NCBI GenBank assembly: GCA_963708025.1
Contig: CAVPSB010000016.1
Coordinates: 192,001-256,000 of the forward strand
Length of the DNA stretch: 64,000 nt
Origin: an uncultured Candidatus Rokubacteria bacterium
GTDB lineage: Bacteria > Methylomirabilota > Methylomirabilia > Rokubacteriales > DASRDR01
Direction of reading: 5' to 3'
In this document: positions 1 to 64,000 of the stretch, one piece after another
Numbering within the stretch: the stretch's first letter is position 1
Layout of the letters: each line of letters opens with the position of its first letter
Notes under the pieces: generated by a model
What the model saw: the letters and a program-made list of their open reading frames with translations, nothing else
Database searches by the model: none
Told to the model about the DNA's origin: nothing
Position numbers and translations under genes: made by a program

Positions 1-2129
1 CGGAGCTCCTCGGCGAGGACGGCGCCGTCGTCCAGGAGGCGCTCCTGGCCCGGCTCGGGCTTCGCGTGGGCGACCCGCTGCAGATCGGAACCGGTCGGTT
101 CCGGATCACGGGGGTGCTGACGAGGGAGCCGGACCGGGCGGCGACGCTCTTCACCCTGGGCCCCCGTGTCCTCATCGGGTCCCCCGCGCTCGAGCGGACC
201 GGGCTCATCCAGCTCGGCAGCCGCGTGCGCTACCGGACCCTGCTGCGGCTCCCGGCGGCCCTCGACGCCCGCGCGGTGCGCGTGGCGCTCATCCGGGCGC
301 TCCCCGACCCGGCGATCCGGATCACCACGTTCGACGAGGCGCAGCCCGGGCTCCGCCGCTTCTTCTCCCAGCTCACGACCTACCTCGGGCTGGTCGGCCT
401 CGTGAGCCTGCTCGTCGGCGGCATCGGTGTCGCGGCCAGCGTCCGGAGCTTCGTCGAGCGGAAGCGCTTCACGATCGCCATCCTGAAGACCCTCGGGGCC
501 GACTCGCGCCGGCTCACCCTGACCTATCTGACCCAGGCGCTCGCGCTCGGCGGCCTGGGCAGCCTCGCCGGTGCCGCGGTCGGGCTCGGCGTGCAGACGC
601 TGCTGGTCCCGATGCTGGCCGGCTTCTTCCCCTTCGAGCTGTCGCTCGGCGTCGAGCCGTGGGCGACCGCCCGGGGCCTGGCCATGGGCCTCGGCGCGAC
701 GGGCCTCTGCGTGCTGTGGCCGCTGCGCCGGATCCGCGCGATCCCGCCGAACCTGATCCTCCGCGCCCCCGTCGATCCCACGCCCGTCCGGGGGCCCCGG
801 CCGTGGCTCGCCGCGCTCCCCATCGCCGCCGGCCTGGTGGGCCTCGCGGTCTGGCAGGCGGGCAGCCCGAAGGTCGCCGCGATCTTCGTGGTGGCCGCCG
901 TGGCGGCGCTCGGGCTGCTGGCCGGCCTCGCCCGTGGCGTGATGGTGCTCGCCCGCCGGCTGCCCCGGCTCCCGTCCCTGGCCTGGCGCCACGGGCTCGC
1001 GAGCCTCCATCGCCCCGGCGGGCAGACCGCCGGGATCGTCGTCTCGCTCGGCGTCGGCGTGATGCTCGTCGTCGCCGTGGCCCTCCTCGAGCGGGCCCTG
1101 AGCGCCCAGATCGACGTGGAGCGGCGGCGCGAGACGCCCACCTTCTTCTTCGTGGACATCCAGCCGGATCAGGCCGACGTCTTCGCCCGGATCGTCCGCG
1201 AGGCCACCGGCGGCGGGCCGGCTCCGGAGCTGACGCCGATCGTCCGCTCCCGCCTGGCCGCGATCAACGGCCAGCCCGTCCGGCGCGAGCGGTCCGAGGG
1301 GCGCGAGGACGCCTGGCGCTACACGCGCGAGTACGTGCTGACCTTCGCCGCCGAGCCGCCCCCGGCCAACGTGGTCACGAAGGGCCGCTGGTGGACGGCG
1401 GCCGAGGCCGCCGCGCGGCCCCGGGTCTCCGTGGAAGACGAGGCGGCCCGGAGCTTCGGCGTCAACGTCGGCGGGACGCTGACCTTCGACATCCAGGGCG
1501 TCCGCGTCGAGGCGGAGGTGATGAGCCTCCGCAAGGTCGACTGGCAGAGCCTCTCGACCAATTTCTTCGTGATCTTCTCGCCCGGCGCCCTCGATGGGGC
1601 ACCGCTGACCTACGTCGCGACCGCCCGGGTGCCACCCGCGGCCGAGACCGCCGTGCAGGACGCCGTCGTCCGCGCCCTCCCCAACGTCACCGCGATCCCC
1701 GTGCGGGACGTGCTGGAGCGCATCGGGCGCGTGATGGAACAGGTCGGGGTCGCGGTCCGAGCCGTCGCCGCGTTCGTGATCGGGGCCGGCCTGGTCGTGA
1801 TGGCGAGCGCGCTGGCCACCAGCCGCTACCAGCGGCTCTACGAGTCGGCGCTCTTGCGGACGCTCGGCGCCACCCGCGTCCTCGTCGCCCGCACCTTCGC
1901 GGTGGAGTACGCCTGCCTCGGCGCCGTCGCCGGCCTCGGGGGCAGCGCGCTGGCGGTGCTCTTGGCGTGGATCGTGCTCCGGTGGGTGCTCGACGTGCCG
2001 TGGACCTTCGAGCCGGGCCCCCTCGCCCTCGGCGTCACGCTGCCGGTGCTGCTCGCCCTCGCCGTCGGCTTCCTGGGCACCTTCCGCCTGCTCGGCCAGC
2101 GGCCGCTCCCGCTCCTCCGGCGGGAGTAG
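1..2129 (+). CDS. ABC transporter permease, FtsX-like/YbbP family (5' end outside window)
   Basis: Motifs LVGLVSLLVGGIGVA, AILKTLGA, PTFFFVDIQPDQ and LLRTLGA; two multi-TM blocks. Confidence 0.9.
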   Translation, partial: ELLGEDGAVVQEALLARLGLRVGDPLQIGTGRFRITGVLTREPDRAATLFTLGPRVLIGSPALERTGLIQLGSRVRYRTLLRLPAALDARAVRVALIRALPDPAIRITTFDEAQPGLRRFFSQLTTYLGLVGLVSLLVGGIGVAASVRSFVERKRFTIAILKTLGADSRRLTLTYLTQALALGGLGSLAGAAVGLGVQTLLVPMLAGFFPFELSLGVEPWATARGLAMGLGATGLCVLWPLRRIRAIPPNLILRAPVDPTPVRGPRPWLAALPIAAGLVGLAVWQAGSPKVAAIFVVAAVAALGLLAGLARGVMVLARRLPRLPSLAWRHGLASLHRPGGQTAGIVVSLGVGVMLVVAVALLERALSAQIDVERRRETPTFFFVDIQPDQADVFARIVREATGGGPAPELTPIVRSRLAAINGQPVRRERSEGREDAWRYTREYVLTFAAEPPPANVVTKGRWWTAAEAAARPRVSVEDEAARSFGVNVGGTLTFDIQGVRVEAEVMSLRKVDWQSLSTNFFVIFSPGALDGAPLTYVATARVPPAAETAVQDAVVRALPNVTAIPVRDVLERIGRVMEQVGVAVRAVAAFVIGAGLVVMASALATSRYQRLYESALLRTLGATRVLVARTFAVEYACLGAVAGLGGSALAVLLAWIVLRWVLDVPWTFEPGPLALGVTLPVLLALAVGFLGTFRLLGQRPLPLLRRE

Positions 2130-2232
2130 CCGCCTTCGACCGCGCCGCGTCCAGGTTCCTGGCCGAGGTGATACCCGCGCGATCGCTGGATCGGCGGCGC
2201 CGGTCGGCGCGCGTCGGTCGGCCCGCCCGCGA

Positions 2233-2260
2233 TTGACAACCCGCCTGCCGTTGCTAGAGT
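2233..2260 (+). promoter_or_regulatory. sigma70-type promoter
   Basis: TTGACA-16 nt-TAGAGT with extended TG, upstream of the lipoprotein gene. Confidence 0.55.
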
Positions 2261-2311
2261 GAGGCCGATCGCCGGTCGGTTCCCGGCCGGGCGCCGCGGA
2301 GGGAGGCCAGC

Positions 2312-3023
2312 GATGCGCTCCTCTTCCCCCATCGTCACCGCGGCGCTTCCTCGTCCACGCCGCCCCGTCACCGGCCCGGCAGCAGGAACCGGCCGGACCC
2401 CGTCCCCGGCGAGCCGGGGTCTCGCCGCCCTCCTCGTGCTGACCCTCGCGGTCGGGCTCGCCGGCTGCGCGACGAAGACCCAGACCGGCGCGCTGGTCGG
2501 CGGTGCCGCGGGCGCCGGGGTGGGGGCCCTCGTCGGGGCGCTCATCGGGGGCCCCCGCGGAGCCGCCATCGGGGCCGGAGCCGGGGCACTCGTCGGGGCC
2601 GGGGCCGGCGCGCTCGTCGGGCGGTACCTCGACCGGCGGGTCGGGGACCGCGCCACGGCGGCGCGTCAGGTCGGGTACGTTCCCATGAGCGGCAACCTGG
2701 TCGAGGTCCAGAAGTCGGAAGTCGAGCCGCTCCCCGCCAGGCCCGGTCAGAGCGTCGTGCTCCGGGTGGAGTACAGCGTCCTCGCCCCGAACCCGGACCA
2801 GCGCGTGGACCTGAAGGAGTGGCGGGCGATCCGGAAGTCCGGGGAGACGGTCATGGGGCCGGTCGAGCGTGACGCGCGGCGAGAGCAGGGCGTCTTCACG
2901 TCGGCCTACCAGTTCCAGGTCCCGAGCAACATGGCGCCGGGGGAGTACACGGTGCTCACGGTTCTCGAGACCGGCGACGGCCAGAAGCGAGCGGCGAGCG
3001 AGGCCCGACTGGTCGTGCAGTGA
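2312..3023 (+). CDS. Glycine-zipper lipoprotein (start uncertain)
   Basis: Lipobox LAGC followed by GALVGGAAGAGVGALVG glycine-zipper repeats. Confidence 0.75.
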
Positions 3024-3053
3024 GGCCGCTCGGCGCCGCGCGGCGCCCGGGAC

Positions 3054-3461
3054 CTACGGAGCCGGCTGGCTCTCCACGCGTTCGCTCCACCGGAAGACGA
3101 CGGGCCGCTCGGTCCGCTCGATCCGCGCCACGGCGGTCGGGTAGCTGAGCACCTGGGTGACCGGGGAGCCCGGCCGCGGGCTGCTGAGCGTCACCGTGGC
3201 GACGATGCCGTCGTTCGTGAGGGCCACCTCCGTGAAGCGGAGGCGATATCCTCCGCTCCTGCGCTCGCCCGCGGACGCCACCAGGTAGGTCGAGGCGCCG
3301 TCGTGCACGACGCCCGTCGCCGCGCCCGAACGGTTGGCCCGGAGCCAGTCCACGACGGCGGGCGGCCGCTCCTCGACGGACGGCTCGCTGAAGGCGATCG
3401 GGGTCGATGCGGTGGCCACGAGAATCACGGCCGCGCCCAGGCGGCCCGCCGCCGTCAGCAC
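3054..3461 (-). CDS. PrcB C-terminal domain protein
   Basis: YLVASAGERRSGGYRLRFTEV...VTQVLSYP matches the PrcB_C pattern; N-terminal signal-like segment. Confidence 0.7.
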   Translation of the reverse strand: MLTAAGRLGAAVILVATASTPIAFSEPSVEERPPAVVDWLRANRSGAATGVVHDGASTYLVASAGERRSGGYRLRFTEVALTNDGIVATVTLSSPRPGSPVTQVLSYPTAVARIERTERPVVFRWSERVESQPAP

Positions 3462-3519
3462 GACACCCGGGTCGGCATCGACGCTTCGTCACCAGGCCGT
3501 CGCCTCGAGCGAGGCATCG

Positions 3520-4498
3520 TCAGCTTCGGGTCGGGCCGGCGGCGAGGTCCGCCGCTCGCGGCGCCTCGAGGTTGACCACCGGGTAGCCGCGGTCGCGCCA
3601 GCCCTGGAAGCCGCCGGCCAGCGGGCGGACGCGCTCGATGCCCCGCCGTCGCAAGATCAGCGCCACCCGGGCGCTGGAGGCCTCGTTGGGTCAGGTGCAG
3701 TAGAGCACGATCTCCCGGTCGCGCGGGATCTCGGAGGTGACGCGCCTCCAGCTCCTCCGTCGTCAGGTGGAGCGCGCCGGGAATGATCGACGGCTCGCTC
3801 TCGAAGTCCACCGGGTGGCGGACGTCGACGACGACCAGGTCCTCGCCGGCATCGAGCCGGGTCTTCAGGTCCTCCGGCGTGATCCGCGCGATGCGGATCC
3901 GGCGCAGGAAGCGCTGGCGCGCGACGTACTTCCAGGCGATGTAGCCGACGAGGGCCGCCGCCAGCAACGCCACCAGCCCGGTGCCCAGGCGCGAAACGTA
4001 GGCCGCGACCCGCTCGAGCTGATCGCTGAACACGTAGCCGAGCCCGACGAAGACCCCGACCCAGATCAGCCCGCCGAGGCAGGTGAACGCCACGAAGCGC
4101 AGGCAGGGCATCCGGACGATCCCCGCCAGCGGGGGCGCGGCGGTGCTCAGGCCCGGCACGAACTTGGCCACCAGGAGCGTGCGCGCCCCCTGCCCGCTGA
4201 AGGCCTCCTGCGTCCGCCGCACGCAGGAGTCGGGCTCGAGCGAGATCCGGCACAGCAGGCTCAAGACGCTGGCGCCCCGGATGCGGCCGATCCAGTACCA
4301 GACCACGTCGCTGGCCACCGAGGCGACCAGGGCCAGCGCCACGACCAGCCCCAGGCTCAGCCGGCCGCTGCCGGCCAGGGCGCCGGCCGCGAGCAGGACC
4401 GGCACCGCGGGGATCGGGAGCCCGAGCTGCTCAGCCAGGACCCAGCCGAAGACGACCGCGTAGCCGTGGCGGACCAGGAAGTCGAGGGAGTCACCCAT
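3520..4498 (-). CDS. DedA/VTT-rhodanese fusion, candidate selenoprotein (1-bp frameshift near 3733; in-frame TGA at 3691-3693)
   Basis: DedA motifs EQLGLPIPA and AKFVPG; corrected frame reads EIPRDREIVLYCT-UGA-PNEASSARVALILRRRGIERVRPLAGGFQGW. Confidence 0.85.
3658..3676 (-). promoter_or_regulatory. Candidate bacterial SECIS hairpin
   Basis: On the mRNA, CAGCGCC-CGGGU-GGCGCUG (7-bp stem) begins 14 nt after the UGA. Confidence 0.6.
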
Positions 4499-4506
4499 CG
4501 CCTCTT

Positions 4507-4588
4507 TTCGGGACCTCCCGCCCACCCGATCCTTCGACGGCCTTCGGCCTTTGGCCCCCCTCCCCCACCCACCGGGGGGAGGGGGGAG
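4507..4588. repeat. GC-rich REP-like palindromic repeat, copy 1
   Basis: Exact 21-bp TTCGGGACCTCCCGCCCACCC shared (inverted) with 26082-26102; exact 20-bp GACGGCCTTCGGCCTTTGGC shared with 29562-29581. Confidence 0.75.
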
Positions 4589-4701
4589 TCGGACGCCCCC
4601 GATTGCTTCACAAAGTCGCTCAGTCATTCGATGCGCCCCCGGCGTCAACCGGTGCGCCGCTCGCCATCCGGCGAGTCTCGCCCCCCCGGTCGGAGCGGAG
4701 T

Positions 4702-5250
4702 ATGATGAGCGGCGTGATCGCCGTCCACGTCGTCGCCACGGGCGCCCCGGACTACTTCACCCGTCGCGAAGCCCATCGCCAGGCCCACATCGAGCGACTC
4801 GTCGAGCTGCGCGGGCGCGGCGCCCTCGTCGGCGGGGGCCCGGCGCCCGACGGTCGAACCGCCGAGATCTTCTACCGCCTGAGGCGCCCGGCCGAGCTGG
4901 CGCCCGTGGTCGAGGAGGACCCCTACTACCGGGGCGGGGTGTGGACCGCATACGCCTCGCGGAGCTTCTCCCAGTTCGTCGAGCCGTGGGAGGTGCCGCC
5001 GGTCGTCCTCGACGGCTCGCGGCGCGCCACCGTCGTCGAGGGCCCGACCACGGACCCCGACATGGCCCAGCTCGCGCTGGTCGAGCTGCGGGGCGGCGGT
5101 CGCCTGCTCTTCGGCGGCCTCCTCGACGGTCCGCTGACGCTCGCGGTCATGCGCTCGGCCGATGCGGCCGAGGCGACGGGCTGGCTGGCCGAGACCGGCT
5201 TCTGGGCGTCCGACCGCCTGGCGGCCCGACCCTGGCTCTACGTGCTCTGA
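4702..5250 (+). CDS. YciI-like tandem-domain protein
   Basis: RREAHRQAH...LVGGGP...EDPYYRGGVW is YciI-like; degenerate second half. Confidence 0.65.
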   Translation: MMSGVIAVHVVATGAPDYFTRREAHRQAHIERLVELRGRGALVGGGPAPDGRTAEIFYRLRRPAELAPVVEEDPYYRGGVWTAYASRSFSQFVEPWEVPPVVLDGSRRATVVEGPTTDPDMAQLALVELRGGGRLLFGGLLDGPLTLAVMRSADAAEATGWLAETGFWASDRLAARPWLYVL

Positions 5251-5260
5251 GCCGGAGCGC

Positions 5261-6187
5261 ATGACTCCGATCGAGCGGGTGCGGGCGGCGCTCCAGGGCC
5301 GGCCCGTGGACCGCCCGCCGTTCAGCATCTGGTACCACTTCGGCCTCCAGCACGCCCCGGCCGAGCGGGTGGCCCAGGCCCACCTCGAGTTCTTCGACGC
5401 CTACCACCTCGACTGGCTGAAGGTGATGAACGACTACTCCTACCCGATGCCGGACGGGCTGGAGACGCTGAGCGATCCGCGCGACCTCGCGCGGCTCCGG
5501 CCGCTCGAGGTCACCCGCGGCTCGATCGGCGAGCAGCTCCGGGTGGTGCAGATCCTGACCCCGGCCCTCCGGGGTCGGGGACTCTTCGTCAACACCGTCT
5601 TCAACGCCTGGAACACGCTCAAGCGCAACGTCGTGAAGGACGCGATGGAGCCGCTGATGCGCGACCACCCCCGGGAGCTGGAGGCCGCCCTCGGCGTGGT
5701 CAACGACACCCTGACCCGCTACGCGCTGGCGAGCCTCGAGCGCGGCGCGGCCGGCATCTTCCTCTCGGCGCCGGCCACCGCGGAGTCGCTGACCCCGGAG
5801 CAGTACGAGCGCTTCATGCGGCCGTTCGACCTGGCCCTGCTGGAGGCGATCCGCGACCGCGGCGAGTGCCACGTCCTGCACGCCCACGGGTCGCAGCTCT
5901 ACTTCGACCGGCTGCTCGACTATCCGGTTCACGCCATCTCCTGGGCCGACCGGGCCGGCGGGCCCACGCTCGCCGAGGCGCGCCGGCGAACCTCGCGCGT
6001 GCTGGTGGGCGGCATCGACCACACGACCTTCCCGTACGTGTCGGCCGCCGCCATCCGGGCCCAGGTGGGGAGCGCCGCCGCCGAGGCCGGACGCGACCGG
6101 CTCCTGCTCGCCCCGGGCTGCGCCGTTCCCACCTACAGCTTCCCCGAGCTGATCCGCGCCGCTCGCGACGCCGCGACCCGGGCGTAG
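5261..6187 (+). CDS. Uroporphyrinogen decarboxylase family protein
   Basis: ERVRAALQGRPVDRPPFSIWYHF, LHAHG, LLLAPGCAVP. Confidence 0.85.
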   Translation: MTPIERVRAALQGRPVDRPPFSIWYHFGLQHAPAERVAQAHLEFFDAYHLDWLKVMNDYSYPMPDGLETLSDPRDLARLRPLEVTRGSIGEQLRVVQILTPALRGRGLFVNTVFNAWNTLKRNVVKDAMEPLMRDHPRELEAALGVVNDTLTRYALASLERGAAGIFLSAPATAESLTPEQYERFMRPFDLALLEAIRDRGECHVLHAHGSQLYFDRLLDYPVHAISWADRAGGPTLAEARRRTSRVLVGGIDHTTFPYVSAAAIRAQVGSAAAEAGRDRLLLAPGCAVPTYSFPELIRAARDAATRA

Positions 6188-6210
6188 CCCCCGGATTCCC
6201 GGGCCCCACC

Positions 6211-7104
6211 GTGGCCGAGCTGGCCGGGCCGACGTTCGGCGCCACGTGCGCGCTCCTGTCGGCGTTGATCTGGACCCTCATCGGGGTCATGGCCCGCGCG
6301 CTCGGTCCGTACTTCAACGCGCTGTCGATCAACATGCTGCGCTCGGCGATCGGCGGCCTCCTGCTCACCCTGGTCGCGCTGGCAGGAGGCGGGCTCGGGT
6401 CGCTGCGGGACGTCTCGGCCCCGGCGTGGATCTACCTGGGGATCTCGCTCCTGACCGCCTTCGCGATCGGGGACACCGCCTTCTTCGAGAGCACGAAGAG
6501 CCTCGGCCTCGCCCGGGCGATGACCATCTCGATGATCAATCCGCTGATCGCGAGCGGGCTGGCCATCTGGCTGACCGGCGAGCGGATCACGCCCACGGTG
6601 GCGGCGGGGGCCGTCGTCACGCTGGCGGGGCTCGCCCTCATCGTGAGCGAGCGCGCCCCGGCCACGCCCGAGGCCGAGGACCGGCCCGGACGCGGGCTCG
6701 GCCTCGCGCTCCTCGCCGCCACCGCCTGGGGCGTGAGCCCGGTGCTGATGAAGCCGGCGATCATGGACGTCGATCCGGTGAGCGTGCAGGCGGTCCGCCT
6801 GCCCTTCGCGGCGCTGGTCCTCTGGGTCACGCCATGGGCCCGGGGAGCCGGCGGCCGCGTCCGCCGTCATCTCCGGACGGCCGGCCCCCTCCTGCTGGCG
6901 ATCGGTGTGTTCACGGCCCTGAGCGCCGTCACCTGGGTCGCGGGGCTGAAGTATGCCGGCATCACGGTCACCAGCGTCCTCTCGTCCACCTCCCCGCTCT
7001 TCGCCATCCCGATCGGCCTCGTCGTCTTCGGCGAGCGGGTCAGCCGGCGCGCCGTGGCGGGGACGGTGCTCTGCCTCGGCGGCATCGTCCTTCTGAGTCT
7101 CTGA
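6211..7104 (+). CDS. EamA/DMT family transporter
   Basis: About 10 TM helices in two repeats ending in GER. Confidence 0.85.
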   Translation: MAELAGPTFGATCALLSALIWTLIGVMARALGPYFNALSINMLRSAIGGLLLTLVALAGGGLGSLRDVSAPAWIYLGISLLTAFAIGDTAFFESTKSLGLARAMTISMINPLIASGLAIWLTGERITPTVAAGAVVTLAGLALIVSERAPATPEAEDRPGRGLGLALLAATAWGVSPVLMKPAIMDVDPVSVQAVRLPFAALVLWVTPWARGAGGRVRRHLRTAGPLLLAIGVFTALSAVTWVAGLKYAGITVTSVLSSTSPLFAIPIGLVVFGERVSRRAVAGTVLCLGGIVLLSL

Positions 7105-7120
7105 GATCGTCGAGCCAGCC

Positions 7121-7621
7121 TCACGGGTCCCGGCGGAAGGCGACGGCCTGGCAGGACGCGACCAGCGTGCCGCGGTCGTCCGTCACGGTCATCGCGTAGA
7201 AGCCGGCGCGGCGACCCTGGCGCTCCGCGCGGGCCTCGCCCGTGAGCCGGGCGCCGGGCTCGGCGGCGGCGAGGAACTGGATGGTGACGCTGAGGGCCAC
7301 CGCCGCCTGTCCCTCGGCATTGCAGGCCCCGCTGAAGACGTAGTCGGCCAGCGAGAAGATGGCGCCCCCGTGGGGCAGACCGTGGAAGTTCACCATCTGC
7401 GGGGTGAGCCGCATGGCCGCCTTGCAGTGGCCGGGAGCCAGCTCCAGCAGCTCGATCCCGAGCCAGGCGGCGTATGGATCGTCGCGGATGCGCGCCTGGA
7501 TCGCCGCGGGGCCCGGCTCACCCGGGTCATCAGCGGCGCGGACGCGGTGAAGGGTCAACGCGATCGGTAGCGAGGGCCGCGCTCCAGGTAGCCGTCGAGG
7601 GCACGCGCGGTATTCTGGCAC
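7121..7621 (-). CDS. PaaI/PaaD-type hotdog thioesterase (start uncertain)
   Basis: NFHGLPHGGAIFSLAD motif. Confidence 0.85.
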   Translation of the reverse strand: MPEYRACPRRLPGARPSLPIALTLHRVRAADDPGEPGPAAIQARIRDDPYAAWLGIELLELAPGHCKAAMRLTPQMVNFHGLPHGGAIFSLADYVFSGACNAEGQAAVALSVTIQFLAAAEPGARLTGEARAERQGRRAGFYAMTVTDDRGTLVASCQAVAFRRDP

Positions 7622-7879
7622 ATCGGTAGAGGAAGCAGAAGCCCGCGATAGATCGCTGTCGGCGGGTTGCAGATCGCGGCAGAACGCGGCACGATCCGCA
7701 ACCCCGGCGCAACCGGCCGCCGGATGCGTAACCGCTCCCGGCCCTTCGGCCGTCGCCAGCGGAGAAGGAGAAGAGAGGCCCCCTGGCCCACGAAGTCCCG
7801 TCTCCGAGCCCTGCAGGCCCGTACACGGGCTGCTACGGCGCTCTCGGCGGGGTGACCTTGCCGGGGCGCCGCCCGGCCG

Positions 7880-8118
7880 CCCGTGACAGATCCCCTTAGC
7901 CTCGGACGCTCGACCGGATCGCGGAGGTCGGCAGCGTCACGGCGGACTGGCTGCTCCGGGGGGACCGGCCGGTGGCCATCACGCAGGCGCGGGATCCGGC
8001 CTGGGGCGAGGCGGTCGCCTGGCTCCGGCAGGCGTGGCGCGACCCCGGCCGCCGCGAGACCGTCGTCGGTGTGCTCAAGGCACTGGCGACGCCGTCTCGA
8101 TCCGCCGGGCCCCGCTGA
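7880..8118 (+). pseudogene. Degenerate XRE-family regulator remnant
   Basis: Reads TLDRIAEVGSVTADWLLRG...LRQAWRDPGRRETVVGVLKALA with a stop and a frameshift. Confidence 0.5.
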
Positions 8119-8528
8119 CGCGCGATCGGGCGGGCCCCTGGCACCCGCCGCGCACTCCACCCAGTCGTCCCGTTCTCATAGTTTCGTCAAGATGAAGGTC
8201 TGCACCCACGGTTCCCCATCCGGCGCGCCCTGGACTGGAGCACGGCCGGGGCCGCCGGGCCCCCTCTCCACCAGCCGGCCATCCGATTCGGTGCGACCCT
8301 CCCTGCTCACCACCCACGGACTGACAGCGCGGCTAACCTGCGAACTATTCGGCTAGGCCCATGTGCGGGTGGCCCGACGGTTGCGCCGTCTGGTGCGACG
8401 AGGCACTCTGACACTCGGTTAGGAGGGGCAGGGACCGTGGACCGGCGAACGCTCGGCGATGTCCTGTGGATCCCCGTTGGATGTGTTGTCCTCGGGCTGC
8501 TCATCAGCCTCTCGGGCGCCTCTCTGTA

Positions 8529-8732
8529 ATGCAGGCCCCCACACGGTCGCCTCTGCTCATTACGATGGCGGACGCCGCCGGGCGACTGGGCGTTCACCTC
8601 ACCACCCTCCGGGCGATGATTCGGCGCGGCGATGTCCCGGCCGTGCGCTTCGGTCGCAGCGTCCGCGTCTTCGTGCCGGCCCTTGCCACGGCGGCACCCC
8701 GGCGTCGCCACCGGAAGCGCCGCTCGGCCTGA
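8529..8732 (+). CDS. Excisionase-family (HTH_17-like) DNA-binding protein
   Basis: LITMADAAGRLGVHLTTLRAMIRRGDVPAVRFGRSVRV. Confidence 0.8.
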   Translation: MQAPTRSPLLITMADAAGRLGVHLTTLRAMIRRGDVPAVRFGRSVRVFVPALATAAPRRRHRKRRSA

Positions 8733-8875
8733 CGAACCGTCCAGTGGGCGGCCTGCGCGATGTCACGTGATTCTGACGGAGGCCGGATGCTCGATCCCCG
8801 GCCCCCCTTGACGGTCTCTCTCGTACCGGCGTAGGGTTTCCGCACCAACCGTCCGGATCGCTTTCGCTGACCGCG

Positions 8876-9205
8876 ATGAAGAAGCGCCGCGCCCTCGCCA
8901 CGCAGCCTGACGGGCTGGCCCACCGCATCGCCTCCGTGCGGCGCGGGCTCGGGCTGTCCCAAGGGGCCTTCGCCGAGGCGATGGGGGTCTCCCGGAACAC
9001 CGTAGTGACCTACGAACACGGCCAGACTCCGTGCACCGCGGTGCTCGACCGGATCGCGCGGGCGGAGGAGGCGCGGGGGCTGGGGCGGCCGGTGCGCCTG
9101 CGCGTGCTGAAGGTCAACCCGCGGGCGCGGGCATTCTACGAGCGCCTGGGGTTCCGCCGCACCGGGGAGACCGATACCCACGACCTGATGGAATGGGGCG
9201 CATGA
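8876..9205 (+). CDS. Chimeric XRE HTH plus GNAT C-terminal fragment
   Basis: RRGLGLSQGAFAEAMGVSRNTVVTYEHG (XRE) joined to LRVLKVNPRARAFYERLGF (GNAT motif B). Confidence 0.6.
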   Translation: MKKRRALATQPDGLAHRIASVRRGLGLSQGAFAEAMGVSRNTVVTYEHGQTPCTAVLDRIARAEEARGLGRPVRLRVLKVNPRARAFYERLGFRRTGETDTHDLMEWGA

Positions 9206-9220
9206 GAGGAGAAGCGGTCC

Positions 9221-10225
9221 ATGCCGGTCATGTCCGAAGGCGACTATAGCTACAACAAGCTGATCGCCGCGTTTCCCTCGCTGCCGGAGCCGGCCTTCGA
9301 GAGCGCCGAGATGCAGGAGCTCGTCTGGGGGCGCCGCTGGGGCTGCACCAGCGACGTCGGGCGGCTCCGGGCGGTGCTCGTGCACCGCCCCGGCGTCGAG
9401 ATCCAGGTCGTCGACCCGCGCCGGTACATCGAGGAGATCGGCGCCTTCGGCGACTTCGAGAAGGGGTGGTACTGGCGGGGCCCCGAGCCACCCGACCTCC
9501 CCCGGATGCAGGACCAGCACGATGCCCTCGTGAAGGTCCTCCGGGAGGAGGGAGTGGAGGTGATCCACCTCGAGCCTCCGGCGGAGGGCCGGACGAAGTC
9601 CTGTTCGCCGCGGGACGCGGTGATCGCGGTGGAGGGCGGCGCGATCGTCTGCCGGCTGGGCGCCCGCATCCGGCGGGGCGAGGAGCTCCCGGCGACGCGG
9701 ACGCTCGCCCGGGCCGGCATGCCGATCCTCCGGACCGTGCACGGCACGGGCATCCTTGAAGGCGGAAGCTTCGCGTGGCTGAACCGGCGCACGGCGGTCG
9801 TGGGGCTCGGGACCCGCGCCAACGCGGAGGGCGCCCGTCAGGTGGAGGAGGTGCTGCGGACACGGGGCGTCGAGCTGCTGCGGGTCCAGCTTCCCGGCTA
9901 CCGGCAGCACCTGGACGGCGTGTTCGTGATGGTCGACGTGGACGCCGCGCTCGTCAACCCGACGCTGGCGCCCTACGCGCTGCTCGAGAAGCTGGCGGAG
10001 CTGAGGATCCGCACCATCGATCTCCACCCGCAGGACCACCCGTTCACGATCAACTGCCTGGCGGTCCGGCCGAGCCGCGTGATCATGAGCGAGACCTCGC
10101 CGCACACCCTCGATCGCCTGGCGAAGGAGGGCATCGAGGTGCTGAGCCTCGACTTCGACGCCGTCTATCGCGGGGGCGGCGGCATCCACTGCTCTACCGC
10201 GCCATTGATCCGCGACCCGGTGTGA
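9221..10225 (+). CDS. Amidinotransferase / arginine deiminase / DDAH family protein
   Basis: PRDA, LEGG, HLDG, GGGGIHCST motifs. Confidence 0.9.
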   Translation: MPVMSEGDYSYNKLIAAFPSLPEPAFESAEMQELVWGRRWGCTSDVGRLRAVLVHRPGVEIQVVDPRRYIEEIGAFGDFEKGWYWRGPEPPDLPRMQDQHDALVKVLREEGVEVIHLEPPAEGRTKSCSPRDAVIAVEGGAIVCRLGARIRRGEELPATRTLARAGMPILRTVHGTGILEGGSFAWLNRRTAVVGLGTRANAEGARQVEEVLRTRGVELLRVQLPGYRQHLDGVFVMVDVDAALVNPTLAPYALLEKLAELRIRTIDLHPQDHPFTINCLAVRPSRVIMSETSPHTLDRLAKEGIEVLSLDFDAVYRGGGGIHCSTAPLIRDPV

Positions 10226-10343
10226 CGGGGCCCGCCGGGGCCCGCGGTCAGGACTCCTTCGGCTGGAGCGCCGCCCGGACCGCGGCCCGCCCCCGGAGGG
10301 GGCGGCCCGCCTCCCGGGGGCGAGAACGGGCATTATGTTGCCT

Positions 10344-10674
10344 AGCCGCCGCCGACATCCGCGGCGACTTCGCCGAGCTCTACGGCTATGTGAACCGCGC
10401 GTTGCCGGACGCCGAGCTCGATGCCTTCGTCAACGCGCTGGCGTTGCGGATTTCCTCGTTCGACAAGCAGGCCATCGCCGACACCAAACGCCTGGTGAAT
10501 GTCGCGAGCCTGCCGTCCGACGCCGAGATCGCGCCGGAATGGGACGCCTTCATGGCCTCGCTCGGCCGTCCGGCGAGCCAGAACCAGATCAAGACCTTGA
10601 TGAGCCGCGGCTTGCATAAGGCCGGAGATGTCGAAACGCGATTGGGCTATCATGTCGGTCAGCTCGGCGGCTGA
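10344..10674 (+). pseudogene. 3' fragment of an enoyl-CoA hydratase/isomerase
   Basis: AELYGYVNRALPDAELDAFV...AIADTKRLVN; no N-terminal half. Confidence 0.7.
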
Positions 10675-10737
10675 GGAGCAGAGGCACCTACCGAATCCGT
10701 GGCGGCGGCGCTGATCCGCCACAAAAGGGAGTCTCCC

Positions 10738-11184
10738 ATGTCAACGATTTCGACCCGCCTTGTCCTCGGCTTTATCGCCGGGTTCCTCTCGCACCTGATC
10801 TTCCAGGGCGGGTTCGGTGCCATTCTCTACGCCGCGCACCTGCTGCCGTCCTTGATCTGGAGTCTCATGCCGGTGCCGCCTTTCGGCGTGCCCATGAGCA
10901 TCAACCTGGGGTTCTGGGCCGGGCTTTGGGGAGTGCTCTACGCCGTGCTCGAGCCGCGACTCACCGCGCGCCTCACATGGTGGCTGGGTGGGCTCGTCTT
11001 CGGCCTTGCTCCGCTGGCCGCGTACTGGTTCGTCGTGCTGCCGCTGAAGGGGGCCGGCATTGGCGGCGGCTTCCACCCGGCGATGGTGCCGATCGAGATC
11101 GGCTTTCACGTGGTCTTCGGCATCGGCGTGGCGATCATTTTCCGGCTGGGCGTCGCCCTGGCCGGACAAAAAGGGGCCCGCTGA
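10738..11184 (+). CDS. Hypothetical 4-TM membrane protein
   Basis: Hydrophobic ORF with a GGGAG RBS. Confidence 0.7.
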   Translation: MSTISTRLVLGFIAGFLSHLIFQGGFGAILYAAHLLPSLIWSLMPVPPFGVPMSINLGFWAGLWGVLYAVLEPRLTARLTWWLGGLVFGLAPLAAYWFVVLPLKGAGIGGGFHPAMVPIEIGFHVVFGIGVAIIFRLGVALAGQKGAR

Positions 11185-11273
11185 ACGCTCTTCCCCGCGA
11201 CGATAGGTAGAGCCATGAGCGCGCGCCGGATCTTGCTCGCCGCGCATCACCGCGGTCTGACCGCGTTAGACGC

Positions 11274-12353
11274 TTGACTCCTCGCGACCTGGGAGAGCGC
11301 GGCGCTCAGGGACCCTTCCTGGAAACTGGTGGGACCTCGCGCGTCCTGTTCAATCGTCGGCTAGACGCGAAGTCAGAACTTCGGTACAGCGCGACGGACA
11401 GTTGGGGATGGGTTAGCTACGCAGGCACCCAGTTCGGCGGCACGGCGGCGCTTGGGAGCCTCACTGTCGAGCGCCGGTTCATTGGCAGGGACGCCAGTGG
11501 GCAGGCGATTGTCGTCCCCGTCCGAGTCGAACTGCATCGGGGGTTCGGGCAACGATCGCGGCAGCCGGCATCACCGGAGGTGCCGCTCCCACCGGCCCGG
11601 TCGCTCCTGGCCGCCGACTTGGCTGGCCTAGCTGGTCGCTGGGAGGGCTATTACCAGTCCGGCGGGTTCCAGATGCCCGTGGAGGCAGCCATCCGCGAGG
11701 ATGGTACCGTCGAGGTCGGCGAGAACGACCCGGTGACGAATCGAATTCGTGGGTCGCTCACTATCCGGGATGGGCGCGTCTGGTATGCCGGCCGAGACTC
11801 CGGAGAGCTGGTCCTGCACCAAGAGGGCGCGACGCGGCTGCTGGTCGGCCGTCTCACTCTCGCCGCCTCCGGGAGCGCCCCGCCGGAGATCCTCCCCCTC
11901 CGCCTCGAATGGAAGGGAAGCTCCGGCGGGGCGGCCCCGGCGGCCGCCTCGCCAGCCCCACCGCCCGCGTCGCCCTCGCCGAGTGTCTCGACGGCTCGGT
12001 CTCCGATGGAATCGGCGGCGATCTCCCCCGTGAACGGCACGTATCACGGAACCGTGTCTGGCGACCAGCAAGGACGCCCCTACTCCGCGCGGATCACCAT
12101 CACGCTGGCTCAGCAGGGCGATCAAGTCACAGGGACGTGGCTGACTACGGCCGGCGGCTCGGGCACGGTGACGGGCCGGCTCCTATCCCCGACGCGGGCG
12201 GAGCTCCGTATCGAGCAGCTCCATCCCTGCTCCGCCAGGTTCACGGGCATGGCAACAATCGGCGAGGGCGGCTCGAGCTTGGGCGGGTCGTATTCCGGGA
12301 CTGGGTGCGCCGGTCCCGTCTCCACGTCGTTCACGGTCGTGCGGCAGCCCTAG
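11274..12353 (+). CDS. Hypothetical beta-rich protein with Pro/Ser linker (start uncertain)
   Basis: Long ORF with repeated G.W.G beta-barrel-like segments. Confidence 0.5.
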   Translation: MTPRDLGERGAQGPFLETGGTSRVLFNRRLDAKSELRYSATDSWGWVSYAGTQFGGTAALGSLTVERRFIGRDASGQAIVVPVRVELHRGFGQRSRQPASPEVPLPPARSLLAADLAGLAGRWEGYYQSGGFQMPVEAAIREDGTVEVGENDPVTNRIRGSLTIRDGRVWYAGRDSGELVLHQEGATRLLVGRLTLAASGSAPPEILPLRLEWKGSSGGAAPAAASPAPPPASPSPSVSTARSPMESAAISPVNGTYHGTVSGDQQGRPYSARITITLAQQGDQVTGTWLTTAGGSGTVTGRLLSPTRAELRIEQLHPCSARFTGMATIGEGGSSLGGSYSGTGCAGPVSTSFTVVRQP

Positions 12354-12375
12354 CGCCGCTCCGGGAGGGCCCCGC

Positions 12376-12705
12376 ATGCCCGCCCCCCACCCCCTGACCC
12401 CCGCCGACCGCGCCACCCTCGGCGCGATCGTCACCCGCTACCCCGGCCTGGCGGCCGCGGTCCACGCCCAGGTCACCCGGCTGCTCGCCGCCGTCCTCCC
12501 CGCCGGCGATGGCGCGATCGCCACCGAGGGCCAGCTCGACGAGCTGCTCGAGTCCGTCGTGGAGCGCGTCGTGGCGGGGAGCGGCAAGCTGCGGGATGAC
12601 CCACCAACGGCGCTGGACGACCTGGTGGACGCGATGGTGCTGGTGCTCGCGCGGCACTCGGTGGCGCAGGCGCGGCCGGGGCTGGTGGAGCCGTATCCTA
12701 CCTAG
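12376..12705 (+). CDS. Hypothetical helical protein
   Basis: GGGAGG RBS and GC3-rich codons. Confidence 0.5.
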   Translation: MPAPHPLTPADRATLGAIVTRYPGLAAAVHAQVTRLLAAVLPAGDGAIATEGQLDELLESVVERVVAGSGKLRDDPPTALDDLVDAMVLVLARHSVAQARPGLVEPYPT

Positions 12706-12818
12706 GTATTCGTTTGGTCCGGAGGAATGTAACCGGTAGCGTTAGCTGTGATGTCCGCGAGCTTCTCTTGATACTTGATCAACTCGGGCTCGATGAACAC
12801 TGGCTTCCGCTCGTCCAT
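12702..12818 (-). CDS. 38-aa RiPP-precursor-like peptide
   Basis: MDERKPVFIEPELIKYQEKLADITANATGYIPPDQTNT; strong GAGGAGG RBS; TTGACA-18 nt-CACACT upstream. Confidence 0.6.
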   Translation of the reverse strand: MDERKPVFIEPELIKYQEKLADITANATGYIPPDQTNT

Positions 12819-13194
12819 GAGTCCTCCTCTTGCGGCATGCCTTCCAATGGCGTCGCGTGGGCGAAAGCAGTGTGCGCGTCGGCCGAGACGACTGTCAAGA
12901 TGCAAGAGTTTGCACCGTACCGAACCGTACCGAACCTCAGGTGTCGCAAACCTCCGCTTCGGGGTGCCCCTACAAGTTAGCCTGGAGATTGAGGTGCCTG
13001 GAAGCCCCAGGCCCTGACGCAAACCACATGCTTTGCGACAGAGGCCGGGCTCCAGTCGCAGGACCGAATCGCGGGCTGGATCCGAACTGCTCGCAGGCCC
13101 ACCGCGGTGGGCGCTTCGCGTGGTGCTGAGTCCGCTCTGAAGCGCCCCGAGGAGCCGTTACCCGGGACCCAAGCTCCGGGCAGGCGCCCGGGGG

Positions 13195-13400
13195 CCGCAG
13201 AAGGAGCTCCGGGGCATTACACCCGTCGGCCTCCCGGTCGACCCTCCGCCTGTACTCGAGGGTGAAGGGCCGACGCAACGCCTTTGCCACGACCTCGATC
13301 TCCGGCCCACCGAGAGCCCGCTCCAGGATGCTCATCGACCTTCGATCCTTGCTCGCCCTCGACAGTAAACTTCCGGGTGGCCACTGTCTCACTGAGAGGG
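13195..13400 (-). mobile_element. IS3-family orfA remnant
   Basis: PEIEVVAKALRRPFTLEYRRRVDREADGC resembles an IS3 OrfA N-terminus; no orfB. Confidence 0.5.
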
Positions 13401-13445
13401 GCCCTCCAAGACTGGCCTGATCGTCGGCAGATCGCGTAAAGTACG

Positions 13446-14426
13446 GTGATGGCCTCTTGCGCACTCTGCCAGCGGGACCGGCCTTTAAGGCAGAGTCACA
13501 TCATCCCGAAGTTTGTAGTCAGGTGGCTGAAGGACACTGGTGCCACTCAATATCTCCGGCAGGCGATTCACCCCAATATTCGGCGACAGGACTTTGGTAC
13601 GCAGCCGCTCCTCTGCGATGACTGTGAACAGCGGTTCGCGGCATGGGAGAATCGATTCGCCGAGCGCGTATTCTTCCCGTTCCAGCAAGAGCGCCGGCAA
13701 TCCTTCGATTACGGGGAATGGTTGCTCTCATTTGCTACATCGCTTGCTTGGCGGACAGTGATCGGATTCCATCGCGCACCGTACCACATGTTTCCCGAGC
13801 GGACAAAGCTAGCTCCTGCGCTCGAGCGACGACTTGAACAGGCGCAAGAACGGTGGCGAGTCTTCCTTCTCGGTGAGTCACATGATCCCGGTCCTTACGA
13901 ACACCACCTGTTCTTTTGGGATGTAGCGGCGCAGGTAGAGGGTGGGGTGCTGCCTCGCGGCTTCCACATGTACATCCTTCGCGCAGCGGACGGAACTGTA
14001 GCCCACTCGTCCAGAGCCGCATTCGTCTACTCAAAGTTGCCTGGAATGATGTTCTGGGCTGGGGTCGAGCCTCCGCTCGTCGAGGGATGGGAGCGTACGT
14101 TGATCGCGAGGCAGGGAACTATAAGCTCACCCCAACGAATTAGCCAGTCGGGTTTCGGTGACTTTCTACTAGACCGTGTCCAGATAGTCGGCAAGCTAAT
14201 GAGTGCGATGTCGGATAGGCAACGGGAGAAGATTGACCGGGCCTACCGTGAGAACCCGGAGCGCGTTCTCGAGTCAGACACCTTGCGAGCGCACCTGGCA
14301 AGTCTGGTCTGGGAGGAGACCCAGGGCAAGCGAGACGTAAAGGGTGGCCCGCGTCGGCCACCAACCGGGGGGCGTGGCCGATCACCTGAAGCCCCAGGGG
14401 ACGTGCCGCGACCCGAACCGTCGTGA
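13446..14426 (+). CDS. HNH-like Zn-binding nuclease domain protein (lower GC)
   Basis: CALC...SHIIPK...LLCDDCE treble-clef/HNH-like pattern. Confidence 0.65.
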   Translation: MMASCALCQRDRPLRQSHIIPKFVVRWLKDTGATQYLRQAIHPNIRRQDFGTQPLLCDDCEQRFAAWENRFAERVFFPFQQERRQSFDYGEWLLSFATSLAWRTVIGFHRAPYHMFPERTKLAPALERRLEQAQERWRVFLLGESHDPGPYEHHLFFWDVAAQVEGGVLPRGFHMYILRAADGTVAHSSRAAFVYSKLPGMMFWAGVEPPLVEGWERTLIARQGTISSPQRISQSGFGDFLLDRVQIVGKLMSAMSDRQREKIDRAYRENPERVLESDTLRAHLASLVWEETQGKRDVKGGPRRPPTGGRGRSPEAPGDVPRPEPS

Positions 14427-14698
14427 GACGGTCGTCGGGGTGCTCAAAGCCCTGGCGGCGCCGCCGCGAGCCGCCGGGCCACGGTGACGTCAGCGGGCCG
14501 GGCCGACGTCCAGTTCCGCGTCTATCCTGACGCCCGCAACGGTTCCAACCTAGCCCATCTCCCTCAGACACCCCCGACCGGCCAGCCGAACTGGACTCCT
14601 GCCTATCACCGGCCGCGCAGCCCTCCGGCCTTCGCGCCGTACTGTTCCCGCTCCAGGGCGCGCGCGGACGTCACCCTGTTCTGACGGGAGGTGCTGAG

Positions 14699-15871
14699 AT
14701 GGCCGTCAAGGTACGCGAGTGGAAGGGTGCCTGGTGGGTCTTCACGGACTACAAGGGCCGACGGAAGGCTCGGCGCGTCGGCGTCGGCACGACCGGCAAG
14801 CGGGCGGCCCAGGCGGCCGCGGAGAAGATCGCCGCCAAGCTGGCCCTCGGCGACCACACGCCCCTGGAGACCGTCACCCCCGCGGCGCCGCCCGTCACGT
14901 TCCGCGCGTACGCCGAGCGCTGGCTGGCGGGCCACGTGCGCCTGCAGTGCAAGCCCTCCACCCTCACCACCTACACCCGCGTGATGCGGACCCACTGGAT
15001 TCCCGCGCCGGGGCCTTACCCCTGGCCGGCCCTCACCCGGGACCGGATCAAGGGGGTCCTGGCGGGCCTGGCGGGCGGGCTGCGGGCGAGCACGATCAGC
15101 GCCTCGACCCTGCCCCCCTTGCAGGGCTGCCTGAGCGCGGCCGTCGAGGACGGGCTCCTGGTGGCGAATCCGGCGAGCCGGCTCGGTCGGTTCATGCGGT
15201 CGGATGTGCTGCCCCAGGAGCGCCAGGATCCCCTCACGCGCGAGGAGCTGAGTGGCCTGCTCGCCACCACTGAGACCGACATGCCCGAGTGGTACCCGGC
15301 GCTCCTGGCGTTCGCCCGGACGGGGGTGCGCTTCGGCGAGTTGGCGGCCCTGAAGCCGAAGGATCTCGACTTCCGGGACCTTGCAGTGCTGGTCCGGCGC
15401 CGCGCGTACAAGGGGGAGCTGAGCACGCCGAAGAACCGGAAGGGGCGCCGGGTGGACATGAGCCGGCAGCTGGCGCGCGTGCTCCAGGGGTACCTGAGCC
15501 TCCGGGAGGCCGAGGCCGTAGTCCGCGGCCAGGCGCCGTCCCCCTACCTGTTCCCCGACCCGGACGGCGATCTGCTCGACCGGGAGTGGTTCAACCGCAA
15601 CGTCTGGCGGCCCCTGCTCCGCCGCGCCGGGCTCCGGTTCCGCACCCCCCACCAGATGTGCCACGCCTTCGCCAGCATCCTGATCCAGAACGGGGAGAGC
15701 CTGGCCTACGTGCGGGACCAGCTCGGCCACGCCTCGATCAAGCTCACCGTGGACACCTACGGCCACCTGATCCCGGGGGCGAACCGGCAGGCGGTTGACA
15801 AGCTCGACGACGCCACCGGCCGCAACCTCTACGCAACCGCCGGCGAGCCGGCGGCGCTCACCGCCCAGTAA
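14699..15871 (+). CDS. Tyrosine recombinase/integrase
   Basis: TGVRFGEL, PKN, HQMCH (HxxR Arg replaced by Cys), LGHASIKLTVDTYGH. Confidence 0.92.
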   Translation: MAVKVREWKGAWWVFTDYKGRRKARRVGVGTTGKRAAQAAAEKIAAKLALGDHTPLETVTPAAPPVTFRAYAERWLAGHVRLQCKPSTLTTYTRVMRTHWIPAPGPYPWPALTRDRIKGVLAGLAGGLRASTISASTLPPLQGCLSAAVEDGLLVANPASRLGRFMRSDVLPQERQDPLTREELSGLLATTETDMPEWYPALLAFARTGVRFGELAALKPKDLDFRDLAVLVRRRAYKGELSTPKNRKGRRVDMSRQLARVLQGYLSLREAEAVVRGQAPSPYLFPDPDGDLLDREWFNRNVWRPLLRRAGLRFRTPHQMCHAFASILIQNGESLAYVRDQLGHASIKLTVDTYGHLIPGANRQAVDKLDDATGRNLYATAGEPAALTAQ

Positions 15872-15987
15872 ATCGCCGGGTTACCGGCTACGCGCGGTAT
15901 TCTGGCACATCCCCGGGGAGGCGAAAACCCCGGTGTGGTCCGACACGGCGTTGCGCCCCACCATCGAGGATGCTACGGTGGGCGGCC

Positions 15988-17427
15988 GTGAGCACCAGCC
16001 CGACGAGCCTTCCGCCGCCCGAGGAGACCCGGAAGTTCCTCCACCGCCGATGGGAGAAGGAAGTCCTGCCGGCGCTGGCCCGCTACATCGCGATCCCGGC
16101 GAAGTCGCCGGCCTTCGACCCGGAGTGGTCGGCCCACGGCCACATCGACAGGGCCATCGCGCTCGTCGAGGACTGGAGCCGCCGCCGGCCGATCGAGGGC
16201 CTGGCCGTCGAGACCTTCCGGCTGCCGGGCCGGACGCCCGTCCTCCTCGCCGAGACCCCCGGCGCGGCTCCGGAGACCATCCTGCTCTACGGCCACTGCG
16301 ACAAGCAGCCTGAGATGACGGGCTGGGCCGAGGGCCTCGGCCCGTGGACCGCGGTCCGCCGGGGGGATCGCCTCTACGGCCGCGGGGCCCAGGACGACGG
16401 TTACGCGGCCTTCTGCGCGCTCACGGCCATCGAGGCCGTCCAGCGCGCCGGCGTCCCGCACGCCCGCTGCATCCTGCTCGTCGAGGCGAGCGAGGAGAGC
16501 GGGAGCCCCGACCTGCCGGCGTACATGGAGGCCCTCGCCGCGCGCATCGGGACGCCCGATCTCGTGATCTGCCTCGACTCCGGGTGCGGGAACTACGAGC
16601 AGCTCTGGGGCACCACGTCGCTCCGCGGACTGATCAACGGCGTGCTCACGGTCGAGGTGCTGACCGAGGGCATGCACTCGGGCGCGGCCGGCGGCATCGT
16701 CCCCTCGAGCTTCCGCATCGCACGCCAGATCCTGTCGCGCCTCGAGGACGAGCGGACCGGCGAGATCCTGCCGCCCGACTTCCGGGTCGAGGTGCCGCCG
16801 GCCCGGGTGGCCGAGACGCGGGCGGTGGCCGAGGCGCTGGGCGGAGAGATCGCGGGGCGGTATCCCGTCGTCGAGGGGATGCGCTACGCCCACCCGGACC
16901 CCGCCACCCTGCTGCTGGCCAACACCTGGGCAGCGACGCTGGGCATCACCGGCGCCGCTGGCTTGCCCGCGCTGGCCGACGGCGGCAACGTGCTCCGGCC
17001 TTTCACGTCGCTCAAGCTCTCACTCCGGGTCCCTCCGACCCTCGACGTCCCGCGGGCCGCGCGGCGCCTCCAGCAGATCCTCGAGGCCGACCCGCCATAC
17101 GGGGCGCGCGTGCGCTTCACGGCCGACAGCCTTTCGCCCGGCTGGGACGCCCCGGCCACCGAGTCGTGGCTTCTCGATGCCGTGCACGCCGCGTCCCGGC
17201 GCCACTTCGATCGGCCCGCGATGTTCACGGGACTCGGCGGGTCCATTCCCTTCATGGCCATGCTCGGGGAACGCTTCCCGCGCGCGCAGTTCTTCATCAC
17301 CGGGACCGGCGGTCCCGGCTCCAACGCTCACGGCCCGAACGAGTTCCTGCACCTGCCCTTCGCCGAGCGCCTCACCGCCTGCGTGGCGGACCTGATCGTG
17401 GCGCACCATCGCGCGCGCCGGCCCTAG
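15988..17427 (+). CDS. M20/ArgE-DapE family metallopeptidase
   Basis: YGHCDKQP, GRGAQDDG, EESGS, NAHGPNE. Confidence 0.92.
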   Translation: MSTSPTSLPPPEETRKFLHRRWEKEVLPALARYIAIPAKSPAFDPEWSAHGHIDRAIALVEDWSRRRPIEGLAVETFRLPGRTPVLLAETPGAAPETILLYGHCDKQPEMTGWAEGLGPWTAVRRGDRLYGRGAQDDGYAAFCALTAIEAVQRAGVPHARCILLVEASEESGSPDLPAYMEALAARIGTPDLVICLDSGCGNYEQLWGTTSLRGLINGVLTVEVLTEGMHSGAAGGIVPSSFRIARQILSRLEDERTGEILPPDFRVEVPPARVAETRAVAEALGGEIAGRYPVVEGMRYAHPDPATLLLANTWAATLGITGAAGLPALADGGNVLRPFTSLKLSLRVPPTLDVPRAARRLQQILEADPPYGARVRFTADSLSPGWDAPATESWLLDAVHAASRRHFDRPAMFTGLGGSIPFMAMLGERFPRAQFFITGTGGPGSNAHGPNEFLHLPFAERLTACVADLIVAHHRARRP

Positions 17428-17512
17428 TCCTCGCGTCTGGTCGCCGGGGCTGTCGGGAGAGTCCGGCCGGGAGTCAGGCCGCGTCGAAGCTGCGACGTCG
17501 GCCCGGGAGAAG

Positions 17513-19459
17513 CTACGGCGGGGACGGGTGGCGCGGCGGGTGATGTGCGGTCGGGGCTCGCCGGGCGACCTGCGCCACCGCCTCGCCCAGCAGCTGCGGC
17601 TCGACCGGCTTGCTCAGGTGGAGCTGGTAGCCGGCCGTGAGCGCCCGCTCCCGGTCCTCGGCGTGCGCGTAAGCGGAGAGCGCGACGGCCGGGATCCCGC
17701 TCCACTCCGCGCCCAGTCCCCTCACGGCCCGGATCAGATCGTACCCGCTTTCACCGGGCAGTCCGATGTCGCTCACCAGGACGTCCGGGGTCACCCGCTT
17801 CAGGGTCTCGACCGCCTCGCGGACCGAGGCCACCGTGCAGACCTCGGCGCCGCACTCCTCGAGGACCGTCGTGAGGAGCTCGCGCGCGTCGCCGTCGTCG
17901 TTGACGACGAGAACCCGCACCCCGTCCAGCACCGGGCGCCGGAGCGTGCGCCCGTCTCGCGATCCCGGTGCCGCCGGCTGGAGGCATCGCCGCTCCATGT
18001 CGGCGGCCGGGACCGGCAGATCCACCGTGAACGTCGTCCCCTGCCCCTCGCCCGGGCTCTCGGCGTGAACCTTGCCCCCGTGGAGCTCCACCAGGTGACG
18101 CACGATGGCCAGACCCAGGCCGAGCCCGGAGTCGGATCGGGCCGGGCCATGCTCGGCCTGGGTGAACCGCTCGAAGACGTGGGGCAAGAAGTCGGACCCG
18201 ATGCCGATGCCCGTGTCCTTCACCGTGATCCGCGTCTTCGCGTCCGCCCGCTCGAGCCTGACCTCGACGCGACCCCCGGCGGGCGTGTACTTGACCCCGT
18301 TGGACAGCAGGTTCCCCACGATCTGCTGCAGGCGATCGGGATCCCCCGTCATCGGTCCCACCGACGGATCGAATGCCGATTCCAGGCGAACGCCCTTGGC
18401 CTCGGCCGCCGGGCGAACGGCCTCCAGCGCGGCCCGGATGACGGTCGAGGGCTCGACCTGACGAAGGTCCAGCTGCAGCTTGCCCGTGATGATCCGCGAG
18501 ACGTCGAGGAGGTCCCCGATGAGGCGCGCCTGCGCCTTCGTGTTGCGCTCGACGACTTCGAGCGCGTGGGCGGTCTTGGCGGCGTCGAGCCGCCCGCTCC
18601 GCAGCAGCCGGACCCAGCCCAGCATCGCGGAGAGCGGAGTGCGCAGCTCGTGCGAGAGCGTCGCCAGGAACTCGTCCTTGCTCCGGCTCGCCATCTCGGC
18701 CTCGGCCCGCGCCACCCGTTCCCGAACCAGCAGATCGGCGCGTTCCCGCTCCCGCAGCCGAAGCGCCCTCTCGATCTCCTTGCGTTCCGCGATCTCGGCT
18801 TCGAGAGCCGTCGCTTTCTGCTGGAGCTGGGCGATGAGGCGAAGGCCGTCGGCCGTGGTCGGTGCCGCCGCATAGCTCTCGGCGGGGATCACCCGGGAGT
18901 GTTGGCCACAAACGTCCCGGAACGCCTGCTCGTGCTCCGCCCGGCCGAAGCCGCGCATCGGGTACGCGCACAGGAGGGAGAACGGCTGGCGCCGCCCCAG
19001 ATCGTTCCACTGCTCTTCCAGGCTGACCGCGGCCTTCTGGTTCCCCTCCGCCCAGAGCAGCGCCACCATCTCCCCGAACACCCGGACGGGCCGGCCCCCC
19101 CGGGCCGCTCCCGCGAGGAGAGCGCCGACCAGCTCGGCGAAGCGCCCGGGGTCAGGCCCGCCGTCGTCCATGAGCTCCGACAGCGTCTCGGCCGCGTCCA
19201 CCGCGACGTACTGCCCACGGTCGAGAGCGGTGGCGACGTCCGGGCCCCACGCTCTCAGCCGAGCCGCCAGACCGTCCAGGTGGCGCTTCGTGGCGATGAC
19301 GACGCCCCCACCCCCCGCCCGGAGTCCGGCGCCGATGAACCGGCTCACCGAGTCGAGCAGGAATGTGTCGTCCTCGTAGAACTGGACGCAGTGGCCGGTC
19401 GCGTCGCTGTCGCCGTGGAGCGCGCCGGACGCGACTGGTGGCGCCTCTTCGATACTCAT
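17513..19459 (-). CDS. MEDS-sensor hybrid histidine kinase with REC domain
   Basis: HCVQFYEDD...FGEMVALLW (MEDS); SHELRTPL; GLGLGLAIV; VSDIGLPG. Confidence 0.9.
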   Translation of the reverse strand: MSIEEAPPVASGALHGDSDATGHCVQFYEDDTFLLDSVSRFIGAGLRAGGGGVVIATKRHLDGLAARLRAWGPDVATALDRGQYVAVDAAETLSELMDDGGPDPGRFAELVGALLAGAARGGRPVRVFGEMVALLWAEGNQKAAVSLEEQWNDLGRRQPFSLLCAYPMRGFGRAEHEQAFRDVCGQHSRVIPAESYAAAPTTADGLRLIAQLQQKATALEAEIAERKEIERALRLRERERADLLVRERVARAEAEMASRSKDEFLATLSHELRTPLSAMLGWVRLLRSGRLDAAKTAHALEVVERNTKAQARLIGDLLDVSRIITGKLQLDLRQVEPSTVIRAALEAVRPAAEAKGVRLESAFDPSVGPMTGDPDRLQQIVGNLLSNGVKYTPAGGRVEVRLERADAKTRITVKDTGIGIGSDFLPHVFERFTQAEHGPARSDSGLGLGLAIVRHLVELHGGKVHAESPGEGQGTTFTVDLPVPAADMERRCLQPAAPGSRDGRTLRRPVLDGVRVLVVNDDGDARELLTTVLEECGAEVCTVASVREAVETLKRVTPDVLVSDIGLPGESGYDLIRAVRGLGAEWSGIPAVALSAYAHAEDRERALTAGYQLHLSKPVEPQLLGEAVAQVARRAPTAHHPPRHPSPP

Positions 19460-19647
19460 CTCGGCGTCTCCTGTTTCAGACCGAGCCCGGGCCCCGTGCT
19501 CCACGCCGGCAGCTGATGTCCGGAGTCGAGGCACCACTGCGGTGGCCGACGGACAGGTTGGCGTCCACCACTGCCTCCGGATCGGGAACAGACCCCTCCA
19601 GAGCGGTCCGTGCAACTTCCATTCCGGCCAGCGCGCCCTGCCGGTGC

Positions 19648-19950
19648 TCAGTCGGTCAGCGCCCGGTACAGGTCGATCTCGGTCGGCTTCGCCACTAGCT
19701 CCCGCATCCGGCCGCGGAAGCCCGCCAGGTGGGGCGCCGTCTTGTGGAACTCGAAGGCGGCCTCGGAGCGGTACTGCTCGTAGAAGAGGAAGACCGCCGG
19801 CTCCTTCTCCAGCCGATGCGGGCGGTAGACGATGCATTCCGGCTCCGCCTTCCTCACCGCCTCGGCCATCTGAACCAGGATGGCCTCGACCTCGTCTTCC
19901 TTGCCGGCCTTCGGGTAGATCTTCGCCACCACGGTCAGCGCTCCCGCCAT
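19648..19950 (-). CDS. Antibiotic-biosynthesis monooxygenase (ABM) family protein
   Basis: AEPECIVY...FYEQY..EAAFEFH. Confidence 0.85.
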   Translation of the reverse strand: MAGALTVVAKIYPKAGKEDEVEAILVQMAEAVRKAEPECIVYRPHRLEKEPAVFLFYEQYRSEAAFEFHKTAPHLAGFRGRMRELVAKPTEIDLYRALTD

Positions 19951-20039
19951 TTCAGCCCCTTTCACGTCAGAGCAGTACGACGCGATGCGACGCTCATCGG
20001 CTCCTGTTTGAATCCTCGAAGGGCAACAGTTGCAAGCTC

Positions 20040-20200
20040 CCGGGGGCGGGGCCGAGGAGCGAGCAGCGCTAGGACGCAGGGAGGAGCCGACCGCAGGCGT
20101 ACTCCGAGTACGCCGAGGATCGGCTCCGACCGAGGACGACCATAGGTCGGGACGGACGCCCCCACGCCGAAGGCCGTCCGATCGACGTAGGCCGAGCGCG
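20040..20200. repeat. Intergenic palindromic REP/MITE-like element
   Basis: Nested hairpin GGAGCCGA..GGCGTACTC/GAGTACGCC..TCGGCTCC; shares GACGGCCTTCGGC with the REP-like family. Confidence 0.55.
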
Positions 20201-20244
20201 TCCCGACCGAGATCGACGTTGCGAAGCTCATCGGCCCCGCCCCC

Positions 20245-20986
20245 TTAGTAGGTGGCGCGGCCGCCGGAGAGGTCGTACACCGCGCCCGTCGAGAACGAGC
20301 ACTCGTCGGAGGCCAGCCAGGCGACCAGCGCGGCCACCTCCTCGGGACGGCCGACGCGCCCCATGGGGATCTTGGAAACGAGCAGGTCCACCGTGCTCTT
20401 CTCCATCTGCTGGAGGATCTCGGTCTCGATCACGGCCGGCGCCACCGCGTTGACCAGGATGCCGCGGGTGGCGACCTCCTTGGCGAGCGCCTTGGTGAGG
20501 CCGATGACGCCGGCCTTGGCGCTCGAGTACGGCACCAGGGTCGGGTTCCCCTCCTTGCCGGCGATCGAGGCGATGTTCACGATCCGCCCGCCGCCCTGCC
20601 CCAGCATCACCCTGATCGCCGCCCGGCAGCAGCGGAAGACGCTGGTGAGGTCCACCGCGATCACGCGGTCCCAGTCCTCGTCGGCCAGCTCCCAGATCGG
20701 GAAAGAGCGGCCGGTGATCCCGGCGTTGTTGACGAGGACGTCGAGGCGGCCCCACCGCTCGACCACCGACCGCACGGCGCCGTCGACCTCGGCGGTTTGG
20801 GTCACGTCGGCGGTCAGGGCGACGGCCTCGCCACCGACCCGCCGGGCCGCCGCCTCGACCCCGGCCTCGTCGACGTCCAGCAGCGCGACCCGGGCGCCGC
20901 CGGCGGCCAGGCGCGTGGCGATGGCGAGCCCGATGCCGCGGGCGGCCCCAGTCACCAGCGCCGTCCTCGGGCCCGGCGACCCCCCG

Positions 20987-20994
<8 letters not shown>
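20245..20994 (-). CDS. SDR family oxidoreductase
   Basis: TGAARGIG, NNAG, YSSAK. Confidence 0.92.
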
Positions 20995-21748
<754 letters not shown>

Positions 21749-21988
21749 AACGCATCCGCGTACCCCGAGCGACACGGAGCGGCGCCCCCGAGGACTCTGG
21801 CGGTCCACAGCCGCGTCGGGGACCGGATCGAGTGCGGACCCGCCGAGTGTCGGAGCCGGCCCGGGCGACTCAGCGGCCCTCGCCGGGAGTCTGCTTGCCG
21901 GCACCAACCGCGATCCCGAGGCCTGCACGGTACAGGAGGGTCCGGCGGTTTGCCTTCCCGCGCGCGGCGCTGCTACAATGCCGCGGCC

Positions 21989-22564
21989 ATGGCTCCAGCC
22001 ACCGATCCGGCGCCGCTCACCCCCGGGGACCTGGTCGAGGACGCGGCCCGCGACCTCGCGCGTCAGTCCTACGCCCCCCGGCCGCCCATCGCCGGCGTCA
22101 CTCTGGGGGAGGTGCCCGTCTTCCGGAGCCCCGACGGGCTCTTCGCCGAGGTCGTGCGCCTGGATCCCGAGCGCCAGGTCGAGGGAGTGGCGGGGTTTCG
22201 CCCCGTCCAGTGGAACTGGAGCCTGCTCGAGCCCGGCGCCGTGAAGGCCTGGCACCTCCACCTCGACCAGGAGGACCTCTGGATCGTCCCGCCCGACTCG
22301 GCGCTGCTCGTGGGCCTCGTGGACCTCCGGCGCCGCTCCCCGACGGCCTCGACGGTTCAGCGCCTCGCGCTGGGCGGGGGGCGCTGTCACCGGCTGCTGA
22401 TCCCCCGCGGCGTCGCCCACGGGGTGGCCAACCTGGGAACGCGGCCCCAGGCGATGCTCTACGCGGTGAACCGGTTCTTCTCGGCGGATCCCGAGCAGAC
22501 CGACGAGTGGCGGCTCCCCTGGGACCGGTTCGGGGCGAGCTTCTGGGAGATGGGGCGAGGATAG
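21989..22564 (+). CDS. dTDP-4-dehydrorhamnose 3,5-epimerase-like cupin
   Basis: VKAWHLH, LLIPRGVAHG. Confidence 0.8.
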   Translation: MAPATDPAPLTPGDLVEDAARDLARQSYAPRPPIAGVTLGEVPVFRSPDGLFAEVVRLDPERQVEGVAGFRPVQWNWSLLEPGAVKAWHLHLDQEDLWIVPPDSALLVGLVDLRRRSPTASTVQRLALGGGRCHRLLIPRGVAHGVANLGTRPQAMLYAVNRFFSADPEQTDEWRLPWDRFGASFWEMGRG

Positions 22565-25000
22565 CTATCGCGCCGCCACCGGCGACCCGAGGAGCGGCCG
22601 GGGGGCGGCGAGGCGGAAGACCCGGACCGGCTGCTCGACGTTCCGGAGCGCCTGCTCCCCCAGGTCCTCGCAGGCGAACTCGTTGCCCAGCCGGCTTCGG
22701 GTCTCGGGACCGAGCATGATCGTGTCCGGCTCCCCGAGGGCGGCCAGTCGCGCCGCCACGTTCGTCACCGATCCCGACGCCGTGTAGACCCAGCGCGTTC
22801 CGGCCATGCCCTCGATCTTCGTCGCCCCGACCGTGGCCACCCCGGAGTTGACGCCGATGTGGAGCGCGATGGGCTCGGGGAGGTCCCTGAGCTTGGCGTT
22901 GATCTCGTGCGTTCGCCGGACGATCCCCAGCGCCGCCTTCACCGCGGCCCGGGCGTGGCGGCGAGGGTCGACGTCCTGGAAGATCACCATGAGGCCGTCC
23001 CCGGCCGTCTCGTTCACGTCGCCCCCCCGCTTGAGCACCTCGTCCAGGAACGAGCCGAAGTAACGCTCCACCAGGCGGTTGACCTGGTCTCCGTCCAGGC
23101 GCTCGCTGAGCCGCGTGTAGCCCACGATGTCCACGAACAGGACCGAGACGTCCGTCTCGCGCTTGGCCAGCTCCGGGGCCTCCGGCGCCTGCTCGATCAG
23201 CGTCTGGACGGTCCGGGGCACGAACTTGGAGAGGTTCGACCGGATGCTCTCCAGGAGCTCCACCCGCCGCAGCGCCACCTTCAGCTCGGTGTTGACCGCC
23301 TCCAGCGTCGTGTAGGCCCGGGCGTTCTCCAAGGCGACGGCGCTCTGGTTCACCAGCACGCGGAGAAGCCGGAGGTCTTCCGTCGAGTAGGCCGCCCCCG
23401 ACCGCTTCGGGCCCAGGGCCAGGAAGCCGGTCACCCGGTCGTGGAAGACGACGGGCGCGACCAGCTCCGCACCCAGGGCCCCCATCTCGGGCAGACAGGC
23501 GTCCCGGAACTCCCGCAGCCGCGGATCCTCCTCCAGCTGCTCGCGCGTCACCGGCGCCCGGACGCGGGCGAGGCACCGCGGGAGCGGCCCCTCGGCCGGC
23601 ATCGGCGCCCCGGCCTCGACGTCGTCCTGCCCGGTCAGCACGTAGCCTCCACTCGCGTCGTGGTACAGAGCCAGGGCCTGGCGGGTCGGGTGGAGCAGGC
23701 GCTCGATCGTCTCGTGGATCAGGGCCACGATGCGCTGGAGGTCGAGTAGGCTCGTCATGGTCTCGGCGACCTGCTCCAGCGACTGCTGGATGTCGAAGCG
23801 CTCGCGGAAGAACAGACGGTCGATCACCTTCTGCGTCCGCACGTAGACGGGGTTCAGCAAGGCGACGACGGCCACGGCGACCACCCCGGCCGCCAGGAGC
23901 GGCGAGGAGGCGACGTCCAGCGTCGCGAAGGTCAGGTCGAGCAGGACGATGGCGCCGGCGTAGGCCGCCACCACCAGACCGGTGACGACCGAGTAGATGG
24001 TGCCGAGGCGGATGGCCGCCCGCACGTCGAAGAGGTTGTAGCGAACCATCGCGTAGGCGACCGCCACCGGGAACACGAAGTTGAGCTTCCACAGCTCGTT
24101 GAGGAACGGGACCGGAACCCGGAACACCGCCTCGATCGCGGTGCCGAGCACCCCCGGCAGATCCCCCACCGCGAAGCCGGCGCCGAGGACCCGCGCCCGC
24201 TGGCGAACCAGCGGGGTGGCACCCGCCACGGCGGTCCGCGCCAGCCCCGCGAGGACCAGCATCAGCGCCAGCCCCCAGTAGGCGGCGCCCACACCGGGCA
24301 GCACCACGTACTGGATCGGATGCAGGCGGACCTGCAGCAGAACCGCGAGCAGGGCGGAGATGAGGTAGGGCAGCCAGACGAGGCGGGGGTAGCGGCGAAC
24401 GATGGTGCGCCGCTGGGGGAACGTGAGCGCCAGGTGGGCGTAGATCGCGGGGGAGAACGCCCAGGCGGTCATGAACAGCGCCGTGAACCGGTAGGTCGTG
24501 TGGGCGTCGGCGTAGGTGACGTCGATGAGGAACCAGCCGAGGCAGAACGCGAGGAAGAGCCAGCTCCGCCAGACGCCCGGCTGCAAGTAGAAGACGAGCG
24601 CGCCCAGGGCGACGTAGAGCAGCCCGGCGAGCAGCCCCTCGACCAGGAAGCGCTTGAAGTCGCGGTGGGAGTACGCGCGGCTCGCGACGTCGGCCTCGAC
24701 CAGCGTGCCGCGGCGGTTGAGGAGGTAGTGGAACTTCGTCCCCACCGGGTGCCGCGCGACCTCGGCCTGGAGCTCCCGGCCGGAGGTGAGGAACTGCCCG
24801 TTGACCGCCCGGACCCAGTCGAACGGCTCGAGCCCGCCCCGCTCGGCGCCGCCGACGGCGACCAGGAGGTTCTCCATCACCATGAAGCCGGTGAAGGGCC
24901 GCCCCAGGCTCTGGTAGCGGTCGAGCGTCACCTGGCCGCCCACGAGGAGGACCAGGCTGATCAGGGCCCCGGCCAGGATCTTCCCGCGCATGGTCACCAT
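22565..25000 (-). CDS. Membrane adenylate/guanylate cyclase (PDZ-like, multi-TM, GAF, class III cyclase)
   Basis: VLFVDIVGYT, AGDGLM, VTNVAARL; GAF-like ALENARAY. Confidence 0.88.
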   Translation of the reverse strand: MVTMRGKILAGALISLVLLVGGQVTLDRYQSLGRPFTGFMVMENLLVAVGGAERGGLEPFDWVRAVNGQFLTSGRELQAEVARHPVGTKFHYLLNRRGTLVEADVASRAYSHRDFKRFLVEGLLAGLLYVALGALVFYLQPGVWRSWLFLAFCLGWFLIDVTYADAHTTYRFTALFMTAWAFSPAIYAHLALTFPQRRTIVRRYPRLVWLPYLISALLAVLLQVRLHPIQYVVLPGVGAAYWGLALMLVLAGLARTAVAGATPLVRQRARVLGAGFAVGDLPGVLGTAIEAVFRVPVPFLNELWKLNFVFPVAVAYAMVRYNLFDVRAAIRLGTIYSVVTGLVVAAYAGAIVLLDLTFATLDVASSPLLAAGVVAVAVVALLNPVYVRTQKVIDRLFFRERFDIQQSLEQVAETMTSLLDLQRIVALIHETIERLLHPTRQALALYHDASGGYVLTGQDDVEAGAPMPAEGPLPRCLARVRAPVTREQLEEDPRLREFRDACLPEMGALGAELVAPVVFHDRVTGFLALGPKRSGAAYSTEDLRLLRVLVNQSAVALENARAYTTLEAVNTELKVALRRVELLESIRSNLSKFVPRTVQTLIEQAPEAPELAKRETDVSVLFVDIVGYTRLSERLDGDQVNRLVERYFGSFLDEVLKRGGDVNETAGDGLMVIFQDVDPRRHARAAVKAALGIVRRTHEINAKLRDLPEPIALHIGVNSGVATVGATKIEGMAGTRWVYTASGSVTNVAARLAALGEPDTIMLGPETRSRLGNEFACEDLGEQALRNVEQPVRVFRLAAPRPLLGSPVAAR

Positions 25001-25080
25001 TCTAAGGCCTCGTTCCGGACGTTTCCTGCTATCGTCTTCCCGGGCTCCGGTCCGACCACGCACGCGGAGGGGCGACACTC

Positions 25081-26013
25081 ATGACGATGGAGGGCGCGGT
25101 GAAGTTCGCAGTGGCCATCCCCCAGGCGTTCAGCCGGCCGCACGTGGACGTCCTCGGCCTCCAGACCTTCCTGGGGCGGGCCGAGGCGCTCGGGTACGAC
25201 TCGGTCTGGACTCAGGAGCAGATCCTCGGCATCGCCGGGACGCTGGAGCCGGTCACGCTGCTGGCGTACGCCGCCGCGCTGACGCGACGGGTCCGGCTGG
25301 GGGTCGCGGTGCTCATCACGCCGCTCCGGAGCCCGGTCCAGCTCGCCAAGAGCCTCGGCAGCGTGGACCAGCTCAGCGGCGGCCGCCTGATCGTCGGCGT
25401 GGGCCTCGGTGGCCGGACGAACGTCTACCCGGCCTTCGGCATCTCGGCGGAGCGCCGCGTCCGGCGGTTCGCCGAGGGCATCGAGGTGATGAAGCGGCTC
25501 TGGACCGAGGAGCGGGTGACCTTCAAGGGCGACTTCTGGACGCTGGACGACGCTCCCATGGCGCCGAAGCCGGTCCAGAAGCCCCATCCCCCGATCTGGT
25601 TCGGCGCCCGGCACCCCGACGCCCTCCGCCGGGCGGTGGCGCTCGGCAACGGCTTCATCGGGGCGGGGTCGTCGTCCACCGCTGACTTCACACAGCAGGT
25701 CGCGCTGATCCGGCAGTACCTGGCCGAGGGAAAGCGCGACCCGGCCAGCTTCGCCCTGGCGAAGCGCGTCTACCTGGCCGTCGACCCCGACAAGGCCCGC
25801 GCGATGGCGCGCCTCCGTGACTGGTTCGGCTGGTTCTACAGGAACGAGGAAATGGCGCACGAGGTCGCGATCGCGGGGAGCGCCGAGGAGTGCGCCGCCG
25901 GGCTCCGCGAGATCCGGGCGGCCGGCGCCGAGCTGCTCCTGCTGAACTTCACCTCCGACGACCTCGCGAACGCGGAGCTGGCCATGCGCGAGATCGTCCC
26001 CAGGATCGTGTAA
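25081..26013 (+). CDS. LLM-class flavin-dependent oxidoreductase
   Basis: AEALGYDSVW, DQLSGGRL, PKPVQKPHPPIW. Confidence 0.9.
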   Translation: MTMEGAVKFAVAIPQAFSRPHVDVLGLQTFLGRAEALGYDSVWTQEQILGIAGTLEPVTLLAYAAALTRRVRLGVAVLITPLRSPVQLAKSLGSVDQLSGGRLIVGVGLGGRTNVYPAFGISAERRVRRFAEGIEVMKRLWTEERVTFKGDFWTLDDAPMAPKPVQKPHPPIWFGARHPDALRRAVALGNGFIGAGSSSTADFTQQVALIRQYLAEGKRDPASFALAKRVYLAVDPDKARAMARLRDWFGWFYRNEEMAHEVAIAGSAEECAAGLREIRAAGAELLLLNFTSDDLANAELAMREIVPRIV

Positions 26014-26043
26014 GACCGGCTGTAGCAATCGGCCCCTCCGGCA

Positions 26044-26102
26044 CCCCCCTCCCCCCAGTGGGTGGGGGAGGGGGGCTGGGGGGGTGGGCGGGAGGTCCCG
26101 AA
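26044..26102. repeat. REP-like palindromic repeat, copy 2 (inverted)
   Basis: 21-bp and 18-bp exact matches to copy 1. Confidence 0.75.
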
Positions 26103-26105
26103 TAA

Positions 26106-26486
26106 ATGAAGGCGTACGGGCTGACCATCCTACGAATCGTCGTCGGCGCGCTCTACCTGGTCCACGGCTACCGGCTCCTGGTCGTGACGACACCGGCCGG
26201 CGCCGGACGGTTCGCCGCGGCCACCTTCGGGCTTTCCCACCCCGGCTTGATGGGCTGGGTCCTGATCGCCGTCTACGGGCTGGGGGGCCTGATGCTGCTG
26301 GTGGGCGTGCTGACCCGGGGCGCCGCCGCCGTCACCGCGCTGGTCTCGGCGGTCACGCTCGTCCGGGTCCAGCTCCCCCAGGGTGTCCTCTCGTCGAGCT
26401 TCGAGCACGCCCTCCTGCTCACGGTGGCGACGGTCACCCTCCTGATGCTCGGCTCCGGCCCCCTGGCCCTGCGTCCCTCGAAATAG
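26106..26486 (+). CDS. DoxX family membrane protein
   Basis: LTILRIVVG..HG, GVLTR, GSGPLAL. Confidence 0.8.
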   Translation: MKAYGLTILRIVVGALYLVHGYRLLVVTTPAGAGRFAAATFGLSHPGLMGWVLIAVYGLGGLMLLVGVLTRGAAAVTALVSAVTLVRVQLPQGVLSSSFEHALLLTVATVTLLMLGSGPLALRPSK

Positions 26487-26487
26487 G

Positions 26488-27478
26488 TCAGCGGAACGCG
26501 GGGAAGACCTCGCGGCTCAGCAGCTCCAGCTCTCGCAGGATGTGGGCGTGGGGCATCCCCGGGAAGTAGAGCCGGAAGATCAGGTGGTCGGTGCCGTAGG
26601 CCTCGACGAAGCGGCGGATCTGGGCGACGCAGCGCTCGGGGCCCCCGACCACGAAGCGGTCGGCCCCGATGGCGTCCAGCCGGTCGACCGGCGTCCGGTC
26701 CTCGGCGCCGATGAGCGGGTGCTTCCACTTCCCGCCCCCGTACTCGTCCCGGTAGTTGACCAGCAGGTGCCGCTCCGCTAGCTCGATGGCGCGGGCATCC
26801 GTGTCGGCGATGACCGTGTCCCGGGTGAGGGGCCAGGTCACCGGAGCGGGGCGCCCCGCCGCCGCCAGCTCGCGCTGGTAGGCCTGCTTGGCGTCCAGCA
26901 GCTTCGCGAGGTTCGCGGTCGGCCCGGGCACCCACGCATCGCCCAGCCGGGCCGCCCGGCGCAGCGACAGCTCGCCCCAGCCGCCGATCCAGATCGGCGG
27001 GTGAGGCTTCTGGACCGGCTTGGGCTCGATGCGCGCGTTCTCGAGCGGGTAGTGGGGCCCGGGGTGACTGACGCCATCGCGGGTCCACAGCGCGCGGATC
27101 ACCTCCAGCGCCTCCGCGAAGCGCTTCCCGCGGCCCTCGAGGGCCGTCCGGTAGAGGGCGAACTCGTCCGGCTTGTAGCCGATGGCGACGCCGAAGACGA
27201 CCCGGCCGCCGGACATGACGTCGAGGACCGCCGTGTCCTCGGCCGCCCGGACCGGGTCGTAGAAGGGCAGCACGGCGATGTCCGTGCCGAGCTGGACCCG
27301 CGAGGTCCGGGTCGCAAAGCCGGCGAGCACGACGAGCGGCGAGGGCCAGTAGTGGTCGCGGACGCCGTGGTGCTCCTCCATCCAGACCGAGTCGAAGCCG
27401 AGGGCCTCGCCGCGCTCCACCTCGGCCAGCGCCTCGCGGTAGAAGCCGCCCCCTTCGGTAGGGATGAACCCGAACCTC
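26488..27478 (-). CDS. LLM-class oxidoreductase, apparent start codon lost
   Basis: RFGFIPTEGG...GFDSVWMEEHH, PKPVQKPHPPIW; no start codon before the terC-fragment junction. Confidence 0.8.
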
Positions 27479-27484
27479 GCGCAG

Positions 27485-27970
27485 GCGGTCGGGTTCCGGG
27501 AGGCAGCGGCGGCGACGGCCGGGTGGGTCAGCCTCGCGCTGGCCTTCGACGTCGCGCTCTACTTCTACGCGCGGTGGACCTTCGCCCGCGATCCGCGGCT
27601 GGCCGGGGTCCCGGGATTCGACCCGGACGCCGCGGCCTGGCAGATGGCGCTCGAGTTCCTCACCGGCTACGTGGTCGAGTACTCCCTGTCCGTGGACAAC
27701 ATCTTCGTGTTCGTCCTCGTCCTCGGGTACTTCGCGGTGCCGGCGCGGCATCAGCGCCGCGTGCTCTTCTTCGGGATCCTCGGCGCGCTCGTGTTCCGGG
27801 CGGCGTTCGTCGCGCTGGGATCGGTCCTCATGCAGTTCCACTGGGTCATCCTGGATCTTCGGGGCGTTCCTAATCCTGACCGGCGTGAAGCTCGCGTTCT
27901 CCGAGAGCACCATCGAGCCCGAGCGCAACCTGCTCCTGCGGCTGCTGCGGCGCGTGATGCCGATGACGGC
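27485..27970 (+). pseudogene. TerC/Alx family fragment
   Basis: EFLTGYVVEYSLSVDNIFVF, RVLFFGILGALVFR; frameshifted and truncated at both ends. Confidence 0.8.
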
Positions 27971-28027
27971 GGGCTTTCGCGGATGCCCGGCCCCCCTTTC
28001 CCTCCCTCTCTCCCAAGGGGAGGAGGG

Positions 28028-28236
28028 AACAGAAGTTCCACACGGCGACCCGTGGCCACCGACAATCGGGCCGGCGAGTGGAGGTGTGCTTCGTCGATGG
28101 TGAGCGGCTGATCGGCTACGCGCTGGGGTACGACTCCCGGCGCCCGGGCTTCTTCCTCTTCCCGGCCGATCCGCGGAGCAACAACCTCAGGATCTTCGTC
28201 GTCTCGGGCGCCGTCGCCGCCGTGCGGTATCTGTAG
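28028..28236 (+). pseudogene. C-terminal fragment of a small conserved protein (DUF6982-like)
   Basis: GRRVEVCFVDGERLIGYALGYDSRRPGFFLFPADPRSNNLRIFVV, missed by the ORF track; begins right after a palindromic repeat. Confidence 0.55.
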
Positions 28237-28274
28237 CTCGTCAGGACCGGACCGCTCCGCTCCTTCGTCCTGCC

Positions 28275-29522
28275 TCACGGGCGCGGCCAGACCACCTGGC
28301 CCGCCTTCACCACGGTCTGGACGTGGTTCACGCCGTAGAGGTACGGGAGGTGGTAGTAGTTCGGGATGTCGAGCACGGTCAGGTCGCACCAGCGCTCCGG
28401 CGTCAGCTGGCCGATCTGGCCCTGGAGGCCGAGGGCGCAGGCGCCGCCGACGGTCGCGGCCCGGATCGCCTCCTCCACCGTCATCCGCATCTGGGTGCAG
28501 GCCAGCGTGATCATGAGCTGCATGTTCGGCGTGTAGGACGACCCCGGGTTGAAGTCGGTGGCGAGCGCCACCCGGACGCCGGCCTCGAGAAAGGCGCGGG
28601 CCGGGGCGTAGGGCAGCCCGAGGAAGAAGGCGGTGCCGGGCAGGAGCGTGGCGGTGACGTCCGCCGCCTTCATGGCGCGGGCGTCCTCCGGGGTCGCGTG
28701 GAGCAGGTGGTCGGCCGACAAGGCGTGGAGCTCCGCCGCCAGGGCGGCGCCGCCGGAGCGGGAGAACTCGTCGGCGTGGAGCTTCGCCCGGAGGCCGTGC
28801 TCGGCGCCGGCCGTCAGGATGCGCCGCGACTGCTCGACCGAGAACACGCCGGCCTCGCAGAAGACGTCGCAGTACTCGGCCAGCCGCTTGTCCGCCACCA
28901 TCGGGAGCATCTCGTTCACGACGAGGTCCACGTAGCCCTCGGTGTTCCCCCGGAACTCGGGCGGCACCTCGTGGGCGCCGCAGAAGGTCGCGTGGACCTC
29001 GACCGGGTGGGGATCGGCCAGGAGCCGGATCGCGTTGAGGATCTTGACCTCGTCGGCCGTGGTGAGGCCGTAGCCGGACTTGGCCTCCAGCGTCGTGGTG
29101 CCGTGCTGGAGCACGAGGTCGAGCCGCCGCATCGCCACCGCCACCAGCTCGTCGGTCGCGGCCTCGCGGGTGGCCTCGACGGTGGAGAGGATGCCGCCGC
29201 CGGCGGCCGCGATCTCCTGGTAGCTGGCGCCGGCGATCCGGCGGGCGAACTCCTCCTCCCGGGATCCGGCGAAGATCAGGTGGGTGTGGGAGTCGACGAA
29301 GCCGGGCATCACCACCCGGCCGTGGGCATCGAGCTCCCGTCCGTCCTTCAGGAGCCAGACGTTCTTGTGGATCTTGGAGGTCTTGCCGACCCAGATGATC
29401 TTGCCGGCGTTGGCGGCCAGTGCGCCGCCCCGGATGACGCCGAGCGGACCCCGGTCCAGGTCGGGGTCGAGCGTGAGCAGCTCGCCCGCCCCGGTGAGGA
29501 TGAAGTCGGCGGGCTGGGTTAT
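28275..29522 (-). CDS. hutI: Imidazolonepropionase
   Basis: PGFVDSHTH, EAKSGYGL, LHADEF, ATDFNPG; start uncertain. Confidence 0.93.
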   Translation of the reverse strand: MTQPADFILTGAGELLTLDPDLDRGPLGVIRGGALAANAGKIIWVGKTSKIHKNVWLLKDGRELDAHGRVVMPGFVDSHTHLIFAGSREEEFARRIAGASYQEIAAAGGGILSTVEATREAATDELVAVAMRRLDLVLQHGTTTLEAKSGYGLTTADEVKILNAIRLLADPHPVEVHATFCGAHEVPPEFRGNTEGYVDLVVNEMLPMVADKRLAEYCDVFCEAGVFSVEQSRRILTAGAEHGLRAKLHADEFSRSGGAALAAELHALSADHLLHATPEDARAMKAADVTATLLPGTAFFLGLPYAPARAFLEAGVRVALATDFNPGSSYTPNMQLMITLACTQMRMTVEEAIRAATVGGACALGLQGQIGQLTPERWCDLTVLDIPNYYHLPYLYGVNHVQTVVKAGQVVWPRP

Positions 29523-29594
29523 TCGGGACCCCCCCCACCCCCGACCCCTCCCCACCAATGGGACGGCCTTCGGCCTTTGGCGGGGGGAGGGGGG
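29522..29594. repeat. REP-like palindromic repeat, copy 3
   Basis: TTCGGGACC...GACGGCCTTCGGCCTTTGGC...GGGGGAGGGGG. Confidence 0.7.
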
Positions 29595-29663
29595 CTGGCC
29601 CCTGCGACGTCGGCGCTGCCCGTCGCGCAGACCGATCGCGACTGTGGTTCGCTCAGGGCGGGC

Positions 29664-31327
29664 TCACTCGCCGGTCAGGCCGGGGATGTGGAGCCCGTGG
29701 CGGCGGGCGGCGGCCAGCGCCTCGGGATAGCCGGCGTCGGCGTGGCGGACGACGCCGGTGCCGGGATCCGTGGTCAGGACGCGCTCGAGCCGGGCCGCGG
29801 TCGCGGGGGTCCCGTCGGCCACCACGACCATCCCGGCGTGGAGCGAGTAGCCGATGCCGACCCCGCCCCCGTGGTGCACCGAGACCCAGTGGGCGCCGGC
29901 GACGGCGTTGAGCAGCGCGTTGAGGATGGGCCAGTCGGCGATGGCGTCCGAGCCGTCCCGCATCGCCTCGGTCTCGCGGTACGGGCGAGGCGACCGACCC
30001 GGCGTCGAGGTGGTCGCGCCCGATCACGATCGGGGCCTTCACGCGCCCCGAGGCCACCAGCTCGTTGAAGATCGCGCCGGCACGGGCCCGCTCCCCGTAC
30101 CCGAGCCAGCAGATCCGCGCCGGCAGCCCCTGGAAGGCCACCCGCTCGCGGGCCATGCGGAGCCAGCGCACGAGGTGCGGGTCGTCGGCGAACTCGGCCA
30201 GGAGCGCCGCGTCGGTGGCGGCGATGTCGGCCGGGTCCCCCGACAGGGCCACCCAGCGGAACGGCCCCTTGCCCTCGCAGAAGAGCGGGCGGATGAACGC
30301 GGGGACGAAGCCCGGGAAGCCGAAGGCGTCGCGGACGCCGGCCTGGTCGGCCTCGGTGCGGATGTTGTTCCCGTAGTCGAAGGCGACGGCGCCGGCCGCC
30401 TGCAGGTCGAGCATCGCCTGGACGTGGACCGCGACCGACTCCCGCGCCCGACGCAGGTACTCCTCGGGATCACCGGCGCGGAGGACGCGCGCCTCCGCCA
30501 CCGAGAGGCCGCGCGGGACGTACCCGGTGAGGAGGTCGTGGGCGGCCGTCTGGTCGGTCACGACGTCGGGGACGGTCCGCCGGCGCGCCAGCTCGGGATA
30601 GACGTCGGCCGCGTTGCCGAGGAGGCCGATCGAGCGCGCCTCGCCCTTCCGGCACGCCGCCTCCACCTCAGGCGAGCGCCTCGTCGAGGGTCTCGACCGC
30701 GGTGTCGAGGTAGCGGGTCTTGAGCCGCCGCTCGATCCGCTCGGGATCGACCTCCACGCACAGGGCCACGCCGTCGTTCAGCGTCACGGCCAGCGGCTGG
30801 GCCCCGCCCATCCCGCCGAGCCCGGCCGTCAGCACCCAGCGCCCGCGGAGCGAGCCGCCGAAGCGCTGCCGGGCGCAGGCGCCGAACGTCTCGTAGGTGC
30901 CCTGGAGGATGCCCTGGGTCCCGATGTAGATCCAGGAGCCGGCCGTCATCTGGCCGTACATCGTGAGCCCGAGCGCCTCGAGCCGCCGGAACTCCTCCCA
31001 CGTGGCCCAGGCGGGGACGAGGAGCGAGTTGGCGATGAGCACCCGGGGCGCCTCGGGGGTGGTGCGGAAGACGCCGACCGGCTTGCCCGACTGGACGAGC
31101 AGGGTCTCGTCGTCGCCGAGGGTCGTGAGACAGGCGACCAGGCGGTGGTAGGCCTCCCAGCTCCGGGCGGCCTTCCCCGAGCCGCCGTAGACGACGAGGT
31201 CCTCCGGCCGCTCGGCGACCTCCGGGTCGAGGTTGTTCATCAGCATCCGGAGGGCGGCCTCCTGGGGCCAGCTCCGACAAGTCAGGCGGGAGCCCCGGGG
31301 GGCCCGGATCGGCTCGCGCGTCGTCAT
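29664..31327 (-). CDS. hutU: Urocanate hydratase (two apparent frameshifts, ~30668 and ~29990)
   Basis: [35 protein letters not shown] across three frames. Confidence 0.93.
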
Positions 31328-31400
31328 GTCAGGACTCCTCACCCCGCTGCGCGCGACAGCGGCGTCGGACTGGTACGGCCGGGCGGCCGGCCAGTCACGG

Positions 31401-31727
31401 TCAGCGCTTGCGGCGCAGCCCCCCCCGGCCGTTCGTCGGGCGGGACGCGAGGCGCGAGATGAAGGTGTCCACCGGGATGGCCGCCATCGTCATCATCTGG
31501 ACCGAGCCGCGAGCGCCCAGCTCCATGGAGACCTTGGCCACCGTCTCGTTGTCCGGGGCTTCGAGGACCGTGACGAAGTCGTACGGGCCGAGGACGGCGT
31601 ACTGGGCGATGACCTTGACGCCCATCCGGCCGACCTCCGCGTTGACCTTGCGAATCGTGCCCGGGAGCTTCCGGATGACCTTCCGGCCGGTCTCGGAGAG
31701 CGTCGAGAGCATGATGTACGTCGCCAT
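31401..31727 (-). CDS. GYD domain protein
   Basis: [17 protein letters not shown]. Confidence 0.85.
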
Positions 31728-31819
31728 CACCCACCCCCCTCTGTTCGACGGCGCTCATTATAGCACCGGGCGCCGCCGGCGCGGCGCCCGGTCGCGGCCC
31801 GGCGGCGTATACTGCGGGC

Positions 31820-32104
31820 GTGGGACCCCGTCGCGCCGGGCTCTTCTGCCTGCTGGTCGCTCTCCTGCTGGCCACCGGCTGGGTGCTCGCCCCCGACGAC
31901 AACAGCGTGACGCCCGGGCTCTACGACGGGACCGACGATCCGGCGGCGGGAGCGCCGCCGCTCGAGCCCGCCCTGCTGCCCGCGCCGGCCCGGCTCATCG
32001 CCGGCGCCGGCGACAGCGGCCGCGTCCCGGTCCCGACCCGGGCCGCCCGCCCGCGTCCCGCCCCGCTCTCGGGCCCCATCGCACGCGCGCCTCCGCCGGC
32101 CTGA
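31820..32104 (+). CDS. RAPP-motif uORF, candidate ribosome arrest peptide
   Basis: RR plus hydrophobic N-terminus; C-terminal IARAPPPA-stop; TATACT 6 nt before the GTG (leaderless); lies directly upstream of tatA. Confidence 0.65.
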   Translation: MGPRRAGLFCLLVALLLATGWVLAPDDNSVTPGLYDGTDDPAAGAPPLEPALLPAPARLIAGAGDSGRVPVPTRAARPRPAPLSGPIARAPPPA

Positions 32105-32175
32105 CGACCGCCGCGTCACCGGTGGCCACTCCGCGGTGGCTCGCAACGCACCCGTCCGGGAACAGGAGGCACGCC

Positions 32176-32355
32176 ATGTTCGGTCTCGGCACCCAGGAGC
32201 TCCTCGTCATCGCCCTGATCGCGATGATCTTCTTCGGCGGCAGCAAGCTGCCCGATCTGGCCCGGTCGCTCGGGCGCTCGATGAACGAGTTCAAGAAAGG
32301 GGTGAGCTCGGCGACGGAGGACGACAAGGCCTCGGACACGAAGAAGCCGGCCTGA
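32176..32355 (+). CDS. tatA: Twin-arginine translocase subunit TatA/E
   Basis: MFGLGTQELLVIALIAMIFFGGSKLPDLARSLGRSMNEFKKG; AGGAGG RBS. Confidence 0.93.
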   Translation: MFGLGTQELLVIALIAMIFFGGSKLPDLARSLGRSMNEFKKGVSSATEDDKASDTKKPA

Positions 32356-32379
32356 CGGCCGGGCTGCCGGGAGGGACAC

Positions 32380-33165
32380 ATGCCGCGGGCGCAGCCGGCC
32401 TCGGTGCCCTGTCAAATCTGCAAGCAGCTCAAGCGGCCGAACGACGTGATGCCGGCCGAGCTGGTCCGCAACTCGGTCGCCGAGACGATCCGGCGAGCGC
32501 ATCCCGACTTCGCGCCCCCGGGCTTCATCTGCCTGACCGACCTCAACCACTTCCGCACCGAGCACGTCCAGGACGTGCTGGAGACGGAGAAGGGCGAGCT
32601 GTCGAGCCTGGAGGAGGAGGTCGTCCGGAGCCTGAAGGAGCACGAGACGCTGTCGCGCAACGTCAACGTGGAGTTCGAGCGGGAGCTGACGCTCGGGGAG
32701 CGCCTGGCCGACCGGGTCGCCGAGTTCGGCGGGAGCTGGCGCTTTATCATCACCTTCGGCGTCATCCTCGCCGTCTGGATCGTCGTGAACTCGATCGCCC
32801 TCCTCCGGGAGCCCTTCGACCCGTACCCCTACATCCTCCTGAACCTCGTGCTCTCGTGCCTGGCCGCCCTCCAGGCCCCGGTGATCATGATGAGCCAGAA
32901 CCGCCAGGAGGCGAAGGACCGGCTCCGGGGCGAGCACGACTACCGGGTGAACCTCAAGGCCGAGCTGGAGGTCCGCCACCTGAACGCGAAGCTGGACCTC
33001 CTGCTCACCCACCAGTGGCAGCGGCTCCTGGAGATCCAGCAGATCCAGATGGAGATCATGGAGGAGTTCGTCCAGCGGGGCGGCCGCCGGCCCGCCCAAA
33101 AGTTGACACCGGGCGGGGCGGTTACGGAAGATAGCGCCAGTCAACCACCGGGAGGAGAGACGTGA
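32380..33165 (+). CDS. DUF1003 domain protein
   Basis: FGGSWRFI, FDPYPYILLNL, IMMSQNRQ. Confidence 0.9.
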   Translation: MPRAQPASVPCQICKQLKRPNDVMPAELVRNSVAETIRRAHPDFAPPGFICLTDLNHFRTEHVQDVLETEKGELSSLEEEVVRSLKEHETLSRNVNVEFERELTLGERLADRVAEFGGSWRFIITFGVILAVWIVVNSIALLREPFDPYPYILLNLVLSCLAALQAPVIMMSQNRQEAKDRLRGEHDYRVNLKAELEVRHLNAKLDLLLTHQWQRLLEIQQIQMEIMEEFVQRGGRRPAQKLTPGGAVTEDSASQPPGGET

Positions 33166-33554
33166 TGCGAGGCATCGGGCGGCGCGTCTGGTCACCCTGT
33201 CGCGAGGCGCGGGGGTTCAGCCTCGTGGAGATCGCCATCGTACTGGTCGTGCTGGCGATCGTGGGCTCGGTCCTCTACGCCTACCTGGGCTCGACCAGCA
33301 AGACGCTGGAGGTGATCCAGCAGGAGAAGCCCCTCTCCCAGGCCCGGCTCACCGCCGATCGCGCCACGATCATGTCGATCCGGACATCGCTCGGCGTCTA
33401 CCACGCGTCCAACGGCCAGTGGCCGGCGAGCAAGGAGGCCGTGGCCGCCCTCCTCAGCCCCCCGCCGAACTTCCAGTGCGAGGGCAACGACTACAACTAC
33501 GACCCGGCCACCGGGCAGGTCACCCTGCTGATCGACGACGCCGCCCGGTGCTGA
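33162..33554 (+). CDS. Prepilin-type N-terminal cleavage/methylation protein
   Basis: G|FSLVEIAIVLVVLAIV; C-terminal cysteine pair. Confidence 0.85.
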   Translation: MMRGIGRRVWSPCREARGFSLVEIAIVLVVLAIVGSVLYAYLGSTSKTLEVIQQEKPLSQARLTADRATIMSIRTSLGVYHASNGQWPASKEAVAALLSPPPNFQCEGNDYNYDPATGQVTLLIDDAARC

Positions 33555-33583
33555 GGAGCATCGGGTCCCTGACTCTCGAGAAC

Positions 33584-34051
33584 CTACTCGGTCTCGGGTG
33601 CGACGCCCATGAGACGTAACGTCCTGTCGTCACGCCGGCCCTGGAAGTACTTGTCGAGCAGACGATCGAATACGGAACCCGCAGGGGACACGCATGCGAA
33701 TAGTGTCGCGCACGACCTCAGCTTCATCTCGTCCGGAGAGCCGAATATCTCGAGCGCGGATCGCCCCTCGACGCCGAGAGCCGCCTCGCAGCACTCCAGC
33801 AGCCGCGGCCCGACGGTGGGATGCCTCAGGTACGCCTCGGCCTCTGCCGCGCTCTTGATCGAGTACCGCCTCGACGCCGAGCTGTACCCCAGACCGTCGA
33901 ACTGGGGAAAGACGTACCACATCCAGTGCGACCGCTTCCGGCCGCTCCTGATCTCGGCGAGTGCCTGCGCGTAGCAGTCCTCCTGCGCCTGCACGAAGCG
34001 GCCGAGGTCGTGCGGATCGTCGGCGCCGCTGGACAGGCTCTCACCAGCCAT
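33584..34051 (-). CDS. DUF1810 family protein (cassette gene)
   Basis: GRKRSHWMWYVFPQ, KLRSCATLF. Confidence 0.9.
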   Translation of the reverse strand: MAGESLSSGADDPHDLGRFVQAQEDCYAQALAEIRSGRKRSHWMWYVFPQFDGLGYSSASRRYSIKSAAEAEAYLRHPTVGPRLLECCEAALGVEGRSALEIFGSPDEMKLRSCATLFACVSPAGSVFDRLLDKYFQGRRDDRTLRLMGVAPETE

Positions 34052-34072
34052 AGCGCGGCCAACGCCTCCGCG

Positions 34073-34129
34073 GCCTAACGCTCGGCATCAGCGGCGGCGC
34101 GAAGCGCCGTCCGCTGCATGCCGTTGTCA
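34073..34129 (-). other. Integron attC site
   Basis: TGACAAC-GGCATGCAGCGGACGGCGCTTCGCGCCGCCGCTGATGCCGAGC-GTTAGGC; overlaps the upstream stop codon. Confidence 0.85.
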
Positions 34130-35194
34130 CGCCGCCCCTGACTCAAAAGATGACCCGTTGAGCACGAGCACGATCTTGCCTGTCACGCCTCCCTTGCCCA
34201 GCAACTCGTGCGCGTGTCTTGCCTCGGCGAGAGGAAATCGCTGCGCGATGAGCGGCTTGATCTCCTTGTGTTGAAGGAGGTCGAACAGGGCGATCAAGTC
34301 CTGTCGAAACAACTCCGGCTTCAGCCGTTTAAGCGTCTGGATGCTGTAGGCGACCACCCGCTTCCGGCCGGGGAGAAGCCAGGCGGCGGCGATATATAAC
34401 CCGAAGATGGCGGTTCCACGAAAGCGTTGACGACGACCCGGACGGCCTGAAGCCAATCCCTCCCCACGTAGCGAGGAACGAAGGCCATAGCCAACCACCC
34501 TCCCGCCAGGACGGAGAGCCTTGCGGGAGTGCCAGAGGTGGGCACCACCGAGGGGGTCAAAGACGACGTCCACACCGTCGCTCGTGAGGCGGTGAATTTC
34601 TTTCACGAAGTCCTGATGCTGGTAGTCAATTGGGATACCGCCCAGGTCGGAAACGGCCGGCGCACTTCGCGATGAACAGGTTCCGTACATCTCCAGCCCG
34701 GCGAGGCGCCCAAGCTGCAAGAGTGCCGTGCCGACCCCGCCTGCCGCGCCGTGAATCAACACACGCTGGCCTGATCTGGCCTTAGCGGAACGATGCAGCA
34801 TCTGGTACGCGGTGATGTAGTTCAGCACGAGACTAACAGCCTCGGCGGCGTCCAATCCGGATGGCACCGGAACCAGTTCACGTTGCGGCAGGCAGACGAA
34901 CTCCGCGTAAGCACCGTGGATCGGCAGCGCGGCAACTATCTGGCCTGGTTCGATTCCAGAGATATCATCGCCGAGCCGATCCACCACGCCAACCAGATCC
35001 CACCCCGGCGTGAAGGGTACCGGGGGCGTTTCGGGATGAACGCCCTCGCGCGCCATCACGTCGGGCAAGGAAACGCCTGCGGCCAGCACTCTCACCCGCA
35101 CTTCACCATTCCTCGGCTCGGGGCACTCTTCTTCTACCACCCGAAGTACATCGGGTCCGCCGTAGTGAGTGACGATGATGCGCGTGTGTCTCAC
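34127..35194 (-). CDS. MDR / quinone oxidoreductase-like protein (cassette gene)
   Basis: PFTPGWD, HGAAGGVG, GKIVL; lower GC than the backbone. Confidence 0.9.
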   Translation of the reverse strand: MRHTRIIVTHYGGPDVLRVVEEECPEPRNGEVRVRVLAAGVSLPDVMAREGVHPETPPVPFTPGWDLVGVVDRLGDDISGIEPGQIVAALPIHGAYAEFVCLPQRELVPVPSGLDAAEAVSLVLNYITAYQMLHRSAKARSGQRVLIHGAAGGVGTALLQLGRLAGLEMYGTCSSRSAPAVSDLGGIPIDYQHQDFVKEIHRLTSDGVDVVFDPLGGAHLWHSRKALRPGGRVVGYGLRSSLRGEGLASGRPGRRQRFRGTAIFGLYIAAAWLLPGRKRVVAYSIQTLKRLKPELFRQDLIALFDLLQHKEIKPLIAQRFPLAEARHAHELLGKGGVTGKIVLVLNGSSFESGAA

Positions 35195-35233
35195 GGACCT
35201 CTTCGTCCCTTGCCGGGCGCGCGAGCTTGTGCG

Positions 35234-35332
35234 GCGTAACGTCGTGCCGCTCAGCCGCGAGCGGCGACCCCCATGCTACCGCACTCGACTTTCGCGTGCC
35301 CGCCGCTCGTCGGCTGCAGCGGCCTGTTAGCC
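35234..35332 (-). other. Integron attC site
   Basis: GGCTAAC..GCCGCTGCAGCCGACGAGCGGCG...CGCCGCTCGCGGCTGAGCGGC..GTTACGC. Confidence 0.8.
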
Positions 35333-35342
35333 GGGGTCCGTG

Positions 35343-37395
35343 TCACACCACGTCCATCCACTCCCCGAAGTCGAGCTTGACGTTGGGGACCGGATCTTGT
35401 GCGGCGATAGCGGCGAAGTCAGCTGATCGACCCCACCAATCGTTGATCGGCAGCTTCTGGGTGCCGAACGTTAGGAAATAGGGCTCTCCACCAGAATCTG
35501 TACGGACCCGGCTGCTGGGGGGCGGGGGAAGTGAGAGGCGCGCATCGGTCCAGGAAGTGGTACGACCTCCTCACGTGACTGGCGTATCACGCAGAAGGAG
35601 GGAACCGATGCCCGAGGCGATGCGTCCTCGACGCATCCTGACGGCTGCCGTGGCAGTAATGGCGTCATGCCACCTCGGACGGCGGACGAGGCGCGCGAGC
35701 ATCGCTGACGCTGTGGGTGCTGGCAGACGGCCCGGACCCGCGTGACTAGCGCATGTGGGGGCTGCGGCCTCTCGGTCCGCGAGGTCGCACAGCTGGCGAC
35801 GAGCGGCGGCTCCGGGACCTCGCGGTGGCGGGACCTGGACGGTCTGGCTGGCGGTGGACGTCCACCGGGTGCGATGCCGCCGGCTGTGGGGTGCGCACCG
35901 AACGCCATGCCGTTTCTGGCGGGCAAAGCCCACTATACGAGCCCGGCTGGAGGCCGCGGTGGCCGAGGACTGGTGAGCAACGCCCCGGTGAGTCGGGTGG
36001 CCGCCAGCGTCGGGCGCTGCCCCCGGCGACCGTCTCGCCGCATGGACAAGCGGGTCTTGCGCCGGTGGGCGGCGGCCCGCCCGAAGACGCCGCGGCGCTA
36101 CCTGGGGGTGGACGAGATCTTCCTGGGGAAGATCAAGTTCCTCACCGTGGTCAGCGACCTCGAGACCCGCGAGCCCCTGTGGATGGGGCTGGAGCGCAAG
36201 CGGGAGACCCTGGATCGGTTACTTCGCTGAGGCGCTGCCGGCCCGCCGCCGGCGCGCCGTGCGGGCCAGTGTGCGTGGACATGTGGGAGCCGTTCGCGCA
36301 GAGCCTGCGGACGCACGTGCCCCGCTGCTCGGCTCGTCTACGGACAAGTTCCACGTCCTGCGCCACGCCAGCGAGGCCGTCGATGGCAGACCGCGGCGGC
36401 GCGGAGTTCTTCCGCCACGGCCGGGCCGCCCGCGACCGTGGTTCGGGGCAAGCGCTCGGCTGCTGCTGCGGAGCCTGGGCGCACCTCGACCGGACGGAGC
36501 GGCAGACCCTGCGGCACCTCTTCGCGCTCAACCGCCGCCTGGCCAAGGCCTATCTGCTCAAGGAGCAGCTCGCCCACCTGTGGACGTACACCTGCGAAGG
36601 CGCGGCGCGGCGGTTCCTCACCACCTGGCTCGGCAGCCCTGCGCTGGCAGCGGCTGCCGGCCTTCCAGAAGCTGGGGTCGGCTCCTCACTCGGCACCTCG
36701 ACGGCCTCCTGAACTACTGCCACGAGAAGGTCCCCCTCGGAACGGTCGAGGCCGTCGACGCCAACATCCGGGAAGCGCTTCGCCGGGGTCGGGCGCTGAC
36801 CGTGATCACGAGTACCTGCTGCTCAAGGTCCAACGCGCCACCGCCGACCCGTCACCGTCACGCCGCACTGCACACTGGGGTCCGTACAGATTCTGGTGGA
36901 GAGCCGGAAATAGGAACCGGGGACACGCTGGTCAAGATTGGCCGTGGAAAGAACGGCAACGCCAAGTAGTCCGAAGATTACGCGGTCGCTGAGTCGGATT
37001 CGGCCACGCTCAACAGACATGCGGGTGCTCCGTACCGGGCCTGCGGCGTCGGAGATGAGCTCGAAACCCGCGGGAAGTTCGTCGCCGTGTCCGTGGGCGC
37101 ACCGATGGATACCGTAAATAACATCCGCGAGGTCCGGCTTCCCGCCTGGGGCCCTAGAGCGTTTGACGTGAACAGGAAATCGGGTGTCCTCGAGATTGAT
37201 CCCCGGCGCACCCATCGGCCCGAGTATCGCGTAGTTGTCTCGCAAGAGACCCGTAAAGCGGGCGTTGCTCCCGAGCGAGGGGTGAAGCTTCTTCGCGGTA
37301 CCATCGATCGCGTTGCAGGCGTGGAGCATCGCGGCATCTAGATCACCCAGACCCCAGTCGTCAATGGCTTTTCTCACGGAGTTGCCGACGTTCAC
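35343..37395 (-). pseudogene. HEPN-like cassette gene (206 aa when repaired) interrupted by ISL3
   Basis: Removing the IS and one TSD copy joins ...VPGSYF to LTFGTQKLPINDWWGR...EWMDVV-stop in frame; RCAHGH is an Rx4H motif. Confidence 0.8.
35482..36905 (+). mobile_element. ISL3-family insertion sequence (transposase multiply frameshifted)
   Basis: Perfect 28-bp TIR GGCTCTCCACCAGAATCTGTACGGACCC; 8-bp TSD GGAAATAG at 35474-35481 and 36906-36913; LGVDE, VDMWEPF, DKFHV, KAYLLKE. Confidence 0.93.
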
Positions 37396-37848
37396 TGCAG
37401 ATCCGTCCTAACTTTCGAGAGTGGTCAAAGGAGTGAGTCCTACCTCCGGCTAACGTGAATTCGGCGGAACTGTCGAGCAACGGTGACGCAGCGCTCGCTG
37501 CAGCATAGTTGCCCCGCAGGGCTCCGCATCGACTGGAGGGGTCGGCGTGAGATTTTCAGAGCTTGGCTCACGCCATGGTGCTGAAGCCCGCCGTGCTCTG
37601 CGGAACCGTCGAGTCCGGTCAAACGATGCGCGGCGCCAGCCGGGAGTCATGGGATCATGCGTCGAAGATCGGGGCCGCCCGGCTCCAGACCGCACCCGGG
37701 CCCCGGTTCAGACTGAACGGTGACCATTGCCTGCGCTCCCCGCCGGCCGGCAATGACGATACCCCATCCGTCCAGGCTGGGCAATCCGGCAACTTTGCGC
37801 CTAACCGGCTCACCCGGCGCCCTCGCGGGCAGCAGTCTCGCCGAACCG

Positions 37849-39126
37849 TCAGAGGACGCTGCGCGGCTCCGCCACGGCTCCCTCGGCAAAGCGGGAGAAG
37901 CGGAACCCGTGGAGGTCGAGCGAGGCCTTGCCGTCCACGACCAGCTCGGCCACGAGGCGTCCCGCGATGGGCCCCATCGCGAAGCCGTGGCCGCTGAAGC
38001 CGGTCGCGACGACGAGGCCCCGGGGCGCGACCACCTCCCCCAGCACGGGGATCGCATCGGGCGTGGCGTCGATGTAGCCCGCCCAGCTCCGCTCGATGGC
38101 GAGCCCGGGCACGGCGGGGAAGAGGCGCCGGAACTCCTCGAGGCTCCGCCGGACCTTGTCGGGATTGGGCGCGGGATCGAGATGGGGATCGAGCGCGTCC
38201 CGCCCCGACCCCGGCCACCGGCGCCGGAGGTCGCGCCAGAGCGGCGCGCCCACGTGGAACCGGAACAGCTTCCGGTTCTTCCAGTAGTTCGGCAGGAACA
38301 GGCGGAGGTGGCGAAGGGAGTCGAGCGTGACGTCGTAGTCCGTCGCCCCGCCGGCGGCGAGGTTGAGCCGCCCGTCCGGCCGCTGCCGGAACGCCACCGC
38401 CGGGCCCCAGACGCCGGCCCGCGTGATCGGCGGCGCGGGCGTGGTCCGCGCGACGGTCGCCCGCACCAGCCGCTGGGGAAGGCTCAGCCCGGCCGCCCGG
38501 AGGAGCGTCGCCGACCAGGCCCCCGCCGCGCAGACGACCCGGCTCGTCCGAACCTCCTCCCGATCGGTGAGGACACCGCTGACCGCGCCGCCCGTGACGA
38601 GGATGCGGCGGGCGGCGCACCCGGTGCGGAGCTCGGCGCCGCGCGCCGCCGCCGCGTGCCCGAAGGCCTCGGTGGCCTTCGCCGGCTCGGCGTGCCCGTC
38701 GCTCGGCGTGAACAGGCCGCCGGCCCACGCGCCCTGGATGCCGGGCACGACCGACTCCAGGTCGCGGCCGCGGAGGAGCCGCGTGTCGAGCCCGCACTGC
38801 CGCGCGACGGGCAGCCACTGCTCGAACAGCCCCATCCGCGCCTCGGTGGCGGCGAGGGCCAGGTTGCCGCCCTGCACCCAGTCGACGGGGGTGCCGAGCT
38901 CCGCCTCGAGCCCGCGCCAGATCCGGTTCGCCTCGACCATGAGGGGCACCTCCAGCGGATCGCGGCCCTGCTGGCGCACGAAGCCCCAGTTCCGGCCCGA
39001 CTGCTGGCCCGCCACCTCGCCGCGCTCGAGGAGGAGCGCCCGGACCCCCCGCCGGGCCAGGTAGTAGGCGGCGGCGCAGCCGACGATGCCCCCGCCGATG
39101 ACGACGACGTCGGCCTCGCGCGTCAT
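37849..39126 (-). CDS. FAD-dependent amino acid oxidase/deaminase (DAO family)
   Basis: VIGGGIVG, QSGRNWG, TGFSGHGF. Confidence 0.9.
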   Translation of the reverse strand: MTREADVVVIGGGIVGCAAAYYLARRGVRALLLERGEVAGQQSGRNWGFVRQQGRDPLEVPLMVEANRIWRGLEAELGTPVDWVQGGNLALAATEARMGLFEQWLPVARQCGLDTRLLRGRDLESVVPGIQGAWAGGLFTPSDGHAEPAKATEAFGHAAAARGAELRTGCAARRILVTGGAVSGVLTDREEVRTSRVVCAAGAWSATLLRAAGLSLPQRLVRATVARTTPAPPITRAGVWGPAVAFRQRPDGRLNLAAGGATDYDVTLDSLRHLRLFLPNYWKNRKLFRFHVGAPLWRDLRRRWPGSGRDALDPHLDPAPNPDKVRRSLEEFRRLFPAVPGLAIERSWAGYIDATPDAIPVLGEVVAPRGLVVATGFSGHGFAMGPIAGRLVAELVVDGKASLDLHGFRFSRFAEGAVAEPRSVL

Positions 39127-39130
39127 GCCC

Positions 39131-40303
39131 CTACCCGACGTGCCCAACGTGGAGGTCCACGTCGCCCGCCCCGGCGAGCAGCTCGAGCCCGCCCGGTGTC
39201 AGGGCGTAGGTCCCGCCCTGGATCACCCCGAGCCCCTCGTCCACCAGCTCCACGCAGGCGTGGAGGACGAACACCATCCCCGGCTCGAGGCGCCGCTCGA
39301 TCCCCCGGCTGATCTGCAGGGTCTCGAGCCAGATCGGCGGGTACGCCACCCCGACGCCGTAGCCGAACCGCATCATCGCGGCGCCCTCGAGCCCCGCCTT
39401 CCGGAGCGGCTCCAGGGAGGCCGCCTCCACGTCCTCGGCCGGGACCCCGGGCCGGACCGCCCGCACGCCGGCCCGCAGCGACTCCCGCGTGAGCCGGTAG
39501 AGCTCCCGGGCGCGCGGCCCGGGCTCGCCGACGGCCATCGTCTGGATGGCGACCGCGTGGTAGCGGCGCGCCACCCCGGCGAACTCCACGTGGACGAGGT
39601 CGCCCGGCTCCAGGACGCGGTCGCGCGGCGTCGCGTGGCCGCCGGGCGTCCGCGGCCCGCTGGCCAGCTCCGTGGGAATGGCCCAGTAGTCGCCGCCGGC
39701 CGCTCGCATCGCGGCCTCCATCTCTCCGGCCAGCGCGACCTCGGTGATCCCGGGCCGGAGTCCCCGCCGGGCCGCCTGGAGCCCCGCTTCCGCGTGCCGG
39801 GCGGCGTCCCGGAGGTACGCCATCTCGGCGGCGGACTTGACGAGGCGGAGATCGCCGAGGAGCGCGGTCGCGTCCTCGACGCGCGCCGGGGCGAGCTTCT
39901 CCTCGAGCCGGAGCCCCAGCGCGTGGGGCAGCGCGTACGACTCGAGCTCCACGGCCAGCCGCCCCTCCCGGAGCCCATGCTCGCGCGCGACCTCGGCGAT
40001 CAGCGCGGCGGGGTCGTCGGCCAGGAGCCGGTAGATCCGGAGGTCCCGCACCCACGACGTCTCCAGCGCCAGCAGCCGGTCCACGTCGCGCAGGACGATC
40101 GTCGGCTCGCCGCCGTCGGTCCGGAACACGAGCGCCTGGGGGCTGTTGACGCTGACCCAGGCGTCGTAGCCGCCGAGGTAGTAGAGGTGCTCCGGCGCGA
40201 CGCTGATGCAGCCGTCCAGCCCGGCGTCCCGCAGGCTCCGCCGGGCCCGGGCGAACCGATCGCGGTGCTCCGCCTCGGCGAAGGCTGCGAACGCGGGCCT
40301 CAT
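39131..40303 (-). CDS. M24 Xaa-Pro peptidase/creatinase-like protein
   Basis: YLGGYD, LRLVKSAAE, LEPGMVF; metal ligands atypical. Confidence 0.8.
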   Translation of the reverse strand: MRPAFAAFAEAEHRDRFARARRSLRDAGLDGCISVAPEHLYYLGGYDAWVSVNSPQALVFRTDGGEPTIVLRDVDRLLALETSWVRDLRIYRLLADDPAALIAEVAREHGLREGRLAVELESYALPHALGLRLEEKLAPARVEDATALLGDLRLVKSAAEMAYLRDAARHAEAGLQAARRGLRPGITEVALAGEMEAAMRAAGGDYWAIPTELASGPRTPGGHATPRDRVLEPGDLVHVEFAGVARRYHAVAIQTMAVGEPGPRARELYRLTRESLRAGVRAVRPGVPAEDVEAASLEPLRKAGLEGAAMMRFGYGVGVAYPPIWLETLQISRGIERRLEPGMVFVLHACVELVDEGLGVIQGGTYALTPGGLELLAGAGDVDLHVGHVG

Positions 40304-40333
40304 GGACGTGCTGCCACGACGCGATGATATTCG

Positions 40334-40966
40334 TCAGGCCCAGGGAGGCGGCGCGCCCCACGCCTGGAAGTAGGTCGTCTCCGCCGTGGGCAGGCGGACG
40401 CTGCCCCCGAAGCGGCCCTCCGGGTAGCCGAGCGGGATGCAGAAGTGCAGGGTGGCGTCGGCCGGGATCCCGAAGAGCGCGCGGGCCCGCTCCATCACCT
40501 GGGGATGGAGCGTCGTCGGCACCGAGCCGATGCCGAGCGCCCGCGCCGCCAGCATCAGGTTCTGGGCCGCCGGGATGACCGAGTTCGCGGCCCCGGGCGG
40601 CACGGCCAAGGCGAGGACGACGCACGGCACGTCCACCATCCTCTCGGCCAGCCCCATGGCCGAGCGGTACGACCGGTCCTCCGGCGGGATGTCCTCCGGC
40701 CGGGTCCAGCCACGCTCCTCGCGGCGCTTCGCCCACCACGCCTCGTGGTAGAGGCGGCCGAACTCCCGGAGCCGCTCGCGGTCCGTGACGACCAGGAACC
40801 GGGCGATCTGACGGTTGGCGCCGTTCGGCGCCCGCACCGCCGCCTCCAGGATCAGCCGCAGGTCCTCGACCGGGATCGGGTCGGGCCGGAAGCGGCGGAT
40901 CGACCGCTGGGTGAACATCGCCTCGCCGATGGGCATCGAGAGTCGCGCGTGGTCCATGCCGGCCAT
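40334..40966 (-). CDS. Nitroreductase family protein
   Basis: QRSIRRF, APNGANRQ, QNLMLAARALGIG. Confidence 0.9.
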   Translation of the reverse strand: MAGMDHARLSMPIGEAMFTQRSIRRFRPDPIPVEDLRLILEAAVRAPNGANRQIARFLVVTDRERLREFGRLYHEAWWAKRREERGWTRPEDIPPEDRSYRSAMGLAERMVDVPCVVLALAVPPGAANSVIPAAQNLMLAARALGIGSVPTTLHPQVMERARALFGIPADATLHFCIPLGYPEGRFGGSVRLPTAETTYFQAWGAPPPWA

Positions 40967-41074
40967 CCTCCCAAGGTGGTGGTTCGGCCCGCATTGTAGT
41001 CCAGGCCCGCCCCTTCCGCAGCGACGGGCGGCCAGGCGCTCGGGAGGCCCGCCCCCCCCTTGTACGCTGTCACT

Positions 41075-41320
41075 TCACTCCACGGGTTTGCGGTACTCGA
41101 CCACGATGTCGCGATCGACGGTATAGCCGCTCTCGCGCAATCCAGCCTCGAAGGCCGCCTCTAGCTGGCGCTGGGCCTCCCGTGACGAGGTCTGGAGGTA
41201 GCCGACCCGATAGACCTTCCCCGTGGGCTGCGCGGAGGTCGGGTCAGGCGCGGAGAGGGTGCCAGGGGCAAGGGTTACGAGAAGGCATGGCGCGACCCTC
41301 CGATTGAGCCGTCCAATCAG
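41075..41320 (-). pseudogene. N-terminal fragment of an ABC substrate-binding protein
   Basis: AQPTGKVYRVGYL...GLRESGY..RDIVVEYR, then truncated. Confidence 0.65.
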
Positions 41321-41350
41321 GCTCACCGCGCGCGGTCTCTCTCTGAGACG

Positions 41351-41410
41351 ACCCAACGCCGGCGTTCAGCGGGGGCCGGCGCAGCCGGTCCGCTGTATCG
41401 CCCTGTCACA
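41351..41410 (-). other. Isolated degenerate attC-like site
   Basis: GGCGATACAGCGGACCGGC-TGC-GCCGGCCCCCGCTGAACGCC..GTTGGGT, just after the methyltransferase stop. Confidence 0.55.
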
Positions 41411-41431
41411 CGGACCAGCGCGGCATTCACC

Positions 41432-42256
41432 TCAACCGGCCTTCCGGGCGAGGGCCTCGACGTGAATGAAGGCCCAGAAGGCGTCGGGATGGACAGCCCA
41501 GGCCCGGAACGCCGCGGCCATCGACTCGAGATCCGCACGGGACGCGTATCCGTACTCGACCGCGCGCTCGCCCATTGGGGAGGTCAGCAGGCGTTCAGCG
41601 TAGGATTCTCCCCACTCCACGGTCTCGCTGCGCGTGGCATAGCACCACACCGCTGCCGTGACCCGGACGTCCATCACACCGGCGGCGTTGAAGAGGGCGC
41701 GGAGCTGCCGGCCCATCCGGGGCTCGCCGCCGTTTCGATACCACGTTTTCAGGTGGACCTCGACGAAGCGGTCGATCCAGGGGTCAACTGGCCAGTACGA
41801 CGCGGTGCCCCAGTCAACGTCCCGAATGGCGATGAAACCACCGGGCCGCACGACACGAAGCATCTCGCGTAGCGCAGCCCCGGACTCGCGAAGATGTTGG
41901 AACACCTGATGGGCGTAGGCGACGTCAAACGAGGCATCCGGGAAGGGAAGTTCGTAGACGCTTCCCTCTTCGTACTGTAGGTTCGCGAGACCCCGCGCCG
42001 CCGCGTCTTGCCGGGCCGCGGCCAGCGTCTCCCGGGAGAGGTCAAGGCCGACCACTCTCCCGGGGGTGAGCCGTTCGGCCAGACCCCGAGTGATGCTCCC
42101 GGGCCCACAGCCAACGTCGAGAAGCCGCATCCCGGGCCGGAGCTCGGGCAGGAGGAACGCCGCGGCCTCCTCGGCCGTCCGCTGGGCGTGCTGGCGCACC
42201 GTCGCAGGGGCATGCCCGTGCGTGTATGTTTCGTGCGTCACCGGCTCGCTAGCCAT
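41432..42256 (-). CDS. Class I SAM-dependent methyltransferase
   Basis: LLDVGCGPG, LPFPDASFD, VVRPGG. Confidence 0.9.
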   Translation of the reverse strand: MASEPVTHETYTHGHAPATVRQHAQRTAEEAAAFLLPELRPGMRLLDVGCGPGSITRGLAERLTPGRVVGLDLSRETLAAARQDAAARGLANLQYEEGSVYELPFPDASFDVAYAHQVFQHLRESGAALREMLRVVRPGGFIAIRDVDWGTASYWPVDPWIDRFVEVHLKTWYRNGGEPRMGRQLRALFNAAGVMDVRVTAAVWCYATRSETVEWGESYAERLLTSPMGERAVEYGYASRADLESMAAAFRAWAVHPDAFWAFIHVEALARKAG

Positions 42257-42494
42257 GCTCTGATGAGTCCGCGGGCAGTCAACATCGTGCCCTGTTCTCG
42301 GCCGGCGTCCCGGGGAGCTGCCCGGGGGCCCGTCGTCCTGCCCGGGGGGCTGGCGGACGAAGTCCCTGCGGCCCGATGGTGCGTGGCCGGCAAGGGCTGT
42401 GTCAAGGGCACGACCCCGAGCGAGGTGGCACCTGTCGGTGCCCGGCACCCTCCCGACGCAGGCGCCGCCAAGCAAGCGGGGTCCCGGCCGAGGG

Positions 42495-42598
42495 GCTCGA
42501 AGCGCCGCAGCAGCTCGACGCCGAACACCTCCCGGTAGAAGCGCTGCATGCCGTCGACATCGCACCCGCGCAGGACCACGTCGCCGAGGCGTCCATGC
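42495..42598 (-). pseudogene. VOC/glyoxalase N-terminal fragment
   Basis: RLGDVVLRGCDVDGMQRFYREVFG. Confidence 0.5.
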
Positions 42599-43929
42599 CT
42601 ACTCCGCCCACAGCTCGATCGGCGTGTCGCGCCCGCGCAGCGCGTGGGGCCCGCGGCTCGCCAGCCCTTGCAGCAAGCCCAGCTCCGCCGCTTCGCGCTC
42701 GATCGCCGCCACCAGCGCGCCACTGGCCACGATGCGGGCGTCGAGGTCGCGGGTCAGCGCCTGCAGCCGGCTGGTGACGTTGGTGGTGTCGCCGACCGTG
42801 GCGTAGGCCATGCTGCGGCGGCTGCCGATGTCGCCGGCCACCACCGGGCCGTAGTGCAGGCCGAGCCCCATCCGCAGGGGGGCAGCCCGGCCGCGTCCCG
42901 CTCGCGGTTCCATCCCGCCAGCGCGGCCAGCATGCCGCGGGCGCAGGCCAGCGTGTCGGTGGCGTCGCGGCGGCCGGTGTCGGGGACGCCGAACGTCGCC
43001 AGCAGCGCGTCGCCGATGAACTTCTCCAGGCAGCCGCCGTGGCGGAACACGACCTCCTCCATCCGGCCGTGGAAGTCGCGCAGCAGGGCCATGACCTCCT
43101 CCGGCGTCATCTCCTCCGCCATCGTGGTGAAACCCACCAGGTCGGCGAAGAGCACGCCGACCGCCTGCCGGCGCACGCGGCCCAGCGGCTCGTCGCGCTC
43201 GGCCAGCGTGTCCACCACCTTGGGCGAGAAGTAGCGGGCGAGGTTGCCGCGGGCGCGCTCGGCCTCGACCCGCTCGGCCACCAGCGCGCGCGATCGCCGG
43301 ACGAGGAGCGCCAGGCCGGCGCTCACCAGCAGGAAGACGATGATCTCGTTCTGGTACTTGAGGACCGAGGCGTAGTTCGGATCGAAGTACGCGGCCAGCA
43401 TGGCCGCACGGCTGCCGCTGCCGGGCGGGTCGGTGAGGGTGCCGGGCCGGGTCACGATCCACAGAAAGCCGACCGTCCAGGCGCCGACGCCGCACAGCCC
43501 CGTCCACAGCAAGAGCCGCGGCCGGAACGAGAACGCCGCCTGCATGAGGAGGACGAAGAAGTACATGAAGCTGGCGTAGCGCAGCGGCATCGCCAGCGGC
43601 AGGTCCAGCGTGGCGAAGGGATTCGGGAGCAGGAGGACGGCCGCGAGCGCCAGCGAGTCCACGAGAGTGAACAGGTAGGCGGCGAGCAGCGGGGCCAGGC
43701 CGCGGAGGTAGAGCCAGAACTGGGCGAGCCCGGTGACGAGGAAGAAGGCGGCGGTGCCGAGCACCCACGCGAAGGCCAGGCCCCGCTCCGGGTTCGACAG
43801 CGCGAGCCACCCGACGATGATCGCCACCGCCGCCGAGCGCGCGCCGGCCGCCAGCATCAGGCCCCGCCGCTCCTCGCGCGCGAAGGCCGTCTCCAGGCGC
43901 GCCCGGGCTCCGAGGTCGCCGTCGCTCAC
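42599..43929 (-). CDS. Membrane adenylate/guanylate cyclase (frameshift ~42885)
   Basis: TM region; LFADLVGFT, KFIGDA, GLHYG, GDTTNVTSRL. Confidence 0.88.
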
Positions 43930-45105
43930 CGCTTCTTCGGCGGGTGCGCGCGGACGGCGGCCTCGTTCGACGTCGGTTCCCCACCCCGGCCGCGTGGGAA
44001 GCACCAGGTGGCCGTCCTCGATGTCGGGCGGGTGGGTCACGAGGTCGTCGTACCAGGGCACGACGTCGGGGTCGATCTCCATGATCCGCAGATTCGGGAC
44101 CACGGCGCAGAAGTGCGCGTTCATGAGCGTGGCCAGGTGGCCGTAGAAGTTGTGCGGCGCCACGTTGACCTCGTAGGCGTCGGCCATGGCCGCGATCTTC
44201 GCCGACTCGGCCACGCCGTTCCAGGGCGTGTTGACGATCGCCACGTCCACCGACTGCTCCTCGAAGTAGGGCCGGTAGTCCCGGCGGCCGAACAGACACT
44301 CGCAGGAGGCGACCGGGATCGTCGTGCGCGAGCGGATGTAGTGCAGGGCCTTCGGGTCGCGCGTGTCGATCTCGATCCAGAAGATGTCGAAGGGCTCGAT
44401 GGCGCGCGCCACCTTGAGGAAGCCCTCGGTCTTGAAGTTGAAGTTGAGGTCCACCAGGATGTCCACGTCCGGCCCGGTGCCCTCCCGGAACGCGGCCAGC
44501 TGCTCGCGGATGGCCCTGAGCACGTGGCGCTCGGCGTTCAGCGCGGGGTAGCCGGGCCCCCGGCGCGCGAAGCCGGGCGAGTGGAGATACGGGTCGGCGC
44601 CCAGCACGAACACGTTGGTCTTGAGCGCCGAGTAGCCGCGACTCACGACCTCCTTGCCGGCGTTCACGCAGTCTTGCAGTGTCCGCAGGGGCGGGATCTG
44701 CATCTCATTCGACCACTGGAGGCGATACGTCCCGCAGTGCGACCAGTAGAGCCGGATGCGGTCGCGCACGGGCCCCCCCAGCAGCTCGTAGACCGGCACC
44801 CCCAGCGCCTTGGCCTTGAGGTCGAGGAGCGCGTTCTCGATGGCGCCGATCGCCTGCTGGATCACGCCGCCGGCGGCCTGGCGGCGCACCGCGTAGAGGT
44901 GAGTGACGATCGCCTCGTAGGCGCGCGGGTCCTTGCCCACCACGAACGGGGCGAGGCCATCGATCACCGCCGACACGCCGAGGCCGCCGAACGACTCGTT
45001 GTACTCGCTCCAGCCCACGAGGCCGTCGTCGCTGGTGAGCTTCAGGAAGTCGAAGTTGCGCTGGCCGGCGTCGGCGTGCAGGTGCTCCATGGTCGCGATC
45101 TTCAT
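43926..45105 (-). CDS. Mandelate racemase/muconate lactonizing enzyme family (frameshift ~43968)
   Basis: ENALLDLKAK.LGVPVYELLGG, APHN, PTRPGWG; corrected end NEAAVRAHPPKKR-stop. Confidence 0.88.
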
Positions 45106-45139
45106 GAGCGGGCCTCCCGGCCGGAGCGTGGGGCCTGGG

Positions 45140-45954
45140 GACCCTGCCGGCCCTGGCCGCGGCGCTGGCCCGCGGCGAGCTGTCCTACGCCAAGGTCCGC
45201 GCCCTGACCCGCGTCGCCACGCCGGAGACCGAGGCGCGGCTGCTCGCGGTGGGCCGGGCCGGCACGGCCGCCCACGTGGAGCGCATCGTGCGGGGCTGGC
45301 GGCGGGTGGACCGGCTGGCCGAGGCCCGGGAAACGGCCCGGCAGCACGTGAGCCGGTCGCTCCAGGTCTCCCCGGACGAGGACGGCATGGTGGTGATTCG
45401 CGGCCGGCTCGAGCCGGAGGCGGGCGCCCTGCTGATGCGGGCGCTGGCCGCGGCCCGCGACACGCTGTACCAGCAAGCCCGGGGCGCGGTCCCGGTCGCG
45501 ACCGACCCGCCCGTGGAGCCCCCGACGGCAGCGCAGCAGCAGGCCGACGCGCTGGCCCTGCTCGCGGAGAGCGCCCTCCACCACCGCCTCGATCCCGGGG
45601 CCCCCGGCGAGCGCTACCAGGTCGTGGTCCACGTGACGCCCCGTGCGCGGGGGTGGGTCTAGGGCGAGTAGGGTAACGGCCAACCGCCTCACAAGCCCTT
45701 TTCCGATGGGCCGGATGCTACGCCCGCCGCCCCGGGCGGTCAACGGCGAGAGTCAGATTCGACCCGAGCGGCGCCACTTTTCGCTTGACAGGTCCCGACG
45801 GGGCGACCGGCCGGGTCTCGAGGAGCTTCGCCTCGGCCCGTGGACGGCCTGCCCGGAGTGGCACGGGGAGCGCCTCGACCTCGGCTGGGCGCTCGACGTC
45901 TTGCATCCCCTGGCCAACCCGCTCACCCCGGCGAGCCACGGCGCGGCGCCCTGA
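45140..45954 (+). pseudogene. DUF222/HNH element remnant with internal deletion
   Basis: ARGELSYAKVRALTRVATPETE...GRLEPEAGA...QQQADAL; tail WHGERLDLGWALD; HNH core absent. Confidence 0.7.
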
Positions 45955-46117
45955 CACAGGGCGGCCGCGGAGACCGCGTGGAGGTCGTCTCCGGGGCCCG
46001 CCCGCCGCCGAGGCCCTGGGCCCGAGCAGACCCAGCGGCGCCCGGTCGCCGCCGCCTCCCGGACCTCGCTCGCGACGTCGTCGAGCTCATGCGGTCTCAC
46101 GCTGGCCGTCACGTCCA

Positions 46118-47284
46118 TCATCGGCTGCTCTCCATGGCCTTCGCCACCGCCACCAGCACGGCGTCGCTGCCGGGCGGGCCGAGAATCGACAGCCCGACCG
46201 GCAGCCCGTTGACGTGCGCGCCTGGAAGACTCACTTGCGGCACACCCGTGAGACCACCGTGTGAAGTCAGGCAGCTGATCCGCGCGCGCAGCGGATCGAG
46301 CGTCCCGAGCGAAAGTCCCTTCCGGGGCGCGGGGAATGGCGTGGTGGGCAGACATAGGATGGTTCCGGGTGGAAGCAGCCAGGTGAGACGCGCTCGCGCC
46401 TCCGCGCGCATCAACGCCGCCCATTGGCGATCGCCTTCGGGAATCGTGCTGGCCAGGGCCAGGCCGCGGGCCACATTGAACTGCAAGCGCGGGTTGTCGC
46501 GATCGATCCACTCCTTGAACGTGAGCCAGGCCTCGTGCGCCTGCAGCGTGCGCTGCGCCCGCGACCACGTTGACAAGCCGGGCGGCGCCAGGAGATCTTC
46601 GCGAGCGTTCCGCACCAGCGCGGAGAGCCTGTGTACGACCGGCCGGAGGGCCGCGGCGGTCTCGGCATCCGCGAGGCCGAAGGCGTTGACCGCCACCACA
46701 AGCCTGCTCGGCAGGGTACCCGGGATGGCCTCGCCGAGCAGCACCTCCGAGACGCGCGCGAAGGAGTCGGCGTCGCGCGCGAACCATCCCGCCGTGTCGG
46801 AGCTCGGCGCCTGCGGCATCATGCCGCCGAGATCGAGCCGGCCGTGGGTGGGTCGGATGCCATAGAGTCCGCAGAAGCTTGCCGGGACGCGAACGGATCC
46901 GCCGCTGTCGGTGCCCAGCGCCGTATCGCACAGCGCCTGGGCCACAGCCGAGGCCGAGCCCGACGAGGATCCGCCGGGCACGCGCTCGGGCGCCCTGGGA
47001 TTGAGTGGCGTGCCGTCGAACGGGTTCTCGCCGAGGATGCCGAGCGACACCTCATCGGTGATGGTCTTGCCGATCAAGGTCGCACCGGTATCGAGCAAGC
47101 GCTGCACCACCCAGGCGTGGCGCGTCGGGACCGGATTCTGCCGCGCCCAGTCCGGATTGCCCCCGCCCGTCGGATGGCCGGCGACGTCGAAGAGATCCTT
47201 GGCGGCGAAGGTCAAGCCGGCCAGCCGACCACCTGGTGCACCGGCGATGCGTATCGGCGGGCCCGCGACGAAAGGGCTGCTCAA
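46118..47284 (-). CDS. Amidase signature family protein
   Basis: AKDLFD, PGGSSSGSA, GTDSGGSVRVPAS. Confidence 0.92.
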   Translation of the reverse strand: MSSPFVAGPPIRIAGAPGGRLAGLTFAAKDLFDVAGHPTGGGNPDWARQNPVPTRHAWVVQRLLDTGATLIGKTITDEVSLGILGENPFDGTPLNPRAPERVPGGSSSGSASAVAQALCDTALGTDSGGSVRVPASFCGLYGIRPTHGRLDLGGMMPQAPSSDTAGWFARDADSFARVSEVLLGEAIPGTLPSRLVVAVNAFGLADAETAAALRPVVHRLSALVRNAREDLLAPPGLSTWSRAQRTLQAHEAWLTFKEWIDRDNPRLQFNVARGLALASTIPEGDRQWAALMRAEARARLTWLLPPGTILCLPTTPFPAPRKGLSLGTLDPLRARISCLTSHGGLTGVPQVSLPGAHVNGLPVGLSILGPPGSDAVLVAVAKAMESSR

Positions 47285-47369
47285 TGGCTGAGCGCCTGCG
47301 CGTCTGACGCGATCTCGACCAGCTCCAGTGCTTCGCGGCTCGGCCTTTCGATCATGACCGCGCATGGGT

Positions 47370-47487
47370 GGCGGCGATGAGGTCGGGGCCGGCGGCGTGC
47401 TTGTCGATGAAGCCGTGCGCGCCCGCGGCGAAGCGCCCCGGCGGCCCCGGCGTGGTCGTCAGCGAGCAGTACGGTCGCGCGGCGCAT
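47370..47487 (-). pseudogene. Response regulator receiver fragment
   Basis: MRRATVLLADDH; GFIDK in an adjacent frame. Confidence 0.45.
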
Positions 47488-47689
47488 CCAGAGCCTCGGA
47501 CAGCGGCACCACGATCTGGTTCTCGGTGACTCGCTGGCGTTCGGTGTCGATGGTCAGGCGTTCCCTCGCCAGGCGGAGTCGGTCCCCGTGAGTCACGCGC
47601 CTCCGCCGGCCGCCATTATAGGTTGACTCAGAGGCTGTGAACCAATACCGGCGGTCCAATTCCCTCCGGTTGACTTCGCTACAATCACC

Positions 47690-47865
47690 GGGTCGTCGTG
47701 TACCTGAACGGCGAGCGGGAGATCTCCCCCGCCACCCGCAGTCGCGGGGCCGGCGGGAAGGGCGGGGCGACGGCCTCGATTTCGCCGACGTGCGGGGCCA
47801 CGCGCACGCCAAGCGTGGCCTCGAGATCGTCGCCGCGGGCGCGCAGAATGTGCCGATGGTCGGGA
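47690..47865 (+). pseudogene. ComM/YifB Mg-chelatase-like fragment
   Basis: LDFADVRGHAHAKRGLEIVAAG..NV.MVG, ending at the Walker A position. Confidence 0.65.
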
Positions 47866-47997
47866 CAGTACCGACCGAAGCGGGAAGCCGGTTCGTTCTG
47901 ACCGTGAATCCGGAGAGATAGGCAGGCAGGGCCGTGTTTTCTTCCGGTCCGGGCCCCCGGTGGAGTAGCGTGGAAGGCGCAGGGGGCGAACGAGGCG

Positions 47998-48210
47998 ATG
48001 AACGGTCGGGACGTCATCACCACGCTGGTCGGTCTCATGGTGGCCGGCGTGCTCGTCTGGTCGGTGACGGCGTGGGTTTACACGTCGGCGACGACGCGCG
48101 TCTCCGGCACCCTCATCGGCCTCATGATGGGCGGGTTCCTGCTCTGGGGGCTCGCGTGGCGGCTGGAGCCTCGCGTCACACCGCCCCACGGGAGGCCGAG
48201 GCTCCCGTGA
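47998..48210 (+). CDS. Small 2-TM membrane protein
   Basis: GAGG RBS; two hydrophobic helices. Confidence 0.5.
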   Translation: MNGRDVITTLVGLMVAGVLVWSVTAWVYTSATTRVSGTLIGLMMGGFLLWGLAWRLEPRVTPPHGRPRLP

Positions 48211-48395
48211 TGCGCGGGCGCCGAAGTGGGGGATCTGAACTCCTCGGTCCGTGAAAGAGACGCAGTACGAGTTTTGCCTCTGGAAGTTCTTAGGGAAAAC
48301 CCCCGTCAGCCACGCCCGCCGCTCGGGCGTTACAATTCTGTTCATAGAGACCATGAAGCAGATTCTGGCCGGGTCCCGAGCCAGGGGAGGCAGAC

Positions 48396-49766
48396 ATGAG
48401 AGCCGAAAACCCGCCCGCCCGGATCGATGCATGGGCGAGACTCTTCTCAACCGGCGCGGATCCCGGACGGTTGTGGCTGGGCCCGTCACAGCGGGAGGCC
48501 CTGGCAGAGCTGAAGGCCGCGGTCCTCCGGAGAGAGCCGCTTCTCGTGCTGACCGGGGACGTGGGGACAGGAAAGACGATACTGGCCGCCGCGCTGCTGG
48601 GTGACCTCGGCGATGCGGCGGGCGCCACCGTCCGGCCCTACCCGGGGCTCAAGCCGGCCGACTTCCGTGCCATGATCGCGGAGGCGTGGGGGCTCGAGGC
48701 TGGAGATGGGAGGCGGCCGCCTTTCATCGTGCAGCTCACTCGATTCCTGAGCCAAGCGTCCGGATCCCGGGCGGCACTGATTGTCATTGACGAGGCTCAA
48801 AGCCTGACCGCCGACCTCCTGGCCGAGATCGAGGCTGTGCTCACAATCGGCCGAGGGGACGGGCACGATCGGGCCAGCCCGCTGAGCGTGCTGCTGGTGG
48901 GACAGGATGACCTCGGCCCGCGGCTGTCGGAGCTCCAGGGTGGCAGGCTGCTCCGGAGAGTCCGCGTGAGCTTGCGCCTGCGCCCGCTCAGCGAGGACGA
49001 AGTCGCCGAGTACGTCCGGCATCAATTGAAGGTGACTGGTGCCGAGCGGCCCGTGTTCACGGCGGACGCGATTCGCGAGATCGCCGCGGTCTCGCGCGGG
49101 ATTCCGCGCCTCATCAACACGCGGTGCAATCTCGCGCTGTGGCAAGGGGCCCGCCAGGGCGTCGACGTGATCGACGCGCCGCTCGTCAGGGCGTCCTCCG
49201 AGGAAAGGCCTGGGCCACCCTGCGGGGCCGCCCGGAACTCCGTCGTCCGGGCGTCGGCTCACTCAGAAACCAAGAGGCCGTGGTCGCTGCCGCTCGACGA
49301 TTCGACTCGGCGATGGGTCGCGCTAGTGGCGGTGCTCGCGCTGCTCCTATTCGCCACCGGCGGATACCTGTATTCCGGAACCCGCGCGGGGGCTCGGCGA
49401 TCCGAGACCCCGCCGTCACGGCAGTCGAGCCCGGCGGTATCCTCGCAGACGCCCGGGCTGTCGTCCGATCCGAGCCCGACGGCGATCGACTCGGGCGTCG
49501 GCACGATCCCGGTTCAGGAGCGCTCGGACACTCCGCTGCCGGCGCCCCCCGCGTCGCCCCCCCTGGCGGCGAGCCCTCAGGCGAAGCCCCCGAAACCAGC
49601 CGGGCTGGCCACAGTTGAGCGAGCGGCCAGCCGCGCGACCGAGGCTCCCGAGGAAGCCGGTCGGCGCACGCCCGGCACCGCAGCCGCGGACGCGGACGCG
49701 GAAGGCGGCGACGATCCCGGCGCCATCATCGACTGGCTCCTGAGGGAGTCCCCGGCGCGGCGATAG
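48396..49766 (+). CDS. ExeA/GspA-like AAA ATPase with TM and Pro-rich tail
   Basis: GDVGTGKT, IDEAQ, LVGQ, GIPRLIN. Confidence 0.88.
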   Translation: MRAENPPARIDAWARLFSTGADPGRLWLGPSQREALAELKAAVLRREPLLVLTGDVGTGKTILAAALLGDLGDAAGATVRPYPGLKPADFRAMIAEAWGLEAGDGRRPPFIVQLTRFLSQASGSRAALIVIDEAQSLTADLLAEIEAVLTIGRGDGHDRASPLSVLLVGQDDLGPRLSELQGGRLLRRVRVSLRLRPLSEDEVAEYVRHQLKVTGAERPVFTADAIREIAAVSRGIPRLINTRCNLALWQGARQGVDVIDAPLVRASSEERPGPPCGAARNSVVRASAHSETKRPWSLPLDDSTRRWVALVAVLALLLFATGGYLYSGTRAGARRSETPPSRQSSPAVSSQTPGLSSDPSPTAIDSGVGTIPVQERSDTPLPAPPASPPLAASPQAKPPKPAGLATVERAASRATEAPEEAGRRTPGTAAADADAEGGDDPGAIIDWLLRESPARR

Positions 49767-50481
49767 GCGCGCGGCCGCCGCGCTCAGGGCGGGGTGCGGG
49801 CGCCGTCAGGCCGAGACCCGCGGTTCGGACGAGCGCCCCGCCGGTCCCGCGCGCCGGGCCGACCGGTGGGATCGCCGCGAGCTACGCGATCCAGACGGGC
49901 GTGGGTGCAGACTCTTTCATCTTGACGACGTGTCGGCAGACGCAAGCGACTGTTCGAACCTCGTAGAACCTGGAAGAAATTCACCGTCGCGCAGCGCGGC
50001 TCAGCCGGAGCGCGTCCCTCGACCCGATCGCCGTCCCGCTGAAGGGGTCGAGGACGCGCTGGGGCTCCGGGTCGGCCGGCAAGCGCAACTGACCGGCCCG
50101 TTGACGCCCGGTCGTCGCCCTGGATAGATTCCCGTTGACCACTCGAACTAGCCCAAGAGGCTAGACTGGCACGAACCAAGAGTTCACGCCCGAGCGGCGC
50201 CGGTTGGCGTACGACCAAGGTCCAATGACCCCGGCAAGAGGATCTCGCTATACTTGTACGTGGCCCCGACACTGGCGTCGCTGTCTCCTTGGTTTTCGGG
50301 CCATCAGATGGGTGCCGTGGGGTTCAAGTGCAACGAGGAGGACACCCCACCAATGAAGCGGGTGGAGCGGGAACGCGGCGTCTTGGTGCGGGACAATGGC
50401 ATACCATGTCAGAGTCGGCCGGATCCCCGGTCGAGCTCGAGGGAGCCGAGAGCGCGCCGGGCGCGCACACGAGGAAGGAAT

Positions 50482-51192
50482 ATGCGCACGCTACTGCGAC
50501 GCGGGACGAGGACCGTCATCACGACGTTGGCAATCGGGGTCCTGGCGGTGGGGCCGCCCCTCGCCTCGGCGGACGACGCTGCCGAGGCTCGGGAGCTCGT
50601 GGAGAAGGCGCGGCTGACCATCGAGAAGTTTACCACCGACCCCGCCATGAGCGGCTTCCGCGATGCGGTCAAGCGCGCGCGGGGCGTGTACGTGGCGCCG
50701 CAGGTCCTCCGGGGCGCGTTCATCTTCGGGGCGTCGGGAGGCAGCGGGGTCCTGGTCGCCCGGGACGAGTCCGGCCGGTGGTCCGGCCCGGCCTTCTACA
50801 CCATCGGGGAAGCCAGCTTCGGGCTTCAGGCCGGCGGCGACGCCTCCGAGATGGTGCTCCTTGCTCTGACCGAACGGGGAGTGACCAAGCTCCTGGCGCC
50901 CAGCGGCAAGCTCGGGGCCGACGCGAGCGTGGCGGCCGGCCCGGTGGGTGCCGGCGTGACCGCCGAGACGGCCGGGCTGAGCGCCGACATCGTCAGCTTC
51001 TCCCTGGCCAAGGGCCTCTACGGCGGCGTGTCGGTGGAGGGATCGGTGGTCGGCGTCCGCGAATCCCTGAACCAGGCCTTCTACGGCAAGCCGGTGTCGC
51101 CCACCGACATCCTGATCCGGCGGACGGTGCCGGCGCCCCCGGCGGCGGCCGGCCTGATCGAGGCCGTCGCCAAGGTCGCGGGCGGAAAGTAG
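50482..51192 (+). CDS. Lipid-binding SYLF (Ysc84) domain protein
   Basis: Signal peptide; GSGVLVAR, SFGLQAG, KGLYGGVSVEG. Confidence 0.9.
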   Translation: MRTLLRRGTRTVITTLAIGVLAVGPPLASADDAAEARELVEKARLTIEKFTTDPAMSGFRDAVKRARGVYVAPQVLRGAFIFGASGGSGVLVARDESGRWSGPAFYTIGEASFGLQAGGDASEMVLLALTERGVTKLLAPSGKLGADASVAAGPVGAGVTAETAGLSADIVSFSLAKGLYGGVSVEGSVVGVRESLNQAFYGKPVSPTDILIRRTVPAPPAAAGLIEAVAKVAGGK

Positions 51193-51321
51193 AGCACTCC
51201 GGCGACTGAGAGTCAGCGGGACGAGCTAAGTCGGCTGGTCGCCCGCGTCTGCACAGTCCTGACGGGCGCCGAGTTCAGTGGCTCGCCGGAGATGATGGCG
51301 GTGCGCCCAAGGGGAGGTGTC

Positions 51322-51546
51322 TCAGCCGCGCTTGGTGATCCTCCCAACCACCTCTACGCGCACCGGAACGTCACCAATGCGCTCCGGCGCCGACACGCCC
51401 GCCGGCAGCGGTTCCCGCAGGTTCACCTTGAGTGCATAGTCCTCGCCCACCTTGGTGATCCCCACCCCCACCACGCCGGGCAGAGCGGCCAGCAGCGCCT
51501 TGGCGGAGTCCTTCGCGGCCCGTGCCTGTTCGAGGCTGATGGGCAT
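51322..51546 (-). CDS. 74-aa protein resembling a Nal1-like protease N-terminal domain
   Basis: PGVVGVGI...IGDVPVRVEVVGRI; AGGA RBS overlapping the protease stop. Confidence 0.65.
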   Translation of the reverse strand: MPISLEQARAAKDSAKALLAALPGVVGVGITKVGEDYALKVNLREPLPAGVSAPERIGDVPVRVEVVGRITKRG

Positions 51547-51554
51547 GCGCCGTC

Positions 51555-52559
51555 CTATGCGAGCTTCACCTTGAGGGCCTCGAGGACGGCGGCGATCGGA
51601 TTGGCGTACGTCAGCCCCTTGCCGTTGGACCCGCCGTGGTCGCCGCCCGCAAAGAGGAGCGCGGCCGCCAGCATCTGGTCGTCGACAATGAGCGAGCCGC
51701 TGTCCCCGGCGTCGCTGAACGACCTGCTCCCCGCGCCCTCGATCTCGATCTGGTTGTCGAAAGAGATCACGCCGATGTCGTACTCGACCGCCACCCCATC
51801 CAGCTCGAACGCGGTGACCCGCCCATGGCGCACGCCCGTCGTGCGCCCGACCTTGTGCACGACGTCGCCCACCTGCAGGTCGCTGCCGCGCTGGCCGGCG
51901 AGGGTGCCGATCCCCTTCAGCTTGTGCACGTCGGCCTGGATCGCCGCGTTCAGCTTCGCGATGGCGCAATCGACGAAGTTCGTCTGCCCGGGATCGAGCC
52001 GGACGAACCGGGTGAGCTTGGCCACGCGGTCCGCCGTCGGGCTGCCGCCATCCAGCGCGCCGGGCTGGACGATGGGCCTGCCCTTGGGATACCGGTTCTC
52101 GTCCGCCAGGACGTGGTTGTTCGAGAGGATGTACAGCGCGCTCGACGACCCGGACCGGACGAAGCACCCCAGCGTGCCGGCCATGATGAACCCGCTGGCC
52201 AGGAACCCCGTGGACGACCCGATGAGCAGCGGGCGCTGCTTCGATCGGTACCACGGCTTGGCGCGGGCGCGGATACGGCCCACGTACCGCACGTCCACCT
52301 CGCCCTTGGCCCTGGCCGCGATCCTGTCCACCAGCTCGCTCTTCTCCAGCGCACGGTCCTGCAGGCGGACCGCCAGCCGATAGTTCTTCTTCCCCCGCGC
52401 CGAGACCCCCAGGAAGTAGCTCGGGGTCTCGCGGCTCAGCGATGCCGCGCGAGCGACCGCGAGGCTGGCAGTCCTGCCGGCCGCGGCTCGGACCGCGAAC
52501 GTCCTGTTCAGCTCAGCCGGGAGCGACTGTTTGAGCTCACGAACCGAAGCGAGCCTCAT
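51555..52559 (-). CDS. Nal1-like trypsin-fold serine protease
   Basis: GTLGCFV, SNNHV (His), VDCAIA (Asp), KVGRTTG, GDSGS (Ser); no signal peptide. Confidence 0.85.
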   Translation of the reverse strand: MRLASVRELKQSLPAELNRTFAVRAAAGRTASLAVARAASLSRETPSYFLGVSARGKKNYRLAVRLQDRALEKSELVDRIAARAKGEVDVRYVGRIRARAKPWYRSKQRPLLIGSSTGFLASGFIMAGTLGCFVRSGSSSALYILSNNHVLADENRYPKGRPIVQPGALDGGSPTADRVAKLTRFVRLDPGQTNFVDCAIAKLNAAIQADVHKLKGIGTLAGQRGSDLQVGDVVHKVGRTTGVRHGRVTAFELDGVAVEYDIGVISFDNQIEIEGAGSRSFSDAGDSGSLIVDDQMLAAALLFAGGDHGGSNGKGLTYANPIAAVLEALKVKLA

Positions 52560-52722
52560 AGGACCTCCTCTTGCCCGCCACGTTCAGCGACCGCCACGCG
52601 CAGCGGGCGCCCACCGGGCTCTAGATGTTGAGAGGGAGGGTGCGAGATGCTCATCGTCGAACACTATCGTACTGCCATGTGAACTCACCTGAGGCCTTCG
52701 GGATCCTGGCCACCGGTCAGCC

Positions 52723-53886
52723 TCACTTTCCCTCGATCTTGAACTTCGGCATGACCTCGCGCGCGAACCAGCGAAACTGCTCGAGCATGACGGCCTGGGG
52801 CGTGCCCAGGCTGGTGCTCACGTTGACGTGCTGCAGCCCCGGGTACCGGGACTGGAGGTCCTGGAGGTAAGCGACCAGCTCCTCGGGCGGGCCCGCGAAC
52901 CACGCGCCCGTCTTCATGTAGTGCTCGACGGTGGGCACGCCGGCGGCGTCCCAGCCGCCGCGACGCGCGGCGGCCTCGACCTGAGCGGGCTGGATGCCCG
53001 GCACGAAGCCGAGCGGGGCGAACATCTTCACGTGCTCCTCGTAGAACGGCGTGATCTCGCGGACGGCCCGCTCGCGCGACTCGGCGAGGTGGAAGAAGAT
53101 GCCGAGGCACAGGTTCTCGCCGAGGGCGAGCGTACGCCCGGCGCGGGCGGCGGCCTCGCGGTAGCCGTGGATCGGGCCCTCTCTCATCGTCGCGGCGCCG
53201 CCGCCGATGACGCCCCTGATGTCGTGGCGCACCATGAAGTCGAGCCCGCGCGCGCTCGCGCTCACGATGGGCTGCCAGCACTCCACCGGCCGGTGGACCG
53301 GGCGCGGCACCAGCGTGAGCTCGCGCAGCTCGTAGCCCCGGTAGGGCACGGCCGGCGGCAGCGTGTAGTGCTTGCCGTGGTGGGAGAACGACTCCTGGTT
53401 GAACGCCTTGAAGATGATCTCGACCTGCTCCTCGAACAGCTCGCGGTTGGCCTCGGCGTCGAGCATGGGGGCGCCGAAGGTCTCCACCTCGCGGGTGTGG
53501 TAGCCGCGGCCCACGCCGAAGATCACCCGCCCGCCGGTGAGGATGTCGGCGGTGGCGAAGTCCTCGGCGAGGCGCAGCGGGTGCCACATGGGCGTGATGT
53601 TGAAGCCGCACCCGATCCGGATCTGGCGCGTGATGTGCGCCAGGTGCACCGCCGACATGAGGATGTTCGGCAGGCATTCGTACCCTTCGTGCTGGAAGTG
53701 GTGCTCGGCCAGCCAGATCGCGTGGTAGCCGAGCTCGTCCATGGTGGTGGCGACGGCGTCGGTCTTCGCGAACACCGACGCCAGGTGCTCGTTGGAATAG
53801 CGCCGCTCGTTGGCGGGCGTGGCCAGCTGCCCCATGTCGGGCAGATCCACGTGGCCGGGGTACACCGTGGCGAACTTGGTGATCAT
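52723..53886 (-). CDS. LLM-class flavin-dependent oxidoreductase
   Basis: WLAEHHFQ, HPLRLAED, GVGRGY. Confidence 0.9.
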   Translation of the reverse strand: MITKFATVYPGHVDLPDMGQLATPANERRYSNEHLASVFAKTDAVATTMDELGYHAIWLAEHHFQHEGYECLPNILMSAVHLAHITRQIRIGCGFNITPMWHPLRLAEDFATADILTGGRVIFGVGRGYHTREVETFGAPMLDAEANRELFEEQVEIIFKAFNQESFSHHGKHYTLPPAVPYRGYELRELTLVPRPVHRPVECWQPIVSASARGLDFMVRHDIRGVIGGGAATMREGPIHGYREAAARAGRTLALGENLCLGIFFHLAESRERAVREITPFYEEHVKMFAPLGFVPGIQPAQVEAAARRGGWDAAGVPTVEHYMKTGAWFAGPPEELVAYLQDLQSRYPGLQHVNVSTSLGTPQAVMLEQFRWFAREVMPKFKIEGK

Positions 53887-54095
53887 CGCCGCTCCTCGAG
53901 AAGCCGGCCGCTGGCGCTCGCCACCGCGGTCTGCTCCCCATCCTGGTTCCCGCACCACACGTTGACCACGACGCGCGTCGCGCCGTCCTCGGATCGCATC
54001 TCCTTCACGACGCCGTGCACGGTGAGGCGGTCGCCGGCGTAGACGGGCTTGATGAAGGTCAGGAGTCGAAGGTCAGCCTCTTTGAACTCCGTCAT
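53883..54095 (-). pseudogene. MaoC-like dehydratase C-terminal fragment
   Basis: FIKPVYAGD...NQDGE. Confidence 0.6.
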
Positions 54096-54423
54096 CGATG
54101 ACCTCGTGTCGCCGCGATCTTCGGGCGTGGCTGGAGTCTAGCACGGTGGGACAATGGTAGCCTCCCGGGAGGAAGTGCGTGATGCCAGCCAAAGCCCGGA
54201 GGAGATTGATCCGCGGAGGCGTCGTTGACGCAGAGCCCAAGCCGACCTGGCCGGCCGCTCGCGTGAACGACACTCCCGGCCAGGGGCGGCGTTGATGCGG
54301 CGCGCGCTTCAGCTGGACGTTCTTGGGCGCCGACAAGGACAACGACGGTCCAGAGGTCATCGCCCACGACGGTGGGGGGCGGGTGCGGCGCAGGCACGCC
54401 GCGGGGCGGAAGCGCCGAAGGGT

Positions 54424-56263
54424 CTAGCCGGCGAGGTCGGCGAGGCCGAGGGCGCGGAGGCGCTCCGGGGTGGGGACGCCGTGCGCGTCCCAGCCCCGCA
54501 GCGCGTAGTAGGCGTCGAGCATCGCGTTCAGCTCGGCGGGCGGGCAGTACATCCCGGCCGAGGGGCCGTCGGGGATGGGCTCGTGCATCACCTTCCAGGG
54601 CAGCGCGTCGTGCTCGCGGCGGACGCCCTCCCGCACGTTGAAGCAGCGCTCCAGGTTGACGATCCGCTCCCCCACCCGCTCCAGCTCGGCGGCGTCCACG
54701 TCCCAGCCGGTGACGGCCGAGACGAGGCCGGCGTAGGCGTCGTTGACGAAGAGCCCGAAGCCCCGCTCCGAGGTGAAGCGGCACATGACGAGGCTGTCGT
54801 CCACGGCGGTGAAGTGTTGGCTCTTGATGGCGAAGGCCGGCTTGTCCTCGGTCGAGCGGCGGTCGAAGCCCGGGGCGTACTGGGGGGTCGGCCGGGTGTC
54901 GTGGTGGCTCCCGCCCCGGGTGGCGGTGGCGTAGCCGATCGACATGCCCTTGAGCGCCCGCGCCGAGTGGGCGGGGAGCTCCAGCCCCTTGACCTCGTAG
55001 GGAAGCCGCTCGGCCCCCTGCCCGATCTCGGCGGCCAGCCGCCGGGAGCCCTCGGCCAGGCGGTTGCCGAACCCCTCGCGGCGCGCCGTCTGCTCGATCA
55101 GCCGGATCATGCCCGTCGTGATCGCCCCAGCCGAACGGCAGGCCGACATCGGCCGGCTTCAGGAGGCCCCGCTCCAGGCACTCGGCGACGAAGGCCAGCG
55201 TGACCCCCATCGAGATCGAGTCGAGCCCGAGCAGGTCGCACAGGATGTTGGCCTGGATGAGGCTCGGCGCGTTGGCGTTGCCGAGCATCGAGCCGAAGGC
55301 GAAGAGGGTCTCGTACTCCGGCATCTTCCCGCGGACGCCGCCGTACACCGGGACGTCGGCCGGCACCGCGAACTGCTTCCCGCAGGCGACCGGGCACTTG
55401 AGGCAGGTGGTGTCCCGGTCGTGGTAGTGCTCCTTGAGCGAGTGGCCGTCGATCAGCTCGGCCTGGGCGAAGACCTCCTGCTTGAGGTTGTAGGCGCCGA
55501 GCCCGCCCAGCGCGTTGATGGGGCCGGTGAGGAACGGGGTGCCGTAGAGGGAGAGGTTGGCGGTCCCCTTCTTCATCGGCTCCCGGGTCTCCTCGATCAG
55601 CTTCTTCAGGCGGGCCGGGTCGGCCACGGCGGTCTTCCGGGTCCCGGCGACGGAGATCGCCTTCAGGTTCTTGGCGCCGAAGACCGCGCCGATCCCCCCG
55701 CGCCCCGCCACTCCCTCCCGGTTCTTCCAGTAGTGGGCGAGACAGGCGTAGCGCACCCGGTGCTCCCCGGCCGGGCCGATCGCCAGCGCGTCGGCGTCCG
55801 CGCCCTCCGCCGCCTGGACCGCCTCCACGGTCTCCCGCGTGGTCCGCCCCCACATGGCCCGGGCGTCGCGGAGCGTCGCGCCGGTCTCGTTGACGGCGAG
55901 GTAGACCGGGTGCGGCGCCCGGCCGGTGATCAGCACGGCGTCGAAGCCGGTGCGCTTGAAGGTCGCCGGGAAGCGGCCCCCGAAGGTCGAGTCGAAGAAG
56001 AGCCCGGTCAGCGGCGACTTGGTGGCGATGCAGGCGCGGCTGTTCCCCGGCACCAGGGTGTCGGTGATCGGGCCGACGCCGAGCGCGACCGCGTTCGCCG
56101 GGTCGTAAGGGTCGACGCCCGCCGGCACCGCGTCCCAGAGGAGGCGCGCGGCCAGGCCGTTCCCGCCGAGGACCGCGCGCGCGGTCGCCGCGTCGAGTGG
56201 CCGGATCTCGCTCGCGCCCGTGCCCAGGTCCACGTGAAGGATGCGCTCGCCGTAGCCGTGCAT
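54424..56263 (-). CDS. Aldehyde:ferredoxin oxidoreductase (W/Mo-pterin), frameshift ~55115
   Basis: KSPLTG, GRGGIGAVFGAKNLKAI, CxxCPVAC, PEYET, GLDSIS, YY..RGWD. Confidence 0.92.
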
Positions 56264-56270
56264 GGCCTCC

Positions 56271-56328
56271 ACTATCGGTGTCGTCCCCGGGGCTGTCAAG
56301 GCGCGGGTGCACAGTTTCCTGTGCACCC
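56271..56328 (-). promoter_or_regulatory. AOR promoter with upstream palindromic operator
   Basis: TTGACA-17 nt-GATAGT; perfect inverted repeat GGGTGCACAG-N4-CTGTGCACCC at 56305-56328. Confidence 0.6.
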
Positions 56329-56500
56329 TGCACATTCTTCCTTTCACCATCGGATGACGAGTAGTCGCCGCAATCCCACGCCGATCCGCGGTGTCCCGCG
56401 ATCGCGGCCCCTGGCCGGATTTTTGCTCGGGCCCTCGGTCGCACCTGGCCTCACGGCCGGGTGGTGACTCCAGGCCCGATTCACCGGGGAGGGTCCCGCG

Positions 56501-57727
56501 ATGACATCGGCCGCTCGGATCGCCTCTGCCGCTCTCTTCGTCCTCGCGCTCACGCCGCCGGCTCCGCTCCGGGCCGAGCCGCTCGCCCCTGTCTTCGGCC
56601 CGAAGCAGTTCGTGCGCGAGCGCGGCCGGCCCGATCGGGCCACGGAGCACTTTCCCGCCTGCCGCCCCGATCGGACCTTCCGACTGCAGCTCGAGAACGG
56701 TCCCGGGCCCCGCCACCGCGTTGACGAGGCGGAGATCCGCCTCAACGGCGTCACGGTGGTCCACTCGCGCGACTTTCACCACCGGGATCACCACCATCGG
56801 GATGCGGTGATCGAGCGGCGGGTGACCCTGCGGGCCGAGAACACGCTCAGCGTCAAGCTCGACGGGCGCCCGGGCAGCGCGGTGAGCGTGCGCATCGTCG
56901 CGAAGACGCCGTGCCTGGAGGTGTCGCTCACCTCCCCCGAGGCCGGCGCCACGCTGGACTCCCCGCTGGCCCTGGTCGAGGGCGTGGTTCGTGGCGCGGC
57001 GGACGCCACCGTCGCCGTCAACGGCGTCCCCGCCGCCGTCCAGGGCGAGCGGTTCACGGCGCTGATTCCCGTCGACCCCGCGATGACCGAGGTCGTGGCG
57101 GTCGCGACGGCCCCCGACGGCATCACGGCGGACGCTCGCCGGTCCGTGACCGTGGTGCAGGCGCCCGAGCCCCGCCTGGTGTTCCGAGCCGTGCCCGCCG
57201 CGGGACCGCCGCCGCTCAGCGTGCGCTTCGTCATGGCAACGGAGCTCCCGGTCACCCAGGTCGTCCTGGACCTCGGCGACGGCCGGAGCGTGACGAACCC
57301 GGTCCTGGATTCGGAGCTGTTCGAGTACGCGCAGCCCGGGCGCTATGCCCCGCGGCTCACCGTGACCGACTCCTCCGGCGCCACCAGCACCGCCACCGCC
57401 GTCGTGGAGGTCGTCGATCGGGCCGCCTTCGACGCGGCTTTGCAGGTCCAGTGGAGCGGGCTGAAGGACGCGCTGCGTCAAGGCGACCTCAACGGCGCCC
57501 TGGGCGCCATCGCCACCGGTGCCCGGGACCTCTACCGGGAGCTGCTCGGCGCCCTGACCGTCCCGCTGAGCCAGATCGATCAGGTTCTGACCGACATCGC
57601 CCTCGTGGATTTCGACGAAATTCAGGCCGAGTACGAGATGCTCCGGGTCGACAATGGCGTCGCGATGTCGTACCTCGTCCTGTTCACCCGGGACGCGGAC
57701 GGGGTCTGGCGGCTCAGGTTCTTCTGA
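56501..57727 (+). CDS. Secreted Ig-like/PKD protein with C-terminal alpha/beta domain
   Basis: Signal peptide; GPPPLSVRF..DLGDG..Y.QPGRY (PKD-like); C-terminal FTRDADGVWRL. Confidence 0.75.
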   Translation: MTSAARIASAALFVLALTPPAPLRAEPLAPVFGPKQFVRERGRPDRATEHFPACRPDRTFRLQLENGPGPRHRVDEAEIRLNGVTVVHSRDFHHRDHHHRDAVIERRVTLRAENTLSVKLDGRPGSAVSVRIVAKTPCLEVSLTSPEAGATLDSPLALVEGVVRGAADATVAVNGVPAAVQGERFTALIPVDPAMTEVVAVATAPDGITADARRSVTVVQAPEPRLVFRAVPAAGPPPLSVRFVMATELPVTQVVLDLGDGRSVTNPVLDSELFEYAQPGRYAPRLTVTDSSGATSTATAVVEVVDRAAFDAALQVQWSGLKDALRQGDLNGALGAIATGARDLYRELLGALTVPLSQIDQVLTDIALVDFDEIQAEYEMLRVDNGVAMSYLVLFTRDADGVWRLRFF

Positions 57728-57764
57728 GGCCGGCCAGCCCGTTCGCCAAGGGGAGGGAGACGAG

Positions 57765-58600
57765 ATGCCGTCGGACAGCCTGAGGGTTGGCACCGGAGTC
57801 CCTGCGCGCCACGAGCGGCGCCAGGCCAGGGCACCAGGGCTTCTGCTCGCCGCCCTGGTGCTGCTGCTCCTCGGCCGGCCCGACGCGCTGGCCGCGGCGC
57901 CGGCCTGCCCGCCCTTCGCGCTCGAGAAGAGCTGGCTGGTCATCTTCGACGGGGGGAAGTCCAGCCCCGCGCAGCGCCGCGCGCTCGAGGACAGCGGCGT
58001 CGTCCGGGGCCTCCCGGTCGGCCTCTGGCCCCCGAGCGGCCCCGCCCCGCTCACGGTGGGCCTGGTCTGGATCGCGCGGGAGGAGCGCGCGCAGTCCGTG
58101 GAGATGGACGCCGACGGCGACGGGGTGCCGGAGGTGGTCGACACCCGCGACGAGGCCTTCGGTCACACCTACCAGAAGCCGGGGCACTACCCGGCGACCA
58201 TCCGCGTCCGCGACGCGCAGGGCGAGGTCCGGACCTTCAAGAGCCCGGTCACCGTGCTCACCCCCGCCGCCTTCGACGCCCAGCTCCAGGGCCTCTGGGC
58301 CGCGCTCAAGGAGGCCGTGCGCCGGGGCGACTTCGAAGCCGCGCTCGAGTGCGTGGCCAGCCCAGGACCGCCCGCGCACCGACGGGCTGCTGCGCTCGCT
58401 GCCGCGGGCCGACCTGGAGAAGGCGCTGCCCGCGATCCGCTTCGTCGAGTTCCGCGTCGTCCAGGCGGTCTACGCGAGCGTCCGCCCGCCGGACTGGGGC
58501 AAGGGCCCCCTGCCGGTGCCGCTCGAGGTCCGCTTCGCGCCCGACATGGATGCCGTCTGGCGGATCACCCGGATCCAGGCTCAAGGAGGCCGACCAATGA
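57765..58600 (+). CDS. PKD-like protein paralogous to the upstream gene's C-terminus (frameshifted)
   Basis: GPAPLTV, HTYQKPGHY, FDAQLQGLWAALKEAVRRGD, FAPDMDAVWRI. Confidence 0.65.
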
Positions 58601-59115
58601 CCCGGCGGCGTGGCGTCTTCCTGGCCGTCCTCCTCGCAGCGATGAGCCTCGCGGGCTGGATCGACCCGGCCGCGGCGGCCGGCCCCTGGCGCGGCCAGGT
58701 CGTCGACGCCGAGACCGGCAAGCCGCTGGAAGGCGTCGTCGTCCTGGCGCAGTGGGACAAGCTCTCCCCGGGGCGATCCACCGCGGCTCGCGACTTCTAC
58801 GACGTGGACGAAGTCGTGACGGACGCCGACGGCCGCTTCGTGATCCCGGCGCGCCGCGTGCTCACCGTCAATCCCTTCGTGAGCCTCGACGGCCCGATCC
58901 TCCACATGTTCAAGCCAGGCTACGGACCAGGGCTGGAGCAGGGTTTGCCACAATACTCAGACATCGACGACGTCCGTCGTTTGATGGAGACGCAAGGCGT
59001 GGTCTTCGCGATGACGCCCCTCAAGACTTGGGCGGAGCGCCGAAGGTCATTGCCGCCGCTTCCAGTCGATGGTTCCCGACGCACTGATGCCTCGGATTCA
59101 CCGCGCCATCGATGA
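58597..59115 (+). CDS. Secreted carboxypeptidase-regulatory-like domain protein
   Basis: Signal peptide; GQVVDAETGKPLEGVVV, TDADGRF, FKPGY. Confidence 0.75.
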   Translation: MTRRRGVFLAVLLAAMSLAGWIDPAAAAGPWRGQVVDAETGKPLEGVVVLAQWDKLSPGRSTAARDFYDVDEVVTDADGRFVIPARRVLTVNPFVSLDGPILHMFKPGYGPGLEQGLPQYSDIDDVRRLMETQGVVFAMTPLKTWAERRRSLPPLPVDGSRRTDASDSPRHR

Positions 59116-59172
59116 ATGAACGGAGATTCCTCCGGTCCTCGCCCTAAAGAGTCGCGCTGGAGGGCCAAGTCC

Positions 59173-61470
59173 ATGAAGACGGTCATGGGTCGGCATACTG
59201 TTAGCTACTTCGCCCTTGCTGAACGCCCCGGCTTGTTTTCGGCGTACGATCTTCAAGCTCACGCGGCCATCACCGCCGTCGCAATCCCAGTAGTTTGATT
59301 CTCGTCGTGGACCAAGTTCTACTCCAGTTGGGTTCTGCCGGATGGCGCCGGCACCAAGTTCGGCAACAGTGAGATGGGAGTCAGAACAGCCCGGAACTGG
59401 ATCCAGGATTCGGCGCTGCGAGCGAGGACATACCAGACATCCGGGTTGTGAATCACTTTCACAACCCGCTCGCCAACGACTTGGAGCGGTGGCCGGTCTT
59501 CGCGTCCTCGGCACTCAGCCGGGCCAGTCTTCCGTCATCTGGCAGCAGAATCCGCGCAGAGCACGGGGACGGGCGGCGATAGTGGAACGTGGTCGTGGCC
59601 GACGCCCGGCAATGCTACTTCGAAGCCCTCACCTCTCGGAGCGAGGCCGAGCGGAACAGCGCCTTCGCACGGCTCTTCCGCTCCCTCGGCCAGGTGATGC
59701 ATCTGCGTCCAGGACGCCTCGCTCCCCGCTCACACTCGGAACGACCCGCATCTCTACAAGGTGGTGTTCGGCCTGGACCTCGGCAACCCCGACCGCTACG
59801 AACGGTGGGTGGACAAGCTCAAGTCGAACCGAGCTCGCGGCCCGTCCTCGAGTCGGCCCCCCGTCCACCCGTCCGAGCGCGTGTTCTCCCGGATCGGCAC
59901 GACCGCGACGGATCGACCGGGCCGCCGCCCCGGCGCCGGTCTCCGCGCTCATCGACACCGGCCAGTACGATGGCACGAATCCAGATGTGACCGCCACCCC
60001 GTCCGATGGGCGACCGGTCATCGGGCTGGCCGAGTACTCGAACGCCAACTTCTTCTCCAACGACACCATCTTCGCCGACACCCCGGCGCTGTTCGGCGTC
60101 CGCCCCTTCCCTTCCAGCCAGAGCCTGGAGCTCGGGCCCCTCGAGCCGGCTCCGGGCGCACGGGGCTGGCAGCGGCGCTACATCCTGAAGGCGCGCCATG
60201 GCGACACGATGGTCAGCGATCCCTCGGGCGCGACGCGCCGTTATCGCCTCGCCCTCCCCGGCGCCCTCTACGACTACCTTCCCGACGCCGTCAAGGCGCG
60301 CGACTCCACGATCGACGAGAAGGTGCTCGAGGACTACGCCGCTCTGCTGCTCCCCCGTGCGGTTGGCTACTCGACCGCGCTGATCGACCACTTCTTCCGC
60401 GGCCAGCTCGAGGCCTACTTCGTTCCCGTCGCGGGAGCCTTGCGCCCGGCGCTGCGGATCGTCAATCGCGCGGACGGCGAGCGCCTCGCGGGCACCTTCA
60501 GCCTCCACTACGACGCCCCCGACGGTATCCGGGTCCGTCTCGGCGGCTGGGACAACATCGGCCTCGCCCCGGGCGCCGCCTCCGCCCCGCTCGCCGTCCC
60601 CGACTTCTCGCCCTCCGAGCCCCCGCCCGCCGAGCCGGGCCGCTACCTGCTCGTCTTCCGCGGCCACTTCGGCGACGAGCCCGACGCCGTCGTCGCCACC
60701 CCGCTCGACGCCCGGGTCTGGACCCTGGAGTCCTCCGTGTTCCAGCGGGAGCGCTCCGGTCTCGTCACCGGCTATCCCTACTTCACCTCCTGGCTGCTGG
60801 ACACGAAACCCCAGCTGAACACCTACGCTTCGCTCTACGATCCCATGGACTCTCTTCGACGGCACCGCCCTCCGTCTCTTCGCCGGCAATGGCGCTTCGG
60901 AGAAGCCTCGAATACCTCTTCCAGTGTGAAGGCGACAACTACGTCCCCTTCATCTCGAGCACGCTCCCCGGTCACGGCTTCAGCTACGCCGCGTGGTATC
61001 GGGGTCCCGCCGCCTTCCGCCCCACGACCGTGCGGCTGCTCGGCACCGGGAGGGTCGAGACGCTGGTTCCCGAGGGCCAGGGCTACACCAGCATCTACGG
61101 CCCGGCCGTCCTCGATGTCGTACGCTTCAGGCCGCCTGAGTCCCCGGGCGAGCTTCAGGGTTACTCCGCCCTCAATCCTCCGACGGTCGAGGCCGTCCTT
61201 GCCTCTTTCTCCGTCGAGAGCATCGACCCGATCGATCTCGGGACCATCGACTTGGGCGACGCCCCGTTCATCGGAATCCGCCTCCGTTCAGTCCCCCTCG
61301 GGGAGCCGGCGCGCCTGAGCACCTCCGGCGCGGGCGGTTTCCTCGACTCCATCTGCTTTCACCAGATCCTGCTCCGCTACGGGCCAATCTCCGGCATCCA
61401 CTACGGTGGCTTCTTCGCCAACAGCGCGGTCGGCTGGGTTGACATGCAGATCCTGCCCGGCGCCCAGTAG
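59173..61470 (+). CDS. Large protein with N-terminal Zn-dependent PLC/P1-nuclease-like domain (multiple frameshifts)
   Basis: AY...H..IT, VNHFHNP, LGQVMHL.QD..PAHTRNDPH, YERW, then GLAEYSNANF and LLPRAVGYS. Confidence 0.65.
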
Positions 61471-61524
61471 AGACTGTTTCACGCCAGGCGGCAGCACGCG
61501 ACGGCGGTCCCGCGCCGCCAGGCT

Positions 61525-62626
61525 TCAGGCCATCACCACGATGGCGCGGCCGGTGATCTCGCCGCGGTCGAGGGCGCGGTAGGCCTCCTCGGCCTGGTCG
61601 AGGCGGTAGCGGCGCGTGATGGGCTGGGTCACGCTGATGCGGCCGCTGGCCGCCAGGGCGATGAGCTGCGGCATGTCCCGGCGGACCCGGGCGCCGTAGG
61701 AGCCCTGGAGCCGGATCCCGCGCCGGACGAGGTGCGTGATCTCGATCGGCGCCGCCGTCTGGCCGGGCGCGATCCCGATGACGACGGCGCGGCCGCCGTC
61801 CCGCACCATGCGGAACGCCGCGGCCACCGTCTCGGCCCGGCCCAGCGCCTCGAAGGCGACATCGACGCCTTCCCCGCCGGTCAGCCGCCGCACCTCCGCC
61901 ACGGCGTCGCCGGCCGCGGCGTTCACCCCGTCGGTGGCCCCGAGCGCCCGGGCCGCCTCGAGCTTCTCGGCCCGGACGTCCACCGCGATGATGCGGGCGG
62001 CGCCGGCCACGGCGCGCGAGCTGGATCACGTTGGAGCCGACCCCGCCCGTCCCGACGACCGCCACCGTCTCCGCCGGGCGGAGCGCCGCCTGGTGGGTCA
62101 CGGCGCCGTAGGCCGTCATGATGGCGCAGCCGAGGATGCAGGCCGCCTCCAGCGGGAGCCCGGCCGGGACGCGGAAGACGTCGGTGGCCGGCACCACGCA
62201 GTACTCGGCCAGCCCGGCCATGCTGTACATGGCGAGCGGGCTCCCGTCGGCGCGCTGGAGCCGGCTCTCGCCGTCGTAGAGCACGCCCTTGAGCCGGTTC
62301 AGCGCGAAGAACGGCTCGCAGAGATCGTCCCGCCCTTCGACGCAGAACCGGCAGCGCCCGCACGGCATGATGAACGAGGCCACCACCGGGGCGCCGGCCT
62401 CGAGGCCGGTGACCCCGGGGCCCACCGCCTCGACGAGGCCGGAGACCTCGTGGCCGAGCACGGCGGGGACCGGGAAGCGGACTTCTCCCTTCATCACGTG
62501 GAGATCGGTGTGGCAGACGCCGCAGGCGCGGACCCGGAGCAGCACCTCGCCGATCCGCGGCTTGGGCGCGGGGATCTCCTCGATCGCGAGCGGAGCCCCG
62601 ACCGCGGGCAGGACGGCAGCCTTCAT
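61525..62626 (-). CDS. Zn-dependent alcohol dehydrogenase (frameshift ~62012)
   Basis: GVCHTD, LGHE, CGRCRFC, GTGGVG. Confidence 0.9.
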
Positions 62627-62682
62627 GAGAACCTCCTCATCTTTCCTGGCGGTTTGCCCCAGCCTAGATGACCCGAAGGCTC

Positions 62683-62711
62683 TTGACAATCCGTGGCAAG
62701 CGGGTCGTAAT
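62683..62711 (+). promoter_or_regulatory. sigma70-type promoter
   Basis: TTGACA-17 nt-CGTAAT upstream of the SBP gene. Confidence 0.55.
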
Positions 62712-62777
62712 TGGTCCCACCGGCTGTACCCAGACTCCTCAACCCCGACCCCCGGTATCCATGGAGGAACACCAACG

Positions 62778-63794
62778 ATGGCGGAGCAACCCGGTCCGAG
62801 TCGCCGAGACTTCCTGAAGACCCTGGGCGTGACCGTGGGCGGCGCCGCGGCCGCCGGCGCGGCCGCGCCCCTGGCCGTTCCGGCCCTGGCCCAGGCGCAG
62901 ACCCCGGCCCAGCCCAAGGGCACCATCCCCGACAAGCCGTTCAAGGTCGGCCACATGACCTTCCATTCCGGGGCGGCGGCGGTCCTCGGGGAGCCCATGT
63001 ACAAGGGCCATATGCTGGCGGCCGACGAGATCAACGCCGCCGGCGGCCTGCTCGGCAAGCGGAAGATCGAGACGCTGAAGGCCGACGAGGCGGCCGGTCT
63101 CGACGCCAACGTGAAGGAGCTCCGGCGGATGAAGCTGTCGGAGAACATCGACTTCTTCACCGGCATCACCTCCAGCGCGCACACGCCGGCCCTCGGCCCG
63201 GTGGCCGAGGAGCTGAAGATCCTGACGATCTTCGTGGACGGCTGCACCGACAACCTGTTCGACAAGGCGGTGCCCAACCCCCACTACATCTTCCGGATCA
63301 CCAACATCCAGTCGGCCGACGGAGTCACCTGCGCCGTCGCCATCGCCCAGACCTGGGGAAGCGCCAAGAAGATCGCCCACATCCATCCCGACTACTCCTA
63401 CGGCCGCAACGCCTTCGACCACCTCAACATCGCGATGAAGAAGCTCATGGGGAACGTCGAGGTGGTGTCGGAGGGCTGGCCGAAGCTCGGAACGACAGAC
63501 TTCACCTCCCACATCACCAAGGCGATCTCGGCCAAGCCCGACCTGCTGGTCTCGTCGGTGTGGGGCGGCGACTACGTCGCCTTCTACAAGCAGGCCCTCC
63601 GCTATGACACGTTCAAGAAGATGAAGTTCGCGAGCACGATCGCCTTCGGGGTGGCGCCCCACGCGATCGGCAAGGACCACCCGGAAGGGGCGCGGCTTCA
63701 CGGATGCCGCCGGCCGCCTCGTCTGGGCAGCGCTCGGCGATCCCGGGCTTCTTCCCGGCGCCCGGTAGCGCGAGCTGGATCGGGAACCGGGTGA
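62778..63794 (+). CDS. Tat-exported branched-chain-type ABC substrate-binding protein, apparently truncated after ~63690
   Basis: SRRDFLK Tat signal; DEINAAGGLLG; family-like sequence ends at KDHPEG. Confidence 0.8.
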   Translation: MAEQPGPSRRDFLKTLGVTVGGAAAAGAAAPLAVPALAQAQTPAQPKGTIPDKPFKVGHMTFHSGAAAVLGEPMYKGHMLAADEINAAGGLLGKRKIETLKADEAAGLDANVKELRRMKLSENIDFFTGITSSAHTPALGPVAEELKILTIFVDGCTDNLFDKAVPNPHYIFRITNIQSADGVTCAVAIAQTWGSAKKIAHIHPDYSYGRNAFDHLNIAMKKLMGNVEVVSEGWPKLGTTDFTSHITKAISAKPDLLVSSVWGGDYVAFYKQALRYDTFKKMKFASTIAFGVAPHAIGKDHPEGARLHGCRRPPRLGSARRSRASSRRPVARAGSGTG

Positions 63795-64000
63795 CGGTGG
63801 CGTCGGTGACCGCGGCCTCGAGGGCGGTCGCGTGCCCAAGGACGCGCTCCTGCCCGAGGCTGGCAGCGGGCAGTCTGCGCGCGATCGGGCGGACCGGCGC
63901 TCCCGCGGCGGTGAAGATCGTGTACCGGGTGGCGCGCCTCTCGCCTTTCACGACGGCACCCGGATGACCGTGGCCGACACGCTCTACGGGCTCTGGCGTC

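Follow-up and report, generated by a model that had tools for sequence, protein, structure and literature searches.

A predicted DedA-rhodanese selenoprotein, mis-annotated in a Candidatus Rokubacteria genome and in its relatives

The window analysed here is a stretch of 64,000 nucleotides from an uncultured Candidatus Rokubacteria bacterium. On the evidence of sequence comparison, it carries a real but mis-annotated selenoprotein gene, whose product joins a DedA/VTT membrane domain to a rhodanese domain. The in-frame UGA (3691-3693) is read as a selenocysteine (Sec) codon served by a SECIS hairpin and not as a stop, and this reading is given a probability of about 0.88. The first-pass annotation had claimed that this UGA encodes Sec. 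The claim is now supported by 95 TGA forms against 17 Cys forms of the gene, by the constrained codons around it, by the hairpin and by the machinery present in the genome. The features of the gene are collected in Table 1.

Table 1. Features of the predicted selenoprotein gene, in coordinates of the window.
Feature	Position	Strand	Details or basis
Whole gene, predicted DedA/VTT-rhodanese selenoprotein	3520..4498	-	ATG 4498-4496, terminal TGA 3522-3520
VTT/DedA membrane domain	4034..4414	-	Residues 29-155 of the N-terminal frame; Pfam PF09335
Rhodanese domain, split by the frameshift, with the TGA inside	3577..3880	-	Pfam PF00581, NF041203, Foldseek
One-base insertion breaking the frame	3733..3737	-	Within CACCTCCGAG on the minus strand
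Cys267 TGC codon, partner residue in the C-x-U motif	3697..3699	-	Frame reading
In-frame TGA for selenocysteine, numbered U269 in the orthologues	3691..3693	-	Column comparison
Putative bacterial SECIS hairpin	3658..3676	-	5' arm 3676-3670, loop CGGGU 3669-3665, 3' arm 3664-3658
True stop codon TGA	3520..3522	-	Conservation ends here

The frame that opens at the ATG gives a 255-residue product, which holds the DedA/VTT protein and the start of the rhodanese domain and ends in ...EELEARHL. When the frame is shifted by one base, the minus strand reads EIPRDREIVLYCT-TGA-PNEASSARVALILRRRGIERVRPLAGGFQGWRDRGYPVV..., and the local context of the in-frame TGA is ...VLYCT-TGA-PNEASSARVAL.... It had been claimed earlier that 56 further codons follow this TGA once an extra C is removed; these are indeed present in the shifted frame, between the in-frame TGA and the terminal one. 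With the one-base insertion discounted, the whole gene comes to about 325 codons, and its orthologues without a frameshift measure 317-338 codons. Among 27 of these orthologues, the real stop is TGA in 19, TAG in 6 and TAA in 2.

It was anticipated that gene callers would truncate the protein. This holds for the relatives, where 105 of the best 120 database homologues are exactly 268 residues long, but not for the window itself, where the caller ran past the TGA in the wrong frame and produced a protein of 347 residues (P0003). The 12 homologues retrieved all break off after ...VLYC[TS] at the TGA codon, and three of them are named 'VTT domain-containing protein' by NCBI. Of the 150 closest cluster representatives from a library of 1.8 billion proteins, 44 end at this codon. 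Users of such annotations would miss the active site of the enzyme.

It is conceivable that the callers are right and that the TGA is an ordinary stop, leaving a DedA protein of 268 residues that ends in a stump of rhodanese, with a downstream stretch that is non-coding or a remnant. The relatives are annotated in just this manner, and TGA is the ordinary stop in the host genome, including at the true end of the same gene. However, the codons after the TGA are under the same constraint as those before it, with a dN/dS of 0.22 on both sides (375 sampled pairs of 400 after the TGA and 273 of 400 before it), which answers the earlier call to look for conservation beyond the codon. The TGA is also kept in 95 distinct sequences from several phyla, judged by record title, and the Cys forms read straight through its column. 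In the AF2 model of the orthologue P0123 (pLDDT 87.8; residues 3-200 modelled with nine helices), the part of the rhodanese fold that follows the Sec codon comprises one strand and two helices. A product stopped at the TGA would therefore be predicted to lack these elements as well as the active-site loop. Hence an ordinary stop appears highly improbable.

The first-pass annotation had also advised a search for pairs of Cys and TGA forms at this column, and both kinds were found in number. The TGA stands at the column in all 95 distinct TGA-form segments, and each of the 17 Cys forms has TGC or TGT there. Among the homologous loci of relatives, the TGA was observed in 28 of 28, and among more distant loci in 10 of 10. 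The best 80 loci in the genome_contigs set comprise 61 TGA forms, 14 Cys forms and 5 that were left unparsed. In a sample of the phylum, 108 of the 119 matches that extend across residue 269 contain one or more in-frame TGAs, the column itself being checked in the fetched loci only. The motif YCxCPNE, which had been ascribed to the Cys homologues, is borne out in alignment A1, where all 14 full-length Cys homologues read YCTCPNE with Cys at the TGA column. Cys267 is invariant in the same alignment, and its codon among 40 sequences is TGC in 39 and TGT in one. By record title, the carriers belong to Rokubacteria/Methylomirabilota, Acidobacteriota, Nitrospirota and others, and on the tree Sec and Cys must have replaced one another at least eight times.

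Another explanation is that the TGA arose as a sequencing or assembly substitution for TGC, or that TGA stands for a different amino acid in this organism. The window does hold one or more assembly-type errors close by. Nevertheless, independent assemblies and short-read contigs carry the same codon; public contigs at depths of 398, 196, 55 and 13, in which the TGA was to be verified, carry no variant at 3691-3693 among the matches listed. A global reassignment is contradicted by TGA itself, since it terminates this gene and 19 of its 27 orthologues. Further, the genome holds a dedicated tRNA-Sec (selC, 76 bits, anticodon tca) together with selA (598 bits) and selB (372 bits). Substitution or reassignment is thus judged extremely improbable. 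A selD gene (398 bits), with an in-frame TGA of its own, is found in the same genome. The four genes that the first-pass annotation had proposed to look for are therefore all there, each above its curated cut-off.

The next line of evidence is the hairpin. A perfect 7-bp hairpin with a G in its loop, 14 nt after the UGA, had been noted at the outset, and it was recovered as described, with a folding energy of -13.3 kcal/mol. The published model of the bacterial SECIS (PMC13188914) has a loop of 3-9 nt, a stem of 4-16 bp, a G within the first two nucleotides of the loop, a UGA-to-loop distance of 16-37 nt and a minimum free energy of at most -7.5 kcal/mol. The hairpin agrees with it through its 5-nt loop, 7 bp, C-G-G, 21 nt to the loop and its energy. 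Across the family, a stem of 6-7 bp with a 5-nt loop C-G-G/U-G-U begins 14-15 nt downstream of the UGA, within the coding sequence, and its conserved core is the 6-bp stem AGCGCC/GGCGCU. A scan of positions 3400-3900 against Rfam on both strands (E<=10) returned no curated SECIS family and two chance-level matches, mir-4660 and ALIL. The folding energy was rejected as evidence, as its z-score is -2.4 in 26 nt and only -0.5 in a 60-nt context. By energy alone, the hairpin cannot be told from the GC-rich background, and comparative data were therefore relied upon.

These data argue that the hairpin is under constraint at the RNA level, with synonymous sites frozen in the TGA forms and drifting in the Cys forms. 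All six stem pairs are present in 91 of the 95 distinct TGA forms and five pairs in the other 4, as against six pairs in only 5 of the 17 Cys forms. In the TGA forms, codons +6, +7, +9 and +10 have a synonymous entropy of about 0, as AGC is used in 94 of 95, GCC in 92 of 92, GTG in 81 of 81 and GCG in 95 of 95, respectively; flanking four- and six-fold codons have entropies of 0.8-2.2. In the Cys forms, the entropy rises to 1.37 at +7 and 1.33 at +10. The Arg codon of the loop is CGT in 48, CGG in 45, AGG in one and CGC in none of the TGA forms, whereas CGC is used in 8 of 16 Cys forms. Likewise, dS is 0.21 in the hairpin codons against 1.1-1.3 elsewhere. A C-G to U-G change keeps a stem pair in three distant TGA forms, and the stem never varies on both sides among the compared sequences, so that compensatory covariation is absent. 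The evidence at the RNA level consists of the frozen synonymous sites and this one wobble change. An intact hairpin is also found in 5 of the 17 Cys forms and in the sole Ser form, which we interpret as recent conversions. The 95 frozen TGA forms, set against the 17 decaying Cys forms, make a natural data set on the minimal bacterial SECIS.

The frame of the window copy is broken by one extra base, which had been reported near 3733 from the first. The report is borne out by every public contig that bridges 3733-3737, as one base, at 3734 or 3736, is missing from all of them in four of four runs. The depth lacking the base is 20.4 of 20.4 in two contigs of X1, 6.93 of 6.93 in X2, 3 of 5.4 in X3 and 3.4 of 3.4 in the RNA run X15. 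One of the bridging contigs is 149 nt long with only one other difference, and P0004, a database protein of 97% identity, reads ...ARHLEIPRDREIVLYCT unshifted. Most likely, then, the extra base is an assembly indel and not biology.

A different view would accept the family as real and take the window copy for a pseudogene, the insertion being genuine and a second, intact copy being the one in use. The assembly as given does carry the insertion, and an unbroken paralogue, also with the TGA, lies on another contig at C2:374674-375621. Moreover, the best of the sequencing runs compared covers 0.41 of the sampled words and none reaches half; the source strain is therefore probably not among them. 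On the other side stand the bridging contigs of all four runs and the codons downstream of the shift, which remain intact, are conserved throughout and carry no other lesion. The same gene is also frameshifted at other places in two other few-contig assemblies (L033 and L050), a pattern expected of long-read indel error. For these reasons, a pseudogene is regarded as improbable and the assembly indel is preferred. The RNA contigs of X15 over the TGA and the hairpin come from relatives, with 5-7 differences in 44-198 nt, and give at most a weak hint of transcription.

Both domains were identified by profile, and the rhodanese also by fold. The VTT/DedA domain scores 59.9 bits with PF09335 (cut-off 33.9), and a strongly basic linker joins it to the C-terminal single-domain rhodanese. 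For PF00581 (cut-off 22.2 bits), the C-terminal piece of the split domain reaches 27.8 bits and the N-terminal piece 20.9. Foldseek returns rhodanese structures at a probability of 1.00, with 3tp9 superposing at an rmsd of 1.6 A over 105 columns. Which residue of the loop is the canonical catalytic one is ambiguous in these comparisons and depends on the alignment: two ungapped alignments to 6mxv place U269 on the canonical rhodanese Cys, and a gapped alignment to 3tp9 places C267 there. If C267 is taken as canonical, the active-site loop exceeds the Pfam profile by two residues, with 44 residues on 42 positions.

The DedA domain has a conserved LCRISLEPDSCVRRT motif with two cysteines (C83 and C92). 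A thiol relay between this pair and the C-x-U pair of the rhodanese domain was considered and is not supported among 150 broad representatives. In this set, 71 are C-C-C-C, 8 are without a DedA Cys with the loop pair kept, 10 have both DedA cysteines and a changed loop pair, and 2 show changes at both places. Within the phylum, a DedA cysteine is also lost in three of the four lineages that lack residue 269.

The gene neighbourhood was dropped as a clue to function. Genes for MarR, a short-chain dehydrogenase, a nitroreductase and YceI are found repeatedly on the upstream side, in 25-32 of the 108 loci; the locus numbers place these clusters in the genome_contigs set, most of whose records are titled as Acidobacteriota. 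The neighbours in the window are different, namely PrcB_C, Gly-zipper, YCII and URO-D, and among the 24 loci with flanking ORFs in L023-L071 no neighbour recurs in more than five. As the neighbouring genes are not conserved across phyla, they lend no functional support.

At about 325 residues, the predicted membrane protein would consist of a multi-helix DedA/VTT domain and a rhodanese domain with the loop C-T-U-P-N-E. The ribosome would insert Sec at the UGA, guided by the hairpin inside the coding sequence and served by SelB, tRNA-Sec, SelA and SelD of the host. The selenol of U269 may then act as the nucleophile of the rhodanese loop, and the invariant Cys267, two residues upstream, may resolve it through a selenenylsulfide. 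The domain would thus be a membrane-tethered transferase or reductase of chalcogen (sulfur or selenium) on the cytoplasmic face, with a substrate that is perhaps moved across, or held in, the membrane by the DedA domain. This mechanism is put forward tentatively, at somewhat less than even odds, and the role in sulfur or selenium transfer is suggested by the domain family.

A more far-reaching proposal is a membrane chalcogen relay, in which the DedA domain would deliver a sulfur or selenium compound such as selenite or thiosulfate to the cytoplasmic face, and the Cys-x-Sec loop would capture or reduce it as a selenenylsulfide or perselenide. In a review passage (PMC11422209), selenite uptake by Ralstonia metallidurans is connected with a DedA protein. 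We consider such a relay rather doubtful. If true, it would make the protein the first selenoenzyme of the DedA superfamily, and several phyla of soil and groundwater would share a way to acquire or detoxify selenium or sulfur. The bacterial selenoproteome would gain a membrane-embedded member, and the poorly understood DedA family may come to be connected with sulfur or selenium chemistry.

A search of the literature found no paper on a DedA-rhodanese selenocysteine fusion, though Haft & Tolstoy 2025 and Deng et al. 2026 may list it in a table or supplement. No title or abstract among the papers listed for DedA with selenoproteins describes such a protein, and the search for Rokubacteria with selenocysteine gave unrelated papers only. 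DedA, VTT and SNARE are not mentioned in a 2026 review of the selenoproteome. The main text of the deep-Sep paper mentions none of DedA, VTT, rhodanese, SNARE, Methylomirabil and Rokubacteria. A Methylomirabilota genome with 63 selenoproteins is attributed by the review to Deng et al. 2026.

Among curated families, the best-scoring one for the rhodanese domain is NF041203 (rhodanese_LYCAU). Its motif is L-Y-C-x-U, with Sec two residues past a conserved Cys, and its Cys and Sec forms coexist, as they do here. The two motifs are spaced alike but differ in the middle residue, LYCAU by the name of the model against LYC[TS]U here. The model describes a stand-alone protein of 126 positions, unlike the present domain, which occupies residues 201-308 of a DedA fusion of about 325 residues. 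Its cut-off of 115 bits is missed by P0123 (84), P0124 (80) and the C-terminal piece from the window (55), and the best score in the host genome, that of the intact copy, is 75.5 bits. Another rhodanese selenoprotein family is also fused to a membrane-protein module; its partner is different, its motif UxxxxU holds two Sec residues, and the match is 17-19 bits against a cut-off of 805.

Over its first 200 residues, the protein fits the VTT domain of DedA/VTT membrane proteins (PF09335) above the Pfam cut-off, but the DedA equivalogs of NCBIfam (NF052604, NF052605 and NF008102) give only 47-65 bits against cut-offs of 236-300. The models for the UptA undecaprenyl-phosphate transporters are both missed, at 61 bits against 250 for NF052604 and 53 against 300 for NF052605. 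The gene is set apart from these proteins by the two-cysteine motif LCRISLEPDSCVRRT, the C-terminal rhodanese domain and the predicted selenocysteine.

YgaP of E. coli is a membrane-anchored rhodanese. Its fold matches that of the domain described here (PDB 5hbo and 5hbl, Foldseek ranks 44 and 47), and so does that of the single-domain sulfurtransferase GlpE (1gmx, E 0.0048). Both of them work with a single catalytic Cys and have neither Sec nor a DedA domain, unlike the protein predicted here.

In the DedA/VTT-rhodanese gene of the window, the frame that opens at the ATG runs for 255 codons, through the DedA/VTT membrane protein and the start of the rhodanese domain, and ends ...ITPEDLKTRLDAGEDLVVVDVRHPVDFESEPSIIPGALHLTTEELEARHL. 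The frame one base on reads EIPRDREIVLYCT-TGA-PNEASSARVALILRRRGIERVRPLAGGFQGWRDRGYPVVNLEAPRAADLAAGPTRS and closes at the terminal TGA. Between both TGAs lie 56 codons, the very number given by the first-pass annotation. Residues are numbered here after P0123, an unbroken orthologue, in which the in-frame TGA is codon 269. None of the four window neighbours is conserved beside this gene in other genomes. Immediately before the gene start, a G/C-rich palindromic stretch (…cccccctcccccacccaccggggggagggggg…) turned out to be a dispersed repeat: with a 101-nt query, blastn-short gave 592 HSPs in the same genome, and public soil contigs stack over it to summed depths of 650-2680 versus <60 over most of the gene.

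Features of the fusion gene, its surroundings and related loci of the same genome (window positions, or contig:positions within G000)
Feature	Position	Strand	Basis or remark
DedA/VTT-rhodanese gene	ATG 4498 to TGA 3520	minus	reading frames
In-frame TGA	3691-3693	minus	codon 269
VTT_dom	residues 29-155 of N-terminal frame	minus	Pfam, 59.9 bits vs cut-off 33.9
Motif of the DedA domain	about 4223-4252 (residues 83-92)		almost invariant
Palindromic repeat	4507-4593		
Glycine-zipper protein	2259-3023	plus	neighbour
PrcB_C-domain protein	3054-3461	minus	neighbour
YCII-related protein	4603-5250	plus	neighbour
URO-D-like protein	5162-6187	plus	neighbour
Second DedA-rhodanese copy	C2:374674-375621	plus	unbroken
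selD (L001)	C7:91381-92304		398 bits
selD-like match (L002)	C23:88505-89419		270 bits
Rhodanese with in-frame TGA (L154)	C10:48513-48794	minus	
Cys paralogue of L154	C10:45836-46132		about 2.5 kb from L154

A database search with the N-terminal part gave, among its 120 best homologues, 105 with a length of exactly 268 residues, and all 12 homologues fetched end in ...VLYCT or ...VLYCS. Uniform ends of this kind are what gene callers leave when they stop at a single conserved codon. In the DNA of 40 related genomes, all 28 homologous loci have the TGA in this column and continue in the same way after it (L051, a 132-nt partial match in which the motif is absent, stands apart from these), and the TGA is also in 10 of 10 more distant copies of the same phylum. 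Across the phylum, 88 of 201 sampled genomes match at E 1e-30 or better, and 108 of the 119 matches spanning residue 269 carry at least one in-frame TGA, the column being confirmed only in the fetched loci. Of the 11 TGA-less matches, one is the window itself, read out of frame; three are Cys forms and one is a Ser form (TCA), position 269 is Ser or Glu in three more, and the loop has no cysteine in the last three. Genomes flagged as unpublished supplied locus L043 (G038) to the counted TGA forms, while G119 and G163 enter only the tally of the phylum sample.

The best 80 loci from a species-representative genome collection gave 61 TGA, 9 TGC, 5 TGT and 5 unparsed by pattern, counts that are not frequencies since one of the two search patterns held ...LYCTCP and favours Cys forms. 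Judged by record titles, TGA forms occur in Rokubacteria/Methylomirabilota, many Acidobacteriota and Nitrospirota, as well as in bins titled delta proteobacterium, Planctomycetota, Dormibacterota and Clostridia; most Cys forms are from Nitrospira. The Cys/TGA pairs to be looked for at this column were recovered when 2 TGA forms were aligned with 14 full-length Cys forms, with Y266, C267, T268, C269, P270 and E272 invariant. In a library clustered at 50% identity, the 150 nearest representatives include 44 that stop at residues 267-269 and 71 that continue through, with Cys in both positions of the loop.

The reading continues under constraint past the codon. By the Nei-Gojobori method on 400 random pairs from 95 distinct TGA-form segments, the median dN/dS was 0.222 over the 37 codons after the TGA (375 usable pairs) versus 0.220 over the 13 codons before it (273 usable pairs), which bears out conservation past the codon. 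The AlphaFold2 model of P0123 (mean pLDDT 87.8, pTM 0.79) shows one rhodanese domain, with a strand at 262-266, the loop C267-T-U-P-N-E272, a helix at 273-284, a strand at 290-293 and a helix at 296-302. Foldseek matched this model to solved rhodaneses, such as 3tp9 at an rmsd of 1.6 Å over 105 columns. On this model, a product stopping at residue 268 would be left without the loop and one third of the fold. The DedA domain has a motif of its own, LCRISLEPDSCVRRT, with two cysteines, which is kept in 93 of 94 parsed rows and in 113 of 115 Sec- or Cys-type representatives.

The first-pass annotation had named selA, selB, selC and selD as genes to look for, and all four are in the same genome. 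The tRNA-Sec (76 bits; anticodon tca by ARAGORN) is adjoined by selA (598 bits) and selB (372 bits), and selD has one in-frame TGA of its own. The second selD-like match is part of an open frame of 833 residues, suggestive of a fusion protein. Elsewhere TGA is an ordinary stop, ending the gene under study and 19 of 27 orthologues. Judged by this gene content, the organism can decode UGA as Sec.

The hairpin CAGCGCC-CGGGU-GGCGCUG begins 14 nt past the UGA, with a folding energy of -13.3 kcal/mol. The bacterial SECIS model, as outlined in PMC13188914, has an apical loop of 3-9 nt, a stem of 4-16 bp, a UGA-loop spacing of 16-37 nt, a G within the first two nucleotides of the loop (mostly with G or U after it) and an MFE no higher than -7.5 kcal/mol. 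With its C-G-G-G-U loop, 7-bp stem, 21-nt spacing and energy, the hairpin, earlier described as SECIS-like, falls within this model. Its energy in a 60-nt context is unremarkable (z-score -0.5), and Rfam gave no match to the region. The case for a putative SECIS is one of comparison, and energy is no argument.

For this comparison, the counts leave out the one Ser form and two pattern hits that were spurious. All six core pairs AGCGCC/GGCGCU are present in 91 of 95 TGA forms (the other four keep five) and in 5 of 17 Cys forms. The codon is AGC for Ser +6, counted after the TGA, in 94 of 95 TGA forms (Cys forms: AGC 12, AGT 2, of 14 with Ser), GCC for Ala +7 in 92 of 92 (entropy 1.37 bits in Cys forms), GTG for Val +9 in 81 of 81 and GCG for Ala +10 in 95 of 95 (1.33 bits). 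Conserved four- and six-fold codons flanking the hairpin have a synonymous entropy of 0.8-2.2 bits in TGA forms, and the median dS is 0.21 in the six hairpin codons versus 1.1-1.3 elsewhere. The loop Arg +8 is written CGT 48, CGG 45, AGG 1 and CGC 0 times in TGA forms, exactly the G-[G/U] pattern predicted by the model; CGC serves in 8 of 16 Cys forms. In three distant TGA forms Ala +7 has become Val (GCC to GUC), with the pair kept as U-G. A double-sided compensatory change was absent among the compared forms because the stem hardly varies. By these counts, the hairpin behaves as a SECIS would.

An intact hairpin persists in the Ser form as well as in five Cys forms. In a protein tree of 109 rows (91 Sec, 17 Cys, 1 Ser; ten rows left out as 4 frameshift/stop, 2 pattern errors and 4 duplicates), the Cys forms make small groups within Sec-dominated clades. 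No fewer than 8 switches between Sec and Cys are needed to explain the tree, and well-supported branches force 6 of these. This agrees with Sec having given way to Cys repeatedly, in part recently, the direction being inferred because the tree is unrooted. At locus L058 (G065:C293), the Sec codon is now TCA (Ser), PNE is SDD, C83 of the DedA motif is likewise Ser and the hairpin is intact; it looks like a recently inactivated copy.

The second copy in the same genome is 53% identical to P0123. Its codon at the column is again TGA (...LVLYCS-TGA-PNEATSARVAL...) and its hairpin is the same; it groups with loci L048 and L045 in a clade other than that of the window's orthologues. Another rhodanese of this genome (L154), with a signal-peptide-like start, reads ...VPVVLY-TGA-ACPHRL..., where Sec would replace the first Cys of the C-x-C loop (UxC); its paralogue reads …ILYCACP….

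Apart from the TGA, the window copy carries an extra base. Contigs of four public runs were compared over 3400-4600, the best run containing 0.41 of the sampled words, and in every bridging contig one base is missing at 3734 or 3736. The shorter form accounts for the whole depth of 20.4 in X1 (2 contigs), 6.93 of 6.93 in X2, 3 of 5.4 in X3 and 3.4 of 3.4 in the RNA run X15; one bridging contig of 149 nt has a single other difference from the window. A database protein 97% identical to the N-terminal part reads unshifted, ...EARHLEIPRDREIVLYCT. Frameshifts upstream of the TGA also occur in L033 (G010) and L050 (G018), both few-contig assemblies, at positions unlike the window's. A genuine lesion in this strain would also give the extra base and is unlikely; from the bridging contigs, the unshifted protein and the frameshifts elsewhere, the window copy has probably been damaged additionally by an indel of this assembly.

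As for function, the comparison argues strongly for SelB-dependent Sec insertion at codon 269, steered by the in-frame minimal hairpin. The selenol may then be the nucleophile of the rhodanese loop, and the invariant Cys two residues before it a resolving partner forming a selenenylsulfide. The alignments disagree on the loop residue that matches the canonical rhodanese cysteine: two ungapped HMMER alignments to the two domains of 6mxv pair U269 with the Cys of YCGGGFRS and of YCGSGFRS, and a gapped one to 3tp9 pairs C267 with the Cys of YCRTGG. The Pfam match implies two residues more than the profile. The rhodanese domain may face the cytoplasm because the linker past the last membrane helix is rich in Arg/Lys (KYVARQRFLRRIRIAR), the positive-inside rule being the ground for this reading. 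The chemistry could be sulfur or selenium transfer or reduction. The DedA half scores far below the UptA and DedA equivalog cut-offs.

Recoding of this TGA to Sec is, on comparative grounds, close to certain, and the gene can be regarded as a genuine selenoprotein gene with a clean minimal SECIS, consistently mis-annotated. Rhodanese selenoproteins are known since the Sargasso Sea survey (PMC1088965). A description of a DedA or VTT selenoprotein was not found in the literature searched, though tables or supplements of other papers may list one. The best curated family for the rhodanese domain is NCBIfam NF041203, 'rhodanese_LYCAU, rhodanese-related (seleno)protein', which a 2026 review presents as rhodanese form 3 with a CxU motif, crediting its reference 13 (PMC13188914). 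Against a cut-off of 115, the orthologues P0123 and P0124 score 84 and 80 bits and the intact copy of this genome 75.5 bits, and no copy in the genome passes. The family model describes a stand-alone protein of 126 positions, whereas here the domain is fused to a DedA membrane protein. Thus, the protein would work like NF041203 but is a non-member by the curated test, and by sequence it is best seen as a fused, divergent relative.
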